Part shown: one piece after another, positions 1 through 54,886 of the stretch | How the letters are laid out: each line of letters starts with the position of its first letter | Numbering within the stretch: position 1 is the stretch's first letter | From: Dimargaris cristalligena | Taxonomy: Eukaryota | DNA: 54,886 bases | Assembly: GCA_003614675.1 (NCBI GenBank) | Contig: ML002261.1 | Coordinates: forward strand, 1-54,886 | Direction of reading: 5' to 3' | Notes under the pieces: generated by a model | What the model saw: only the letters and a program-made list of their open reading frames with translations | The model's database searches: none | Told to the model about the DNA's origin: nothing | Program-made: the position numbers and the translations under genes

Positions 1-700
1 ATATCACTCGCATTTATATTTGATATCATCATTAGCCAGATATATTCGTAAACTCATCATTATTTATCAACCCCAACAGTAATACTACGTAGGTTGAACT
101 TCAACCACTTTCTAAGTATAAATACCTTCAAGAATCGCAACTCTTAATAAAACATCTCTTTTTTCATTCTTCTGAACTGTACCGGCAGTTTTGCCTACAG
201 TTATCTTAGTTATTCTTAAAGTTCGACTTTACTATCTCTTTGATTATAAGGCATTCACGCCTATTACTATATTAGTCACTCTGCCACACCACAACATAGC
301 TATAATTGAAGAATGGCTATGGTATTTCACACCAAAGAATAACTCTCGGTGCTCGATGGTTCGATCCACAAACCTGCCCCTTTTTACCAGAGAAGCCGCG
401 GGTGGGGTTTGCCCTATGCTTGCATTTTATTGGATAGCAGTGTGAGTAGGTTTAACGGCATCCGTTGAGTTATCAAGCCCCTCACTACGAAAATGAAAAT
501 AGTGAGCTCAACACGGGTAAACATGTCCGCATTCACTTTCTACTATTCGCCAGGACTTATTTTTCCACTTGTACAGGGCTGCTGGTGTGTATCCCCTACT
601 CCACCATTCGTCAACTATTATTCCTATTTATGTATTTTTTCAAACTACTTGGTCTGCCTCCGCTTCACATTTGTCCCTATAACCACTCACGTTCAACCCG

Positions 701-3084
701 ATGCTCGAGGAAACGGTTTCTCCGAATTCGGACCCCAATGGAAATGAGGATAAAACTCCGCGTACGTTAACGCGGGAACATCTCTACCAGCTCCGCGAGC
801 GAGTCCGTCACCAAAAACTGCAAACCTTCATGACCTTGGAAGCCGTCGTGTCCGAACAACTCGATGTAATCCAACCCTCCCCGCCCCACCCCCGTATGGA
901 GCTGCGCTCGCCTCCCCAGCCCCCTATCTCACGTCATTTATCCCCCGTCACGCCGGCCCCTACCGATGGGGAAAACACCTCACCCATTCCAATCCTTTAT
1001 ATTTCCAACGACTACCATGCCTTATCATCGGCGGGGGAACAGTCCGGGTCTAGTCCCTATGGGTCGGATTTTTCCGGTGCCGATATGGATTCACCACCCG
1101 ATGATCTAACGGAAGTCATATCCTTTTTACCGTTTGAAAGTCCGGCCGTGCCCGATTCATTAGGCGGTAGTTCTTTTATAGCCGTGGTACCGCGTACCGG
1201 CAGGCCGCCAATCCCCCCGGCGGCGACGGCGGCGGCCACTTTGAGCGTGGGGGGGCAGCCTGCCATAGTGAAGGATTCCCCCATCACTCCCGTATTCCAA
1301 ACATTTCAACCCGGCCGGAATCCAACCCGGGCCGCTATGTTCATGACGAGAGGCCGCCTTACCGCAATAGCAGCAGTCACGCCTCTCGTATCCAAGACGA
1401 TGACCCACCCGGCTCATTCTACGACGGGATTCCATACGTTGAATAACCGGAGCGATAGTGGACCAGATGCCGATGCCGCTTCGGATACTGATGAGGATAC
1501 TTCGTCCCCACGGCGGGTTCAATTTGTTATGCCACCTGTATCGCAAGAATCCGCTCAATTAAACAGTTTGGACGAGCCTGTCGCTCCTTCGTACGGGACT
1601 CGCACCTCTATCGACGCTTCCGGAGTGCATTCTATGCATACCACTACCAAATTGCAGCTGCCATCCACCATCAATTTCATGACTACCCCTCAGGCCACCA
1701 ACAGTCGAATCCCACGCCCCGCCAGGTTACCGACTGCGCCCAGTCGTTGTTTTTCCGAACCTTCGGCACAACTGCCCGCTAACCTTCGTGATAATAATAT
1801 TGGTCCCGCCATACCCGAGAAAAATAAAACAGTCGACCTGGCCCCGACTCATCCTATAGAACGACCACCTCCATCCCATGCCTTGCCTCCACTACCGGTT
1901 ACCACCTCCCAGTCTAAGGCAGCGAAGACCATGCCCTCACGCATTGAGCAACGGTTGCAGCAACGCCAGGACTTAAATCGAGCCCGACTGGAAATCGAAT
2001 CACTCCAACTCGATCTACTTAAACTACAGGCCCAGTTTAGGGAGCGTTCACGGGAATTTCAGGATACTCTTGAACAGGCCGAACATGATCTAGCCGAAGC
2101 CCGGGCGAAAAATACCACCTACTTGGAAACGATTCACGACCAGCAGGTTCGAATTAATAACCTCATCCATGAAAACCGGCTATTGCAAGGCCAGAGGGCT
2201 CAATCGGAAATTCCGCATATAGTTTCAGGGCCCCGAGTCAACCATACTGGGTTTGGTTCCGCTGACTACATATCCCCCGCATCGGCGCTACATCAGCCGC
2301 CTATTCACGCAGCCCACGAGCATACCAGTGAGGGTCGACCAATTCTGTCATCAACGTGGCAAGCGCCTTCTTTCGGGATGACCAGTCCTTTCTCGGAAGG
2401 GCGAATATCCAGTCCCGCATCAATGCCGGACCATAGCCAATGGGAACCCCAACGCCAGGCGCTAACGAAGGCACTAGCCCAGCTGCAACTGTCACTCGAC
2501 TTTGTCAAGGTAAGCACCGTTGTGTTGATGTTTACTATGCAAACCTTAACCGAACCCCCTCGCTATGGGGAACATCTCATAAGTATTATTTTTTTCTTTT
2601 AGCGTGAAATACGATCCCTACAATATGGCAAGTCCAGATTTTGATTTAATGGGATGCCTCGTATTTAAGCTATGCTCCAATGCATTTTTGGATTCTACTG
2701 AGCTAATTATACGCAAATGCTTCCACCTTCCTATAAATTGGTTACTGTGCGATGTAGGAAAAGTGCCATGCCAACGGAAAACTGGAGCGCGAAATGGGCG
2801 ACGGATCGATGGTCCAAGCGTACCCCGACGGCAATGTCAAACTGTCGCTCGTGTGTCCACCTACAATAGCCATCGTATTCGTCAATGGCGATACATCCAA
2901 GACTCACCGCGATATGGGCTGGACCGAATATATGTATGCAGCCGACCAAATCAGGCATACCCGGGGTGGTAAGCTCGACTTTGAATACTGGGAGTATTTG
3001 CAATTGGGCTTCTGCGAAAAATGGTTCCCTGATGGGCGCCGGGAGCGGATTGAAGGCTTACACCCGCTGGATAGCTCTAATTAA
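701..3084 (+). CDS. SAS-4/CPAP (CENPJ)-like centriole protein: long disordered region, coiled coil, short C-terminal TCP10_C (G-box) domain
   Basis: Exon 1 701-2509 ends at a phase-0 donor AAG|gtaagc. Simplest model: intron 2510-2757 (branch gctaat ~2702, tag acceptor), exon 2 2758-3084. The joined C-terminus EKCHANGKLEREMGDGSMVQAYPDGNVK...IVFVNGD...YMYAADQIRHT...EKWFPDGRRE has the repeated (P)DG/NG beta-hairpin pattern of the CPAP TCP domain. A heptad-rich coiled coil lies at ~aa 410-500. A possible microexon at 2603-2627 makes the exon structure uncertain. Confidence 0.75.
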
Positions 3085-3335
3085 TTTGGTTATCTGTATA
3101 GGTGATTACTCATGGTCTCATAGCATTTGAATCAACCCGAATCGGGTTTGGTAAGATCCTATTTATATATATATATATGTTTTATTGCACGTGTACTATA
3201 GTTCAATCATTAAGATGTCTGGGGCGTAAAACAATCGAATTTCTTGGTCAATGTTGCTTTTGAACCGATACTTTATAAATACGTTTAGTATGAAGTTCGT
3301 AAAATGGGTTATCCAGGTCAGTAGAGTAAAGGGGT

Positions 3336-4474
3336 TTATGCTTTGGGAGCCGCCAATTGAATAATGTTTTGGAGTTCCGAAACCCGCTGCCGGGCTTGCT
3401 CAATACATGCCTGGATTGTGGGAGAGTTGGCGACGGCGGTCTTACCGTGAGACCAAACGTGGGCTAATTGGCCACTCGTATCCAACACGATGGAGACGAG
3501 GGTCTCGGCCACCTTTTCCTCGGTCGCATTAGGGTCGGCCAGAATCACGCCATCGGGCAAACAGGCGAAGCTAGCGGCAAAGAGGGGTCGAGCTACGGTC
3601 AGGGCCACCGTAGCGGAATCGGCACTTTGGGTAGAAGGGGAGGTGGGTTCGACGGTGATCAATGATGTTTCTTCGTGGAAAGTCGCGCGGGGGAGTTTGG
3701 TATTCTGGAGGGCGGTCGTCAGCGCCAGTAGGGCGGCATCCAGGATATTGCCATCGAACGCCAGACACGTGATATCGACGTACAGGGTCCAGACGGCGGC
3801 TCCTTCGACGATACACAGCTGTTCGAGGTCCAGCAGGTGACCGGTCCGGACCAGTTGGTCTAGGCGGTGGCTAATGGTTTGGGCGAGTTCGCTGGGGGCA
3901 CCGGGGGCGAAATCGGCCGAGCAAATGGGGGAGAGCTCGAGATTGGGGACCACGTAGCCTTGTTTGGGGGTGGCAAATTTGGGCTCGGCGACTTCACCCT
4001 TGATACCGCAGATGACCATATTATTTCCCTGGCGAACTACCGACGAGCCGTACGCCGTGCTGATCGAGTCTGTGATGCGGACGTGTGGGGGGTGGCGTTA
4101 AATGCCATGGCATTATTAGTACTGGTTCCAAAAGACGTGAGAATAAGTGAAGCTACCCAAGTAAACCACGGATATAAAGATTTATTCGAGAGCCTCCTAC
4201 TGATGTCAATGGATCGAAGCATTCCCGGGACAGCCAGAAGGCATCTTTTTATCTGAGCCGGAAAGAAGGATTTTGTTAGTTCTGCGTTCCTCCACGGGGC
4301 TTCAGAATGGGCTGACTACCTACTTATTTGCACCGAAGTTTGCCGGAATGCGGGGAAGCGCCGGGCATCGGGTCGGATCTTCTGGGAGGTGAACCGCTTG
4401 TAGTATTCCTCCGGAGCGATCTTTTCAAAGGCGGCGGCTGACAGTACAAAGGGGGAAGGGGCGGACGACGACAT
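3336..4474 (-). CDS. RRP43: Exosome complex RNase PH-like subunit Rrp43 (EXOSC8)
   Basis: Exon 1 4474-4324 (MSSSAPSPFVLSAAAFEKIAPEEYYKRF...IRPDARRFPAFR), phase-1 intron 4323-4070 (gtaggt...cacag), exon 2 4069-3336 (STAYGSSVVRQGNNMVICGIK, VVPNLEL, LCIVEG..VWTLYVDITCLAFDGNILDA, TKLP, DPNATEE). Confidence 0.9.
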
Positions 4475-4644
4475 GGCTGGGGAATGTAGGGAATTTGACG
4501 AACGTCCGAATGTAGGAATGCAATGAAGTAAAATAAGATAAAAACGGGCAATAAATCACGGACTTAACCTTTGAATGGTTAAAAAGAATTGCCTGGGGGG
4601 ATCAGTGGACCCAGCTTCTGTAGCAATGAATGCAGAGAGACAGG

Positions 4645-4669
4645 GAGAGAGAGAGAGAGAGAGAGAGAG
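4645..4669. repeat. (GA)n microsatellite
   Basis: gagagagagagagagagagagaga run upstream of RRP43. Confidence 0.9.
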
Positions 4670-5731
4670 AAGGAAAAAAAAAGGAAAAATCTATGGTTAA
4701 GCAGTCAAGGCCGGTATGAATGTGAAAAACCTAGGGCCAAGATTTCGACTTCCGTAAAGCCCTTATCAACCCCTGGCCATTATTTTGGAACAGAACAGGT
4801 GTATGTTCGGTTTACGACTAGAAAGATGAAATGGCCCTGGGGCACAGATATAAAAACTATCTTTGACGTAATGATTTTTCGTGGTGAGTATATATATATA
4901 TATATATTGCCAGAACTTGAGGTCAGCCAATTTACTATGGCAATGTCCATAAATGACATCAACAAGTGGCTCGAATACCAGTTTATAAGGTCAAATGGTC
5001 CACAGACATCAATGGTGCTACGGAAACAGCGTTGGCCAGGATTAAAGGTTGCTGTAGTGACCAAACTAATCGCGGTATAGGAACCTTGTAAATGCGACGC
5101 ATATTTTCTTTAAGTTTTAGGGTTTGGCGAAGGCAGAGGCTGTTCATCCCAGCGGGGCCGTATTGATTCGCCTCGGTGCGGAATCTCAAGGCTCCAGGGT
5201 AGATTGGGCCGTCTTCATCGATATCCGGGGAGCATCCCCGAACGGCCGTGCCCCAACTTTAGCCGCTATTAATTTAAAAGCAGTGCTTGCAGGTATCGTC
5301 GGGGAGAGGCCCTTTTTCCTTTTCCCTGTTCGCCTCGTTAATCGAACACCAGTTTTAATGGTCTTGGGGTCTTTGATTCCGCTTTAAAAGAGAATTACAA
5401 AGGGAACACCTAACCCGCACTTGCTTCGTTGGGATGCAGTGATTGGACCATTAACCGCTCTTTCGGCTCAGATTTAATGCGCAACCCTAAATACAGGAGC
5501 TGCTCCATTTGGCTCCTCTTCCCTTGATTATCCCAACTTCCCTTTACCCTCAATAACGAATTATTCTCTTCAAAGCAGCAGGTGCCCTTCTCCCCCCCAG
5601 CTCCGCTCTGGTAGTCGTCCCATTTTACCTTCTCCCATGGCTTTCTAAGGCACCTTGAACAACCGCCACTGCCATTACTATTACCATCCAGTCACCTTTA
5701 CTCCATTATCCCTGCCCTAACTATTCACACC

Positions 5732-6796
5732 ATGTCTTCCTCTATGGAAATGTGGGACAGCTTTCTTGGCTGGGCCATTCTACCCAACTTTCTCATCAGT
5801 TTTCTCCAGAAGCAGTACTATTCCTTCCGCCCGGCCGACCAACCGCCTCCGGGAAGTGCCCGGTACCGAACCCACAACCGCCGCTTCTACACCTTAGTGG
5901 TGGTCGCGTACTTGGTGTACAGCATCGGCCAGGCCCTGTATCGCATTCCCCCCAACCATTACCAGCTTCTGCAGGTCGATCCCTCTAACTTCACGCCTAA
6001 GGAACTGCGGACCAATTTCCGGCGGCTGTCCCTGCAGCACCACCCCGACAAGTCCGCCTCGGGCGACGAGACCATGATGATTCGACTCCGCCAGGCCTAC
6101 GAGGCCCTCAATGACCCGGCCAAGCGACTCGGCTACGAAGTGATGGGTTCCTCCTACCTCAAATGCAGCCATTGTAGCACTTTCCAGGACTACGTGCGGG
6201 AGGCCCGATCGTCGCTGATGGGCCATTACATTAGGTCCGGCATTATGCTGGTCATCTTCCATTTCATTAACAAGGACCAGTTCGGCCGGGTGGTGCGTAT
6301 CATGGGCATTATTCTGCTGGCCAGCCTCGAGCTGTACCTCCTTACCCGCGTGAACACGCCCCTAGCCAACTCCCTGGTCGGCCAGTTTACCGCGACCGCC
6401 GCCACCACCGCTTCGGCCGTGGCCCCGGCCCCCGCCTTTCTGCTTTTTCTGCGCCGCTTGGGCCCCCATTATCTAACCCTGCACGAGTGGATTATGGTGC
6501 TCCGCCAACTCTACTGGTCGTTTGTTCTGGCGCTGTCCCAGCTGGGCCCTCTGTATTTCCCCCCCGCCGGCCAGCAGCAACATGCCCTGATTCATAAAAA
6601 CCAGAATGTGGTCGCGAATATCCTCAGCGAAACGGTAGGCATGTACGAACACGCTTTCGCGCCCTTCGCGTCCGGCCATTCACAAGTGGAGTTGCGCCGC
6701 AAGATGGGCCAGTTGGCCGTGGAGTCCCAGATTCTACGGGACCCCGAGGTCACGCCGGTGTTTCGGGAGACCACTGCCCGTTTACGCTCCACCTAG
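5732..6796 (+). CDS. Membrane-anchored J-domain (DnaJ/Hsp40) protein, probably ER
   Basis: Single-exon 354-aa ORF. J-domain NHYQLLQV...LRTNFRRLSLQHHPDK...LRQAYEALNDPAKRLGYE with the HPD motif, flanked by several hydrophobic TM segments. Confidence 0.85.
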   Translation: MSSSMEMWDSFLGWAILPNFLISFLQKQYYSFRPADQPPPGSARYRTHNRRFYTLVVVAYLVYSIGQALYRIPPNHYQLLQVDPSNFTPKELRTNFRRLSLQHHPDKSASGDETMMIRLRQAYEALNDPAKRLGYEVMGSSYLKCSHCSTFQDYVREARSSLMGHYIRSGIMLVIFHFINKDQFGRVVRIMGIILLASLELYLLTRVNTPLANSLVGQFTATAATTASAVAPAPAFLLFLRRLGPHYLTLHEWIMVLRQLYWSFVLALSQLGPLYFPPAGQQQHALIHKNQNVVANILSETVGMYEHAFAPFASGHSQVELRRKMGQLAVESQILRDPEVTPVFRETTARLRST

Positions 6797-8019
6797 CCTC
6801 CGACGTCGATTGGATACCCCAATATCTCCCCATTAGTGCGATTGTGATGAACACGTTGTTTTGGGGACGCCTTTTGCTTTTTACCTTCTCGCCATGTGGT
6901 CTTCCGGGTATGTTTATATCCCCTCTCCAAGCTGGTTCGACGACACCTACCTACCTACCCACTATAACAAACGATTTCTACGCGCTCTACTTTGGGGAAG
7001 CGTTACCTATACGCCCTTAGCCTCCCGGATGGGGTTCGAGTCCATTCAAGTGACCGCTTTAGCTACACGGCATGCCTCGAGACATTGTCCCTAGCCCGTC
7101 TTTTGGCCATGCTTTAAACAGAAGCTACTCTCCGTAAAGCTCCCCTCCTTTTGTTTCAACTGCGCTCTGTAAAATCTTCTGTTCACATTGATAGGCCCTG
7201 GAATAATCGGACAGATCCCCAACCAATAAAGTATATACCTATTAGATGGTCGTGAATATTCTCAAATGGTATGTGGGCAAATTATCGGCGGCACTCCGCT
7301 TGGCTATAACACAGCCTAGGGTTGCATACCTCCCACCCTTCTGCGCTGCACCACTTCGATTTCCATGTTGAATATAATAGTATCACAAGGGCGACCGTCT
7401 GTGCGAGGCTCACTGTCACGATAAGGCTACCCGGCCCATTGGCCTCACCTTCTTTTCTTCCCCTTTCCTTTATGTAAAGGTCCATTATACGATTTGACCG
7501 GTCAGCTCTTAGCCAGCCAAGTTGATCTTTAGAGGGCAGGCTTAGTACTGGGACCTGGGTCTTGTTAGGTCCTACCAGTTGCCGCAAATCGAAAGGGCGG
7601 AGTATCGATTATCGAAAAACAAAACATGCACTTGGGGACGTAAAATGCGTTTTAAATAGCGGCCGCATTTACCAAAATGTAAGGGAACTGCTGCATTCGG
7701 ACGGTGGTTCATTCACCCCGCCCATGTTTTCTCCCCCCTCTCCCTTCTCTACCTCTCAATACCCACGACCAATTGCCACGGCGAGTACATGTGCTTCCAT
7801 GGGATACATAGAAAAAGGGAATGTTCAATGATTCATGCTGCGAAAAATTGAAACGCGACAAAAAGCTGGGATGTCGGCTTCAACCAAAAGAAAAGAAACA
7901 CCCCGAAAAATAGGGGGATACACTGATCCAATGGTTATGTAACAACTGTGAATATTCTGGACCGCGTCAAACCACTAAAATAAAAGCTGGATTCCCGAAG
8001 GAGGCCACTCATAGGCAAC

Positions 8020-8064
8020 GTGGGGAGATCCAATTAGGCTGTATAACGAACAATCTGGTTGAAG
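8020..8064 (+). mobile_element. Truncated, internally deleted copy of the 144-bp TIR element (left end only)
   Basis: gtggggagatccaattaggctgtataacgaacaatc-tggttgaa matches the reverse complement of the 43508-43651 copy (gtgggagtagttcaactaggctgtataacaaaaaatc...ctggttgaa). Confidence 0.55.
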
Positions 8065-8331
8065 AAGCAGGGTCCGCAAGTGAAAAGGGGGTACAGCTGT
8101 GGTGCCTTTCGTTCAAATGAATATAGCCCTTCTGCCTACCCCCCGTTGACGGTGCCATTCGGGCTAGACCGCAAGGGTACTGTCCGCCTATGTTAAGGAT
8201 GGGCCTATCGCATGTACAGGTATTTTAGTATATATATATAAACTGCCCAACTAAGTCAAGTTAAGCCCAAGGTCACCCCCCCCAGCTATAAACCGCTAGT
8301 GGTGTTGACTGGTGGTTCCGGTTAATTTCAA

Positions 8332-8338
8332 TATAAAA
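8332..8338 (+). promoter_or_regulatory. Putative TATA box of the secreted-protein gene at 8545
   Basis: TATAAAA followed by a CT-rich leader, ~210 bp upstream of the ATG. Confidence 0.4.
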
Positions 8339-8544
8339 GGGCAGCCATTTCCCTTCTACACTGACCAACAACCACCTTATCATATATCGTTTACCTGTCG
8401 CCCCTCGCTTAAACCTTTTCCTTTTATTATTCCAGCGCACCTTAGTTTTGTTCGACCTTATTTTATTGCGGCTTCCCTACCGGGTTGATCGATACCGCCA
8501 TTTAAGCCACTACCATTTTCTACTATCCTGTAATACTGGCCACC

Positions 8545-9138
8545 ATGCGCCCAACTTACACAATCCTCAACGCCCTCGCCCTAGTCGCCAGCCTTCCAAC
8601 GACGCTCTATGTATCGGCCAGCTATATCTTGCCTGGCTCGGCCAACCCCGCCTTGACCAATTCCGAAATCCTGCAGTGGGGATTATACGATACATCAAAG
8701 GAACGAGCTGACAGTGAAGACGAGGCGGCGGATAATTTTTGGAAAGACTCCGCCGATCATTAGAAACCTAAACTGGATCCCCAAATGGAGGAAACCTACC
8801 AGTAGCAGTCGGCGGCACAGGAAGAACATTATTGGTTTAGCTATTTCAATCCGGAAGAGGACCGCCGCCAGCGAGCAGAAAGGGCCCGCGAAATTCTTAA
8901 AGAGGAAGTGGAGAAGGAGTTTGAATCACCCAGTCAGGTCAGCGTCGATAAGTATTTTAACACCTGGTGGCTGAAAAAAATTCCGGCGCTTTTGTATCTC
9001 TCACCCTACTGGCTAGGATATTACTACGATGACGATAAGTTCAACATGATTAGCCAACTTTACCCGAATCTCGCAAATAGCTTTGGGGCCACACGTTAGA
9101 GGCCCCTTATCCTCGGGAAGCCCACGTCCGAGAGCTGA
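8545..9138 (+). pseudogene. Lineage-specific secreted-protein gene interrupted by in-frame stops (probable pseudogene)
   Basis: Signal peptide MRPTYTILNALALVASLPTTLYVSA. The frame stays protein-like (EDRRQRAERAREILKEEVEKEF...KYFNTWWLKKIP...YWLGYYY) across TAG at 8761 and 8803. A further TAG follows at 9097 and TGA at 9136. ORF-track ORFs 8545, 8908 and 9145 are all in one frame. Confidence 0.65.
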
Positions 9139-10645
9139 TATGAATTGCCCATCGGGTTTATTGCTTATGTATTCACCCTTGGAAATGTGATATTCGGGTA
9201 TGGACGGATATCACTCTTATTTGGAATAGATGGTGTTGTCGAATATTATACCAGGGGCAATCTCAACGACTGTCGCCCTTTGGGTTCTTTCCCAATAATC
9301 GTATTGCGCATGGCCATCTATGAGGTTTCACAGTCGCGAGAATTCCTATTTTTATATTTTATAAACTACAATAATACTTTAGATAAATAGTTTCCAATGT
9401 GTACACATGTACCTATTGCTGATTATACAAATCATTAAAATATCTGTGCATGAGCATTCCCATCTGCTGAATTAAGGGTGGCTTTCGTTGTATATAGGCC
9501 AACACTTGGGTGGACGGAGCTCTGTGAACCGTTAGGACAGGTAATCCTTTTGATGGGCTTTAAAGTATCCTACTGGGCTGCTGGAGCCCCAGAGCACTGG
9601 ATAATATCATAATACACAGCAGTAGCAAGTGTAAGGTAGGTTTAAAGTATGGCTGCGACAAAAGAGGCTGGTAGGACAGGGTGGGGTATAGTTAGTGAGC
9701 GAAACCCCGGTCCAGGCCTCCCAATTCTTCACAAAGTACGTAAGGCTGTTCCCCAACAAATCAGGATTTTGATCTTCGTTAGACATCAAAATCTAACTAG
9801 TTACTACAACTGGGCTATATGGGGGAGGTAACACCCGACTGTACATAGGTTTTGAGTTGGAATTGAATAGTAAAAATTGCAGGGTACTTTTGAACCGATA
9901 GATCCCGGCCCCGTTAATATGCTTTCTGGTATATCGATATACCGGGCGTGTCCTTTTTTAATATATATATAAATATATAAATATTGTTTTACGGGATATG
10001 GTACAAGTAAATTTGCACCCAAAGGACTACGCCCCTTTGCTATAGTCGACGCATGATTAGGTACGGATATACCATGGCCCTCTACCCATGGTGACGCCCC
10101 GTAACCTACACATGCTTCATCAGCTTTCCCAGTCTATATGGGTGGTTCAATTTCCATTGAGGTCCTCTGGATGCCCGTGGATACCTTCCAGCACTAACCT
10201 TACTATTCTAAGATAGAATACCTTCAGCGCCCACCGTACCTATAAAAAAGTTAGCTCGGGCTATGCACCATTTATTTGGGTATCCTACAATGTGCGCCCA
10301 CCCCAAAGTTAGTACCCCGTCCACTTGGGTAATCAATATATTTTGCCATCCCCCCCCCATCACCTGGTAGGAAATGCAGGATTGATGGCAGTTCGCAGTC
10401 TAGTAGAACCCATCTATCCAATATCCCCAAGTACGATACCCAAGTAGTGAATCCCTTAAGCAACCCCAACCACTGGCTTGGAGTTAATCAGTGTGATACA
10501 TACCTCAAGAGTCGTTTATTTCAAATACATAGTGAGTTTTTAAACCTCGAGTAGATTAGCCGAGTTGGGGGTGCATTACCAACAAAGTAGATTACCTGCC
10601 AATAACTGACATGTAAATAAACTATAACCAAACATGGGCAGTAAA

Positions 10646-11809
10646 TCACAGCTGGGTAAAAAGCTCCGGATCTTTTGTTTGTAGTTTGGTGACATATGCC
10701 GAAAGCTGCAGGTCGAATTCGTCTTTGAGAGTGTCGGCATTGGCGATTAATGGGAACTTGCTGAATCGTATGTAAGGTGACGCCGTATCCACTAGGTTTC
10801 GTAGATCCTCACATTGGTGACCTTGGTTATTGGTGAAGGCATGTAAAATAAACTTCTCCCCGTGGCCATCCCAGTCAATGGCGTAGAAGTAGTGGGGCTC
10901 GATTTCCGCCTTGGTTGATGTGAAGAATCGGGATAATTTACGCTCAAATTCGTTAGTTTGGTGGGGGACCCCGGAGTACTTCAGAAATAATATCGATTTA
11001 ACGTGGGAGAAGTAGAGCGATATTTGGCTATTAAGGTTAACTCGAAGTCTTGGGAGGAATTCCGTCGATATGGTCGATTCGGATAGTGGCGGGATAGGTA
11101 GTTTAGGGAAAATGCGGTGGGAGAGTGATTTACACGCTTCGATACTACTTTCCACGGTCCTTGTCTGCGATTTGCGGTTTCGTTTCCGTTTTTTAACGGG
11201 AGGTGCGGATTCAGGGGTGGGAGAGAACGGCGTTCGCTGTGGAGATGAAGGGACCTGGTCCTCGGGTGGGATGTGGGTAACCGTTTCTTCGGATACCAAA
11301 TGAATGGATGAGGTGTCCCCCGTGCTGGAGTCACCGTCCCGGGGGGATGCCGGCCAAAGGGAGGATTCGGGTAGGGATGGCTCACTTGGATTTGGCCACG
11401 GTGGAAGGCTGGTTAGTAATGAGCTGGGGGCTAATATCGAATAGATTTCCGGGTCGAGTGTAAAGATATCATCATTACCAGGAAACGGCAAACGGTCGGT
11501 CCGGAAGGTCTCATCCCAGTGACTCATGCCTACATCCGTCACCAGACTAGGATTATCCAACGATGGCGCCGGGGGTGGTGGTAGTATATCGCTGTGGCCC
11601 TGAGCCATCGCTGTGAATAAATTGAGTTCAAACGATTGGTAGTTGTTGTCCAAAAGACGCAGTGATTCTTCCCAGGATGAGGCGACCGTATCCGAGATAC
11701 GGGCTCCAAGGTTGCTTGAAAGCAGATATGGCTCTTGTTGATATTGACCGGCTGCGGTTATACTGTCGAATTCCGCCACCAATAACCCCATTAAAAGCAA
11801 GCATCTCAT
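10646..11809 (-). CDS. Hypothetical secreted protein with acidic N-terminal region, Pro/Ser linker, basic NLS-like motif and ~150-aa folded C-terminal domain
   Basis: Single-exon 387-aa ORF in AT-rich flanks. Hydrophobic N-terminus MRCLLLMGLLVA...ITAAG; PPVKKRKRNRK at ~11171-11203. Confidence 0.7.
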   Translation of the reverse strand: MRCLLLMGLLVAEFDSITAAGQYQQEPYLLSSNLGARISDTVASSWEESLRLLDNNYQSFELNLFTAMAQGHSDILPPPPAPSLDNPSLVTDVGMSHWDETFRTDRLPFPGNDDIFTLDPEIYSILAPSSLLTSLPPWPNPSEPSLPESSLWPASPRDGDSSTGDTSSIHLVSEETVTHIPPEDQVPSSPQRTPFSPTPESAPPVKKRKRNRKSQTRTVESSIEACKSLSHRIFPKLPIPPLSESTISTEFLPRLRVNLNSQISLYFSHVKSILFLKYSGVPHQTNEFERKLSRFFTSTKAEIEPHYFYAIDWDGHGEKFILHAFTNNQGHQCEDLRNLVDTASPYIRFSKFPLIANADTLKDEFDLQLSAYVTKLQTKDPELFTQL

Positions 11810-13726
11810 TATAACAAAGTAGTGGTAATGTTTTTGGAGGAAAAGGCACGAAATAATTACATCAAAATATAAGGTGAGTAATAATAATAATAACTAGGCT
11901 ACCGCGGCTGAATAGGATTTTCGAAGGTAGTGGAGATGATTAATATACAGGCAGGGGAGCCGCCTAAATGACGTAGGTATTTATTAGGATAATGGGCTCG
12001 ATGAAGTTGAGTCGAAAATATGAGTATGGTTAGCTGGTAGCTAGCCCGGACCGCGTGCCATGATATAAGGCACAATTCGAATGACTCTTATATTCTTGAA
12101 CAAGGAAATTAAACAGGCGGCGCCAATGTGATTGGGCCATGGCTGATGCGCAGTCAAACGCAAAGGCCCTTGACCCGTAATGTTGTACTAGAAATTCTAA
12201 AAGGGGAAATAGGTAAGGTTGGGGAATATATGAAGTCTCAAGTTTCCCCCTTATTGGGATTTAAGCTGCCAAACCAGGAAAGGGAGGGGGGCCCAACTAA
12301 GGCAATTCTAATATCGTACCTCGCCCTATACAGGGGAGGGCCAATTTACCTGGAGGTTTTTGGCGCGGTATTTTATATGGAGGCCACACTGGCGTGTACT
12401 ACGAGATTGGGTATAGTCCAGTACAAAGCCAGTCACCTGAGGCCGTCACATTTGCGGCTACCATTCTGCAACCAAAGGGACTGTTATATGGGTGTTACAT
12501 GGTCAAAGTGTGATTGAATCTTTCTCCCCATTATCCACCAGCCTCCGCCAAAAGAGTTTACTGGTCGCCCATCCACCTGATTTGGCCTGCGTTTCATATT
12601 TGGTATTGTTGGGCAATAAATAGGCAAATTCAAGCCCGGGCGCTAGATTAACCCGATAACAATTCAAGGAGCACAAGCCGCCACTTGCCGTATTATTATC
12701 TAGGTGGTATAAAAATAAAGCCGACCCCGCATAATAGGCCCTAGTTATGTGGCGGGTCCCTTACTAACGTTGCGATAAAGTGATCATAGGGATACCGGGG
12801 GCATTTGAAGATTAGATAGGAGATAGAAAACCATTTTGTCTAGGTTTTTTCACCTTTGCTGTTGGGTTTAAAGGTAAATACACATGTGAACTAAAAAGTC
12901 ACAGTACAACACCAAAAAAAAAACGAGCAACCGGGGGTAAATTCACTAATAAATCATGAATAATGGTCTGGTGGGCTGAGTCGGTGGATCTTTAGTTCCC
13001 CAAATCATAATTAAATCTGGTCTCTACTCCCTTTCCAAGTATTATTAAAGACGGCATTGCCTTAGCTACAGTACCTTTATATGGCTACGGTAGCTTACTT
13101 GTTGGGGATAGACGGGGTTCGTGATACCATCCTCCCGCATTTACCCTATGTGTATAGTAATGGGGCGGTTTTTTTCAATGAGGGGCTTTGGGCTGGCCCA
13201 ACAATTGTACTACAGGTATGGACCGAGCGATATTTATGATAGCAGCTGGTCCTGTCTCAGAATAGCCCTGGAAAGGGGAAATGAGAGGATCCCATAGTTC
13301 ATGTTTTGGTCACAGACAGGCTGCGGCGCTAATAGCGGTTAAAGGTGAACAATGTATTTGTCTCTACAACTCTCATTCGTGCTTCAATTAGGTAGACGGA
13401 GAATAAAGGACAAGGAAATAGACACAAAAAAGTCACATCCTTCCCCCACGAGTCGAACTGGTCTTAAGTCACGTGATTGGACCATTCCCCTATAGTAGCA
13501 AAGGAATACCACTTGGGACTCGCCAGTGGCTGTGGACAATCCATTAGCGAATTGGTAAACAATGTCCCCTGTTGTTTCATGGACCCATTCCAACTGACAA
13601 GACCCCATTAGCAGACATTCATTCTACTGACACTTTAAACGTTATTATCTCGAACTTGCTACCCCCGCACCCCTATACATTTATTCATTTATCTAAATAC
13701 CCGAAACCTGTCGCAATCGGCTCCAC

Positions 13727-16272
13727 ATGTACACTACCAACTCCGCCATGACCCATCGTTCATTAGGAGACTGCCTGAATGCCCTACAGGCCTGCGACCA
13801 GTCATTAACCGACACTCTCCAATCGTTATCATGCCTAACCACTGATTTCAGTCGAACCCGCGTCCTATTGAAGCAAGTTAAGGTAAGTTGCACTTGTATT
13901 TCGGCCCATTGCTCAGAGCGATAGCGGGCCCTCAAATGTTTTTAGCCCCCGAGTAACACCAGTCCTGAAGCGACTACCCTGTCAACTCAAGCTACGATGC
14001 TTGGTGCAATCCCCCCCCCCCTCCCATCTAGAAGCAATACCTACCCCAATATAGATAGATATATGTACTCTCGGGTAATCCAGTTTGTCCTTGGTATTGT
14101 TTAATTGGAAATTTGCTATTGACATTGGTTTTTTGGTGACCCGTGTATAAAAATAGTCCGCGGAGTATGTTCCCGATTCATCTTTCAAAAGATTACAAAC
14201 AACATTGGATACCAAGATGACACCGGCCCTCAAACAGCAGGTGGAATGGCTTGAGGAGGCCCTGATTGGGGTTCAAGATCACCACACAATGTTAGAAATG
14301 AAGGTAAATTTTGATACTTGACGCCTATTTCTACCTGGATATACTGGATTTAGATTACATTGTGACTATTTTATCCAATTTCCGAGCATACTCAGCTACC
14401 GTAGTTTTCCCCTACTAACCTTCTTACGGTCGTGTACCGTTTTGGGCTTTCTGCGTGCCTAACCAGGTCAATGAAAAAATGGAACTATCCCTTGGGTCAG
14501 AGGCCCAGGAGGAAACCCTCCAGCGCTACAGGAACCAGATTTCTGCGGCCCAAAACAAACTAATGGAGGAACAGACAGCTCTCGAGTCCTTGAAGGAAGA
14601 AATCAGCGATAAGGTAAACCGCCTAGGTTGGTAAAAGTTAGCCGACAATGTCACCCGAGTATACTGATCGACCACTATTGTTTTGCGTAGCGAGAGCATT
14701 GACAGCCGAATACTGAGTGTCTCAGTAGCTATTCTATAACCTTATACCTGTTCTTCTTATTCTTCGTTTGGTGCCGAATAGCAACACGAATTGGATGAAA
14801 TCAATCACTCCGAATACGAAACCCAGCGGCTCGGACCCAAAGTAAGTCATCTGAATATAGTATAAAATTTCACTACCGCCCACCCCAATGAACAGTGTTT
14901 TATATAGTAGCACCCATACTACTTAGTATAAATGGAAGAATATATATACCATGAGTCATATTCCTCTAACCTAATTTATATATATATACATTCTCGAAAT
15001 ATCTATCAATTCCTTAGGTAAACCCGAGAAACCAAAGACGTATTGATGAACTACAGACTCAGTTGCGCACCATCGAAGCCCAACTCGAATCCACGGCATC
15101 TCCCAAGCCCCGTTATAAATCGAATGTCCTGTCGCCCACTTTATCGCATGGCTCTCGGCAATCATCACAAGCCTCGGTAGTTCCTGATGTATTACAGGTT
15201 TTACAGGCCCACTCGGATACACTGGCTACCATTCCCGCGGGGTTACTTGAGAACGATGACAGTAAGTCGGATGTGCTTTATTTTAGGAATAGAAATATGT
15301 TTAGCTATTCTCACAATCGAAACGGTGAGCCCCTGCCGTCTACCGTAGCACGTACCCCCTTGGCTTAAGCGCATCCTATACCCTCGAACAAAGAATGAAC
15401 AAGCTAACCCAAGTTTTTTGTTGAACCATATTTAACCCCTACCTAGTGCAAGACACTCTAGCTGCCCTCCACATCAATTTTGACCGGCTTCAAACAGCAG
15501 TAAGTACTCTATTATATTAATTATATCGTATATTCCCATAGAATCCGTATCCGAACACTTGTGAAATGGGGTGGATAAACTAATGACCCAGTACATAATG
15601 CCATAACTAATCATATTCTCATATACCCAAACCATACGTTAACCCGTGGGGTATTAAAAAAAAAACACCGTGTACCAACCCATACGAAGATGCAAAAACA
15701 GCTATGGCCCCAACTTGAAGAACACCAGCGGGCCCAGTTTAAGCGCCTGGAAGCTCTCCTGAAGCTATGTTATCCTACCGAAAATAGCACCATGGCTGAA
15801 ATCCTCGATTTACTGCTTATGTCAGACAACCGCGAAGTGGTTTTCCAAACGTTGGCTGAGGTAATTTGAGATATTATGTCCAAGACACCCCTATGCCATC
15901 CCATTAACCCACTCCAGTACTCATTTTTCGTGACGCATTTTTGTTTGGGCTACCTTGTTAGTCACCGATGTTACATTAGCATATACCGGTCGCACTGAGG
16001 ATTATTCCGTGTTCCTATTTATACCCGAATTACTCTCTACTCACTAACGTATCTTTATTTTTCGCCACGTGTTTATGTTTATTATTTTCTATGTATACCA
16101 TTTACAGAGCTTTGCCAAACGACCCGGTGGTATTGAGAAGGCCACTCGAGTGATCAAACTACTCTGTGATTTAGGTATTACGGAAACTGCCATCGAAGTG
16201 GCCGATTCAGGTTCGTCCGGTCAGCACGGTAGCCAGTTGTTGCTACGGATTCGGTACGATACGGACCAGTAG
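13727..16272 (+). CDS. SPC19: DASH/Dam1 complex subunit Spc19-like protein with long C-terminal extension (~380 aa, 8 exons)
   Basis: Exons 13727-13882, 14157-14303, 14467-14613, 14782-14841, 15018-15261, 15447-15499, 15690-15860, 16108-16272. All introns are GT..AG, phases are consistent and there are no internal stops. The N-terminus SLGDCLNALQACDQSLTDTLQSLSCLTTDFSRTRVLLKQVKSAEYVPDSSFKRLQTTLDTKMTPALKQQVEWLEEAL follows the fungal Spc19 pattern (L..CV..L...L..L.....DFPR...VL.....ELVPE......L..EI.P). Confidence 0.7.
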
Positions 16273-16968
16273 CGACATTATCGAACCGCTAATCCCCAAG
16301 ATTATTCATGGCACGCGTAATAAATATGTGCCTCGATCAATATATCTCAGCCAAAAGAGCTTACATGACTAGACAAGAGTACCATACAATTATGTTGCTC
16401 CTTTGAACCTACAATCCAAGTCCACGCCCATAGATCTGCATAGCCCCTCGTTTAAATCAATTAAACCGAGAAAGCCGGCCAATCCTAATATATACATTTC
16501 AGAAAGGGACGTATCCACATGAATGTCCCGGATAATACGTGGGTGTGATCGGTGTTTTAATAAATCCACTCAATTGGAAAGGCAGCAGATGGATTTGATG
16601 TAATAAGTCGACCAACTGACAATTGGTCTCTCAAAAATGAGTTTACGCCCGAATTACGCACCTCTAGAAAAATGACAATCGTACTAAGCAGGAAACTGAT
16701 TCAATCCGTGTTTGAAAATCACCAGCCGGTGCATACCTGTGAAGACGAGGGAGGGGGTATGAGATGAAACCACATAAATATATTGAATCAAACTAATATA
16801 TCCATGGCATCAGCAATTCTAGGGGGAACAGCACGATTGAGGTCAACTAACCGCTTCGTGAAGTTAAACCAGGATATTACACCTAGTCTCTTCACCCAAA
16901 CCCTCGGTATACAGCTATGGGACATTAAGGACACCAGCAATAAATGGCACACGATAAAAAGGCGACAT

Positions 16969-19834
16969 CTACTCCCGGGGAAACGGAATGCCAACAGGAG
17001 GGGGAGTAGCCCAGGTTTTGCTACTACTGCTACTGGTGGACGGTGCCTCCGTTGAACCACGACTCTGACTAGATGCCCGGGTGCTAGATAGGAATGTGCG
17101 TAACACAGGCCGTTTGCCAGCATTGTCGTTGTCCTCGGAAGGAGGTCGCCACGATCCACCCATGGGGCGGGACTTGTTGTTACTGGCCTTGATAACCAGA
17201 ACCTTATGGCCACTCGAGGCAGCCGGAGCAGGCTCTTCGGGCATATCCAGTTTCAGCACAGGTACCAAAGAGGGGAAGAGTCGGTGCTAAAGTAAGAGAA
17301 TCAGTGAAAGAAAAAATAGAATAAAAAATAGTCGAGTAAGATTAGAATGCCATGTCTTTGGATAATTCAACAAGTCTCCGAAGTGAAGATGGCCGCAATA
17401 GATTAAAATACGTCTCAAACTACACGATACTTACCATCAGATTGTGATTTTTCAGTTCGTACAACAGACGCTGGCGTTTATCGGAATCGTCCAAAAGTTT
17501 GGCAACGGCCTCCACGGTATTGTCGAAGAACTCATTAATGTCACCCGAAGTCTCCATCTTCATCAGCGACCAGAGTGCATTGATATAATCCTCCTCAGAC
17601 AAAGTGCCTCGCCGAAGTTCGGTGGTTAAAGAGCGGAATTGGCTGGTTTTGAATTCGGAGTGGTTGAAGAACTTGCCAACTCGGGCCAGAACCCCGGCGT
17701 GGCTCTTAAGGATGGCGTCCGACATACCGGTGGTATTGTTGCTGTCGGGAGTGTTACCGGAGCTGCGACTCTGGCCGTTGGTCGTGGGCTTCTCCGGGAG
17801 GGGGGTGGCAGAAGCGGAGCGATCACTGGCGCTGCCGGAGGACTCGGCGGGCGCCTTACCCTTCTTAGTCTTCTTCGACTTGGCCTGTTGGTTTCCACTG
17901 GAATTACCCGATTGATTGGCAACCGACACATTAACCCCCCATGACGAGACCACCGTGCGGTGTGATGCCTTCGGAGCCTTGGATCGTGGGGCGGGGGCCA
18001 AAGCAGGCCAGTCATTCAGAGCGCTCTGGTTATTGGCGTAGCCGCCCTGGAGAATAGCTGATGCAGAGGGGACGGCGGGCGTGGCAGAAGAAGGAATTGG
18101 TGCATTTTTAGCTGGACGTGGCTGAGCCCGAGCGGGAACGGGAGTGGGGGCGATAGTCTCTATGGGGGGTTCCACCGTGAGTTGGCCGAAACCGGCGGGA
18201 GCCTGTCGGTGTGTCCGTGGCTCAGGGGCGGTCGGTAGAGGCTCTGTAGCATTGGGGAGGTCTTCGACAGCGAAGGTGGGAAGGCCGTGGGGATTTTGGA
18301 CTCGCTCTTCCGCGCGCCCTTGCCGGCCACCACGACGTTCCCGGTTCGGTCCACCAGAGACACTAGGGTAGGAAAAGTCGACATTGATATGCCTATTTTG
18401 GCGGTTGGTCGACCGCTTACTGGCGCCTGGGGGCAAGTGCTCCTCCAGCATATGTGCCTTCAAGTCAATTTCGGAGTCGAAAACGACAAACTTCTTCTCT
18501 AGGCATTCAGGCTTGTTGCACACAAAATGGGCCTTGTGGAAGTGGTTCTCTAATGCCTGGTAGTTGCGGTAGTACTGCTGCCGCCCTTGGCCATTATTGA
18601 CACAAACAAAACACTGCTCGTGACGTTCTCGACAATGATCGAAAAGAGCATCATTGTCGTAAAAAGCACGGTGGCAGAATTCACAACTAGGATGCCCAGT
18701 AAAGCCCGTTTTATCACCCTTACGGTAGTGGGCGGTCAGCTGGGGTTTGCTGAATAGCCGGTGCTCGTGGGCAAAGGCCTTTTTAAAGCGCATACACAAA
18801 TCACACATGTGCTTGTCATGCTCGTCGGCAGTGTGTTTCTTAAGCTCAGCCCAATCACTGTCGGTAACATACGAACACCCACGCCATTGGCACCGGATGC
18901 TCAGCAGGTCAAAGGATGAATCAGCAACCTCCTGGGAGCAAAACCGAATGCCCAACTCATCGTCCCGGCAGGGGAGGTCTTGGTCGTTATACTCGGCGTA
19001 GCGTTTCCCATCGGGTGGGACTATTATGACGTTGTCCAGTTCAGTCTGAAAACGATTGGCAAATAGCAATAGTCAGTTTAGGGGTTGATTAGATATATAG
19101 TGGTGAATAATGGGATCAGAAGGAATTATAAGCAGCTGATGCAAGATTGACATCACAATTCCAGAGAGTGCCTTAGGGGTGGAGTGAGGGGGTACGTAAA
19201 ATAGAGCAGTACAGCCCACTATTTCTTTAGAAAGAAACTGCGGGGAATGATGAGGGGGCGATAGGCTGCGGAAATAATAATCCTTGGGGAAGGGTCGATT
19301 GGATGGAAGAAAACGAAATTCTTTGGAACACTAGCCGATTAAGGGGATAGGAATAGACTGGGTTTCCGGATGGTATTACAAAGGGTTGGTCAGTATGGGT
19401 TATCAGATAGGGGGACTTACTTTGCAATAGGGACATGCATTATTTTTATACAGAGCACGAAGTCGCAGAGTGCAAATGTGGCAAGTGGGGTGATCGCATG
19501 ATCCCATGGCCTGGTACTTGATGGGATGGGTGCAAATGATACAAACGTCACTGTCATCGACTTCCGGTGTCTCCTTGGGGGCCGCCCGGGTGCCAGTACG
19601 GGCTTTCCGGGGAGCGGATTCACGTTTCCCAGATCGGCTCTTGGGGGGAGCACGGGGGGAGGAGTTATTTTTGGTCTCACCCGATTCTCCACCCACGGCT
19701 GCTGACGCGGCTGCAGTGGCGGGGGCCTTGCCTCGGTTGGAGGACTTGCATGGTCCCCCTCTAGAGGCTGGACGGGACTTGCCGCCGCTCGATCCAGTGG
19801 CTTCGGTGGGCTGCTGTGACTCGGGGTTAGACAT
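16969..19834 (-). CDS. HEL2: RING/C2H2 zinc-finger E3 ubiquitin ligase Hel2/ZNF598 (ribosome quality control)
   Basis: Exons 19834-19421 (RING CIIC...CDHPTCHICTLRLRALYKNNACPYCK), 19045-17435 (C2H2 fingers: CDLC..FKKAFAHE, GHPSCEFC..AFYDNDALFDHCRERHEQCFVC, HFVC..CLEKKFVVFDSEIDLKAH) and 17286-16969. Donors are gtaagt. The 3' end is less certain. Confidence 0.92.
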
Positions 19835-21646
19835 GGAGAAGGAGAGAGTCGACTTCGGAGGGGAGGGATGATACGGCGTGGGTATACCGGTGAGAGGGGA
19901 GTCGCTGGTCGGAGTAGGGCGATTTGGCGCCGAGGGGGGTGACTTGGGGCCCTGCGATGAACACAAAAGGTGGGGAGCGGGAATGTCGAACAGGAAGCGA
20001 TGGGATGGGTGAAAAGGAAGCTAGGATAGAGGTGTGGCGATGAGACCAAGGGGATCGTGGAGTCCGGGATAATCCAATCGATGGGAGTAGATCAGACGAA
20101 TAGGAACAAAATATGGGGGAATTCGGGTGGAAATAGGGCAGGGAAGACGAGGGTGGGTGAAGAGAGAGTGAGAAAGAGGGGGGGAGGGAGAGAAAGAACA
20201 GAGGTGAACAGCAAAAGAAGTGGGGAAGAGGTTCAGCCCAGGTGTGGTTTGAGTGGGTGGAAAAGTGAAAGGTTGAAGCAGTGAGTAACAGCAACCAGTG
20301 GCCAGTAGTCTCGTTAGTGCTTAGTGAAGGGATAAAGGTGAATAGTTCGTTGAGAATGGAAGACTTCCACAACCTGATTAATGAGTGAGTAATCAACAAA
20401 GAACGAGGTTATCTAGCCCAAGGACCGTTAAATAGAAGTAAATACTATTCATGTAAGTCGCCTACTTTGGTATAGTTTATATATATCTGTACTTACCCCG
20501 GGTATTGTGGACTCAGCCCATTTTATTACATATGGTTCGCTATAGCCAGCATGAACCACGTGCCATCTCCCTGGGCTGTCTGTCGTTTTTGGAAAACTTC
20601 CGTCGGTCAACCGGCTGCTGACGCCTTGGAGAGTCGCTAAATACACCAAATATTGGCCATCCGCAGCAACCAATGTCACCCCGCCTTGAGCTCGAATAAT
20701 ATGCCGCTGGTGGTCATGAATCAGATACAATCTACTCCTTGGTGACTAATGGCAAACGGGCCAAACGAAAACGAACACCTAGGATACAGGAAAAACCCTC
20801 ACTCAAGTCAGGGACCACCACTTGCCCCGAAAGAGAGGGGTGGTCAGCCAGTGCCGCAGCAGCATTTTCACCCCGCTCGTGAGTACGGCTGCAGTCACAA
20901 AGTGGAGACAAAAGGCGGCGGGGGATACACCAGCGCCAAATGCCCGCTACTCATGACGACGCAGCACTATTATAATGAAGGCGGTATGAGTAGTAGTTTC
21001 CCTATGCCAATCCACCGACCACCAACTATACCAAGAGGTGACTCGTGAATTTCGAAGATCACACACCAAATGTATAAGTAAATATATAGTCAAGACAATT
21101 GGATTCAAGATAGAAAAGGAAGGAAAAGTCGAAGACAGCGGCTATATCGCCCTCCAGCAACCAAAGTTGCCTATTTATAGCGTCTGAATTGTTGGTGTGG
21201 GCGCAGTAAATGGGGGGACAGTCAGCTCTCAATGTATACTGGTAGCAGGCATATATTCAGTTCGCTATAACAATCCCAGAGTAAATGCTTATGCCTCCAC
21301 CCCATTGGTGGATTAAGAATTTCCCAAATTACTCCCCACCCCACACAGAAATCATGATTTTCATACTTAAAGATTGCAGTCAGGATTGGGAATGCAAACC
21401 GGGCAATTGGTAGCTTCGACAATACACCCTACCAGCAGGTTCTCTTACAATCTTACTTTTACTAAACATAGAATAAGGGGGAGCATGTCTCAGGTAAAAA
21501 AGTTACTGAGCCGACAAATGGGTTGTGATCCTTGGAATCATCAATTCGATTGTGATATGGGACCAACGAAGGGAATGGTATGAGACGAGATGCTCGCGGG
21601 TTTCAAAACTCGCCACGGTATCATCATTCTAGTACTTGGACTTGGC

Positions 21647-23287
21647 TTACTGCTGTTGCTGTTTTTGCTGCACTTGGACTATGAGCATTTGAATGTCTCG
21701 GACCATCTCCGGCTCGGTTCGGTCTGCAATAAAGGCTTCAAAGTCGACCTCATCGTTACCAATGCGCGTGGCTTCTTCGTCCAGCTGCTCTACATTCGGG
21801 TCATTCAGCCCCAGCGTAACGATAGGTTGCCCAAATTCACTCTGGTTCGAAAAGTATAGCCAGACGTTGGCCGGGAGAATAGGCTGGTCATCATTCGTGG
21901 GCCCGGGGTAATAGTCTCCCATGTCGAAGTTCCACTGCTGGGCCAGCCAACGGGCCGCTTCTCTTTGGCCGATATCTCGGACATGATCCACCAGTTCAGC
22001 TTGATCCAGATGTTCGACCATAACCACCTGTCCGTCGTTCATAGTACGGGACTCCGGGATCCACATATGTTGCAGAGGGTCTAATAGTTCAGCCTTCCGA
22101 TACACTGCAGCCATAGCCAAGGCGAGTCGAACGTACCGATTGTACACCCGCGCATCCTGCTCCTGATTGCGTGGCAAATCACCCACGGCGTGGTAGAGAG
22201 TCCGTACTTCCACCAACAGGTCCTGCAAGTGTCCGGCCTGGTCCGTAGATACGTACTGCCATATCAGCGTAGCGGTAATTTTACCCAAGACCCGTTCCAT
22301 CCATTTATCGTACCGTGTCGCTTCGTCCTGTCCCGGGTACCAAGTAGCCGCCCAAATGCGTCGGCGAAACCCCTGGTCCAAGGCCAGACCTTCCAGTACC
22401 CATTGCCGGGTTTGGGCACTAAATACATGGCGCAGCAACCGGACTATATCCGAGGAGGGCCAATTAGTAGCCAGGGGTACCATGGGCAGAATGCCGGTGG
22501 CCGCCCCCACAGGCAGACTGCTGAGGTTGATGATACTACGGGCATTCCGCTCGGTTAAAAGATTCTCGTTACGGGTTAGGGCTAGGAAAGCCACGTAGTT
22601 GGCGTGATTGGGCCGCTGGTCTAACAACGGCAAATGGGGATTAGGCTCACTGCCGAATAGCTCGCGGTGGGCTAAGTGTTCCCCCCAGTTTTCGTAAGCG
22701 GCTTCTATCAGGGCGGACCAGGTCTCATAGCCAAACAAGGCCAGCCAAGTGTCCGCCAAGTTCAGTTTGTCCGCATCTGTGGCGGGCGTTCCCTCCACAG
22801 CTTTAATAAACGCGTCCGCCATAAGAGAAGCCTGATTTCGGTGGAATTAGATAGAGGCGGAAGTGGGGGTCGGTAAATATAATCTAGATTATTAGTCACC
22901 CGCCTATTGCGGTGAGTAGGTTCCGCATACTCATTAATGTAACATTCAATTATTAGTATACTACGTTATGAAAACCCAATGCCTCGTCGAACTGGGCCGG
23001 TTTAACCTTTTATCAAGTGAGGGAGTATGAATGTAAATAGTAATACTACTCTCGCTGCTACTTCCCGGCCGAGCAGTGGCTGTCTTCCCGGTCAAACGAA
23101 AGTATTGATTGACTTTATCCAATTGAGTCTTGTCATTGACCCCCAGATACCCCGAAATCATGGAGACTGTTTCACGGGGCAGACTGACCAGGCCCCGGCG
23201 TTCGACCATGGGCCTACTCGAGCACTGGAGGGACAGAAGGGCCAGAGCGGTCAAGGACAGGAGGTAAGTGGGGCGTAAAATAGCCAT
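21647..23287 (-). CDS. Putative secreted F-box-like protein (signal peptide, F-box-like motif, ~390-aa helical domain ending in poly-Q); junction between the two ORFs unresolved
   Basis: 5' ORF from 23287: signal peptide MAILRPTYLLSLTALALLSLQCSS, dibasic ERR, then LVSLPRETVSMISGYLGVNDKTQLDKVNQYFR. The 3' exon has branch ctaat and a phase-0 acceptor cag| at 22831, leading into the 391-aa ORF 22822-21647. No canonical donor in the matching phase was found; a small middle exon (VKPAQFDEALGFHN, ~23007-22966) or a frameshift is possible. Confidence 0.55.
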
Positions 23288-23598
23288 GGGTCGAGGAGTC
23301 GCTAGAAAACGCGGTGGGTGGGATAATGCGGTGGTGAGAGCAAGTAGGTAAAGGCCGTATGATAAAGTGGTGGAGGCGCGGACTATGCAGATGGGGTTGG
23401 GGATTGCTCAAAAACAATTGATGGGAATGAGGGAAGCGAAGCATAGAGTATATATATCTCTGTATAGCCCTTAATCCAAATACATCCCCAGGTACGAACT
23501 AAAGTAGTCCTATACCCCGTTATTCCCGAGGGCTCCCTCCCTACGAGGGTATTTCGGAACACAAGAATTGGTCAATAAATTTCAATGCCGTGTAATCC

Positions 23599-23742
23599 AT
23601 ATGGGAGAAGTTCATTAAGGCTGTATAACAAAAAATCCATTGGGTGAGGCCAATATTACTGGTTAAAGGCTTTTCTCACATATATTCACCCATACACATA
23701 TTATGTAAAACCTTATACAGCTGGTTTGAATTTCATCCATAT
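23599..23742 (+). mobile_element. 144-bp MITE-like element with ~30-bp imperfect terminal inverted repeats, copy 1
   Basis: Begins atatgggagaagttcattaaggctgtataa and ends ttatacagctggtttgaatttcatccatat. Similar to 23790-23933 and, inverted, to 43508-43651. Confidence 0.75.
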
Positions 23743-23789
23743 ATTAATGTGAGTGGGGGCCATGCAATAATACCCCTTCGCCATTGACC

Positions 23790-23933
23790 ATATGGGAGAA
23801 GTTCATCCAAGCTGTATAACGAAAAATCCATTAGATTCGGCCAATATTACTAGTTAAAAATAAATTTCCCATATATTCTCCCATACACATATAATGTAAA
23901 CCCTTATATAGCTGGGCTGAATTTCACCCATAT
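23790..23933 (+). mobile_element. 144-bp MITE-like element, copy 2 (tandem with copy 1, 47-bp spacer)
   Basis: atatgggagaagttcatccaagctgtataacgaaaaatccatt...ggccaatattactagttaaa...cccatacacatataatgtaaacccttatatagctgggctgaatttcacccatat; same length as copy 1. Confidence 0.75.
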
Positions 23934-25487
23934 CTCTAAAGCTATACAAAAGTCCCATAATATACGCCACTAGAGAACGCTTTTACCCTCGGTTATTTTT
24001 ATATATGCACTATAAACAATCCCAATACGCACGCCCTAACGATGCCGAACTTCGTACCACGCCATTGTGTAAATCTAATGGTGCGAGTGGCCTTCTACGA
24101 AGGGGCTTAGTACAACCCAAAGGACTTTGGGCTCAGGTCGTGAATAAGCGACTCCATTGGACATTCTTTCTGATGTCGAGGCATAGAAGTGTATAGCCAG
24201 GTAGGAAAAGGCGCACAAGGCACCTTATCCCATAGTCCAGCATGTATTAGGCCTGTGCTATTTTTAGTAATTTAAGATAGGCTAAACGGCTAATTGGTGG
24301 CATATTATATTCAACAGCTCGTTCACAATGAATCCCTCTCTTCCTCTATCGTATTTTCCCCATTCTTGGTTAAGCATGCCTTGTTGGGGAAAACACCAAT
24401 CCTGCCCTACTTTTCGCCATTTGGTCCGTCCGCACCGCCGCACTATGATCGGGGGGGAACGGTATTTTAGCAACGCCAATTACCAATATGACTCGGTTCA
24501 TTCGTATTCTTACCGATATAATAGGTACCGCTATTTTGGCCAACTACTATTCTAATACCGTAGCGGAATCCACGCAGTTGAGTTTCATATTAGATACAGC
24601 TGCAAGAGCTGATTCTAGCAGGATTTAACTAGGGCTTCACGAGGGGTTATCGGTATGGGTGATATGAGGTAAGCGCAATAAATAGGTCACAGAATCATAG
24701 GCCGCGGGAGCCTGCAGGAGGATTATTTATCCTCAGGGATGGCACCGGTAGGTCATCCAAGAAACGATAAGACAGCCCCAAGTGTTGTTATGCAAAAGGT
24801 ACTACGGTATAGTAATGTTTAGCTTGGATAAATACCAACCAAGTCAAAGAGCCTGGGTATAATAGTGCGGATTAATCTTTACCCCCCACCAATGATGGGC
24901 ATCACTGGTCCAATTTATCGATTAATGAGTATTTATAAAATATAACGAGATAGATGGGTGGGCAGTGGGTGATGGGCAAGTTGGCTAAAAGTACCCTTGG
25001 CTCAAGCTGTACTTAAGATAAGCTCCATAGCGAATCTACCAAATCCACAAATTGCCTTCTCAAAAGTCGGGGACAGAGCTGAAAAATGCGATGAATAACA
25101 TTCGTGATAATTCTGTATATAAACTAGAGCGAGTTAGCTGGTATAATCAATACGATATGTGTAATGGGGGGGGGGGGGGGTAAAAATAAAATAAATCGTA
25201 TAGTGAAATAGGTGGTATAGAAAAGGGGGATATAGATAAGCAAAAAATGCATGGTGAAAAAAGCCAATAAAAATGGATCGGAGGTAGATCAAAATTCTAG
25301 CGATGGCCAAACCCCCCCCCCCCAAAAAAAAACACAAAAGTCTAGATGACTGTGACCTCGTCCACAAGTCTCGTTCGACATTATTTAGTCGACTAATGGA
25401 TTAATTGGGCTTAACGGAGGAAAAGGGGTAGGTGAGGTGGGGCGGAGGAGACTATGTCCAACCATCACTAGCTAAAGAGAGATTGGT

Positions 25488-27796
25488 TTAATCCTCGCGA
25501 TCGCTCGACTCCGACTTGCCCTTAGGAACCATCTGGTCCGCATCGTCCTCGTCTTCCTGGCCAGTCTTGGCCACCAATTCTTGCTGGGAAATCTCGAGAG
25601 ATTCGAGACGTTCCTGCATGGTCCGCAGGAGGGACTGTTGGGCCTCGCAGGCCTTCTTCAATTCTTGGTGCTCCGACATGAGTTGGTCAAAGTCGGCCCG
25701 AAGTTGTTGGTTATCTTCCTCAGAGACTCCGGCGGAGGTAGGAGGGGGGCTCGCAGAACGGACACTGGTGGAGGTAAGCACAGGAGCAGCGGGGGAAGCC
25801 CGGGTCGGCGAGGTCGGTTTGACCGGCTCGGGGGAAGAGCGGGTAGGCTGGGCCTGGGCGGGGCTGGCGGGAGAAGGAGAAGCAGGCGAGTGGGATCTGG
25901 CGCGGGAAGTCGCCGCCGGGGCTTCAATTTGAATGGGCTGGACGGGAGCCGGGGAGGCTTTCGCGGGGGCCGACTTGGCTTTAGTAGCCGAGGCATTGGT
26001 GGTGGTCGGTTGGAACTTCTGGGGCTGGGAGCCCGAGTCGGAATCATACTTGAGCATGAATTCTTTATGATGAACAGTGTACTGGTAGTCTTCATCGATG
26101 GTCAACATGATCGGGTCGGCAGTTTCACCCGCAAAATACTGGTCGGCGTCGAGGGCCGGGGTATCGCTCAGAGTAGGCGGGTACAGATCGGACTGGAAGG
26201 CGTCCGATCGCCGGGGCACGGTGAAAGAAACGGGTTCGACCAACGAAGCGGTGACCTTGTAGAAGCGCATGACTTCACATTCCGCAGTGTTCAAACCCCG
26301 CTTGGGCATAGCGGCCATACCGCGCTGGGGCTCAGCGGATTTGTGCTCGGTGAGATAGTACATTTCGTCATTTTCAAACTCGTAGTAACGCATGTTGCCG
26401 TCGCCCTTACCCGCCAGGTAGAGTACATTGCAGTCGGGGTCGTAGAAGGGCATAATAATACCCGAGGATAAATCGATGGACACCTCACGCATGGGGGCGG
26501 AGAAGTCGTTGGTGTCCCAAACGTACAGCTGGCGTTCGCTGGACCGGGAGAAACCAGTACTGGCGACACGGTCGGTGTTGCCCAACCAAGTCACTCGGGC
26601 ACCCTTGATGCCCTGGTGGCCACTTCCCTCCTGTAGAATTAAAATGGGGAGGGGTAATATAAAGTAGACATAGGTTATTGTTATCCCTATGCATGGTCGA
26701 CACAGGTACATCATTCAACTACTTAACTAGAGACTATTACAATGGGAATCGATTTTCACAGTTGGTCGCAGTTGTCGAACAATGAATAACATAATAATAA
26801 AGGGGGTGAGCATACCTGAACAATCTGGTTAGCGCGAACATCGAAAATCCGGATCTTCTTATCGCGGCAGTGGGTAGCCAACAGAGTACCATTCCAGTTC
26901 CAGTCGAGAGACTGGATGCTGTCCTTGTGGCCGGTGAGTTGCTGGCGCTGAACGCCCTTCTCAATATCCCACAGACGCACAGTCAGGTCGGCACTGGTAG
27001 TGGCGAGCACATTTTCAGCCACGGGGTTGAACAGGACGTGGCCCACTTTGCGACCATGGCCCTTGAGCACAACGGCGGGCTTGTCGATGCTTTCCTCGAG
27101 CTCAGTCAAATCCTCCGGGATGACCCAGACCATTGCCCGGGTATCCTCGGACGCGGACGCGATAACGCTGTCGTTGAAAGGGGAGAAGTCAGTATCCAGA
27201 ACGGGGCCGGCGTGACCATTGAAGAGAGGGTATTCGCCGGGGAGTTTGCCGGTATACTCCAGAGGAATCACCGCAAAGGCACCGCCGCCGCCGGCATTCC
27301 AGTTGACGGAAAGGTAGCGCTGATGGATAGGTAGGCATTATCACCCAGTAGTGGAAGCAGGTAAATGCACCCCAATGATGATGGGGGATATTATCGCAGC
27401 AATGCAGGGTATTGGGAGGGGGTTAGTAGGATAAATAAGGCGGGCAACGCCGTATAATTTAGACCAAACTGGGAAGTAGCCCCCCTCCCTCCCTCACGCC
27501 CCTGGGCATGGGAAGATGAGGGTCAGAGCGGGGGAGGTCATTCCAAGATGGGCCATTCATCTCTATGCCACTGCCGAATAGAGGCGGTATTCGGAGGGGC
27601 GGGGGTTGTTGCCAGGGGCCAGGTTCCAAAGAAGTCGGTTAAGGGGCGGTGGGGTAGGTGTACTTACAGGGTTGACTTTGACCAGGTTGGTGTCCCAGGC
27701 ACTGTTGGTGATGCGGAGATTGTCATAGCAGTGGTCACGCTTGGCGGGGGTGCCAAAGACGTGGCGGTACTTGGAGGGGCGGACGAAGCGGGACAT
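25488..27796 (-). CDS. CRN1: Coronin (WD40 actin-binding protein)
   Basis: Exons 27796-27668 (MSRFVRPSKYRHVFG...CYDNLRITNSAWDTN), 27319-26816 (YLSVNW..GGGGAFAVIP, WD repeats) and 26630-25488 (HQGIKG, YLAGKGDGNMRYYE, SFTVPRRSDAFQSDLYPP, C-terminal coiled coil). Confidence 0.96.
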
Positions 27797-28145
27797 GGTG
27801 GTGATAGGGAGGAGAGTTATGTACTAGGCAATAAATACAGAGGCGCAAAAACGAAGGAACGCATACGCACACACACACACAGGCACAAACGAGGCAGCGC
27901 GGGTTGGATATTAGTGAAGTTAAAAGGGTAAACGCAAAGAAATAGAATAGAGAAAGATTTACAGTCGGGATGAAAGAAGAGCAGGAAGGGCTTTAGGCAT
28001 ATCCAGAACAACAACAATAACTCGGTTCCTGGTCCTTGTATGCACCTGCCTGGTTTGTTATGGCACGAACCCATCCAGCCTAGACTTCCTCCTTCTTCTC
28101 CTTTTCCTCTGCTGGGCTACTTCTGAATGTATGCTTGGGGAGGGG

Positions 28146-28167
28146 AGTAGTAGTAGTAGTAGTAGTA
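28146..28167. repeat. (TAG)n trinucleotide microsatellite
   Basis: agtagtagtagtagtagtagta in the coronin/zeta-COP divergent intergenic region. Confidence 0.85.
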
Positions 28168-28463
28168 ATAGGTAATTGGCAATAGTAATAAAAAGTGGTC
28201 CCACCGCGGGGACTTTGATTGTTTAGGGCGACTCTTTCCCCCTGTTAGAGATGTACAGCAGGCATATTGACCGGATTGCCAGCCATCGGAATCAGCCCCG
28301 TCCAAGCACCAGCCGCTCTTCGCTTTCCACCACCGCATAGTTGCATCCCCCCGATCCCCCCCTCTCCTAGAGCTTTCTCAGTCACCTACCGTTCCATTCT
28401 CTCATCTTTACCCTACACATACCTGTAGCCCCACTGTCCAACCCCGTGGGTTTAAACACCGCC

Positions 28464-29018
28464 ATGGCCAATCTCAGTCTCTACGCCGTCAACGCCTTTG
28501 TCATCCTGGATGCCGAGGGCAACCGTCTCGTCGCCAAATACTACGGTCGCCCACCGCTGCACCCCTCCGTCTACCCCACCACCAAGGCCCAAAAAGCCTT
28601 TGAAAAGCAATTGCACGCCAAGATGAAGCGCAGCGGCAGTGAAATCATGCTTCTCGATGGCCGTCTGGTCATCAGCAAAGTCCTGTCCGACGTGCATTTC
28701 TACCTTGTGGGCTTGGTGGACGAAAACGAACTCCTGCTTCATAGCGCCCTCCGAGGTTGCGTCGACGCCATCAGCGCCCTTCTCAAACACCAGGTCGATA
28801 AACGCTCCATCATTGATAACCTCGATATGGTGGTGTTGGCCCTGGACGAGTCCATCGACGACGGTATTGTGGCCGAAATTGATTCTGAGGTCATTCAGAA
28901 CCGGGTTTCGAAGCGGTCCCAGGATACCATGGATATGTCCGTGACTCTCAATGAGCAGTCCCTGCTTCAAGCCTACCAGCAGGTGAAGGAGCGGGTAGCC
29001 AGTCATTTACTTAAATAA
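28464..29018 (+). CDS. RET3: Coatomer subunit zeta (COPZ/Ret3)
   Basis: MANLSLYAVNAFVILDAEGNRLVAKYY...QKAFEKQL...DENELLL...QVDKRSIIDNLDMVVLALDESIDDGIVAEID; ATG at 28464 in gccATGG context. Confidence 0.95.
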   Translation: MANLSLYAVNAFVILDAEGNRLVAKYYGRPPLHPSVYPTTKAQKAFEKQLHAKMKRSGSEIMLLDGRLVISKVLSDVHFYLVGLVDENELLLHSALRGCVDAISALLKHQVDKRSIIDNLDMVVLALDESIDDGIVAEIDSEVIQNRVSKRSQDTMDMSVTLNEQSLLQAYQQVKERVASHLLK

Positions 29019-29599
29019 ACGGTTGCCCCCTTTCCCTTTCTCTTTCCACCCTGAATGGTGTGGACTATTCTATAGATTGCACACCTACCATTTGTAAATG
29101 ATGCCCGGTTCGGTAGCCCACCACCATTATAAACTTGCCAATTGCAATCTTTAGGAGCTGTTCTTGAATGAACCATTCAAATACATCTCCATAGGGCGGT
29201 ATTTCCACCCCCCTCTTAATGTTAAGAACCCCCCTCTCCTCTTTTCTCTCTCTCTCTCTGGTCACTGAACTTTTCCAATCTTCCAGGTATTTGTTGTGAT
29301 TTGCTGTACCTTACCCAAATAAAAATGATTCGTTGTTATAACGAAATCCATATGTTCAACCATGCGGCAATCTACAGTAGTACCTAGTTCTGGGGCTCTC
29401 TAAGCAATACTTCCTAGACCACCCATTAGAGAGTAGCCAAACGGGGTTTAATCTTTCATCGTTATATATAATGGAAAATAGATTGTTATAAAAACGGGCC
29501 TGCATAGCTAGATTCCCTGGGGAAATGGTTCCCAATGCCTTGCCACAACAACAGAAGTGCGTAGAACCAAGCTCCGGAATACTATGACACCGTGTGCTA

Positions 29600-30529
29600 C
29601 TAGTGTTTGGGTTTTTTCGAGTGCGCGGATTGACCATCCTCCTGTTTGTTGGACCGCTTAGGGTCTTTGGAACGAGGCTGCCCAACGCTCATATACCGCC
29701 CGGGTGTCCGCTTTGCTTCCGTTTCGACCACTTCGACGGGCTTCGGCGCCTATAGAACAATATACAGTAGTGATTGAATAAATTCAGTGGCGCAATGTGG
29801 TTAGTGCGAGTTACTCTAACCTGTCATATATTGGTCACACGTGAGAAGGGGAGGCCGCGTAAACCGCGTGGCCGACAGAGCATTAGATGGTAATCTATAA
29901 TCTTTACGAAGAGATCAATCAATTGCGTATACCTATGTCTTTATATATAATATGAAAGTGAACTAATCTGTACCTCAGCCTTCTGCATATTAAAGGACCG
30001 GCGGCCAGTCGTGGCTTCCTGGGTTAAATTAAGAAAGTTGGGCTCGTACTGGACCTTGACCATCCTAAAATGGGCGGTGAATACCCAAAAATCGTGAACC
30101 AAAACCGGGTATAATCAATTAATATTGGTAAAGTTATATATATATATATAAAGCCCATGTCGTTCTCACTGCCCTGAAATAAAAGGATCCGCAAGCTACG
30201 AAACCAGAATGATGAAGCCATTCTATTCCGTAGTTTTTATTTTAGAATGCTAGTGAGGGAAGCGAGTAGCTTTTACATGACATCAACAACCAAGGGAGGG
30301 GATCCATTCTAATTACTTACGGTTTCTTGCTCAGGGCCGCCGGCGGTTTCAGTTCCCAGTGGGCCTCCGTTATCCGCTTCTTCTCTATCTTTTCGAGTTC
30401 ATTGCTTCGCTCCTTTTCAACCTCCCGTTGCATAAAGCGCATCGCCATGATTTTTGAGGAATAGTTGGCCGCTGGGGTGGCGGCCACCTTGGTCGGTTTG
30501 TCGGCGCTGGTAACTTTTTCCTGGCCCAT
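29600..30529 (-). CDS. MPP6: Exosome cofactor Mpp6 (MPHOSPH6-like)
   Basis: Exons 30529-30321, 30064-29974 and 29749-29600 (phases 2 and 0, GT-AG). Motifs YSSKIMAMRFMQR, EAHW, and YEPNFL...TTGRRSFN match the Mpp6 'MKFM' and 'GRxSF' signatures. Confidence 0.8.
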
Positions 30530-31246
30530 GGTGAAAAGTAGGTATATAGTAAAATAAGGCTTCGAACTAAGTGGAGGAGGACTGCACCGGATCGGGCTGA
30601 AAAGAGGGGAAAATACGACAATGGCGTTGTAGGGGAATGACGCAAGTACGGAACCGACAAACGGAGTATACACAGAGGAACTCGTTTCAGATAAGTAAGC
30701 AAAGGAATGGTATTGAGCAAAAAGGAGGCGATGCTCTCGAAATGAAATATGCCAGTGGATTCGTCACTAAGAGCCGAGTAAAAAAATATAAAGTAAAAAT
30801 TGGCCTATTGAAACAGCAGGGTGTTTTTTTACCACATAACTAGAGTGGTGTACATACTTTGGTTAATTCGATCTATTGAGCAACTATTACAGCTGCACAA
30901 TGAGAAACGTACGAGAATCAGCCATGCTATTCCTTTTAAGCAATCCCCGTAGCCTGGCGGATGTCGACAAAAACGACCACATGTCAGTGTCAGTAGGGGT
31001 GACTTGATTCCGAACAGAGCCGTTCAATCACCCATACCCTTGTTTGGCGGGCATTTATTCTGCAGGCCGTAGTTTTTATCGCTTGTGAATAGGAAGGGCT
31101 GCTGCTACTCTTTCCCGCATTACTGGGCTATACCACCCCCTACTCTGAACATTCCCTTGCGCATCCTATGTTACCTCTCGTTCCTTTCCTTTTCCTGCAC
31201 CATTTACTTCCTCACTCTTCCTATTTCACTTTATATACCTGAGAGA

Positions 31247-33073
31247 ATGAGCCATCCGCCAACCGGCAAAGCCCCCGGACCGGATAGGAAACCGAAACCA
31301 TCCGCCGGGGCCGAAACAACAAAGACTACCCCTCGTAAACCCCGCCAGTCCCGAAAGCCGGGCAAGGCTGCCGCTGATGTGCCCCAGTCGTCTAGCCTCA
31401 ACCCTACCGCTCCGGCCGCTACGACTACCGAGTCACGCCAAGCACCACCTAGTTCCCGACCCCGTAAGAACGCCAAGGCGGCCACCCGGCCTGGTGCAAC
31501 GGCGCAAGGCCCGGCCGATGGGAACCCAGTGGAGTCTACTACCTCCCAGTCCACACGCGCCCCGAAGGGTAAAGATAGGAAGCCCAAGCCCCCTAAAGGA
31601 AAACCCGCCGCTAAGGGTAAGGCCGACTCCCCCCTAGTAGCTAACGATAAACCCGTTCGTCCTTCACCGTCGAATCGCACCACCGCCACTCCGGTCGTGG
31701 GAGGAGGTATTTCGTCATCGGGTAATTCCAAACCCCGGCCGGCCAAGTCCGCCCGGGAATCCCGGCGGCCCAAACCGCCGCCCTTGAAACTGAAGGTGGT
31801 TATCCGTCGCCTACCCCCTACTTTGCCCGAAGCCGTCTTTTGGCGGGCGGTAGCGCCCTTTGTCAAATTTCCCATCCCCGAGGACAGTACTACTACCACC
31901 GATGTGACCATCGACCCCAACCAATTTCCCCCTAACTCCCGACCGGAAGTTGCGGGAGCTAGTAAAGTCGAAGCCACCACCACTACTACTACCAGTGCCG
32001 GTGGTGCTACAGATGGGGCCAAAACCACTACCCCAGAAAATCCCGAGTCTGCTGGTCTGGCAACCAAAGATGCATCGGTCGAAAACCATGCTGAAATTAC
32101 ATCTGCGGAAGGTAATGCCGATGCCCCAAAGGAAGTCATTAAGCGCTTGGTACGCTACTACCCTAACAGTGGTTCAGCCATGACCGACGGTTATTACCGC
32201 TGGTACTTCCCTGGCAAAGTTCCCAAGAATCGGTCGAAGCAGCCCGTTTTTTCGCGGGCCTATATCCGGTTCAATTCCATGGAGGAGGTCGTACAATTCC
32301 ACCAGAACTTCAATGGGCACGTCTTCGTGGATGGCCAAGGCCAACAAACCGCCGCTTTGGTCGAATTCGCTCCTAACCAGCTATTACCTTCTGCCTCACG
32401 CTTCCGGGATAATAAGGCTGGAGCGATTGAACGGGATAGCGATTACCTGGCCTTTGTTCAAAGTCTGACCCAACCCAGGGCGGCTAACCCGCCTGATTCG
32501 GAATCACCTACCCAAGCCGGCGCCTTGACCGCGGCAACGGCCTCGGCGATGGCCGACGGCAAGCCCAAGTCGTATCTTAATGCAGCAACATCCGCCGCCT
32601 CCCCGACTCCAGCTTCGGCATCAAACCCTTCCACGCAATCCACTCACCTGCTCGACTTCCTGCGTCAAAAGAAGAAGGCGGCCAGTAGCCGACTGGCCAG
32701 TGCCACTACTCGGCGCGCGGGTATCCTATCTATCAGTGCCCAGCAGCTAGAATCCCACAAACCCCGATCCAAGGCATCCGCCCGATTACGAGCCACCGCC
32801 AAATCCCAGGGCTTCCCCGCCTCTACTTCCGGTTCGAATTCCCGGCAGGCCGAAAAAGCGGCCCGAAAAGAAGCGCGCCGGCTGGCCCGGGAAAATAAAC
32901 CCAAGGTCAAAAAGGAAAAGAAATCCAAAGTGGGAGGGCCCGGTGCGACCACTTCGTCGAAGTCGGCCACGCCGTTGAATCTCCACAGCCTGGTAGAAGA
33001 AAGTGAGATCAGGGCGAAGAAGCAGAAGAAACGTAACCAAGGTGGAGGTGGAGGGGATCAAGTCAAGGGCTAG
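31247..33073 (+). CDS. UPF3: Nonsense-mediated decay factor Upf3 (Smg4/UPF3 RRM-like domain)
   Basis: KVVIRRLPPTL...YFPGK...FSRAYIRF...VVQFHQNFNGHVFVDGQG...ALVEFAPNQ...GAIERDSDYLAF, and THLLDFLRQKK. Likely ATG at 31247 (MSHPPTG). Confidence 0.92.
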   Translation: MSHPPTGKAPGPDRKPKPSAGAETTKTTPRKPRQSRKPGKAAADVPQSSSLNPTAPAATTTESRQAPPSSRPRKNAKAATRPGATAQGPADGNPVESTTSQSTRAPKGKDRKPKPPKGKPAAKGKADSPLVANDKPVRPSPSNRTTATPVVGGGISSSGNSKPRPAKSARESRRPKPPPLKLKVVIRRLPPTLPEAVFWRAVAPFVKFPIPEDSTTTTDVTIDPNQFPPNSRPEVAGASKVEATTTTTTSAGGATDGAKTTTPENPESAGLATKDASVENHAEITSAEGNADAPKEVIKRLVRYYPNSGSAMTDGYYRWYFPGKVPKNRSKQPVFSRAYIRFNSMEEVVQFHQNFNGHVFVDGQGQQTAALVEFAPNQLLPSASRFRDNKAGAIERDSDYLAFVQSLTQPRAANPPDSESPTQAGALTAATASAMADGKPKSYLNAATSAASPTPASASNPSTQSTHLLDFLRQKKKAASSRLASATTRRAGILSISAQQLESHKPRSKASARLRATAKSQGFPASTSGSNSRQAEKAARKEARRLARENKPKVKKEKKSKVGGPGATTSSKSATPLNLHSLVEESEIRAKKQKKRNQGGGGGDQVKG

Positions 33074-33906
33074 ATCTAGAGAGCTAGGAGGACCCTTCCC
33101 TCCCACCGACCAATTTAAATATACGTGCACCGATGCGAAATAGCCACTCCTGCCTCCCACTCTCCCTCCCTCTTAACGCCCATTACAGTTGGTGATCTTG
33201 GGGATTTAATGCCAGGGGGAGTGGGATGCGTCACAATGGTGGAAGCGATTTTGGGCCCGTTGCAAGAATCTAGCGAATTTCGACCCCGAAATAACCCTGG
33301 ACCGTGGCTGGCCGCATCAAGGATTATCGATCTTGGTGGATCGCGACATTATGGCGTGGATGTTTTTAGCCTAAACGTGGGTGGCACCTTCTCTTTACTT
33401 TTAATCCATTCACTAAAAGTTGTTCGGCCCACTCTCGTTTATTATTTTTTCGTGCCTCAACGTTCTGCTGTACCCATTCTACCCCACGACTGAGTGGTTG
33501 GTGTCCAGCAACCTGCCTATACCGGCTATTACTATACAATTGCAATTTTCAATATTTTCCCGGGACCAATGCAGGTGCCAAGAGCCGACTGGGTTGAGAA
33601 AGATACCTCCTCATATCCGGATTTGCACCTCACTGATCTCGCTGAATATACGATTCTCCAATATTGTAACACGAATAAACGCCATGACGCTCTGCTTTAC
33701 CACAATGGTTGTTTACATGCTTGATTTTTGAATACAATGCTATCCACAATAAAATGCATCCAAACACTGTGGTTAAAATGAACCTTAAATTATGTAAAAT
33801 GTCCAATGGAAAGTGCACAGGAATGAGGTATGCCTGAATAGAGGATGACGTGCACGAAGAATTTTTTTATTGTTTAAAGGCACCTAAGGACCCCCTCCCC
33901 TTGCTC

Positions 33907-36900
33907 CTACATTGCACCATCATCAGATACAGAGGATGACACAGCCCCACCAGTATTATGAGCTGAGGCCAGGGTCGTTGTGGGGGTTTGGATTCCCAAA
34001 CTTAGGCGAATATTCCCTGCAACGGATGCCAAATCCGCGGGTGGGGGGCGCATAGCCAATTTCTCGAATTTTTCGTATACGGCTAGAGCGTCCCAGGGTC
34101 GCTGGGCCGCGAGGAAACCGGCGAAGATACGCTCCACCAGCTGCGAACTCACGAACCGTTCGTCGTCTTCCAGATCCGCCAGGAGCTGCCGGGTCGTGTC
34201 CCATGCTTGGTGTTCGACGCAGCCATCCAGAAGTAGGTGAAAGGTGCGGTTGGTTGGGGGAATATGAAAGGCCGCGAACCGTCGGTAGGTGCCCAAGGCG
34301 GCCCGGAACGGTCGGCCACCGCGGGGGATGGGCCGAGTGGCTTCCGTGGCCGAGCCGTGGGCATCGACATCGGCCTCCTGTGTGGGTGGGTCGTGGTGGG
34401 GGGAAGTAGAACTCGCTGTTGTTGCTGCTGCTGCTGCTGCCACCCGGGCCCGCTGCAAATAAAAATCAATGAAATGATTGAATAGCGCTGCCGTGGGTTG
34501 CCAATGGTACCGGTGTGTCATTTCGCCAAACAGCATCAATGCCTTCCGTAACGTTCCGCGGCGCAATGCATCATCAATGAGAAGCACATATGTGTCCACA
34601 TTCGGTGGGAAGACGCCGCATTTAATCAGGGCGAAGACCCGGTGGGCCCGGGGGTAGTCGCTGCGGGCCAGAAACTGCCGGATTAGTAAATTATACGTGA
34701 TGATATTGGAGAAGCGCGGGGTGTAGAGGGATTGGCTGTTGCCCGCCATCGATTGACGCGGATGGCCCGACAGTGATGATGATGATGGCGAAGTCGACGG
34801 TGGTAATGGTGATGTCGGTGAAGTGGTTGTAGATATAGATGCGGACGTGGTTGATGGTGGGTCTCTCAAATCGACAGTAGTCCGAATCAAGTGGTGGGAT
34901 TCGTCCGGTTCCCGCTGAGCGGCTTCATTAAGCGCTTCGAAAACCTGCAGGGCCAAGTCGGGCTGGTTAGCCTCGCCGAGTCGCCGAATAAGATCATTGA
35001 ACACCGCCGTCGTGGGGAAAAACAGTGGCCGAGTCGGCGGGGCCTGACCATCCACAGTGGTGGCCGACATGGGTTCGGGGTTCATGGATGGGAAGCGGGG
35101 TTTTTCGAGTCGGTCCACTCGGAACCCGTCGACCATTCCACAGAGTCGCTGAACCGCCTCCTCGTAATCGCACGATCGATTGAGGTGGATTAATAAAGTG
35201 GAGTAGTGCTGTCGAGTGGGAATGACAGCGGAGTTAGCCAGTAAGTGATTGTAAACATCGAGCATCATATCAATATTCCGGGCCTTTCCGAAACCGTTTA
35301 GGAGGACTTGGTAGGTACCATCGTCAGGAGCGGGTAGACTTCCCAGGGCCGACAAATTCCCCAGATCCGGGTGACTGCTTTGAAAAGCCTTGTGGGAAGA
35401 AAGCGCGGGGAGTAAAGGCTCCCGCCGCCGACGACTTTTCGGGTACCATGAAACGCCGCGCATAAGTTTCCAGGCCGCTTCGGCATCGGACGCCACCTCG
35501 ATCGAAAAGAAGCCCAGTAGGAAAATGTTCCATGTATCGACGCCAGGCTGAATTCCGCAGCGTATCATCAGGTCGAGACACCACCGGGCCAGTCGCGGTC
35601 GGCGGGCATGGAACCAACCCTGGATCAGTGTATTGAAGGTAAGTCGGTTGAGTGGCGGGGAAAACCAGGGGTATTTGTGGTAAAAACGCAGGTAGGAGGG
35701 TGTGTACGAAGCAGCGGCATCCAATCCCGGCCGCTGGTGGAGAACGGCCTTAGAAGGGTCGAATATTTGGCCCAGGATCGACTGGAACAAGCCGTTGGCC
35801 ACCGCAATTCGGCCGTCTTGGATCAAAGTTTTGAATGCCGACGTCAAAATAGCCGGCGGGAGATAGAACGGGCGGTATAGAATTAGCGGTTCTAGGTTGC
35901 CGATTATCCGGTCGACAGTGGACTCGATAATCAAATGACTAATCAGGGATCCCGAGTTGGCCGTGGGTGTGACAGGAGGGGGGGTAAATAGAGTTTGGAA
36001 TAGCTGGTCATCGTTCAGGTCAGCCAGGCCCGCTGTGGAATGGGCTGCTGGATTCGTGGTGAAGAGGGGGCCAACGTTGAGTGGCTTTAGCACTTCAATG
36101 GAAGATGCCGGTATGGACTGGGTCGCAGTAGGGGAATTTCCCCGGGGCCAGGGATCGGCTAGAGAGGATACAGACGATTTCCGGGGTAGTGACGGTGGCG
36201 TCATTAAATATTCGAATAAAAAATAGCTGCGGCGAAGTAGATATACGGGCAAGCCCCCTTCGGTCGGCCGGTCTAAAAAGGGGGTTTCGTCCAATGAGGC
36301 CGGATGGTGAATATTAACCGAATCCCCGTCGGCCGACTCCGGGTGGTGTGGTAGAGGTTGGGACTGGGGATGATCCCTTAACTGGTCGGTGGTATGCGGA
36401 TCATTCGGGATATACAGCTGCTGGCGGAATTGTTTATGATTACGGACAGTTTGAAACAGAAAGCGGAGAGCCGATTCGGAGGGCGGCGATTCCTTGTCTA
36501 GTATATCCCATAGAAAATTGAAAGCCAACGGCAAATCGCAGCGTTGCAAAGCCGACCCTAGAATATAGTTGGCCGTTTTTTCGGTGTAGGCCAATTGGGC
36601 TACCAGCGCGTCGCCCCGCAGTCCCACGTCTACTTTCAGTTGGCGACCGAATTCAAAAGCACGCAGGGCCGACAAATGGGCGGCCAACGGGTCAGCCAGT
36701 AGTAATTCCCGCTGCCAATGCTGCTGGCCGGTCAAAGCCTTGGCCACATGGGTAGCCACTTTACTTTCCCGGCCGCCGCCGAGCATGGACCGCTCCCAGC
36801 GCTGGTTACCTCCCCAGACCGAGGCTAACAAACTCTCGGCGGACCAGCCGGGGTCATGGTGGATCAATTGCTGTACGACCTCGGGGGTGGTGACGACCGG

Positions 36901-37110
36901 GGTGGGGGTAAAAAGGGCCTGGTTCCGGCAATAATCAAGGGCCGCTTCCACCCGAATAGTACGATCGCGGTCGGTCAGACCCGCTAGGCAGCGTAATAGG
37001 GTGAGGAATTCCCGTGGACTGGGGGGACGTTTTAAATGGCTATGCGAAACAAAATTATAGACAATCGCCCATGGATTCACGATCCCTGCCAGCGGAGGCG
37101 GTACCACCAT
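33907..37110 (-). CDS. Pentatricopeptide repeat (PPR) protein, probably a mitochondrial RNA-binding factor
   Basis: Repeated 35-aa PPR-like units: TFNTLIQGW, PGVDTWNIFLLGF, PDDGTYQVLLNGFGK, PTTAVFNDLIRRLG, NIITYNLLIRQF, PNVDTYVLLID, PTNRTFHLLLDGC. Start uncertain: first ATG 37110, frame open to 37164. Confidence 0.88.
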   Translation of the reverse strand: MVVPPPLAGIVNPWAIVYNFVSHSHLKRPPSPREFLTLLRCLAGLTDRDRTIRVEAALDYCRNQALFTPTPVVTTPEVVQQLIHHDPGWSAESLLASVWGGNQRWERSMLGGGRESKVATHVAKALTGQQHWQRELLLADPLAAHLSALRAFEFGRQLKVDVGLRGDALVAQLAYTEKTANYILGSALQRCDLPLAFNFLWDILDKESPPSESALRFLFQTVRNHKQFRQQLYIPNDPHTTDQLRDHPQSQPLPHHPESADGDSVNIHHPASLDETPFLDRPTEGGLPVYLLRRSYFLFEYLMTPPSLPRKSSVSSLADPWPRGNSPTATQSIPASSIEVLKPLNVGPLFTTNPAAHSTAGLADLNDDQLFQTLFTPPPVTPTANSGSLISHLIIESTVDRIIGNLEPLILYRPFYLPPAILTSAFKTLIQDGRIAVANGLFQSILGQIFDPSKAVLHQRPGLDAAASYTPSYLRFYHKYPWFSPPLNRLTFNTLIQGWFHARRPRLARWCLDLMIRCGIQPGVDTWNIFLLGFFSIEVASDAEAAWKLMRGVSWYPKSRRRREPLLPALSSHKAFQSSHPDLGNLSALGSLPAPDDGTYQVLLNGFGKARNIDMMLDVYNHLLANSAVIPTRQHYSTLLIHLNRSCDYEEAVQRLCGMVDGFRVDRLEKPRFPSMNPEPMSATTVDGQAPPTRPLFFPTTAVFNDLIRRLGEANQPDLALQVFEALNEAAQREPDESHHLIRTTVDLRDPPSTTSASISTTTSPTSPLPPSTSPSSSSLSGHPRQSMAGNSQSLYTPRFSNIITYNLLIRQFLARSDYPRAHRVFALIKCGVFPPNVDTYVLLIDDALRRGTLRKALMLFGEMTHRYHWQPTAALFNHFIDFYLQRARVAAAAAATTASSTSPHHDPPTQEADVDAHGSATEATRPIPRGGRPFRAALGTYRRFAAFHIPPTNRTFHLLLDGCVEHQAWDTTRQLLADLEDDERFVSSQLVERIFAGFLAAQRPWDALAVYEKFEKLAMRPPPADLASVAGNIRLSLGIQTPTTTLASAHNTGGAVSSSVSDDGAM

Positions 37111-39195
37111 GGCTGGGTCGGGAGGGAAAAATGGAGGAGATTGAGGCACCGAGGTCTGCGACAAAGCAAGAAAGAATATAGAAGTAGAGAGCCAAGCGCC
37201 TAGAGGAATAGAGAGTTAAGAAGGGGCTGGATTGTATATACTATTGGGGCAAATGGGTGCTCCACTCCTCCCCTCCCTCCATATGAACTTGGTGCGACTT
37301 GTGAATCGCATTCCTTGCTTGGTTGACGTAGATTGTTAGAGGACTAACCAATAGTAAACCCGTTATGGGACATATATAGTGAATCAATAGTCAATCAATA
37401 AACGTTGGTCTTTTCTCTTCTCTCTTACTTGATTTAATGCTAACATAGATCCTCCCCCTCTGGCCTACAACGAGTGTGGGGGTAAAGTAATTGGAATGCC
37501 CGAATCGTTGTCACTGCACACATATCACTGGAACCCCTGATTCAAACCCAAAACTTACTTGAAACGCCTCAAGTATTACTTCTGGCCTACCAGCTGATTA
37601 CTTAACTTGCCCCCCAAGATACTTCTTGAATACTGTGTGATTTTTACTATGGATCCAATGCCACATGTAATTAATTAATACAGTAGCTAGGCAATTACAA
37701 ATTAGGAAAAACGGGGTAGGTATCAAATGGCTTGGCCATCATCTAGGATTACATTGTAATAGTTAGAGATTAGCCCAGTTTTCGTATAGAGGCAGGGGGT
37801 ATCGATGGGGTAGTGCGGACAGTAGCCTCGACTAGGCGTTTCAACTCAGTTTGATGTAGAACGGAGGCAGGACAAACCTATATATTTGTGTATTTTATCC
37901 TGGACGATAGCCTGTAAGTGTTAATAAGGAAAACAGGTCGGATAAATCTAATGCCGGCTTTGGAATGGCCCTCAAGAATGAGGGAAAACCGTTCATCTAA
38001 TCATTATGGTATTATTTAGCCCTTGGTTTGCAATCCGGACAATGAGCCTGTCTGGAGCAGCAAGGGAGAGGAGAGACAGGGTGGGCTACTCCTTCTCTGC
38101 TACAGTCTTATAACCAGTATAGTTCGGGACATTTTCGCCCAATCTCCAGCTGGATGGTAGTGGTCGTCACTCCTATCCTTTAAGCTGAGCTGCTCCCTGT
38201 TCCAACCCCCCCCTCCACCACCACCACCACTATGGAGAGAATCCATTAACTACCGATCGGTCGGTAAATTAAAAATCTACCGCCCCAAGTGAAGAGGAAT
38301 GTTATTGGCAATAGCCACTTTAAATAGGGGTTGGTGAGTTTAGGGAGATTGCCTCAATGCCCATTTATAACCCGTCACCATTATAAAACCCCCCTTTACG
38401 TGGAACGGTCGAGGGAGACGGGTGGGGCGGTGGCCATTACGCCTAATTTGGTTCTAGTAGCACTCACTCAGTCGTAGGACTATATGAATAGATTATTTTG
38501 AAGAATATTATTTTTTTGGATACAGTATTGTATACAACTATGATATATATATATTCCAAGTCGGATTCATAATACATGGACCCGGCTAATGATCGGACTT
38601 TGACAGAAAATTTAATAGTCATGGAGCACCTTAGCCGGCCAATACACCCATTTGACTTGAGGCCCGTATCCCCCGCTCATTTTAAATGAAAACACGTTAT
38701 TTTTCCCTGCGTCTGCGTGAGACCTTCATTAGCAAGGTTGATATATCCACGGGGATTGGATGGTCTAGGGCTGGCGAAGATAGTAAGGAATGCGGAGGGT
38801 TCTCCTTGACAGAGCTACGGTAGATTTGCCAGACTTGGGCGGGTACTAAGAGCGGATCATCCATTAACCTCTTTGTTGTTCAACGAGAACAATTAAAAGG
38901 CGAGTTTTGATACTACATGCCCCACTCTGTTATATCAACGAGGAAACGAACAGCGGGTGTGGGGATTTGGACTGAGGATAGCCCAGCGAGGCTGATTGTT
39001 ATCGTAAAAGATTACTAACCCTTCCTCCTCCTCCTAGTGCAACTCCTTCCCCCCTGTACACCCGACTCTTGACGTCTTATAAACGGAAACAAGGGATCGG
39101 GCATTGATTAATGACGGGGGATCGCCTAATCTTGGTGTAGGTGGGGCACCCGAAATAATATCGCCACTGCCTCGAAGAAGATAGAAATACGTGAG

Positions 39196-39205
39196 TATAT
39201 ATAAA
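39196..39205 (+). promoter_or_regulatory. Putative TATA box of the small secreted peptide gene
   Basis: TATATATAAA ~200 bp upstream of ATG 39397, followed by a C/A/T-rich leader. Confidence 0.45.
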
Positions 39206-39396
39206 TCTGCGACTAGACACCCCCAATCTCTGTATTATCTAACCCACTTTATCCTTCCTACTGGCATTAACCATTCGATCGCTTATTTACCACATTACCC
39301 AAGCGTCTCATTTATACGCTTCAGTATCCCGTATACGACCTACCATATATCATCCACATACCCAAGTATCCGCAATCCCCACTCCCCCCACTCACA

Positions 39397-39713
39397 ATGC
39401 ATTACATACCCACCTTTCGCACTCTATTAACCCTCGTCACCCTTATCTACCTAGTCGCGGATCCCATTGCCGAAGCAGTCGTTACCAGGTCCGCAAGTAG
39501 GAATAGTACTACCAAAAAACTACTGTGATAAAAAACACTGCGGGCGGGATTACGAACTCAAAAACCAATGCAGTTAAGAAGCCCAGTACCCTATCGCGGA
39601 CTCTCAGTAAAGTTGGTAGAGGATTGAACTCGAACGTTGGAGTGGCCATGGCCGGCGCCTTCGCGGGTGCCACCGCCGAAAAGATGTTGAATCGGACACC
39701 AAGTGTTGAATAA
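39397..39713 (+). CDS. Small secreted cationic protein (~105 aa) split across two frames at an A6 run (frameshift, sequencing indel or short intron)
   Basis: ATG 39397 gives MHYIPTFRTLLTLVTLIYLVADPIAEA VVTRSASRNSTTKK, then a stop. The -1 frame continues TTVIKNTAGGITNSKTNAVKKPSTLSRTLSKVGRGLNSNVGVAMAGAFAGATAEKMLNRTPSVE to TAA 39713. An upstream TATA box and a pyrimidine-rich 3' region support a transcription unit. Confidence 0.55.
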
Positions 39714-40590
39714 CACATGTTCGAAGAGTATGCAGGCTGAATTTCGGGCCAATACCGCGTTTTCGGTTTATATCCCCCCTCCCCTTTTATAGCTGTACAT
39801 TCACACTACCCTTCGGAGGATACTCCCCCTCCAGCCATCTCCTCCCCCCCACCCACTCATGCATTTCCTTCTTCACCAACTACTCAGTGACAACCTACTC
39901 CTTTCCTAGGCTCATTTTTATTTTATAAATAATAGAGCGGAGAGTTTGTCATCAATTAGTAATTTTTTAATCCAATTAAAAGTATTCGCATATTCATGGA
40001 TAGTAGAGAAGATGTGTGAGTACTTCTCATTTGGTAACTTGGTGGATACGAGTGCAGACTAGAGCTCAGATTGTTACGGTATATTAAAGGGGATGTAGCA
40101 AAAGCGAAGCCGCTGGGATAGTACAAGTGATGCTCTATCTTCCACTACCAGATACGGCACACCATCCCCGCAATGTAGCACATTGGCCCCGTTTGATATA
40201 CGACCGGCAATTAGTTAACCAAATTATCCAGGGGGTCGCGCCATGAGAGTTGAGTTTGACGCAAAGGGCGCCAACGGTTTCCAAGGGGATATAAATCAAC
40301 AACCCACACCAAGTTTGGGTAATTATGCACTCCGATTACTAAGCACGCTAGCCCATAAAATACAACTACGATTTAATGTTCTACAAGAAATATAGCAGAA
40401 TAGAAAAGGAGATAGATCATTCTATGAACACAGAAGGGGAGGGTTACACCTCTTACTCATAATGTCATTAAACCCAGCTAGGTGATTGAACGGCGCGGCT
40501 AAGGAATGATATCCGTCAGGATAAGTCGGAAAATGTAATGAACCCCATATGGGAGGTGGAGGGGGGGAAGTAGGTATCCAGATGACCTCC

Positions 40591-40621
<31 letters not shown>

Positions 40622-40648
40622 TCTGTTCCACTAAGGTGGGATCAGTAC

Positions 40649-42463
40649 TTAAACCTGCTTAGCGTAAAAGGCCTGTAACCGAGACCGGTCCACGGTGTGA
40701 ATGTAGTACTGCCCGCCATTACTCGTCCAACTGACGGCATCCGTAAAGTACGGATACTGCCGGACGCGCAGGATACTTTCCGGGCTTCCGGCGGTGCGGG
40801 CGTTAATTTTAAAGTCGCGGGGTAAGAAACTTTTGAGGGAGATGATTTGGGTGCCGTCCCGTAAGTCAAGGAAGAGTTGGAGGAGGGATTGGTTAAGGGT
40901 ACTGGAGAAGGCGTAATTATTGACTAGGACCACGTCGGCGCGTTGCAGATGGTGGGTGACGGCGGGGTTGGTTTGGGTGTCGAGGAAATCGCCCTGGTGG
41001 AGGGTTAGGGGGCCGTGGGGAAGGCCGTAGGACCGCATCCGGGACTGAAACTCCCGGGCCTGTTGGACGGCTAGGCGACTGGGCCGGGGCATGATTTCCA
41101 TGCCGAAACTGGTACACCCCACCTGGGCGGCCACCTGGATGACTACATTGCCGATACCACACCCCATGTCCACGAAGACCTGGTCCGCCCGGAGGCGGGT
41201 CTTTTGGATAAAGTCGGTCACCAGCACGGCATTGACTTCGCCGTACACGTGGTTGGAGAAGGCCTCGTAGTCGGTCAGGGTTTCGGCCAACGGGGCTACC
41301 GTCCGACTGTAGGTTTGGTGCAGAATGTGGGAGACGAGGCCGGGCGGCAGACCATTGGATCGTAGAGCCGCCATATGGGCATGGAACTCAGGCAGCGATT
41401 TTACCCGGCGGAGCTCGGAATTGAACTCCTTGATACTATTTACCAATTCATCGCCTAGTTGACGGTTGCTGGCCCGGGTGAGGGCCCGCAGTAAGCCAGT
41501 GAATTCATCGCCGAAGCGATCGGCCTCACTCTCCGGCACGAGGAATTTGACAATTGTGCTGATGGTAGCCAGTATGTCGTGGACGGGGTTGTAGTCGTCC
41601 GCCTTCTCCGAGTTGGGTTTATGGTGGATTTTGGGAACCACCAGCAGGAACTCCTCGGACTGGCGCCGTCCGGGGTATTCTATCCGAATGGGGGCGGGTA
41701 TTTGCCTGCGCCTTTTATTACTGCCGGTCGGGGGCGGGGACTGGGAAGTATCCCGCCATTCAAAATAGGGTTTATAATCAGCTAGATGGGATTCCAGTAG
41801 TACGGCCGACTGGACCATGGGGGCTATGTGAGAGTGGTCCGGCGGATCGTCAGGGGAGCCCAAACCCCGATAAGCGGGTACGGCAATCCGGTCCGGGCCC
41901 CGGGGTACTGGGGGTGGTGACTGGGGTTCAGTTTTGGGGGATAATGGCTTCCGGTGTACGGGGGAAGCTAAGGAACTGGTCGGGCGCCGCGCGGGGGGAG
42001 TGGTCTTACGTTTAATCAAGCCGGTGGAGGGCCGCCGGGGTGGACTAGGACTGCGGGCGAGACGCCGAGGAACCGGCGTAGAAGTGGGCCGGGCTGCGGA
42101 CTCGCGTGTAGCACCCAATGGACTCCGCGGGACCGATAGGTGGCTGTTCCCTCTGGCGGCGGAGGAATTCCCTACGGGAGACCGTTTCAGTGTATAGGAG
42201 GCCCCCCGGGGCGGTGGGGGAGTGGTAAAGGACGCCCGGTCCTGCGAAGCAGCGGTTGTGGGGGAGACCGATTTCCGACGAATGGCGGAGGGGGGCGGTG
42301 TCGAGGTCGGAAGGGGAGGGGATCGTTGCGAGGTAACCCGGTCAATGGGGCGGGGCTTGGCCGAGAGTGGGTTGGTTTTGGTCAATGTGGCCTTGGGCTT
42401 AGACCCTAAAGCCGGGCGTTTGGGCTGTTGGTTTAAACCTTGGAGAAACTGGAGGTAGTCCAT
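40649..42463 (-). CDS. DOT1: Histone H3K79 methyltransferase Dot1
   Basis: QTYSRTVAP...YEAFSNHVYGE, VFVDMGCGIGNVVIQVA, SFGMEIM, GDFL, VVLVNNYAF, FLDLRDGTQIISLKSF, VSWT; long disordered N-terminus. Confidence 0.96.
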   Translation of the reverse strand: MDYLQFLQGLNQQPKRPALGSKPKATLTKTNPLSAKPRPIDRVTSQRSPPLPTSTPPPSAIRRKSVSPTTAASQDRASFTTPPPPRGASYTLKRSPVGNSSAARGNSHLSVPRSPLGATRESAARPTSTPVPRRLARSPSPPRRPSTGLIKRKTTPPARRPTSSLASPVHRKPLSPKTEPQSPPPVPRGPDRIAVPAYRGLGSPDDPPDHSHIAPMVQSAVLLESHLADYKPYFEWRDTSQSPPPTGSNKRRRQIPAPIRIEYPGRRQSEEFLLVVPKIHHKPNSEKADDYNPVHDILATISTIVKFLVPESEADRFGDEFTGLLRALTRASNRQLGDELVNSIKEFNSELRRVKSLPEFHAHMAALRSNGLPPGLVSHILHQTYSRTVAPLAETLTDYEAFSNHVYGEVNAVLVTDFIQKTRLRADQVFVDMGCGIGNVVIQVAAQVGCTSFGMEIMPRPSRLAVQQAREFQSRMRSYGLPHGPLTLHQGDFLDTQTNPAVTHHLQRADVVLVNNYAFSSTLNQSLLQLFLDLRDGTQIISLKSFLPRDFKINARTAGSPESILRVRQYPYFTDAVSWTSNGGQYYIHTVDRSRLQAFYAKQV

Positions 42464-43106
42464 GGTGACAAGGTAGGGTAGGTTAGGTGGGGAATGGGCC
42501 GAGGCGACTGCGGACCGGTGCCTTGGCGAGAAGTACGGGGTATAGCACTACTACGTATTAGAGAACAACTTCTTCGGTAAAACGGACTTTGGCTTGAACT
42601 AGCTAAAGTGTAACACGGGCAAGGAGAGGGTGGACAGAGTGACTTGGGACGGTTACAGGCGGATAGCGTGGCCGGCTGAGACTTGGCTACCCAATATAGA
42701 GATAGTAAGGGGCAGGGATGGAGGCTATTCAGTCCGCTGGCAATGCCGAAAGATAGCGAGCGGTACTACTGGGGGAGACGAAGGTGGTCTAGAGTCGATC
42801 GGCTATTTAAACTGACGCACTGGAATAGGGCAAAGTAAAGGAATAGATAAACGGAGAAATGTAGGCAATGCCAGTGTAAAAGAACCAAAAAGTAAAGGTA
42901 GCATTACTGATTGGGCGAGGTGCGAAAGAACGGCTCAAACGTGGCCATGGACTTATAATTTTGCGTATTATAGTGTTCCAACTGCAGCTCTCACTCTCTA
43001 TTTCACTTTGTCGAATCTATTTTACCCAGCCCGAACTTAACGGTGATTGGCCAGCCAGGGGGAATCCCCCCCCCCCCATTGGATAAAGGAAGGAGGCTCT
43101 CATTCC

Positions 43107-43180
43107 TATTATTACTATTGCTATTGCTATTGCTATTGCTATTGCTATATTGCTATTATTGCTATTGCTATTGCTATTGT
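43107..43180. repeat. (TATTGC)n hexanucleotide microsatellite
   Basis: About 10 copies of ctattg with two small interruptions. Confidence 0.9.
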
Positions 43181-43507
43181 GACTGCGGGCTCAACAGTCG
43201 CAGCACCGCATGGTTAGTTCATAGCTTGCATTACTTTAGGCTCGAGGGCTGCTTCCTACATTATACATTTGGCGGAGGGTAGTATGGAAGAAGGGGAGGG
43301 TTAGTCTCTAGTGTGCCTTCCTAGACAACCTGGCTAATTAACTAACTAACCCCCTGGCTAACGAACAAGGGGTCACTAAATCCATCCCAATTGGCACTTG
43401 CCCCCCCATGGTGTCCCACCTAATACCAATCCATGGGCCAGTAGCAGCTTAACTGCTGGTGGCACACGAAGAATGGAGACTATCCACTGCGTATACCTCC
43501 CACCAGC

Positions 43508-43651
43508 ATATGGGTGAAGTTCGGCTCAGTGGTATAAGGTTTTAACTGATATGTGTGCGGGAAAATTGGTGGGATGTTTATTTTCAACCAGTAGTATTTG
43601 CCTCATCAAATGGATTTTTTGTTATACAGCCTAGTTGAACTACTCCCACAT
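43508..43651 (-). mobile_element. 144-bp MITE-like element, copy 3 (inverted relative to copies 1 and 2)
   Basis: atatgggtgaagttcggctcagtggtataaggtttta...aaccagtagtatttgcctcatcaaatggattttttgttatacagcctagttgaactactcccacat is the reverse complement of copy 1 with scattered substitutions; same length. Confidence 0.75.
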
Positions 43652-44079
43652 CAATCAGCCTTGTCAACCAGCTCAAACAAAGCTACTCAACCGCCCGTTC
43701 ACAGAATTAGGGTGACGAGAGTCCCATACCAGTCACGCCTTTTCACTCTCTCGTATAAGGCATGAACATAATAAATTAAAAGTAGGTCAATGTATTGTAT
43801 TAGTAAACGGTATAATTAGATATAGTTCGAGGGAAAAATGAAGCTAATAGTACTAAACAGCTATATTAAAGGGGCAAAGTGCGTAGTTAATAAAAATAGA
43901 TTGTAAGTAAACGTCCATGTCGTTCGAAGCGGGGCTGAAAATAATATATATATAAAACAATAGAAAAGCAATAGAAATAAATATAAAAATATATAAACAG
44001 AATCTACAGCGAGAATAAGGCAATAGCCGGGCTATTGGTAATAGCCATATGGGTGTGTGGTCTTTTGTAGGCGACCGCA

Positions 44080-45342
44080 TTACTTATTACTAGCCAGAAA
44101 ACCTATCATCACCAGAGCGGCTCCAACCCAGTACCAGGGCGTCATTTCCATACCCTTGAACATCAAGTCACCGAGCATAGCTAGAGGGTTAGTCAGAGCG
44201 ATACCCAGAGTGACTACCAGGGGCGAGGTCATGAGCACGGCCAGCAGCCACAGGTAATCGGATAGGAAAGTACCGATGAGGGCGTTGAGGAGGATCATAC
44301 CCCACATGTCGAGGCCCACGGGCAGTTCAAAGGGCTCCACATTGGTGTAGTGCAGCACGAAGAAGATGGGCCACAATAGGACCAAGTTGAACAGCCCCAC
44401 GAACCCCAAAAATGTGGGCATGTGGACGCGGTCTTCGTTATCAATCTTGAGTTTGATGAGGATGGTGTAGCAGCCGTAGAAGAAGGCGCTCACAATCGCC
44501 AGGATATCGCCGACCAGGCGTGTGTGGCCCCGCGGTCCTTCTTCGGCCGACTGGGTGACGCTGGTCGTGACAAGGTAGACCCCGCCGATACTAGCCACCA
44601 CGGACGCTACGCGCAAGACGGTAAGACGTTCGACCCGGACCAAAACCCCCAGAATAAGCGTGAATAAGCCGGAGGTGGAGCACAGAATCGTGCTGTTGGA
44701 CACCGAAGTGTAGGAGAGGGAGGCGTTGGAGCATCCGTTAGCGGCGAACCAGAGCAAGCAAAAGGTCAGACTCAGTTTGGCCGTTTCCTTCATGCTCAAC
44801 TTATCGACGGGCTGGGCCACGGTTTCGTTCGCCACATCCGGATCCACCTCTTCCAGGTCCAGACTCGACTTGCCCGACGATATTAGAGCCCGTTCCACAT
44901 CAAAAGAATTGCCGGTTGATTCCAGACTCTGTTTATAGGACGGCGGGGGTGCATCCGGGATACTCACCGGAGCATCGAATCCGAGCGCCGAAGTGGTTGG
45001 CACATGGCCATCGGGGCCGGTTATCATCGATGTGGATCGATCCATCCCCACTAGAGAATTTTTGCGAGAACTGGCCGTACTGGGCGAGCCCTCCGGGGCG
45101 GCCGCCTGGTTTTTCGGCCGTTGCGGCCGCACTAAACGGAAGAGGGTGCCCGCCAGATACAGGGTGAAGGTTGCAGTGTTGATGTAGGTGATAAACACGG
45201 GCTTGTTGTACTCGCGCTCCTTAAACATGAAGCTCATAAGGAACGACGAACTGACCCAAATGAACACCACGCATAGCAGGAAGAATATTCCCAGGGCATA
45301 GCGCCCAATGCTCTTGGGCAGATACTGGCGTAGGTTAAGCAT
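44080..45342 (-). CDS. SLC35F/EamA-family (DMT) transporter, Thi74/YML018C-like
   Basis: LLCVVFIWVSSSFL, YNKPVFITYINTATFTLYL, ETAKLSLTFCLLWFAAN, LSYTSVSNSTILCSTSGLFTL, GDILAIVSAFFYGCYTILIK, FLGFVGLFN, SDYLWLLAVLMTSPLVVTLGI. Likely start gccgccATG at 45342. Confidence 0.9.
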   Translation of the reverse strand: MLNLRQYLPKSIGRYALGIFFLLCVVFIWVSSSFLMSFMFKEREYNKPVFITYINTATFTLYLAGTLFRLVRPQRPKNQAAAPEGSPSTASSRKNSLVGMDRSTSMITGPDGHVPTTSALGFDAPVSIPDAPPPSYKQSLESTGNSFDVERALISSGKSSLDLEEVDPDVANETVAQPVDKLSMKETAKLSLTFCLLWFAANGCSNASLSYTSVSNSTILCSTSGLFTLILGVLVRVERLTVLRVASVVASIGGVYLVTTSVTQSAEEGPRGHTRLVGDILAIVSAFFYGCYTILIKLKIDNEDRVHMPTFLGFVGLFNLVLLWPIFFVLHYTNVEPFELPVGLDMWGMILLNALIGTFLSDYLWLLAVLMTSPLVVTLGIALTNPLAMLGDLMFKGMEMTPWYWVGAALVMIGFLASNK

Positions 45343-48300
45343 GGCGGCGGCCTGGTGAGCTACAGACCAGGTTGAATGGGCGGGACTGTTGCAATAAGCA
45401 GAAAAACAGAGGAATAAGATGAGGAGAGTTAATACAGCCCAAGTGACGGTGAGTTGGGAGATGGCCACGCCCAGCAGGACTAGCGAAAGGTCGGTCAGTG
45501 TCGGTTGCTGGAAGAACCCAAGTGTCGCGCACCCACGGAACATGGGGGGAGGAGGGTTCTTACGGCCAACACAGGGGAACTGGAGGAACAAGCAAGGGGC
45601 CCCTAGTGACCACAAGTAAAGGCTGGGGGGGAGACGGCGTTATAAAGGAATCGCCCTTTAAGCGCTCCGGGAGAAGGAAATGCAAAGGAGAAGAAAGACT
45701 GGGGTTTTGGCGAGAATAAAAATAGGTAAAAATATTGGAAGAGGAGGAGAGGACTTTTCCCCTCCCTATATGGACCAGCCCCCCGGTTGGTTATAAACAA
45801 CAGCCCATCATATTATATACATGGCAGCTAAACGATAGAGGGTGTGCGTGATTTTGATAAAAGCCGCGCAATTATTATGTTTATAGAACCACCGCCAGGT
45901 CCATTGTGTTTCAAAGTGCCTACTAAAAACCGCCTTTACCAATGAATCGTCTCAGAAGATACCGAAGAGTTGTAGACTTACCTAAAAGGTAGATTGGGTA
46001 TAAATCGAAACCAACAGTATATAATATAAGCTAGGCTTATCCTTGAGAGAAAGGGGTCGGCGACCAGAAGGTTCGGTAAGGGTTACGGGCCCAGTTGGGC
46101 AAAGGGGCAGCAGAGCAACGGCGAAATAAGGCACCGGACGGAAAGGAAAACGAGTGAACGGAGAGGTTCTATCTGGTCCTTTTTATGAGTTATAGAGCCT
46201 GGCCCCAGGCCTATGGGCTGTAGGAATAAAGGCGTACAAAATCCAAAGGTCCGGCGTAAAAATCGGGGGTTATTTTTTTCGTTCTCTTCTAAATCAACCG
46301 GTTCCCCTTTCCAGTTATCGCATCTGTCGGGGCTAGCGTAGTCGGACTGACGCTACACCGGCTTTAAATGGCGAATGTGCTGAAACTAGGCCGATGTGGC
46401 ATGCCCCAACTGACCTTTTTCACTGGAAAAATCCCCCTTCTTATTATAACTACCCCTACGCACAGTATCACCTCCTTTCTTGCAATGTATTTAACCGGCC
46501 GCAGATCAAAAATGGCAAAATTAAACCACAAAGTGCTTTGTGGCCTACACCTGCTGACCCTGGTTAGGAATGGAATGGACGATGGGTTTTAATATAAACA
46601 ACATGCTCTAAGCGCCACCCACCTATTCGGTATCGCGCTAAACTAGCATACTTGAGAGCCCCTTATCCTGACAATGTAGTTTCACTTTAATTATATCTTC
46701 AGCAGATATCCGAAGATGTATATTGGAAAAGATCCTTCGTTTTCAACTGTATACATCTACCCCCCTATCTCCAGATTTGATGCAATACTTGCCATTTCCC
46801 CGAATATTGAGTGAGGAAGTCGCCCCCCTTCCGAACTACGAACTAATATCCCCTGTCCATCTGGAATATCATGCTCCCCGCACCACATACTTCCGAGCTA
46901 GGCCCCCATTCCAGAATCTCTCATGTGCAATCGATTAGACACATGAAACTAGCCCACCAAGAAGGTGTGTGTACCTAATGATGTAAGTGAATTAATACAT
47001 ACATTCTGCTTTGCGATTACAGAGCAGCTGTCCGAAAAAATATACATAATAAAAGAACTTGCCATTTATGGAGTCCCTTTGGTGGGAAGACCAAACCTCC
47101 TGTTATCCGAATGCGAGAGTTCATCTAACCCCACCAAGTGGTTCCGAATACTCTTTTGGCGATTTTTCGCTCCTGTTCCAGCAACGGTCATCCTATGTAC
47201 CACTAGCCTCTAAAGCTCATTCACGAGTGGCTGACGACCGAAGCTAGTGGAACCGTGCCTTAGGCCGTAATAGGTTGGGTTGGGGACGATAACTGTTGTT
47301 TTTTTCTGGTCCTGTTACGCAGTGGATTCAACAAAATGCCACCGGGAGAATCAGGTGACTAGCGCCAAATTCAAACGTAAGTTAAAAGGCGGGGGGCGTG
47401 TTGGTAAAGCTGTCGATAAAGAATCCCTTACTCCATGCTTCTCTTTAGTCGAATGTACCTTGAACGCCGCCGGACCACGAGAGCTAAATATACTTATATA
47501 TATATATATTAGGAAAATGAGCGAACGGTACTTACATCCCTCTATAGAGGGCATTTGCACTGAGAGGTTTTGATTGACAGTCTCCCAGCCCATTTAGCCC
47601 GACCCGCCAACTTTTGAGGTATTACCGAGGAGGCATGGTTGAGTGCTATTTAATGTAGCCACTTTAAACATTTTAGAGTCCACATCCCCTCCGCCACTGG
47701 TATATATATGTACGTATATGTCTATGTGGGTATGTGTAACCGTCACAGCAGCCGCCAGCCTTCGTGTGTCATTCGGATGGCGTGCTTGCTATCCCCCATG
47801 ATTGGCCCCCAGTTCGACTACCATCTGTCCAACTATACAGGTTTCATCAAAAGACCGCTATCAAACATCGCAAGATCGCAATGTAAACACCCATGAGGCC
47901 CTACCGGCAATTTTGGTGATGGATTAATCTATAATAATTGGTCTACTTACCCACCATACTGGCCATGTAATGCGGACCGGGCCGGTTAGTTGACCGCTCT
48001 AAAAGAACTAACTACTGGCAATGCAATATGAATTGTGTGGAGTTGCAGTGCTTAGTTTCCATGATGTTGGTGGTATCATAACAGTCAGCTCTACGCATTT
48101 ATATAAAAAAAACCCCTAATTATTACCATGTCCCTCCACTAGTTCAGACCTAATAGAGTAATGTCATTGGGAGGTTTCAGCCCTAGCAGAGATACAGGTT
48201 GTCTTGGTGTGGTATAGTTCAGAGGCTCTATTTTCAGGTTCAATCAGCATCCGATGCTTAGGAACTCTACGAGTTACTCTGCAGATGTTTATCAGCTATT

Positions 48301-48646
48301 TCACTTTGTTATATCCATAAAAACAAAAGGGGGAGAGCATAATGGGTTTCATACATCACGTGATTTGGATCAGGCTGGATTAGCATAAATTACATTGACC
48401 ACGGTTAAAGTAAAGTCATGGCCAACATTTGGGGGTTCACAACAGTTGGGGGAAATGGGCAGCGAGCTGCGCAATCGACACAATGGAAGGAGTTCATTTG
48501 CCTTGTAAGAAGCATAGGATAGTGACCACGTTGCTCCGTATGGGAGTGTGCAGCTGAACTCGAAGAAGCCAACTCCCACTTTTTCTTCTGTTCCTGAGCC
48601 ACCGCAACTTATTCTATGCCCTATCTAGCCCCTTGCTATATTCAAC

Positions 48647-50280
48647 ATGACGACCGCACCACTATCGACCGCCGCGCGGCGTATGCTCGCTATCCCGGAG
48701 GCCGCTCGTTCGGTGGGCCCCATGTCGTCGTTTAAATTCATGACTTGGAATGTAAGCCATACTCTATCCGATTTACTGCCCCCCCCCCCATGCTCCAAAT
48801 GCGCCGAAAGTCAGCCTAAGCCGGCGTGGCTCCTCCCTCTGGGATTCCATGATAACCCTGCCCACATTGCCTGTCAGTACACCTCACAGAAACCTAATAA
48901 CCGTGGACCCTGGTCACAATATACCTTACCTTACCTTACTACCGCTCCTCATAATCCCCTACTGATACAATCTAGGCCCTAGCCCAAACCCTCGTTCGTC
49001 GCGAGCTGTACCCTTACTGCACCAAGGCCCAACTTAAATGGAAATCCCGCAAGCAGCGTCTCCTAGCGGAGTTTGAATTCTACCGCCCCGATGTTGCCTG
49101 TTTCCAGGAAATTGACCGTGATTTTTGGCTGACTGATTGGGCGCCCGTCCTCGACAAACTGAGCTACCACTGGCGCTTCTTTGGGTACCCCACCAAGAAC
49201 CACGGCTGCTGTCTCGTATGGCGTTCCGACACCTGGTCGTGCTTGGACTACCGCCCGGTGCTCATAGACCAGTCCCAAACCGTGGCTAACTATGTCCTAA
49301 CCACTGATAATGTAGCCCAAGTGGCCGTTCTCTGTCGCCATGCAGAGGGGGTCAAGGCGGCTGAAAACCAGAACGAATCGCACACATCTACCTTTCAGCC
49401 ATCCGCCTCCGCGGACTCCGCGCAAGCACACGCCTTCACTTCTGAACCATCTTGGTCACCCCGGTCCATCATTCCTCCCGGTGGCGAAGCCCTCATTGTT
49501 AGCAATACCCATCTATACTGGAATCCCCAGGGCGGTTTTAACCGATTGGCACAGGGTTTGGTCATCCACCGCACTATCGCGGAACTCAACCAACCCCATC
49601 AAAACCAACTTCCCGTGGTCATGGCCGGTGACTTTAATACAACACCTGTGGAGGGTCTGTATCCGGCCTTGCACCATCAGTTAGATGCCCCTGGTTTAGT
49701 CTCCAACCTCATGAATTACCTCCGCCGGGATCCGCGCCTCTTTACCCTACGCTACGACCCGGACCAGCGACTCTATTTAAATGATTCACAGACGGAATTG
49801 CCGGATCCCGCCGCCCAGCCTCTGTCTACCCAGGATCACGCCCACCTTTCACTTGAACAGCAAAATGCTTTGGTTTGTGCCCTGCTGGACGGTTACCGGA
49901 AGTATCCTCCCGCCCGCAGTGTCTATCAGAATTATGACCAGTGTGATCCCGCCCATTTTGAGCCCATACCCGAGCCAGTTCATCGTGAGCTGAATGATTT
50001 AACGGAGACATTAGTTATATACCAGGCCGATGAGTGGCATGGGGAGCCCCGATTTTCGACGTTCACGCAGTTCCGTAGTCTACTGGACTATATTATGGTG
50101 CTGGACCCACCATCCCAAACAGACAATATTTCAGCCGAAACCGTTATCCGACCTTTAGCCTTGCTTAGTATACCAAAGGAGGAGTTATTGGTGCCCGGCT
50201 TGCCTAACGACAGTTTCCCTAGTGACCACCTTTCGCTGCTGGCGGACCTCGGGTTTTTCCGTAATGGCCCCCGTGATTAA
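48647..50280 (+). CDS. NGL2: Ngl2-like CCR4/nocturnin-family EEP ribonuclease
   Basis: Exon 1 48647-48751 (FKFMTWN|gtaagc) and exon 2 48976-50280 (ALAQTLVRRELYPYC...LKWKSR...DVACFQEID, NTHLYW, MAGDFNTTP, LLDYI, FPSDHLSL). Confidence 0.88.
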
Positions 50281-50955
50281 TAAAGGTTTGGCCTCGCTTA
50301 AATACCGATCCAATTATACGCACCAAGCAGCTGATAATTTGATGTAAGGATATAAATATTACCTTTTTGTAATCCAAGAGGCTGTGTTATATTAACGCTT
50401 TCAGTGGGATGCCATCTGAAAAATAAAGATGCCTGCCGGTAATATTGGATTTCCGCCCATTTTGACACCAAGGAATTAAAGGTCGTAATCCAGGGTTTAC
50501 CAATTAAATGTTTTGGCTGTCATCTAAGTTGGCATTATTGCACTGGGTCAAATTGAGCCCCTGAAACAGCCGCTGTAGTAATGCCTTTATCTGGTGGTGG
50601 GTGATATGTGAGTGGTCTTTTTTGACCCATCAGGTCGTTTGTTTACATTTTGGTAGCTTGGATTATCACTGAGCCAATCAATACAAATCTACTGGCTCAG
50701 GCTATTATTTACCCAGTCTGTTTTGCCCAACTAACCTCTCCTCCTCTATACCAATAGGCCTCTATCAATAATACCACACAGCTAACATCCTGTACTCTGT
50801 ATTCGTTTCCAACTACCCGTTTTTTCACTAACAAGTGGACTTTTACGCCTCCCTCGACTCCATTTCTTTTAGCCTGTTTTCTGTTATCCCCAATATTTTA
50901 CATATTCTAAGAAATAACCACTCTTTCTAATTCCCCTACTTTGTCGATTGCAACA

Positions 50956-53124
50956 ATGGCCGCCCAAGGTTGGGATACCGGACGTATTTACACCACCAGC
51001 GTCCTTCCGGGTGAAGTTCAGCAGAATGACAACAGCATTGTTGAGCAAGAGCTCTTCGATTTCCTGCAGAACTTCTGCGTCGATAATCAGTTCGTTTACC
51101 GCGACCAGCTGCGCCAGAATCTCCTCATCAAGAACTACGTCCTGGAGGTTGACATGCAGGACCTGATCAGTTACGACGAGAACTTGGCCCACCGCTTGTC
51201 GGAACGCCCTAGTGATATTCTCCCCCTCTTTGAGAGTGCAGTGCGACGTACTGCCCATAAGATTTTGGCCCCGACGAACACCGAGGCGCTGGCCGTCCCC
51301 GAGTGCCAAGTGACGCTCCGCTCCAACGCGAATATGACCAACGTCCGTAATCTGGACTCGGCCGCCATTTCCAAGCTGGTGCGCATCGCTGGTATTGTGA
51401 TTGCGGCCTCCGCCCTGAGCTCGAAAGCTACCCATGTGCACCTGATGTGCCGTTTCTGCCGCGGAACACGGGTGCTTCCCGTGAGCGGTGGTCTCGCGGG
51501 GCTGAATCTGCCCCGGACCTGTACGAGCGTTAAATTGGACGCCAGCTCCCCCAATTGTCCCATGGATCCATATGTGGTGGTGCACGATAAGTGTAAATTC
51601 GTCGACCAACAGACGCTGAAACTTCAGGAGGCGCCCGATCTAGTGCCCGTCGGTGAACTGCCCCGCCATCTCATGTTGACGGCGGACCGCTACCTGATCA
51701 ACAAAGTAGTACCTGGGACCCGCGTGACCGTGACCGGTATCTTTTCTATTTTCCAAAATAAAAAGGTCCAGGCGACCGGAGCTATCGCTATTCGGTCGCC
51801 CTACCTGCGGCTGGTCGGCATTGAGGTCGAGTCCGGGGCCAACAGCGGCGGTCGACACATTTTCACCGCCGAAGAGGAACAGGAATTTATCAACATGTCG
51901 CGCCAACCGGACTTCTACGAGACCTTTACTCGCAGTATCGCCCCCTCCATCTACGGAAACGAAGACATCAAACGCGCCATTGCCTGCCTGCTCTTCGGCG
52001 GGTCCAAGAAAATCCTCCCCGACGGCATGGGTCTGCGGGGGGACATTAACGTCCTGCTGTTGGGTGACCCCGGTACGGCCAAGAGTCAGCTGCTGAAGTT
52101 TGTGGAGCGCGTGGCCCCCATCTCCGTGTACACGTCGGGTAAGGGCAGTAGTGCGGCCGGTTTAACCGCCTCCGTGATCCGTGATCCCGGTTCCCGGGAG
52201 TTTTACCTTGAAGGGGGTGCGATGGTGTTGGCCGACGGCGGGGTGGTCTGTATCGACGAGTTCGATAAAATGCGGGAAGAGGACCGAGTGGCCATTCACG
52301 AAGCCATGGAACAGCAGACCATTTCGATTGCCAAAGCCGGTATCACCACCATTCTCAATTCCCGTACCTCCGTCCTGGCCGCTGCCAATCCCGTCTTTGG
52401 TCGGTACGACGATATGAAGTCGGCCGGTGACAATATTGACTTCCAAACCACCATTCTGTCCCGTTTTGATATGATCTTTATTGTCCGCGACGAACATTCG
52501 GAACAGCGCGATAAGACCATCGCCAAACACGTCATGAACGTGCACATGAACAGCGCCAACCCAGCCGACCAGGTGGAGGGGGAAATCGACGTCTCCAAAA
52601 TGAAACGTTACGTGACGTACTGCAAGAGTAAATGCGCGCCCCGCCTCAGTACCGAAGCGGCCGAGAAGTTGAGTAGCCATTTCGTCCAGCTGCGCAGTCA
52701 GATCCACAGCATGGAACGGGACAATAACGAACGGTCGTCCATTCCCATCACGGTGCGACAACTCGAAGCCATCATCCGGATTTCCGAATCATTAGCCAAA
52801 ATGGCCCTGGCCCCCATCGCCACCGAGGAACACGTCGAAGAGGCCCTCCGGCTCTTCCGCGCCTCCACCATCGATGCGGTCCAGACCGGTCAGGTAGAGG
52901 GTGTTACGCGTGCCGAACTGCAGGCCGAAGTTCAGCAAATCGAAAAAACCGTCCGGCGGCGTCTAGTACTAGGATCCACCGTGAGTACCCGTGCCCTCAA
53001 AGACCAGTTCCTGCGCGAGGGGTATACCGAACATGCCTTTGAGCGGGCCCTCAATATTCTGGTGCGCCAAGATACTCTAAGCTTTAGTAATCAGCGTCTG
53101 ACCGTCCGCCGGTCGGGTGCTTAA
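50956..53124 (+). CDS. MCM5: DNA replication licensing factor Mcm5
   Basis: N-terminal GWD motif, zinc finger, Walker [23 protein letters not shown] arginine finger, [23 protein letters not shown]; intronless. Confidence 0.97.
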
Positions 53125-54886
53125 ATACGGGCTCCGAGGAAGGAGGAAAGAGATAACAAAGAAAGGGGCGGGATGTGGTGGGTATTAGTTGTTTCTCCCC
53201 TTTATGATTGGTACTTACCAGCTTTTACCCTAATGTGTAAACCCTCTATAAATATTAGATATCCCGCAGTAGCGTCTTAACACCAAATACACGTATAAAT
53301 ATATTCGTATGGGCAAACCAACTTCTAATGTAGCCCAGTTGCTTTCCCCCATCTAATTCTATTATTCTAATTGCAATGTCGATATAATATAAGCAGATTT
53401 TAATCCACTTTCTAATGTAATGACGTGAATTGAAAGACGACCTGAGTGGCTTCGCATGGACTGAGTGGTGGCCATCTAATAACGGAAATATCACTATGAT
53501 TACGTAACGACAGTTTAGAGCTGGATTCGATCAAGGCAAACAGGTAGTTTCCAATGTGAAGTGCTGGGCGACCCTATCTTCGACTTGCTAGGCTTGGGGA
53601 TCTGTGGAACTGTCTTAATGTACTTCTCAGGCTGTCTCAACCTTGCCATGGAGGGTCTCTACTTGACAGATTTGGGGATTCTCAAGGGTGCGAATTAGGC
53701 AGTTTCAGGCGAGCTGAAACTCGTGATAGACTTTGGGTATAATCATAGGGAATGAGACTATGGGATTACCGAGGTTCTTGAAAATACCAGTGAAAATGGT
53801 AATAGTTTATTGAAATGAATAATATTGAAATAATGTGAACCTCGATGGGTAGACGACTTCCTGGTTTCCCTTACAGGATTCCAACGTTTTTTATATGCAA
53901 ATTCGAATACCACAGCAATGCCAGATATGTTTGCAATACATTTACGATAAAATAATTGCAATATTATTAATTGCCGCAATGGTATGATAGTAACCGTCAC
54001 AATAGACGTTGATAGGATAAAGGCAGGCTAAGCATGGAACTGGTAGATGTGCCATGCGTGGGGTGTAACATTTCATCGGATAAGTCCAACTCTGCCCTAG
54101 CAGTATCTAACCCTTATCATTGTGCTCTTCAGCCTAGTGCTAAAGACAGCGCCATAAATACGATGACACGTCAAAATAAATGTAATAGGGCAAGTGTCCT
54201 TCAAATAGACGGCGGCCTCGTCTTATCCCCATAATATGCTTCTGCATTCGTGCTATTGACATATTGTATTTAGAGTTTCCCGGAAGTCACCGTCAGTTTT
54301 GGTTATTAGTCTGCAATAAATTGCCTCTTCTCATATTATCCACTGGTTTTGTGATGCCCAACTGCCTGTCCCCGCTCGTCTGGAAGAATGATTGCATCCA
54401 CCACCCGAACTTCCTCTTCCAACTCAACCAATATGCCATCTTCTGCAAGTAGGGGGGGTCAGCCTAGTTGGCTTAAGATCACGCTAAGATATGAATACCA
54501 TCCTCCACCATCATCCTCAGGACTAACAACCCGAGACCGGATTTTAACAACATCCAATCTTGGGGTTGTTATGTATAGCCCTCCTAATAAGTACCGGGGG
54601 CCAGACAGTCTTACTTGAGCCAGATTAACCTCTGTGTTTAACCGCTACTAAGCGAGTTGCTTCCTAGCACCCAGCTATGGGCCCTATTAATAGTCAGATT
54701 ATTATCGCTGAACTCATCGAAATTGACCTCAAACGAGATTAACACATACACCATACTTTTGAGTACAGCTGGTATAGTCATATAAAAGACTTCGTTCACA
54801 AAGTAGATGTAATTTTATTATTAATGCTGGATGTGTACTGCTGCATAGTGCAGGATTGAGGGAAGCTTATTTTTATCAATTTCTTT

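Follow-up and report, generated by a model that had tools for sequence, protein, structure and literature searches.

The window (the whole stretch of DNA analysed, 54,886 nt) carries close to its start a two-exon gene on the plus strand, in which 701–2509 is joined to 2758–3084 and which, by its open reading frames and sequence, encodes a protein of 711 aa (603 + 108). Exon 1 (701–2509, plus strand; 1,809 nt or 603 codons, with the ATG at 701) encodes an N-terminal helix, a P/S/T-rich linker, a coiled-coil-like segment, and a second linker. The intron (2510–2757, plus strand; 248 nt) reads GTAAGC...TAG, with GT..AG ends, and interrupts the frame in phase 0; its AG acceptor occupies 2756–2757. 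The coding part of exon 2 runs from 2758 to 3081 and is closed by a TAA stop at 3082–3084 (plus strand), at which the protein terminates after half of a G-box; orthologues stop at the same point. A further 251 nt separate this stop from an adjoining minus-strand RNase_PH gene. Reading through the unspliced 2510–2757 segment meets a stop at 2600–2602, upstream of the G-box exon.

The first-pass annotation had proposed that splicing of 2510–2757 joins a long protein to a C-terminal repeat domain, and this holds up. Besides the phase-0 junction, removal of the intron restores collinearity with orthologues across the splice junction in our alignments, and the NCBI entry H4R33_002271 (P0001), a "hypothetical protein" of Dimargaris cristalligena, is likewise annotated at 711 aa. 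Exon 2 used as a query matched this entry with 100% identity over 100% of the query length, and along the full length a single difference was noticed, at residue 508 (V in the window, A in H4R33_002271). The intron region is present and collinear in DNA contigs from two sequencing runs, and the two DNA data sets contain no indels and only two SNPs, a non-synonymous one at 2223 within the linker and a synonymous one at 2889 within the G-box. The predicted splice model is supported by homology and by independent annotation; the gene is real, intact, and composed of two exons, and it belongs to D. cristalligena.

The host is a member of the Kickxellomycotina, and a passage of PMC8371127 characterises the Zoopagomycota as non-flagellated; together with the protein match to D. 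cristalligena, this bears out the earlier supposition that the DNA comes from a non-flagellated fungus. The unexpected presence of the gene is the sole point in favor of a contaminant or of horizontal acquisition from a flagellated eukaryote, an explanation that we regard as exceedingly improbable. Its neighbors are ordinary eukaryotic housekeeping genes (the 55-kb stretch also encodes an RNase_PH exosome subunit, ZNF598, a coronin-like protein, UPF3, DOT1, and MCM5), the gene occurs in two DNA data sets, and two fungal orders carry the family, with each order's sequences grouping together.

Homology to the CPAP/SAS-4 G-box

Residues 604–703 (2758–3057, plus strand) form a half G-box, or TCP domain, as judged by phmmer, profile search, AF2 modeling, and Foldseek. 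When exon 2 was compared with PDB sequences by phmmer, seven distinct sequences matched at E ≤ 10, and the best five were all CPAP/Sas-4 G-box chains (E-values of 1.4e-9 to 2.9e-4). Query residues 4–96 align there with residues 9–98 of a 192-residue chain, which the profile search extends to about 5–100, the first half of the G-box. A profile built from five Dimargaritales proteins matched zebrafish CPAP at E 4.9e-16 and Drosophila Sas-4 at 2e-10. The same profile scored 49.3 bits against the first half of the G-box versus 8.8 bits against its later repeats, so that the match is in register rather than a generic repeat match. The motifs named by the first-pass annotation are present (HANGKLE, FVNGD, YMYAADQIRHT, and EKWFPDGRRE), and N43, G44, D45, Y58, and Y60 are invariant in 45 of the 45 aligned family and canonical sequences. 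Its identification of the C-terminus as a G-box of SAS-4/CPAP type is upheld by these comparisons, which indicate that the final ~100 aa share ancestry with the N-terminal half of the G-box of CPAP/SAS-4.

The Pfam domain Tcp10_C (PF07202), which had been expected to match, does so only at sub-threshold scores. Exon 2 alone scores 22.4 bits and H4R33_002271 14.3 bits; both fall below the gathering cut-off of 36 bits, as do all of the Kickxellomycotina proteins tested (6/6; 14.3–34.1 bits), and eight canonical proteins score 70–167 bits. The expected fold fared better. The AF2 model of the half G-box is a ten-strand, single-sheet beta-meander (pLDDT 93, pTM 0.78), and Foldseek matched it at E ≤ 0.001 to 11 structures, every one a SAS-4/CPAP TCP chain, with 4mpz at the top (TMq 0.75; 91 columns at rmsd 1.6); CPAP structures are in the AF2 training set and canonical CPAPs were in the input alignment, so this predicted fold match is partly dependent on the sequence match. 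Feature and structure neighbors of the Dispira orthologue in the ESM Atlas likewise belong to Tcp10_C/centromere protein J clusters.

The sub-threshold Tcp10_C score is one reason to consider a repeat protein built of beta-hairpins, MORN-like or otherwise, that would resemble the G-box through convergence or repeat composition. MORN and ciliary beta-meander proteins also appear lower in the Foldseek list (E 0.007–0.05) and among the Atlas structure neighbors. We nonetheless find this very unlikely, as the CPAP match at 4.9e-16 runs in register over ~95 residues and not repeat by repeat, no MORN Pfam match was found at E ≤ 1 in H4R33_002271 or its relatives, MORN structures rank below every CPAP chain, and the five residues listed above are invariant throughout the alignment.

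The STIL/Ana2-contact edge

A passage of the G-box structure paper (Cottee et al., PMC3776556) gives the STIL contacts of zebrafish CPAP as F978, Y994, Y996, H1003, T1005, F1015, Q1019, and E1021. In our alignment to the PDB chains, six of these eight positions are kept (F978, Y994, Y996, H1003, and E1021 as the same residue, and F1015 as Y) and two are changed (T1005 to R and Q1019 to F). Y661, Y663, H670, and E690 are invariant in five of five Dimargaritales proteins. E690, encoded by 3016–3018 (plus strand), aligns with zebrafish E1021/human E1235, a comparison that uses wild-type 4bxp and the E1021V structure 4bxq; the same paper identifies this residue as a STIL contact and a microcephaly site. 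The suggestion that the glutamate of the EKxxPDG motif is retained on the STIL/Ana2 face was thus correct. The modeled meander retains the edge of aromatic and acidic residues with which the animal protein grips the proline-rich CR2 motif of STIL/Ana2. A STIL-like ligand within the family itself was also considered, and rejected because PRxxPxP occurs in just one of 29 family members.

An ancestral half-length domain

The model contains ten strands versus about 20 in the CPAP G-box, as described in a passage of PMC3776556. Each of eight G-box queries compared with the window by tblastn has its top match within 2758–3066, and no other place in the window reaches E < 0.2, so that no second G-box half was found there. 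These results, with coverage of only about 5–100 of the 192-residue chain, agree with the first-pass estimate of roughly half length. All five other Dimargaritales proteins, from four species, end 9–17 residues past the same PDGR motif. Because they share this end point and Kickxellales carry a sister subfamily, the short form is ancestral rather than an artefact. A passage of Cottee et al. (PMC3776556) reports that the second G-box half alone is insufficient for strong STIL binding. In this protein nature has carried out its own truncation test of the G-box: the primary STIL site was kept and the second half dropped.

That half of the domain is gone might also be taken as the mark of a decaying relic or pseudogene in the course of losing its G-box, or of an exon 2 that is not joined to exon 1 at all. 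Both are highly improbable, hardly to be reconciled with a short end common to five other proteins of four species, a frame that is intact without indels in two DNA data sets, and orthologues that are collinear across the splice junction. Moreover, conservation is highest in the G-box, where identity to the window protein is 41%–46% versus 28%–36% over whole proteins.

The region upstream of the G-box

An amphipathic helix motif conserved across the family spans residues 23–53 (767–859, plus strand) and aligns gap-free across 29 Dimargaritales and Kickxellales proteins. It contains QTFMTLEAVV (residues 41–50, nt 821–850), which the first-pass annotation had likened to the tubulin-binding core of CPAP PN2-3. 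Pfam PF25779 (Tubulin-bind_CPAP) gave no match at E ≤ 10 to the protein of this gene or at E ≤ 1 in the scan of its relatives, and among the 45 aligned proteins it was detected in three, all vertebrate. When the tubulin-binding region of turkey CPAP was compared with 56 proteins (phmmer --max), members of the family appeared only at E ≥ 1.1, and an HMM of the N-terminal motif run against 19 other G-box proteins gave a best E of 0.32. The QTF..LE letters are conserved only within Dimargaris and Dispira, and not in Tieghemiomyces or Kickxellales. By eye, the turkey sequence KQTFEEFVEEQ resembles LQTFMTLEAVV, with the Phe alone identical; in human CPAP the equivalent residues, F338/E339/Y341, belong to the LID. 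Given a single identical residue, unconserved letters, and no significant Pfam, phmmer, or HMM result, the proposed likeness to PN2-3 is unsupported, and a PN2-3 tubulin-binding region is not detectable in the protein by these sequence methods. In Kickxellales proteins, SFLEGFTRNF looks by eye like the SAC core FLKRGEGLTRF; this reading was dropped because HMMER does not detect it and the stretch lacks the key Lys-Arg pair.

Residues 52–410 are rich in proline (15%), serine (12%), and threonine (10%). Within this disordered linker the Dimargaritales alignment shows conservation of the motif SP-x-TP-x-F-(R/Q)-x-(L/F)-x-P (residues ~192–210; 1274–1330, plus strand), which is not of the STIL type PRxxPxP. 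A crude heptad scan marks a coiled-coil-like segment at residues ~412–500 (1934–2200, plus strand), with proline-free heptad-like windows at 419–491 and equivalents in P0002, P0004, and P0005. This part draws 21 weak PDB profile matches (E 0.014–10, profile positions ~300–382), coiled-coil proteins such as keratin and TRIM72 among them. We infer that the ~412–500 segment may be a coiled coil.

The overall comparison with SAS-4/CPAP/CENPJ (4bxp, 4bxr, 4mpz, 4by2, and 4ld1) is accordingly mixed. The proteins are alike in a C-terminal G-box/TCP beta-meander with in-register homology, in the putative coiled-coil-like segment that Dimargaritales place upstream of it, and in a long, disordered remainder. 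The Dimargaris protein differs in its size (711 aa, versus 937–1185 aa for vertebrate CPAP proteins), in having no detectable PN2-3 (LID+SAC), and in a host that has neither centrioles nor flagella. Neither the HMMER scan nor the profile search found similarity to CPAP in the rest of the protein, outside the G-box.

Distribution in the Kickxellomycotina

A HMMER scan that covered 1.84 billion representatives in full returned four matches at E ≤ 0.001, all of them from Dimargaritales. The G-box profile search added 31 Kickxellales proteins among its 52 matches; the profile searches were word-seeded and scored ~8000 candidates each, so that other fungal lineages missing from these lists need not lack the gene. 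The Kickxellales concerned are many Coemansia species, Kickxella alabastrina, Martensiomyces pterosporus, and Dipsacomyces acuminosporus. In a poorly resolved, unrooted tree of 68 columns that contains no chytrid SAS-4, the sequences of each order group together.

The Kickxellales proteins resemble that of Dimargaris in the N-terminal helix motif and the short C-terminal G-box, in which both have NGK, AYPDGNVK, (F/Y)xNGD, and YxY. They differ in length (about 320–540 aa), in having no long coiled coil, and in a different middle region, and they have conserved motifs of their own (SPPxSFLExFTRxF and RLEWVH). One hairpin of their G-box is missing or shifted and many have one or two extra C-terminal strands, although the alignment of the last third is ambiguous in this order. 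The short form is shared by every sampled member of the Dimargaritales and the Kickxellales have a sister subfamily, so this is an old family that selection has maintained.

Protein sequences of these relatives are already public, and a few have been automatically named "Centromere protein J C-terminal domain-containing protein" or "tcp10". Our search of the literature on centriole proteins and flagella in these fungi and in non-flagellate groups found no report of the family. Repeats of the Tcp10_C type are found in further architectures as well; P0053 and P0056, for instance, combine them with a CAP domain. The presence of the domain is by itself no proof of a centriolar role.

Possible role at the spindle pole body

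With confidence about evenly balanced, we read the protein from its sequence as a scaffold of SAS-4 origin whose ligand is a proline-rich partner and which plausibly acts at the spindle pole body. It descends from the centriole protein SAS-4/CPAP in pared-down form. The coiled-coil-like segment upstream of the G-box would probably dimerise the protein, and the half G-box may dock the proline-rich partner, which could be new or a STIL/Ana2-like protein that has diverged. The conserved N-terminal helix and the linker motifs might tether the complex elsewhere. Its most likely site would be the spindle pole body or nucleus-associated microtubule organiser, where it may contribute to the assembly or stability of a centriole-like remnant such as that described in Coemansia.

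For Coemansia reversa, of the same subphylum, a passage of PMC6070874 citing McLaughlin 2015 describes a spindle pole body ring with nine microtubules, known from ultrastructure alone, the "molecular composition not known". The connection that the first-pass annotation drew to this kickxellalean structure is strengthened by the presence of relatives of the gene in many Coemansia species. Animal centriole proteins, when expressed in fission yeast, are directed to the spindle pole body (the approach of PMC6559791).

A different outcome of the same ancestry is that the SAS-4-derived domain was co-opted for a task that has nothing to do with microtubule organising centres or anything centriole-like. 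The half G-box would then be a general-purpose module, binding proline motifs or forming fibrils, in a structure or pathway specific to the Kickxellomycotina. Several observations fit co-option: PN2-3 is undetectable, the remainder of the protein has no CPAP similarity, the Kickxellales proteins differ in the middle region outside the helix and the G-box and have no long coiled coil, and G-box repeats occur in non-CPAP architectures. Centriole-biogenesis proteins are, moreover, missing from the sampled non-chytrid fungal genomes according to a passage of Ito et al. 2019 (PMC6559791). On the other hand, the best-kept residues are exactly those of the STIL-binding edge, the range of the family coincides with the sole fungal group with a described centriole-like spindle pole body ring, and positive evidence for another role is nil. 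We consider co-option somewhat unlikely.

A more specific form of the scaffold reading is that Kickxellomycotina have retained a minimal SAS-4, made up of a dimerising stalk plus a STIL-binding half G-box, as a building block of the nine-microtubule, centriole-like ring in the spindle pole body. This proposal is tentative and somewhat unlikely. If true, the Kickxellomycotina would be living intermediates of the transition from centriole to spindle pole body, the half G-box would be the smallest functional SAS-4/STIL unit, and tubulin capping by PN2-3 would be dispensable for the remnant. The protein, conserved in exactly that subphylum, is a first candidate component for the centriole-like ring of the Coemansia type and offers a concrete molecule for experiments on the replacement of centrioles by spindle pole bodies in fungi.

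A Tcp10_C/G-box is also retained in the alga Ostreococcus tauri, in a "T-complex protein 10 family" protein (P0112). We take this alga to lack flagella, so that retention of such a protein without them has precedent. P0112 comes from a different kingdom and differs from the proteins described here in grouping with canonical G-boxes, both in the tree and in the alignment.

Gene Structure and Genomic Context

The SAS-4-type gene in the window is intact. Read from the sequence and the stop-to-stop ORF list, it lies on the forward strand and starts with an ATG at 701. Exon 1 (701–2509) is an open frame of 1809 nt, or 603 codons, followed by an intron (2510–2757) that starts with GTAAGC and ends with AG at 2756–2757, exon 2 (2758–3081, 108 codons) and a TAA stop (3082–3084). 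The length of exon 1 places the exon junction in phase 0 and gives a product of 711 aa (603 + 108). An exon 2 query against a large protein collection returned a single match, P0001, the annotated D. cristalligena counterpart ([quoted passage not shown], 711 aa), with 100% identity over 100% of the query. Compared by reading, P0001 and the window translation differ solely at residue 508 (A versus V). The predicted splice (2509/2758) is supported by this independent annotation and by orthologues that are collinear across the junction.

Contigs from two DNA runs cover 601–3300 collinearly, intron included, with no indels. In one run, a T>C change at 2223 replaces V508 by A within the disordered linker, and a C>T change at 2889 is silent (GGC>GGT), falling in the G-box NGD turn. 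The A508 form is also that of P0001, so D. cristalligena is represented by two strains or assemblies. An (AT)n-rich stretch occupies 3160–3185 in the 3' intergenic region and is overlapped in part by another, unrelated contig from run X5.

The first-pass annotation had placed this gene in what looked like a non-flagellated fungus, and the host bears this out: D. cristalligena belongs to the Dimargaritales (Kickxellomycota, Kickxellomycotina; NCBI taxonomy), and an excerpt of PMC8371127 describes Zoopagomycota as non-zoosporic and as part of a clade for which a single loss of the flagellum is inferred. The refuting condition of a flagellated chytrid-type host does not apply. Genomic context also argues against a contaminant, a reading we disfavor: the neighbors are ordinary eukaryotic housekeeping genes, namely an RNase_PH exosome subunit, a DnaJ protein, ZNF598, a coronin-like WD40 protein, an AP sigma subunit, UPF3, a PPR protein, DOT1, an EamA transporter and MCM5. 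The ZNF598-like ribosome-quality-control E3 ligase (17420–20020, reverse strand) apparently has at least two exons, with a RING domain at 19403–20020 and C2H2 and PAH domains at 17420–19072. Two long open frames on the reverse strand, 10646–11893 (415 aa) and 21647–22846 (399 aa), have no Pfam match at E ≤ 0.01.

A Half-Length G-Box

Both sequence homology and predicted fold identify exon 2 as a SAS-4-type half G-box, as had been proposed by eye. Against PDB sequences, exon 2 has seven distinct matches at E ≤ 10, and every one of the top five is a CPAP/Sas-4 G-box chain: zebrafish 4bxp (E = 1.4e-9), 4ld1 (1.8e-9) and the E1021V mutant 4bxq (9.9e-9), and Drosophila 4mpz (1.5e-4) and 4by2 (2.9e-4). 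Residues 4–96 of exon 2 align to residues 9–98 of the 192 in the G-box chain. A profile of five Dimargaritales proteins reaches E = 4.9e-16 with zebrafish CPAP and 2e-10 with Drosophila Sas-4. It scores 49.3 bits on the first half of the G-box versus 8.8 bits on later repeats, so the match is in register rather than a generic repeat match; these in-register E-values leave a convergent repeat disfavored. The Pfam Tcp10_C model, a 35-residue repeat with a gathering score of 36, gives exon 2 only 22.4 bits (E = 9.3e-5) and P0001 only 14.3 bits. None of the six Kickxellomycotina proteins tested reaches the gathering score (14.3–34.1 bits), versus 70–167 bits for eight canonical proteins.

The AlphaFold2 model, built on a 45-sequence alignment, has ten consecutive strands (pLDDT 93, pTM 0.78). 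All 11 Foldseek matches in PDB at E ≤ 0.001 are SAS-4/CPAP TCP chains, the best being 4mpz, which superposes with an rmsd of 1.6 across 91 columns (TMq 0.75), and 4bxq, with an rmsd of 1.5 (TMq 0.76). Next in rank, at E ≥ 0.007, are MORN and ciliary beta-meander proteins. Because these CPAP structures are in AlphaFold2's training data, the fold match does not stand wholly apart from the sequence match. ESM Atlas neighbors of the Dispira orthologue's C-terminus, by features and structure, are Tcp10_C/centromere protein J clusters.

The predicted ten strands compare with ~20 in zebrafish CPAP 937–1124, according to Cottee et al. (PMC3776556). Three observations show that the short G-box is genuine. 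Only 251 nt separate the stop from the next gene, on the other strand; when eight G-box queries were compared with the window by tblastn, each had its best match in 2758–3066 (E = 8.9e-8 to 0.083), with no second site elsewhere in the window reaching E < 0.2; and all five other Dimargaritales proteins terminate 9–17 residues past the same PDGR motif. The half length first noted by eye holds.

The STIL-Binding Face

In the zebrafish CPAP–STIL complex, as described by Cottee et al. (PMC3776556), F978, Y996 and F1015 pack against prolines, Y994 makes a cation-pi contact, H1003 and T1005 hold a water network, and Y994, Q1019 and E1021 make side chain to main chain contacts; affinity falls 20–37-fold in F978V, Y994V and F1015V and 8-fold in E1021V. 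We mapped these residues by chain index (residue number minus 932), an offset confirmed at index 89, where 4bxp has E and the E1021V mutant 4bxq has V. F978, Y994, Y996, H1003 and E1021 are identical in the window protein, F1015 corresponds to Y, T1005 to R and Q1019 to F. Y661, Y663, H670 and E690 are invariant in five of five Dimargaritales proteins, including the glutamate that had rightly been singled out as kept, and throughout the family alignments an aromatic residue stands at the equivalents of F978 and F1015. Contact mapping and invariance together show that the primary STIL site lies in the half that was kept, and that the STIL-binding edge has been preserved. A STIL-type PRxxPxP motif occurs in just one of 29 family members, so the G-box ligand is probably another protein.

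N-Terminus, Linker, and Coiled Coil

The proposed resemblance of the N-terminal QTFMTLEAVV stretch to PN2-3 is not supported; no trace of PN2-3 is detectable at the sequence level. A helix-like motif (residues 23–53) aligns without gaps in 29 proteins of both orders, and the QTF..LE letters are restricted to Dimargaris and Dispira. Pfam PF25779 (Tubulin-bind_CPAP) gave no match in two scans, one at E ≤ 10 and one at E ≤ 1; it is present in three of 45 aligned proteins, all vertebrate. The turkey CPAP tubulin-binding region gave E ≥ 1.1 for all family members (phmmer --max), and an HMM of the motif detected nothing when run on 19 further G-box proteins, where the lowest E was 0.32. The key tubulin contacts, F338/E339/Y341 of the LID and F375/K377/R378/F385 of the SAC (Sharma et al.), have no convincing counterpart in the window protein.

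The linker (residues 52–410) is Pro/Ser/Thr-rich and has two conserved motifs specific to the order, SPxTPxF and PRRV, in the Dimargaritales alignment. Residues ~412–500 are heptad-like and proline-free, and coiled-coil proteins are among their 21 weak PDB profile matches. Kickxellales proteins have no long coiled coil and carry their own motifs instead. In P0007–P0049, Kickxellales members, residues ~60–90 hold a strongly conserved SPPxSFLExFTRxFVxxYxP; by eye it bears a slight likeness to the CPAP SAC core FLKRGEGLTRF, but the Lys-Arg pair is missing and HMMER is negative.

Distribution and Possible Role

Conservation of the family extends over two orders of a subphylum that lacks flagella, which makes a pseudogene a disfavored reading. 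With P0001 as query, HMMER recovered four proteins at E ≤ 0.001 from 1.84 billion representatives: P0001 itself and those of Dispira parvispora, Tieghemiomyces parasiticus (whose cluster contains a second protein) and Dimargaris xerosporica. A G-box profile from these four species picked up 12 proteins; the additions came from Dispira simplex (named "Transcription factor tcp10"), from several species of Coemansia and from Dipsacomyces. A broader profile picked up 52: three Dimargaritales, 31 Kickxellales (Coemansia spp., Kickxella alabastrina, Martensiomyces pterosporus, Dipsacomyces acuminosporus) and 18 others, including frog, quail and turkey CENPJ/CPAP, brown algae, diatoms and unnamed metagenome proteins. 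Both profile searches scored ~8000 word-sharing candidates each and recovered no chytrids, which is no evidence that other fungi lack the gene. Cluster look-ups added dozens more Coemansia strains, and one cluster is the Ostreococcus tauri "T-complex protein 10 family". In an unrooted tree the Kickxellales form one branch (SH-aLRT 99) and the canonical proteins a second (99), with the Dimargaritales lying between the two; its 68 columns are too short for finer inference.

We found no published report of this family in literature searches on centriole proteins or flagella in these fungi or in non-flagellate groups. Excerpts of PMC10079182, PMC10386755 and PMC7865070 treat flagellum loss only, and one of PMC6559791 describes centriole-biogenesis proteins as absent from fungal genomes other than chytrids. 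The spindle pole body of Coemansia reversa contains, according to PMC6070874, a cylindrical ring with nine microtubules and of unknown molecular composition. The window protein may act at the spindle pole body, where the coiled-coil-like segment would dimerize and the half G-box would bind a proline-rich partner. The main rival is that a G-box protein was co-opted for an unrelated role. The observation of a SAS-4-type gene is confirmed; its first-pass interpretation is partly supported.

Tieghemiomyces parasiticus has two family proteins, P0003 and P0005, on different contigs; their shared part is nearly identical and one is shorter by 198 aa at the N-terminus, so the pair may reflect a recent duplication, two alleles or a gene model that was cut short. 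Separately, in two JGI/ENA proteins (P0053 and P0056) Tcp10_C repeats are joined to a CAP domain (PF00188), and in P0055 they are combined with SLBB and CopK domains; G-box-type repeats thus occur outside the CPAP architecture.

Follow-up and report, generated by a model that had tools for sequence, protein, structure and literature searches.

Gene Model and Coding Evidence

The window analyzed in this study is the whole 54,886-nucleotide contig ML002261.1 of Dimargaris cristalligena (GCA_003614675.1). Its minus strand carries a gene of two exons (23287..23050 and 22800..21650) split by a 249-nt intron, and the same model gives a public 463-aa hypothetical protein of D. cristalligena that is identical in two public records. 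The exon-1 frame begins with the ATG at 23287 (minus strand) and stays open as far as 22964, which corresponds to 108 aa. A second open reading frame (ORF2; 21647..22846, minus strand) lies in frame with exon 1. The two are separated by 8 in-frame stops, all of which fall in the intron of the public gene model (22801..23049, minus strand; GTAGTA...TTAAAG, GC 0.41). The end of exon 1 (23050..23095) encodes a Gly/Ser/Thr-rich linker and terminates in phase 1 at 23050, and exon 2 (21650..22800) encodes an orphan domain of ~385 aa that is Trp-rich, Cys-free, and predicted to be helical, followed by the stop codon TAA (21647..21649, minus strand). The in-frame codon log-likelihood was 0.218 for exon 1 and 0.243 for exon 2, compared with 0.20–0.40 for 11 neighboring genes and −0.40 for the intron. 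Introns of this size occur in the region, as indicated by a 375-nt intron (GTAAGT...TTTCAG) in a neighboring ZNF598-like gene.

The original prediction placed the junction of the two ORFs between ~23040 and 22831. An intron can join them, and both public records carry this join. The frame stays open with 14 GT..AG combinations, and we infer the splice junction 23050/22800. Independent translation from the own ATG of ORF2 (22822) was judged unlikely, because 3 upstream ATGs and a pyrimidine fraction of only 0.55 precede it; the lack of the usual leader at this ATG favors the spliced model. RNA families, tRNAs, and tandem repeats were each looked for, and none was found. We take the locus to be a genuine nuclear gene with two exons that is restricted to one species, the haustorial mycoparasite D. 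cristalligena.

Signal-Peptide-like N-Terminus and Translation Start

A classical signal peptide has a charged n-region, an h-region of 7–15 hydrophobic residues, and small residues at positions −3 and −1. Residues 1–24 of the protein (23216..23287, minus strand) resemble this arrangement, with R5 in the n-region, an h-region spanning T7–L20, a c-region containing QCSS, and a putative cleavage site at S24/R25. The h-region TYLLSLTALALLSL (residues 7–20) comprises 14 positions, none of them charged or polar, and C22-S23-S24 preceding R25 is consistent with the −3/−1 rule. This anatomy was recognized by a heuristic. The codon log-likelihood of residues 1–24 was 0.313 in frame, whereas the alternative frames scored −0.22 and −0.18. 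Mitochondrial targeting was considered and rejected, since one Arg and, after it, 14 uncharged residues presumably do not make an amphipathic, Arg-rich presequence. Further downstream, E29-R30-R31 (23195..23203, minus strand), previously read as a Kex2-like site, is indeed present. The protein has two [KR]R sites, of which this is one, and on its own a dibasic pair says little about such processing.

A pyrimidine-rich 5′ leader or promoter tract (23288..23440, minus strand; C+T of 0.70–0.71 on the gene strand) lies just downstream of a TATA-like run (23457..23449, minus strand), and it continues unbroken into the codons of residues 1–24, for which C+T is 0.69. The tract as a whole (~230 nt, 23440..23210) spans the signal-peptide codons and stops exactly at the second in-frame ATG, which encodes M27 (23207..23209, minus strand). 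At M27 the pyrimidine fraction falls by 0.21, compared with a mere 0.03 at M1, and a drop of 0.11–0.33 was found at the start codons of 8 of 10 neighboring genes. The same kind of tract (pyrimidine fraction of 0.61–0.72 from −150 to −1) precedes the first in-frame ATG in 9 of these 10 neighbors. The two ATGs share an identical weak context, CCCATGG, and there is no ATG in the 150 nt upstream of 23287. Upstream ATGs are depleted in the neighbors' leaders (8 observed versus 18.7 expected), which suggests that the leaders are probably transcribed and that 23287 would be the first AUG; an upstream ATG nevertheless occurs within 100 nt in 5 of the 10. When the 231-nt leaders of the 10 neighbors were translated in three frames, uncharged runs of at least 14 residues appeared in 4 of 30 frames, and in 8 of 30 the hydropathy over 15 residues reached 1.74 or more, indicating that such leaders can mimic signal peptides. 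In the present gene, the ATG-free stretch before M1 encodes a second hydrophobic run in the same frame. On the other hand, a neighboring DnaJ gene with a hydrophobic N-terminus showed a pyrimidine drop of just 0.03, so that the composition argument does not discriminate M1 from M27. The translation start that creates the signal peptide is ambiguous. The signal peptide of the original prediction has a fitting n/h/c anatomy, and its codons lie within a pyrimidine-rich tract continuing from the leader and depend on this ambiguous start.

F-Box-like Motif

The conserved positions of an F-box comprise LP.E, I, L, D, L, V, and W/F (partly as listed in the original prediction). An F-box-like motif, LVSLPRETVSMISGYLGVNDKTQLDKVNQYFR, occupies residues 33–64 (23096..23191, minus strand), and the earlier claim of a consensus match at 23191–23096 was exact in letters and position: 11 of the 12 specified positions agreed, the single miss being T40 in place of the consensus I. 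Motif regexes, composed after seeing the sequence, each gave one match in the six-frame window, which was this site. For the relaxed regex, the chance expectation was 0.006 per window and 0.17 per 3.2-million-residue proteome, values that disregard mismatched core positions and therefore overstate the significance. The polar residues T40, S45, K53, and T54 occupy four positions that we take to belong to the hydrophobic core of F-boxes.

The F-box HMM match proposed as a check on the claim was absent: Pfam returned 0 families at E ≤ 10, F-box models such as PF00646 and PF12937 included, for five query forms, namely the 108-aa exon-1 frame, short pieces of 53, 37, and 49 aa, and the full-length protein. 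The HMMER filters discard most matches above E ~ 0.1, so this null bounds the score and is still compatible with a very divergent F-box. A phmmer search of the PDB with the 53-aa piece gave 3 matches at E of at least 0.72, with 0 F-box chains. AlphaFold2 (AF2) modeled this piece at a pLDDT of 61 with two helices rather than the three of an F-box, and a Foldseek comparison of the model with the PDB, uninformative in itself with all E values above 3, contained 0 F-box entries in 18 matches. The ESM Atlas gave a different picture. Searched by features, residues 27–80 fell beside F-box clusters at 0.88, 0.86, and 0.83, and every match listed was an F-box cluster; searched by structure with the model made by the Atlas itself, all 10 of the 10 rows, covering residues 27–68, were of F-box type (9 with an F-box Pfam family and the tenth named FBXL13), with TM scores by query of 0.45–0.56 over 34–41 aligned residues. 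The best Atlas match had 111 of 256 features in common, a level that the tool's calibration assigns to chance or a distant relative. The position of the motif right behind the N-terminus, together with the Atlas results, is more F-box-like than chance resemblance predicts. No Skp1 was detected in the window, where 38 of 69 ORFs of at least 110 aa were scanned, or among the matches of the other searches. As the evidence stands, a degenerate or chance resemblance is more likely for this stretch than a working Skp1-binding F-box.

Orphan Status and the C-Terminal Domain

Sequence searches recovered the protein itself as the sole match, whether by word-indexed search with ORF2 (6683 candidates) or residues 27–80 (8 candidates), or by exhaustive phmmer against 1.84 billion representatives. 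No paralogue was found by tblastn inside the window, the next-best match having E = 1.7, and a pattern scan of bacterial and archaeal contigs matched 118 stretches, none of which was confirmed as a relative. Pfam-A hmmscan at E ≤ 10 returned 0 families for the 108-aa exon-1 frame, ORF2, and the full 463 aa, and NCBIfam likewise returned 0. The protein thus matches itself only, a lineage restriction of the kind looked for in effectors. UniProt names UniRef100_A0A4Q0A2I7 after DUF1800 (PF08811); this label was not reproduced by Pfam (0 at E ≤ 10) or NCBIfam (0), no prokaryotic relative was found, and the Dimargaris protein has nothing beyond the label in common with that family.

The earlier description of a ~390-aa helical orphan domain with an acidic tail was correct as to the orphan status, with neither family nor homologue, and as to the tail: the last 60 residues (21650..21829, minus strand) carry a net charge of −9 and end in a Gln-rich run. 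Its helical character is less secure, since AF2 gave a mainly helical model of the full protein at a pLDDT of 37.3, which is unusable. Internal repeats were not detected in the C-terminal domain (score of 33 versus 33.2 ± 3.8 in shuffles). A PDB sequence search with the full protein gave two weak matches, to a C-type lectin (E = 0.0024) and to FBXW24 (E = 0.66), the latter aligned to residues 99–159 and hence outside the F-box-like motif. An Atlas search with the full-length protein listed ankyrin-type clusters at 0.84–0.89, which we record as a lead only.

Interpretation of the Gene Product

With a confidence somewhat short of even, we favor a reading in which this orphan protein is secreted and is a candidate effector, its likeness to an F-box being unproven. 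Translation would begin at the first ATG (23287), and the N-terminal signal peptide would route the nascent chain into the ER and be cleaved off behind Ser24. The exported product would then be a mainly helical protein of ~440 aa, rich in Trp and free of Cys, that ends in an acidic tail, and by the usual criteria such an exported orphan is a candidate effector at the parasite–host interface. The start codon, the secretion, and the role at the host interface are what we infer here. Dimargaritales are described as parasitizing Mucoromycota by means of an appressorium and a haustorium (PMC9866270). Like lineage-specific candidate effectors of haustorial fungi, the protein combines a signal-peptide-like N-terminus with the absence of homologues and recognizable domains in a biotrophic haustorial producer; being 463 aa long and having no cysteine, it does not resemble the small Cys-rich class. 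This departure from the classic apoplastic type counts against the secreted-orphan reading. Nine supplementary files of the genome paper contained no match for "F-box", "secret", or the protein number, and Dimargaris is not named in the main text of a zygomycete secretome paper (PMC9391592).

The original prediction went further and proposed the hijacking of a host SCF ubiquitin ligase, in which the protein would be secreted from the haustorium and enter the host cytosol, its divergent F-box docking onto host Skp1 while the C-terminal domain recruits host proteins for ubiquitination. This is unlikely in our estimation. It draws on the same signal-peptide anatomy and orphan status, the latter typical of effectors, as well as on the haustorial lifestyle of D. 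cristalligena, the 11 of 12 consensus positions, the placement of residues 27–80 beside F-box clusters by features and structure, and a Cys-free mature part suited to the reducing cytosol. A eukaryotic precedent, as presented in PMC4617103, comes from the SSGP-71 proteins of the Hessian fly, which combine an F-box with LRRs and interact with Skp proteins of their host. Against these stand the missing HMM match, the polar residues at presumed core positions, the two-helix AF2 piece and its Foldseek result free of F-boxes, the ambiguous start codon, and the fact that one gene and no family is involved. Moreover, none of the papers listed in our literature searches reports a secreted fungal F-box effector, and the discussion section of PMC8146833 notes a lack of material tying eukaryotic F-box domains to pathogenicity. 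In a bolder variant, dual targeting would arise by leaky scanning at the first ATG, whose context is weak: the one mRNA would encode both a secreted product and a cytosolic product beginning at M27. The F-box look-alikes in the Atlas would also fit an ordinary adaptor of the fungus's own SCF, for which translation would start at M27 (23209). The motif would then begin at residue 7, a position seen in many F-box proteins. Such proteins reside in the cytosol or nucleus, and lineage-specific C-terminal domains are frequent among them. The apparent signal peptide would in this case amount to the leader read in frame or, at the most, would anchor the protein in a membrane with the remainder in the cytosol. 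The pyrimidine tract that ends at M27 with the larger drop argues for this, as do the ease with which the neighbors' leaders give hydrophobic runs, the second in-frame run upstream of M1, and the upstream ATGs within 100 nt of half of the neighbors. It requires, however, that an in-frame upstream ATG, a full n/h/c anatomy, and the lack of a stop coincide, a combination whose frequency we roughly put at well below 2% per gene; the depletion of upstream ATGs in leaders implies that 23287 would normally be used, the DnaJ neighbor shows an equally small drop, and the F-box HMMs are negative here as well. We consider such an endogenous adaptor rather improbable.

Two further explanations are given little weight. 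The product may be a cytosolic orphan in which neither the signal peptide nor the F-box works, in keeping with the lack of a family, homologue, or confident fold, the ability of leaders to mimic signal peptides, and the negative F-box tests. This seems highly improbable, as two independent coincidences would have to meet at one N-terminus, and the Atlas result and the low chance expectation of the motif make it hard to ascribe both of them to coincidence alone. Alternatively, the locus may consist of two unlinked ORFs, a 108-aa small secreted peptide and a 391-aa protein from ATG 22822, or be a decaying, untranscribed orphan. The genome paper has 0 instances of "Transcriptom" in its main text, the intron donor is GTAGTA where the neighboring gene has GTAAGT, the 14 GT..AG joins leave alternatives, and there are no homologues to reveal purifying selection. 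However, both ORFs lie in one frame with coding-type codon usage, ATG 22822 has 3 upstream ATGs and lacks a typical leader, the stop of the exon-1 frame is only 139 nt from that ATG, and the same join appears in two public annotations, so that we give this explanation hardly any credence.

Comparison with Known F-Box Proteins

The Dimargaris protein shares with canonical F-box proteins (PF00646/PF12937) the N-terminal spacing L..LP.E....I..YL...D...L..V...F, a large C-terminal domain that may hold a substrate, and the F-box clusters that the Atlas gives as look-alikes of residues 27–80. It differs from them in having no HMM match, polar residues at presumed core positions, and a signal-peptide-like segment ahead of the motif, and its C-terminal domain is none of the WD40, LRR, or Kelch types and has no detectable repeats. 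VirF and AnkB are bacterial F-box effectors. Ralstonia RipG/GALA are described as further members of this class (PMC4617103). What these effectors share with the proposal for Dimargaris is mimicry of an F-box adaptor of the host, whereas the bacterial proteins have recognizable F-boxes and are delivered by type III or IV systems instead of a signal peptide. SSGP-71 agrees with the proposal in architecture and logic, in that a eukaryotic parasite secretes a protein whose N-terminal F-box is followed by a C-terminal domain for target binding. As far as it is described in PMC4617103, however, SSGP-71 is a large insect family with a recognizable cyclin-like F-box and LRR and experimental Skp interaction, while the Dimargaris protein is a single fungal orphan with no recognizable domain, known from sequence alone.

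Significance

To our knowledge, effectors have hardly been studied in early-diverging fungi that parasitize other fungi, and no secreted fungal F-box effector was listed in the literature searches. If the protein does not bind Skp1, the locus would serve as a useful caution on the pyrimidine-rich leaders of the D. cristalligena genome, as these translate into signal-peptide-like peptides and secretome predictions based on the first ATG can consequently be inflated. In the less probable event that host Skp1 is bound, it would be the first fungal F-box mimic to carry a signal peptide, acting between one fungus and another, its mucoralean host. SCF mimicry would then reach beyond bacteria, viruses, and a gall midge to fungus–fungus parasitism, and the protein would provide a handle on the host targets.

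Gene Location and Structure

The feature was found on the minus strand where the original prediction had placed it, and its open reading frames and motif letters were confirmed. The exon-1 frame (P0001) runs for 108 codons from the ATG at 23287 (M1) to a stop at 22963..22961, and a second minus-strand frame (ORF2, P0002; 22846..21647) contains an ATG at 22822 that opens 391 codons. Both share one reading frame, with eight in-frame stops between them, and the second in-frame Met codon, M27, is located at 23209. In the public 463-aa model, exon 1 (23287..23050) and exon 2 (22800..21650) are joined across a 249-nt intron (23049..22801, GTAGTA...TTAAAG), all on the minus strand. The proposed linkage of the two ORFs is supported by the common frame and the public model, and the modelled junction is one among 14 GT..AG combinations between the ORFs that keep the frame open.

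Per-codon usage was scored against 11 neighbouring genes, whose own range is 0.20–0.40. In the proposed frame, exon 1 reached 0.218 and exon 2 0.243, the other frames were negative, and the intron scored −0.40 with a GC content of 0.41. The ORF2 ATG at 22822 lacks the usual pyrimidine-rich leader (C+T fraction 0.55) and has three ATGs upstream, and we therefore favour the spliced two-exon model over a separate start at 22822. An apparent phase-0 intron of 375 nt in the neighbouring ZNF598/Hel2-like gene (19046-19420, minus; GTAAGT...TTTCAG, with an ACTGAC branch-like site) unites a RING-finger ORF with a zf-C2H2_13/PAH ORF in phase, as checked by hand, so that introns of the target's size do occur in this window. 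The main text of the genome paper makes no mention of transcriptome data, and 9 of its supplements contained no match for F-box, secretion or the number of the target protein.

Orphan Status and Genomic Surroundings

A search of ORF2 against 5.8 billion proteins gave 1 match among 6683 candidates, a Dimargaris cristalligena hypothetical protein of 463 aa (99% identity), which two annotation projects have deposited at NCBI, giving two accessions, and which UniRef lists once (UniRef100_A0A4Q0A2I7). Exhaustive phmmer against 1.84 billion cluster representatives found nothing besides the protein itself, as did a region-restricted search with residues 27–80 (8 candidates); tblastn across the window detected no paralogue, and 118 pattern matches in bacterial and archaeal genomes yielded no confirmed relative. 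Pfam and NCBIfam scans returned no family for the target protein at E ≤ 10, and the UniProt name "DUF1800 domain-containing protein" given to the UniRef entry, which these current scans do not support, is therefore not reproduced here. The C-terminal domain carries the predicted acidic tail and, as predicted, is without family or homologue in the searches run; it has 0 Cys, 13 Trp, and two N-glycosylation sequons, and no internal repeats were detectable. The Dimargaritales are described as parasitising Mucoromycota hosts via an appressorium and haustorium (PMC9866270). In this haustorial mycoparasite, the target gene is a true orphan.

The surrounding window is ordinary nuclear DNA by Pfam content. 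Scanning 38 of the 69 ORFs of at least 110 aa, with overlapping shadow frames omitted, identified RNase PH, DnaJ, ZNF598-like RING, coronin-type WD40, AP sigma, MPP6, UPF3, PPR, DOT1, EamA transporter, EEP nuclease, and MCM5 genes.

The F-box-Like Stretch

The F-box-like stretch LVSLPRETVSMISGYLGVNDKTQLDKVNQYFR comprises residues 33–64 and corresponds exactly to 23191..23096 on the minus strand. It agrees with the originally proposed consensus at 11 of the 12 specified positions, but the F-box HMM check suggested there, run with Pfam on five query forms, reported no F-box model, a result that only bounds the score owing to the HMMER filters. Each of the motif regexes, which were written post hoc, had a single match across the six frames of the window. 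Chance alone would give the relaxed form 0.006 matches in a window and 0.17 in a 3.2-million-residue proteome, figures that overstate significance because they ignore the polar T40, S45, K53, and T54, which occupy what we take to be core hydrophobic positions of the F-box.

When residues 27–80 were submitted to the ESM Atlas, every row listed by features was an F-box cluster (0.88, 0.86, 0.83 and below), although by the tool's own calibration a score below 0.9 with 111/256 shared features is a lead only. All 10 structure rows were F-box-type clusters, nine of them showing an F-box Pfam family and one bearing the name FBXL13, and their alignments covered residues 27–68 with a TM by query of 0.45–0.56; both searches draw on the same sequence letters as the motif. 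AF2 modelled the motif piece as two helices (pLDDT 61), with which Foldseek returned nothing meaningful, and PDB phmmer with this piece gave 0 F-box chains among 3 matches. An FBXW24 match to the whole protein (PDB phmmer, E = 0.66) aligned outside the motif and was rejected. A genuine F-box here is thus possible but doubtful, and the target is not assigned to the F-box family because no HMM matched.

Probable Signal Peptide and Start Codon

Residues 1–24 exhibit textbook signal-peptide anatomy, and the predicted E-R-R site is present at residues 29–31. The anatomy fits the original prediction, but a tract of ~70% pyrimidine on the gene strand extends from 23440 through the same codons and ends at M27, after which the fraction is 0.49. 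The pyrimidine drop is 0.03 at M1 versus 0.21 at M27, and that at the ATGs of neighbours is 0.11–0.33 in 8 of 10 genes; the DnaJ neighbour, with a hydrophobic N-terminus, likewise drops by just 0.03. That neighbour and the fact that a signal peptide rich in Leu/Ala/Ser/Thr is necessarily pyrimidine-rich both weaken this caveat. When the leaders of 10 neighbours were translated in three frames, uncharged runs of at least 14 residues appeared in 4 of the 30 frames, and hydropathy equalled or exceeded that of the target in 8. The target leader encodes a further hydrophobic run upstream of M1, where there is no ATG.

Upstream ATGs are rarer in leaders than chance (8 observed vs 18.7 expected), which suggests that leaders are transcribed; 23287 would then be the first AUG. 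M1 and M27 both lie in the weak context CCCATGG, and a purine occupies −3 in 8 of 10 neighbours. By rough reckoning, few genes would by chance show full signal-peptide anatomy after an upstream ATG in the same frame, and we therefore regard the signal peptide, predicted from its anatomy, as probably real.

Weighing of the Readings

The readings were weighed inferentially with rough judgemental priors. The one we tentatively place first is a secreted orphan, a candidate effector, whose F-box likeness is unproven. Either element may plausibly be genuine, but proteins combining a signal peptide with an F-box are rare. Given a genuine signal peptide, a secreted orphan that resembles an F-box protein by chance is likelier than a secreted F-box protein. 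The original prediction of a secreted F-box effector hijacking a host SCF ligase, sound in its observation of the letters, is an attractive minority reading, a candidate only, and improbable. Its nearest functional analogues are the SSGP-71 proteins of the Hessian fly and RipG7 of Ralstonia, described as having recognisable F-boxes and a demonstrated Skp interaction (PMC4617103). Among the papers listed by literature searches (20 of 227 and 15 of 156), none reports a secreted fungal F-box effector, which is not proof of absence, and there was no paper on Dimargaris cristalligena and F-boxes.

Given a genuine F-box, the effector has a rival of about equal probability in an endogenous adaptor translated from M27, where the pyrimidine tract ends; it would make the textbook anatomy of residues 1–24 artefactual, and is also unlikely overall. 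That neither element is real, the Atlas clusters and the N-terminal anatomy both misleading, seems very unlikely, and a mis-modelled or decaying locus, for which the choice of junctions leaves room and against which the in-frame codon scores argue, slightly more so. The secreted orphan stays our tentatively preferred reading.

Other Features of the Window

A MITE-like dispersed element of 146 nt, with terminal inverted repeats of roughly 30 nt, occurs as a tandem pair (23597-23742 and 23788-23933, 84% identical) 310–650 nt upstream of the target ATG, and as a third, 75% identical copy on the opposite strand (43508-43651). The 2.2-kb gene-poor spacer from the coronin-like gene to the target gene contains long homopolymer runs at ~25310-25335 and ~25160-25185 (in minus-strand reading, one a T-run then about 13 G, the other about 15 C). 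The plus-strand ORF at 683-2599 (639 codons) matched no Pfam family at E ≤ 0.001. The minus-strand ORF at 10649-11893 (415 codons, no Pfam family) has a signal-peptide-like N-terminus from its first in-frame Met and may, judged from sequence, encode another orphan secreted protein.

In 9 of 10 genes examined, a sense-strand pyrimidine-rich tract of 150–240 nt (C+T 0.61–0.72) lies directly 5' of the first in-frame ATG, for example at 50806-50955 (plus), 31097-31246 (plus), and 37111-37260 (minus). Such leaders often translate into hydrophobic signal-like peptides, which matters for secretome prediction in the Dimargaris cristalligena genome.
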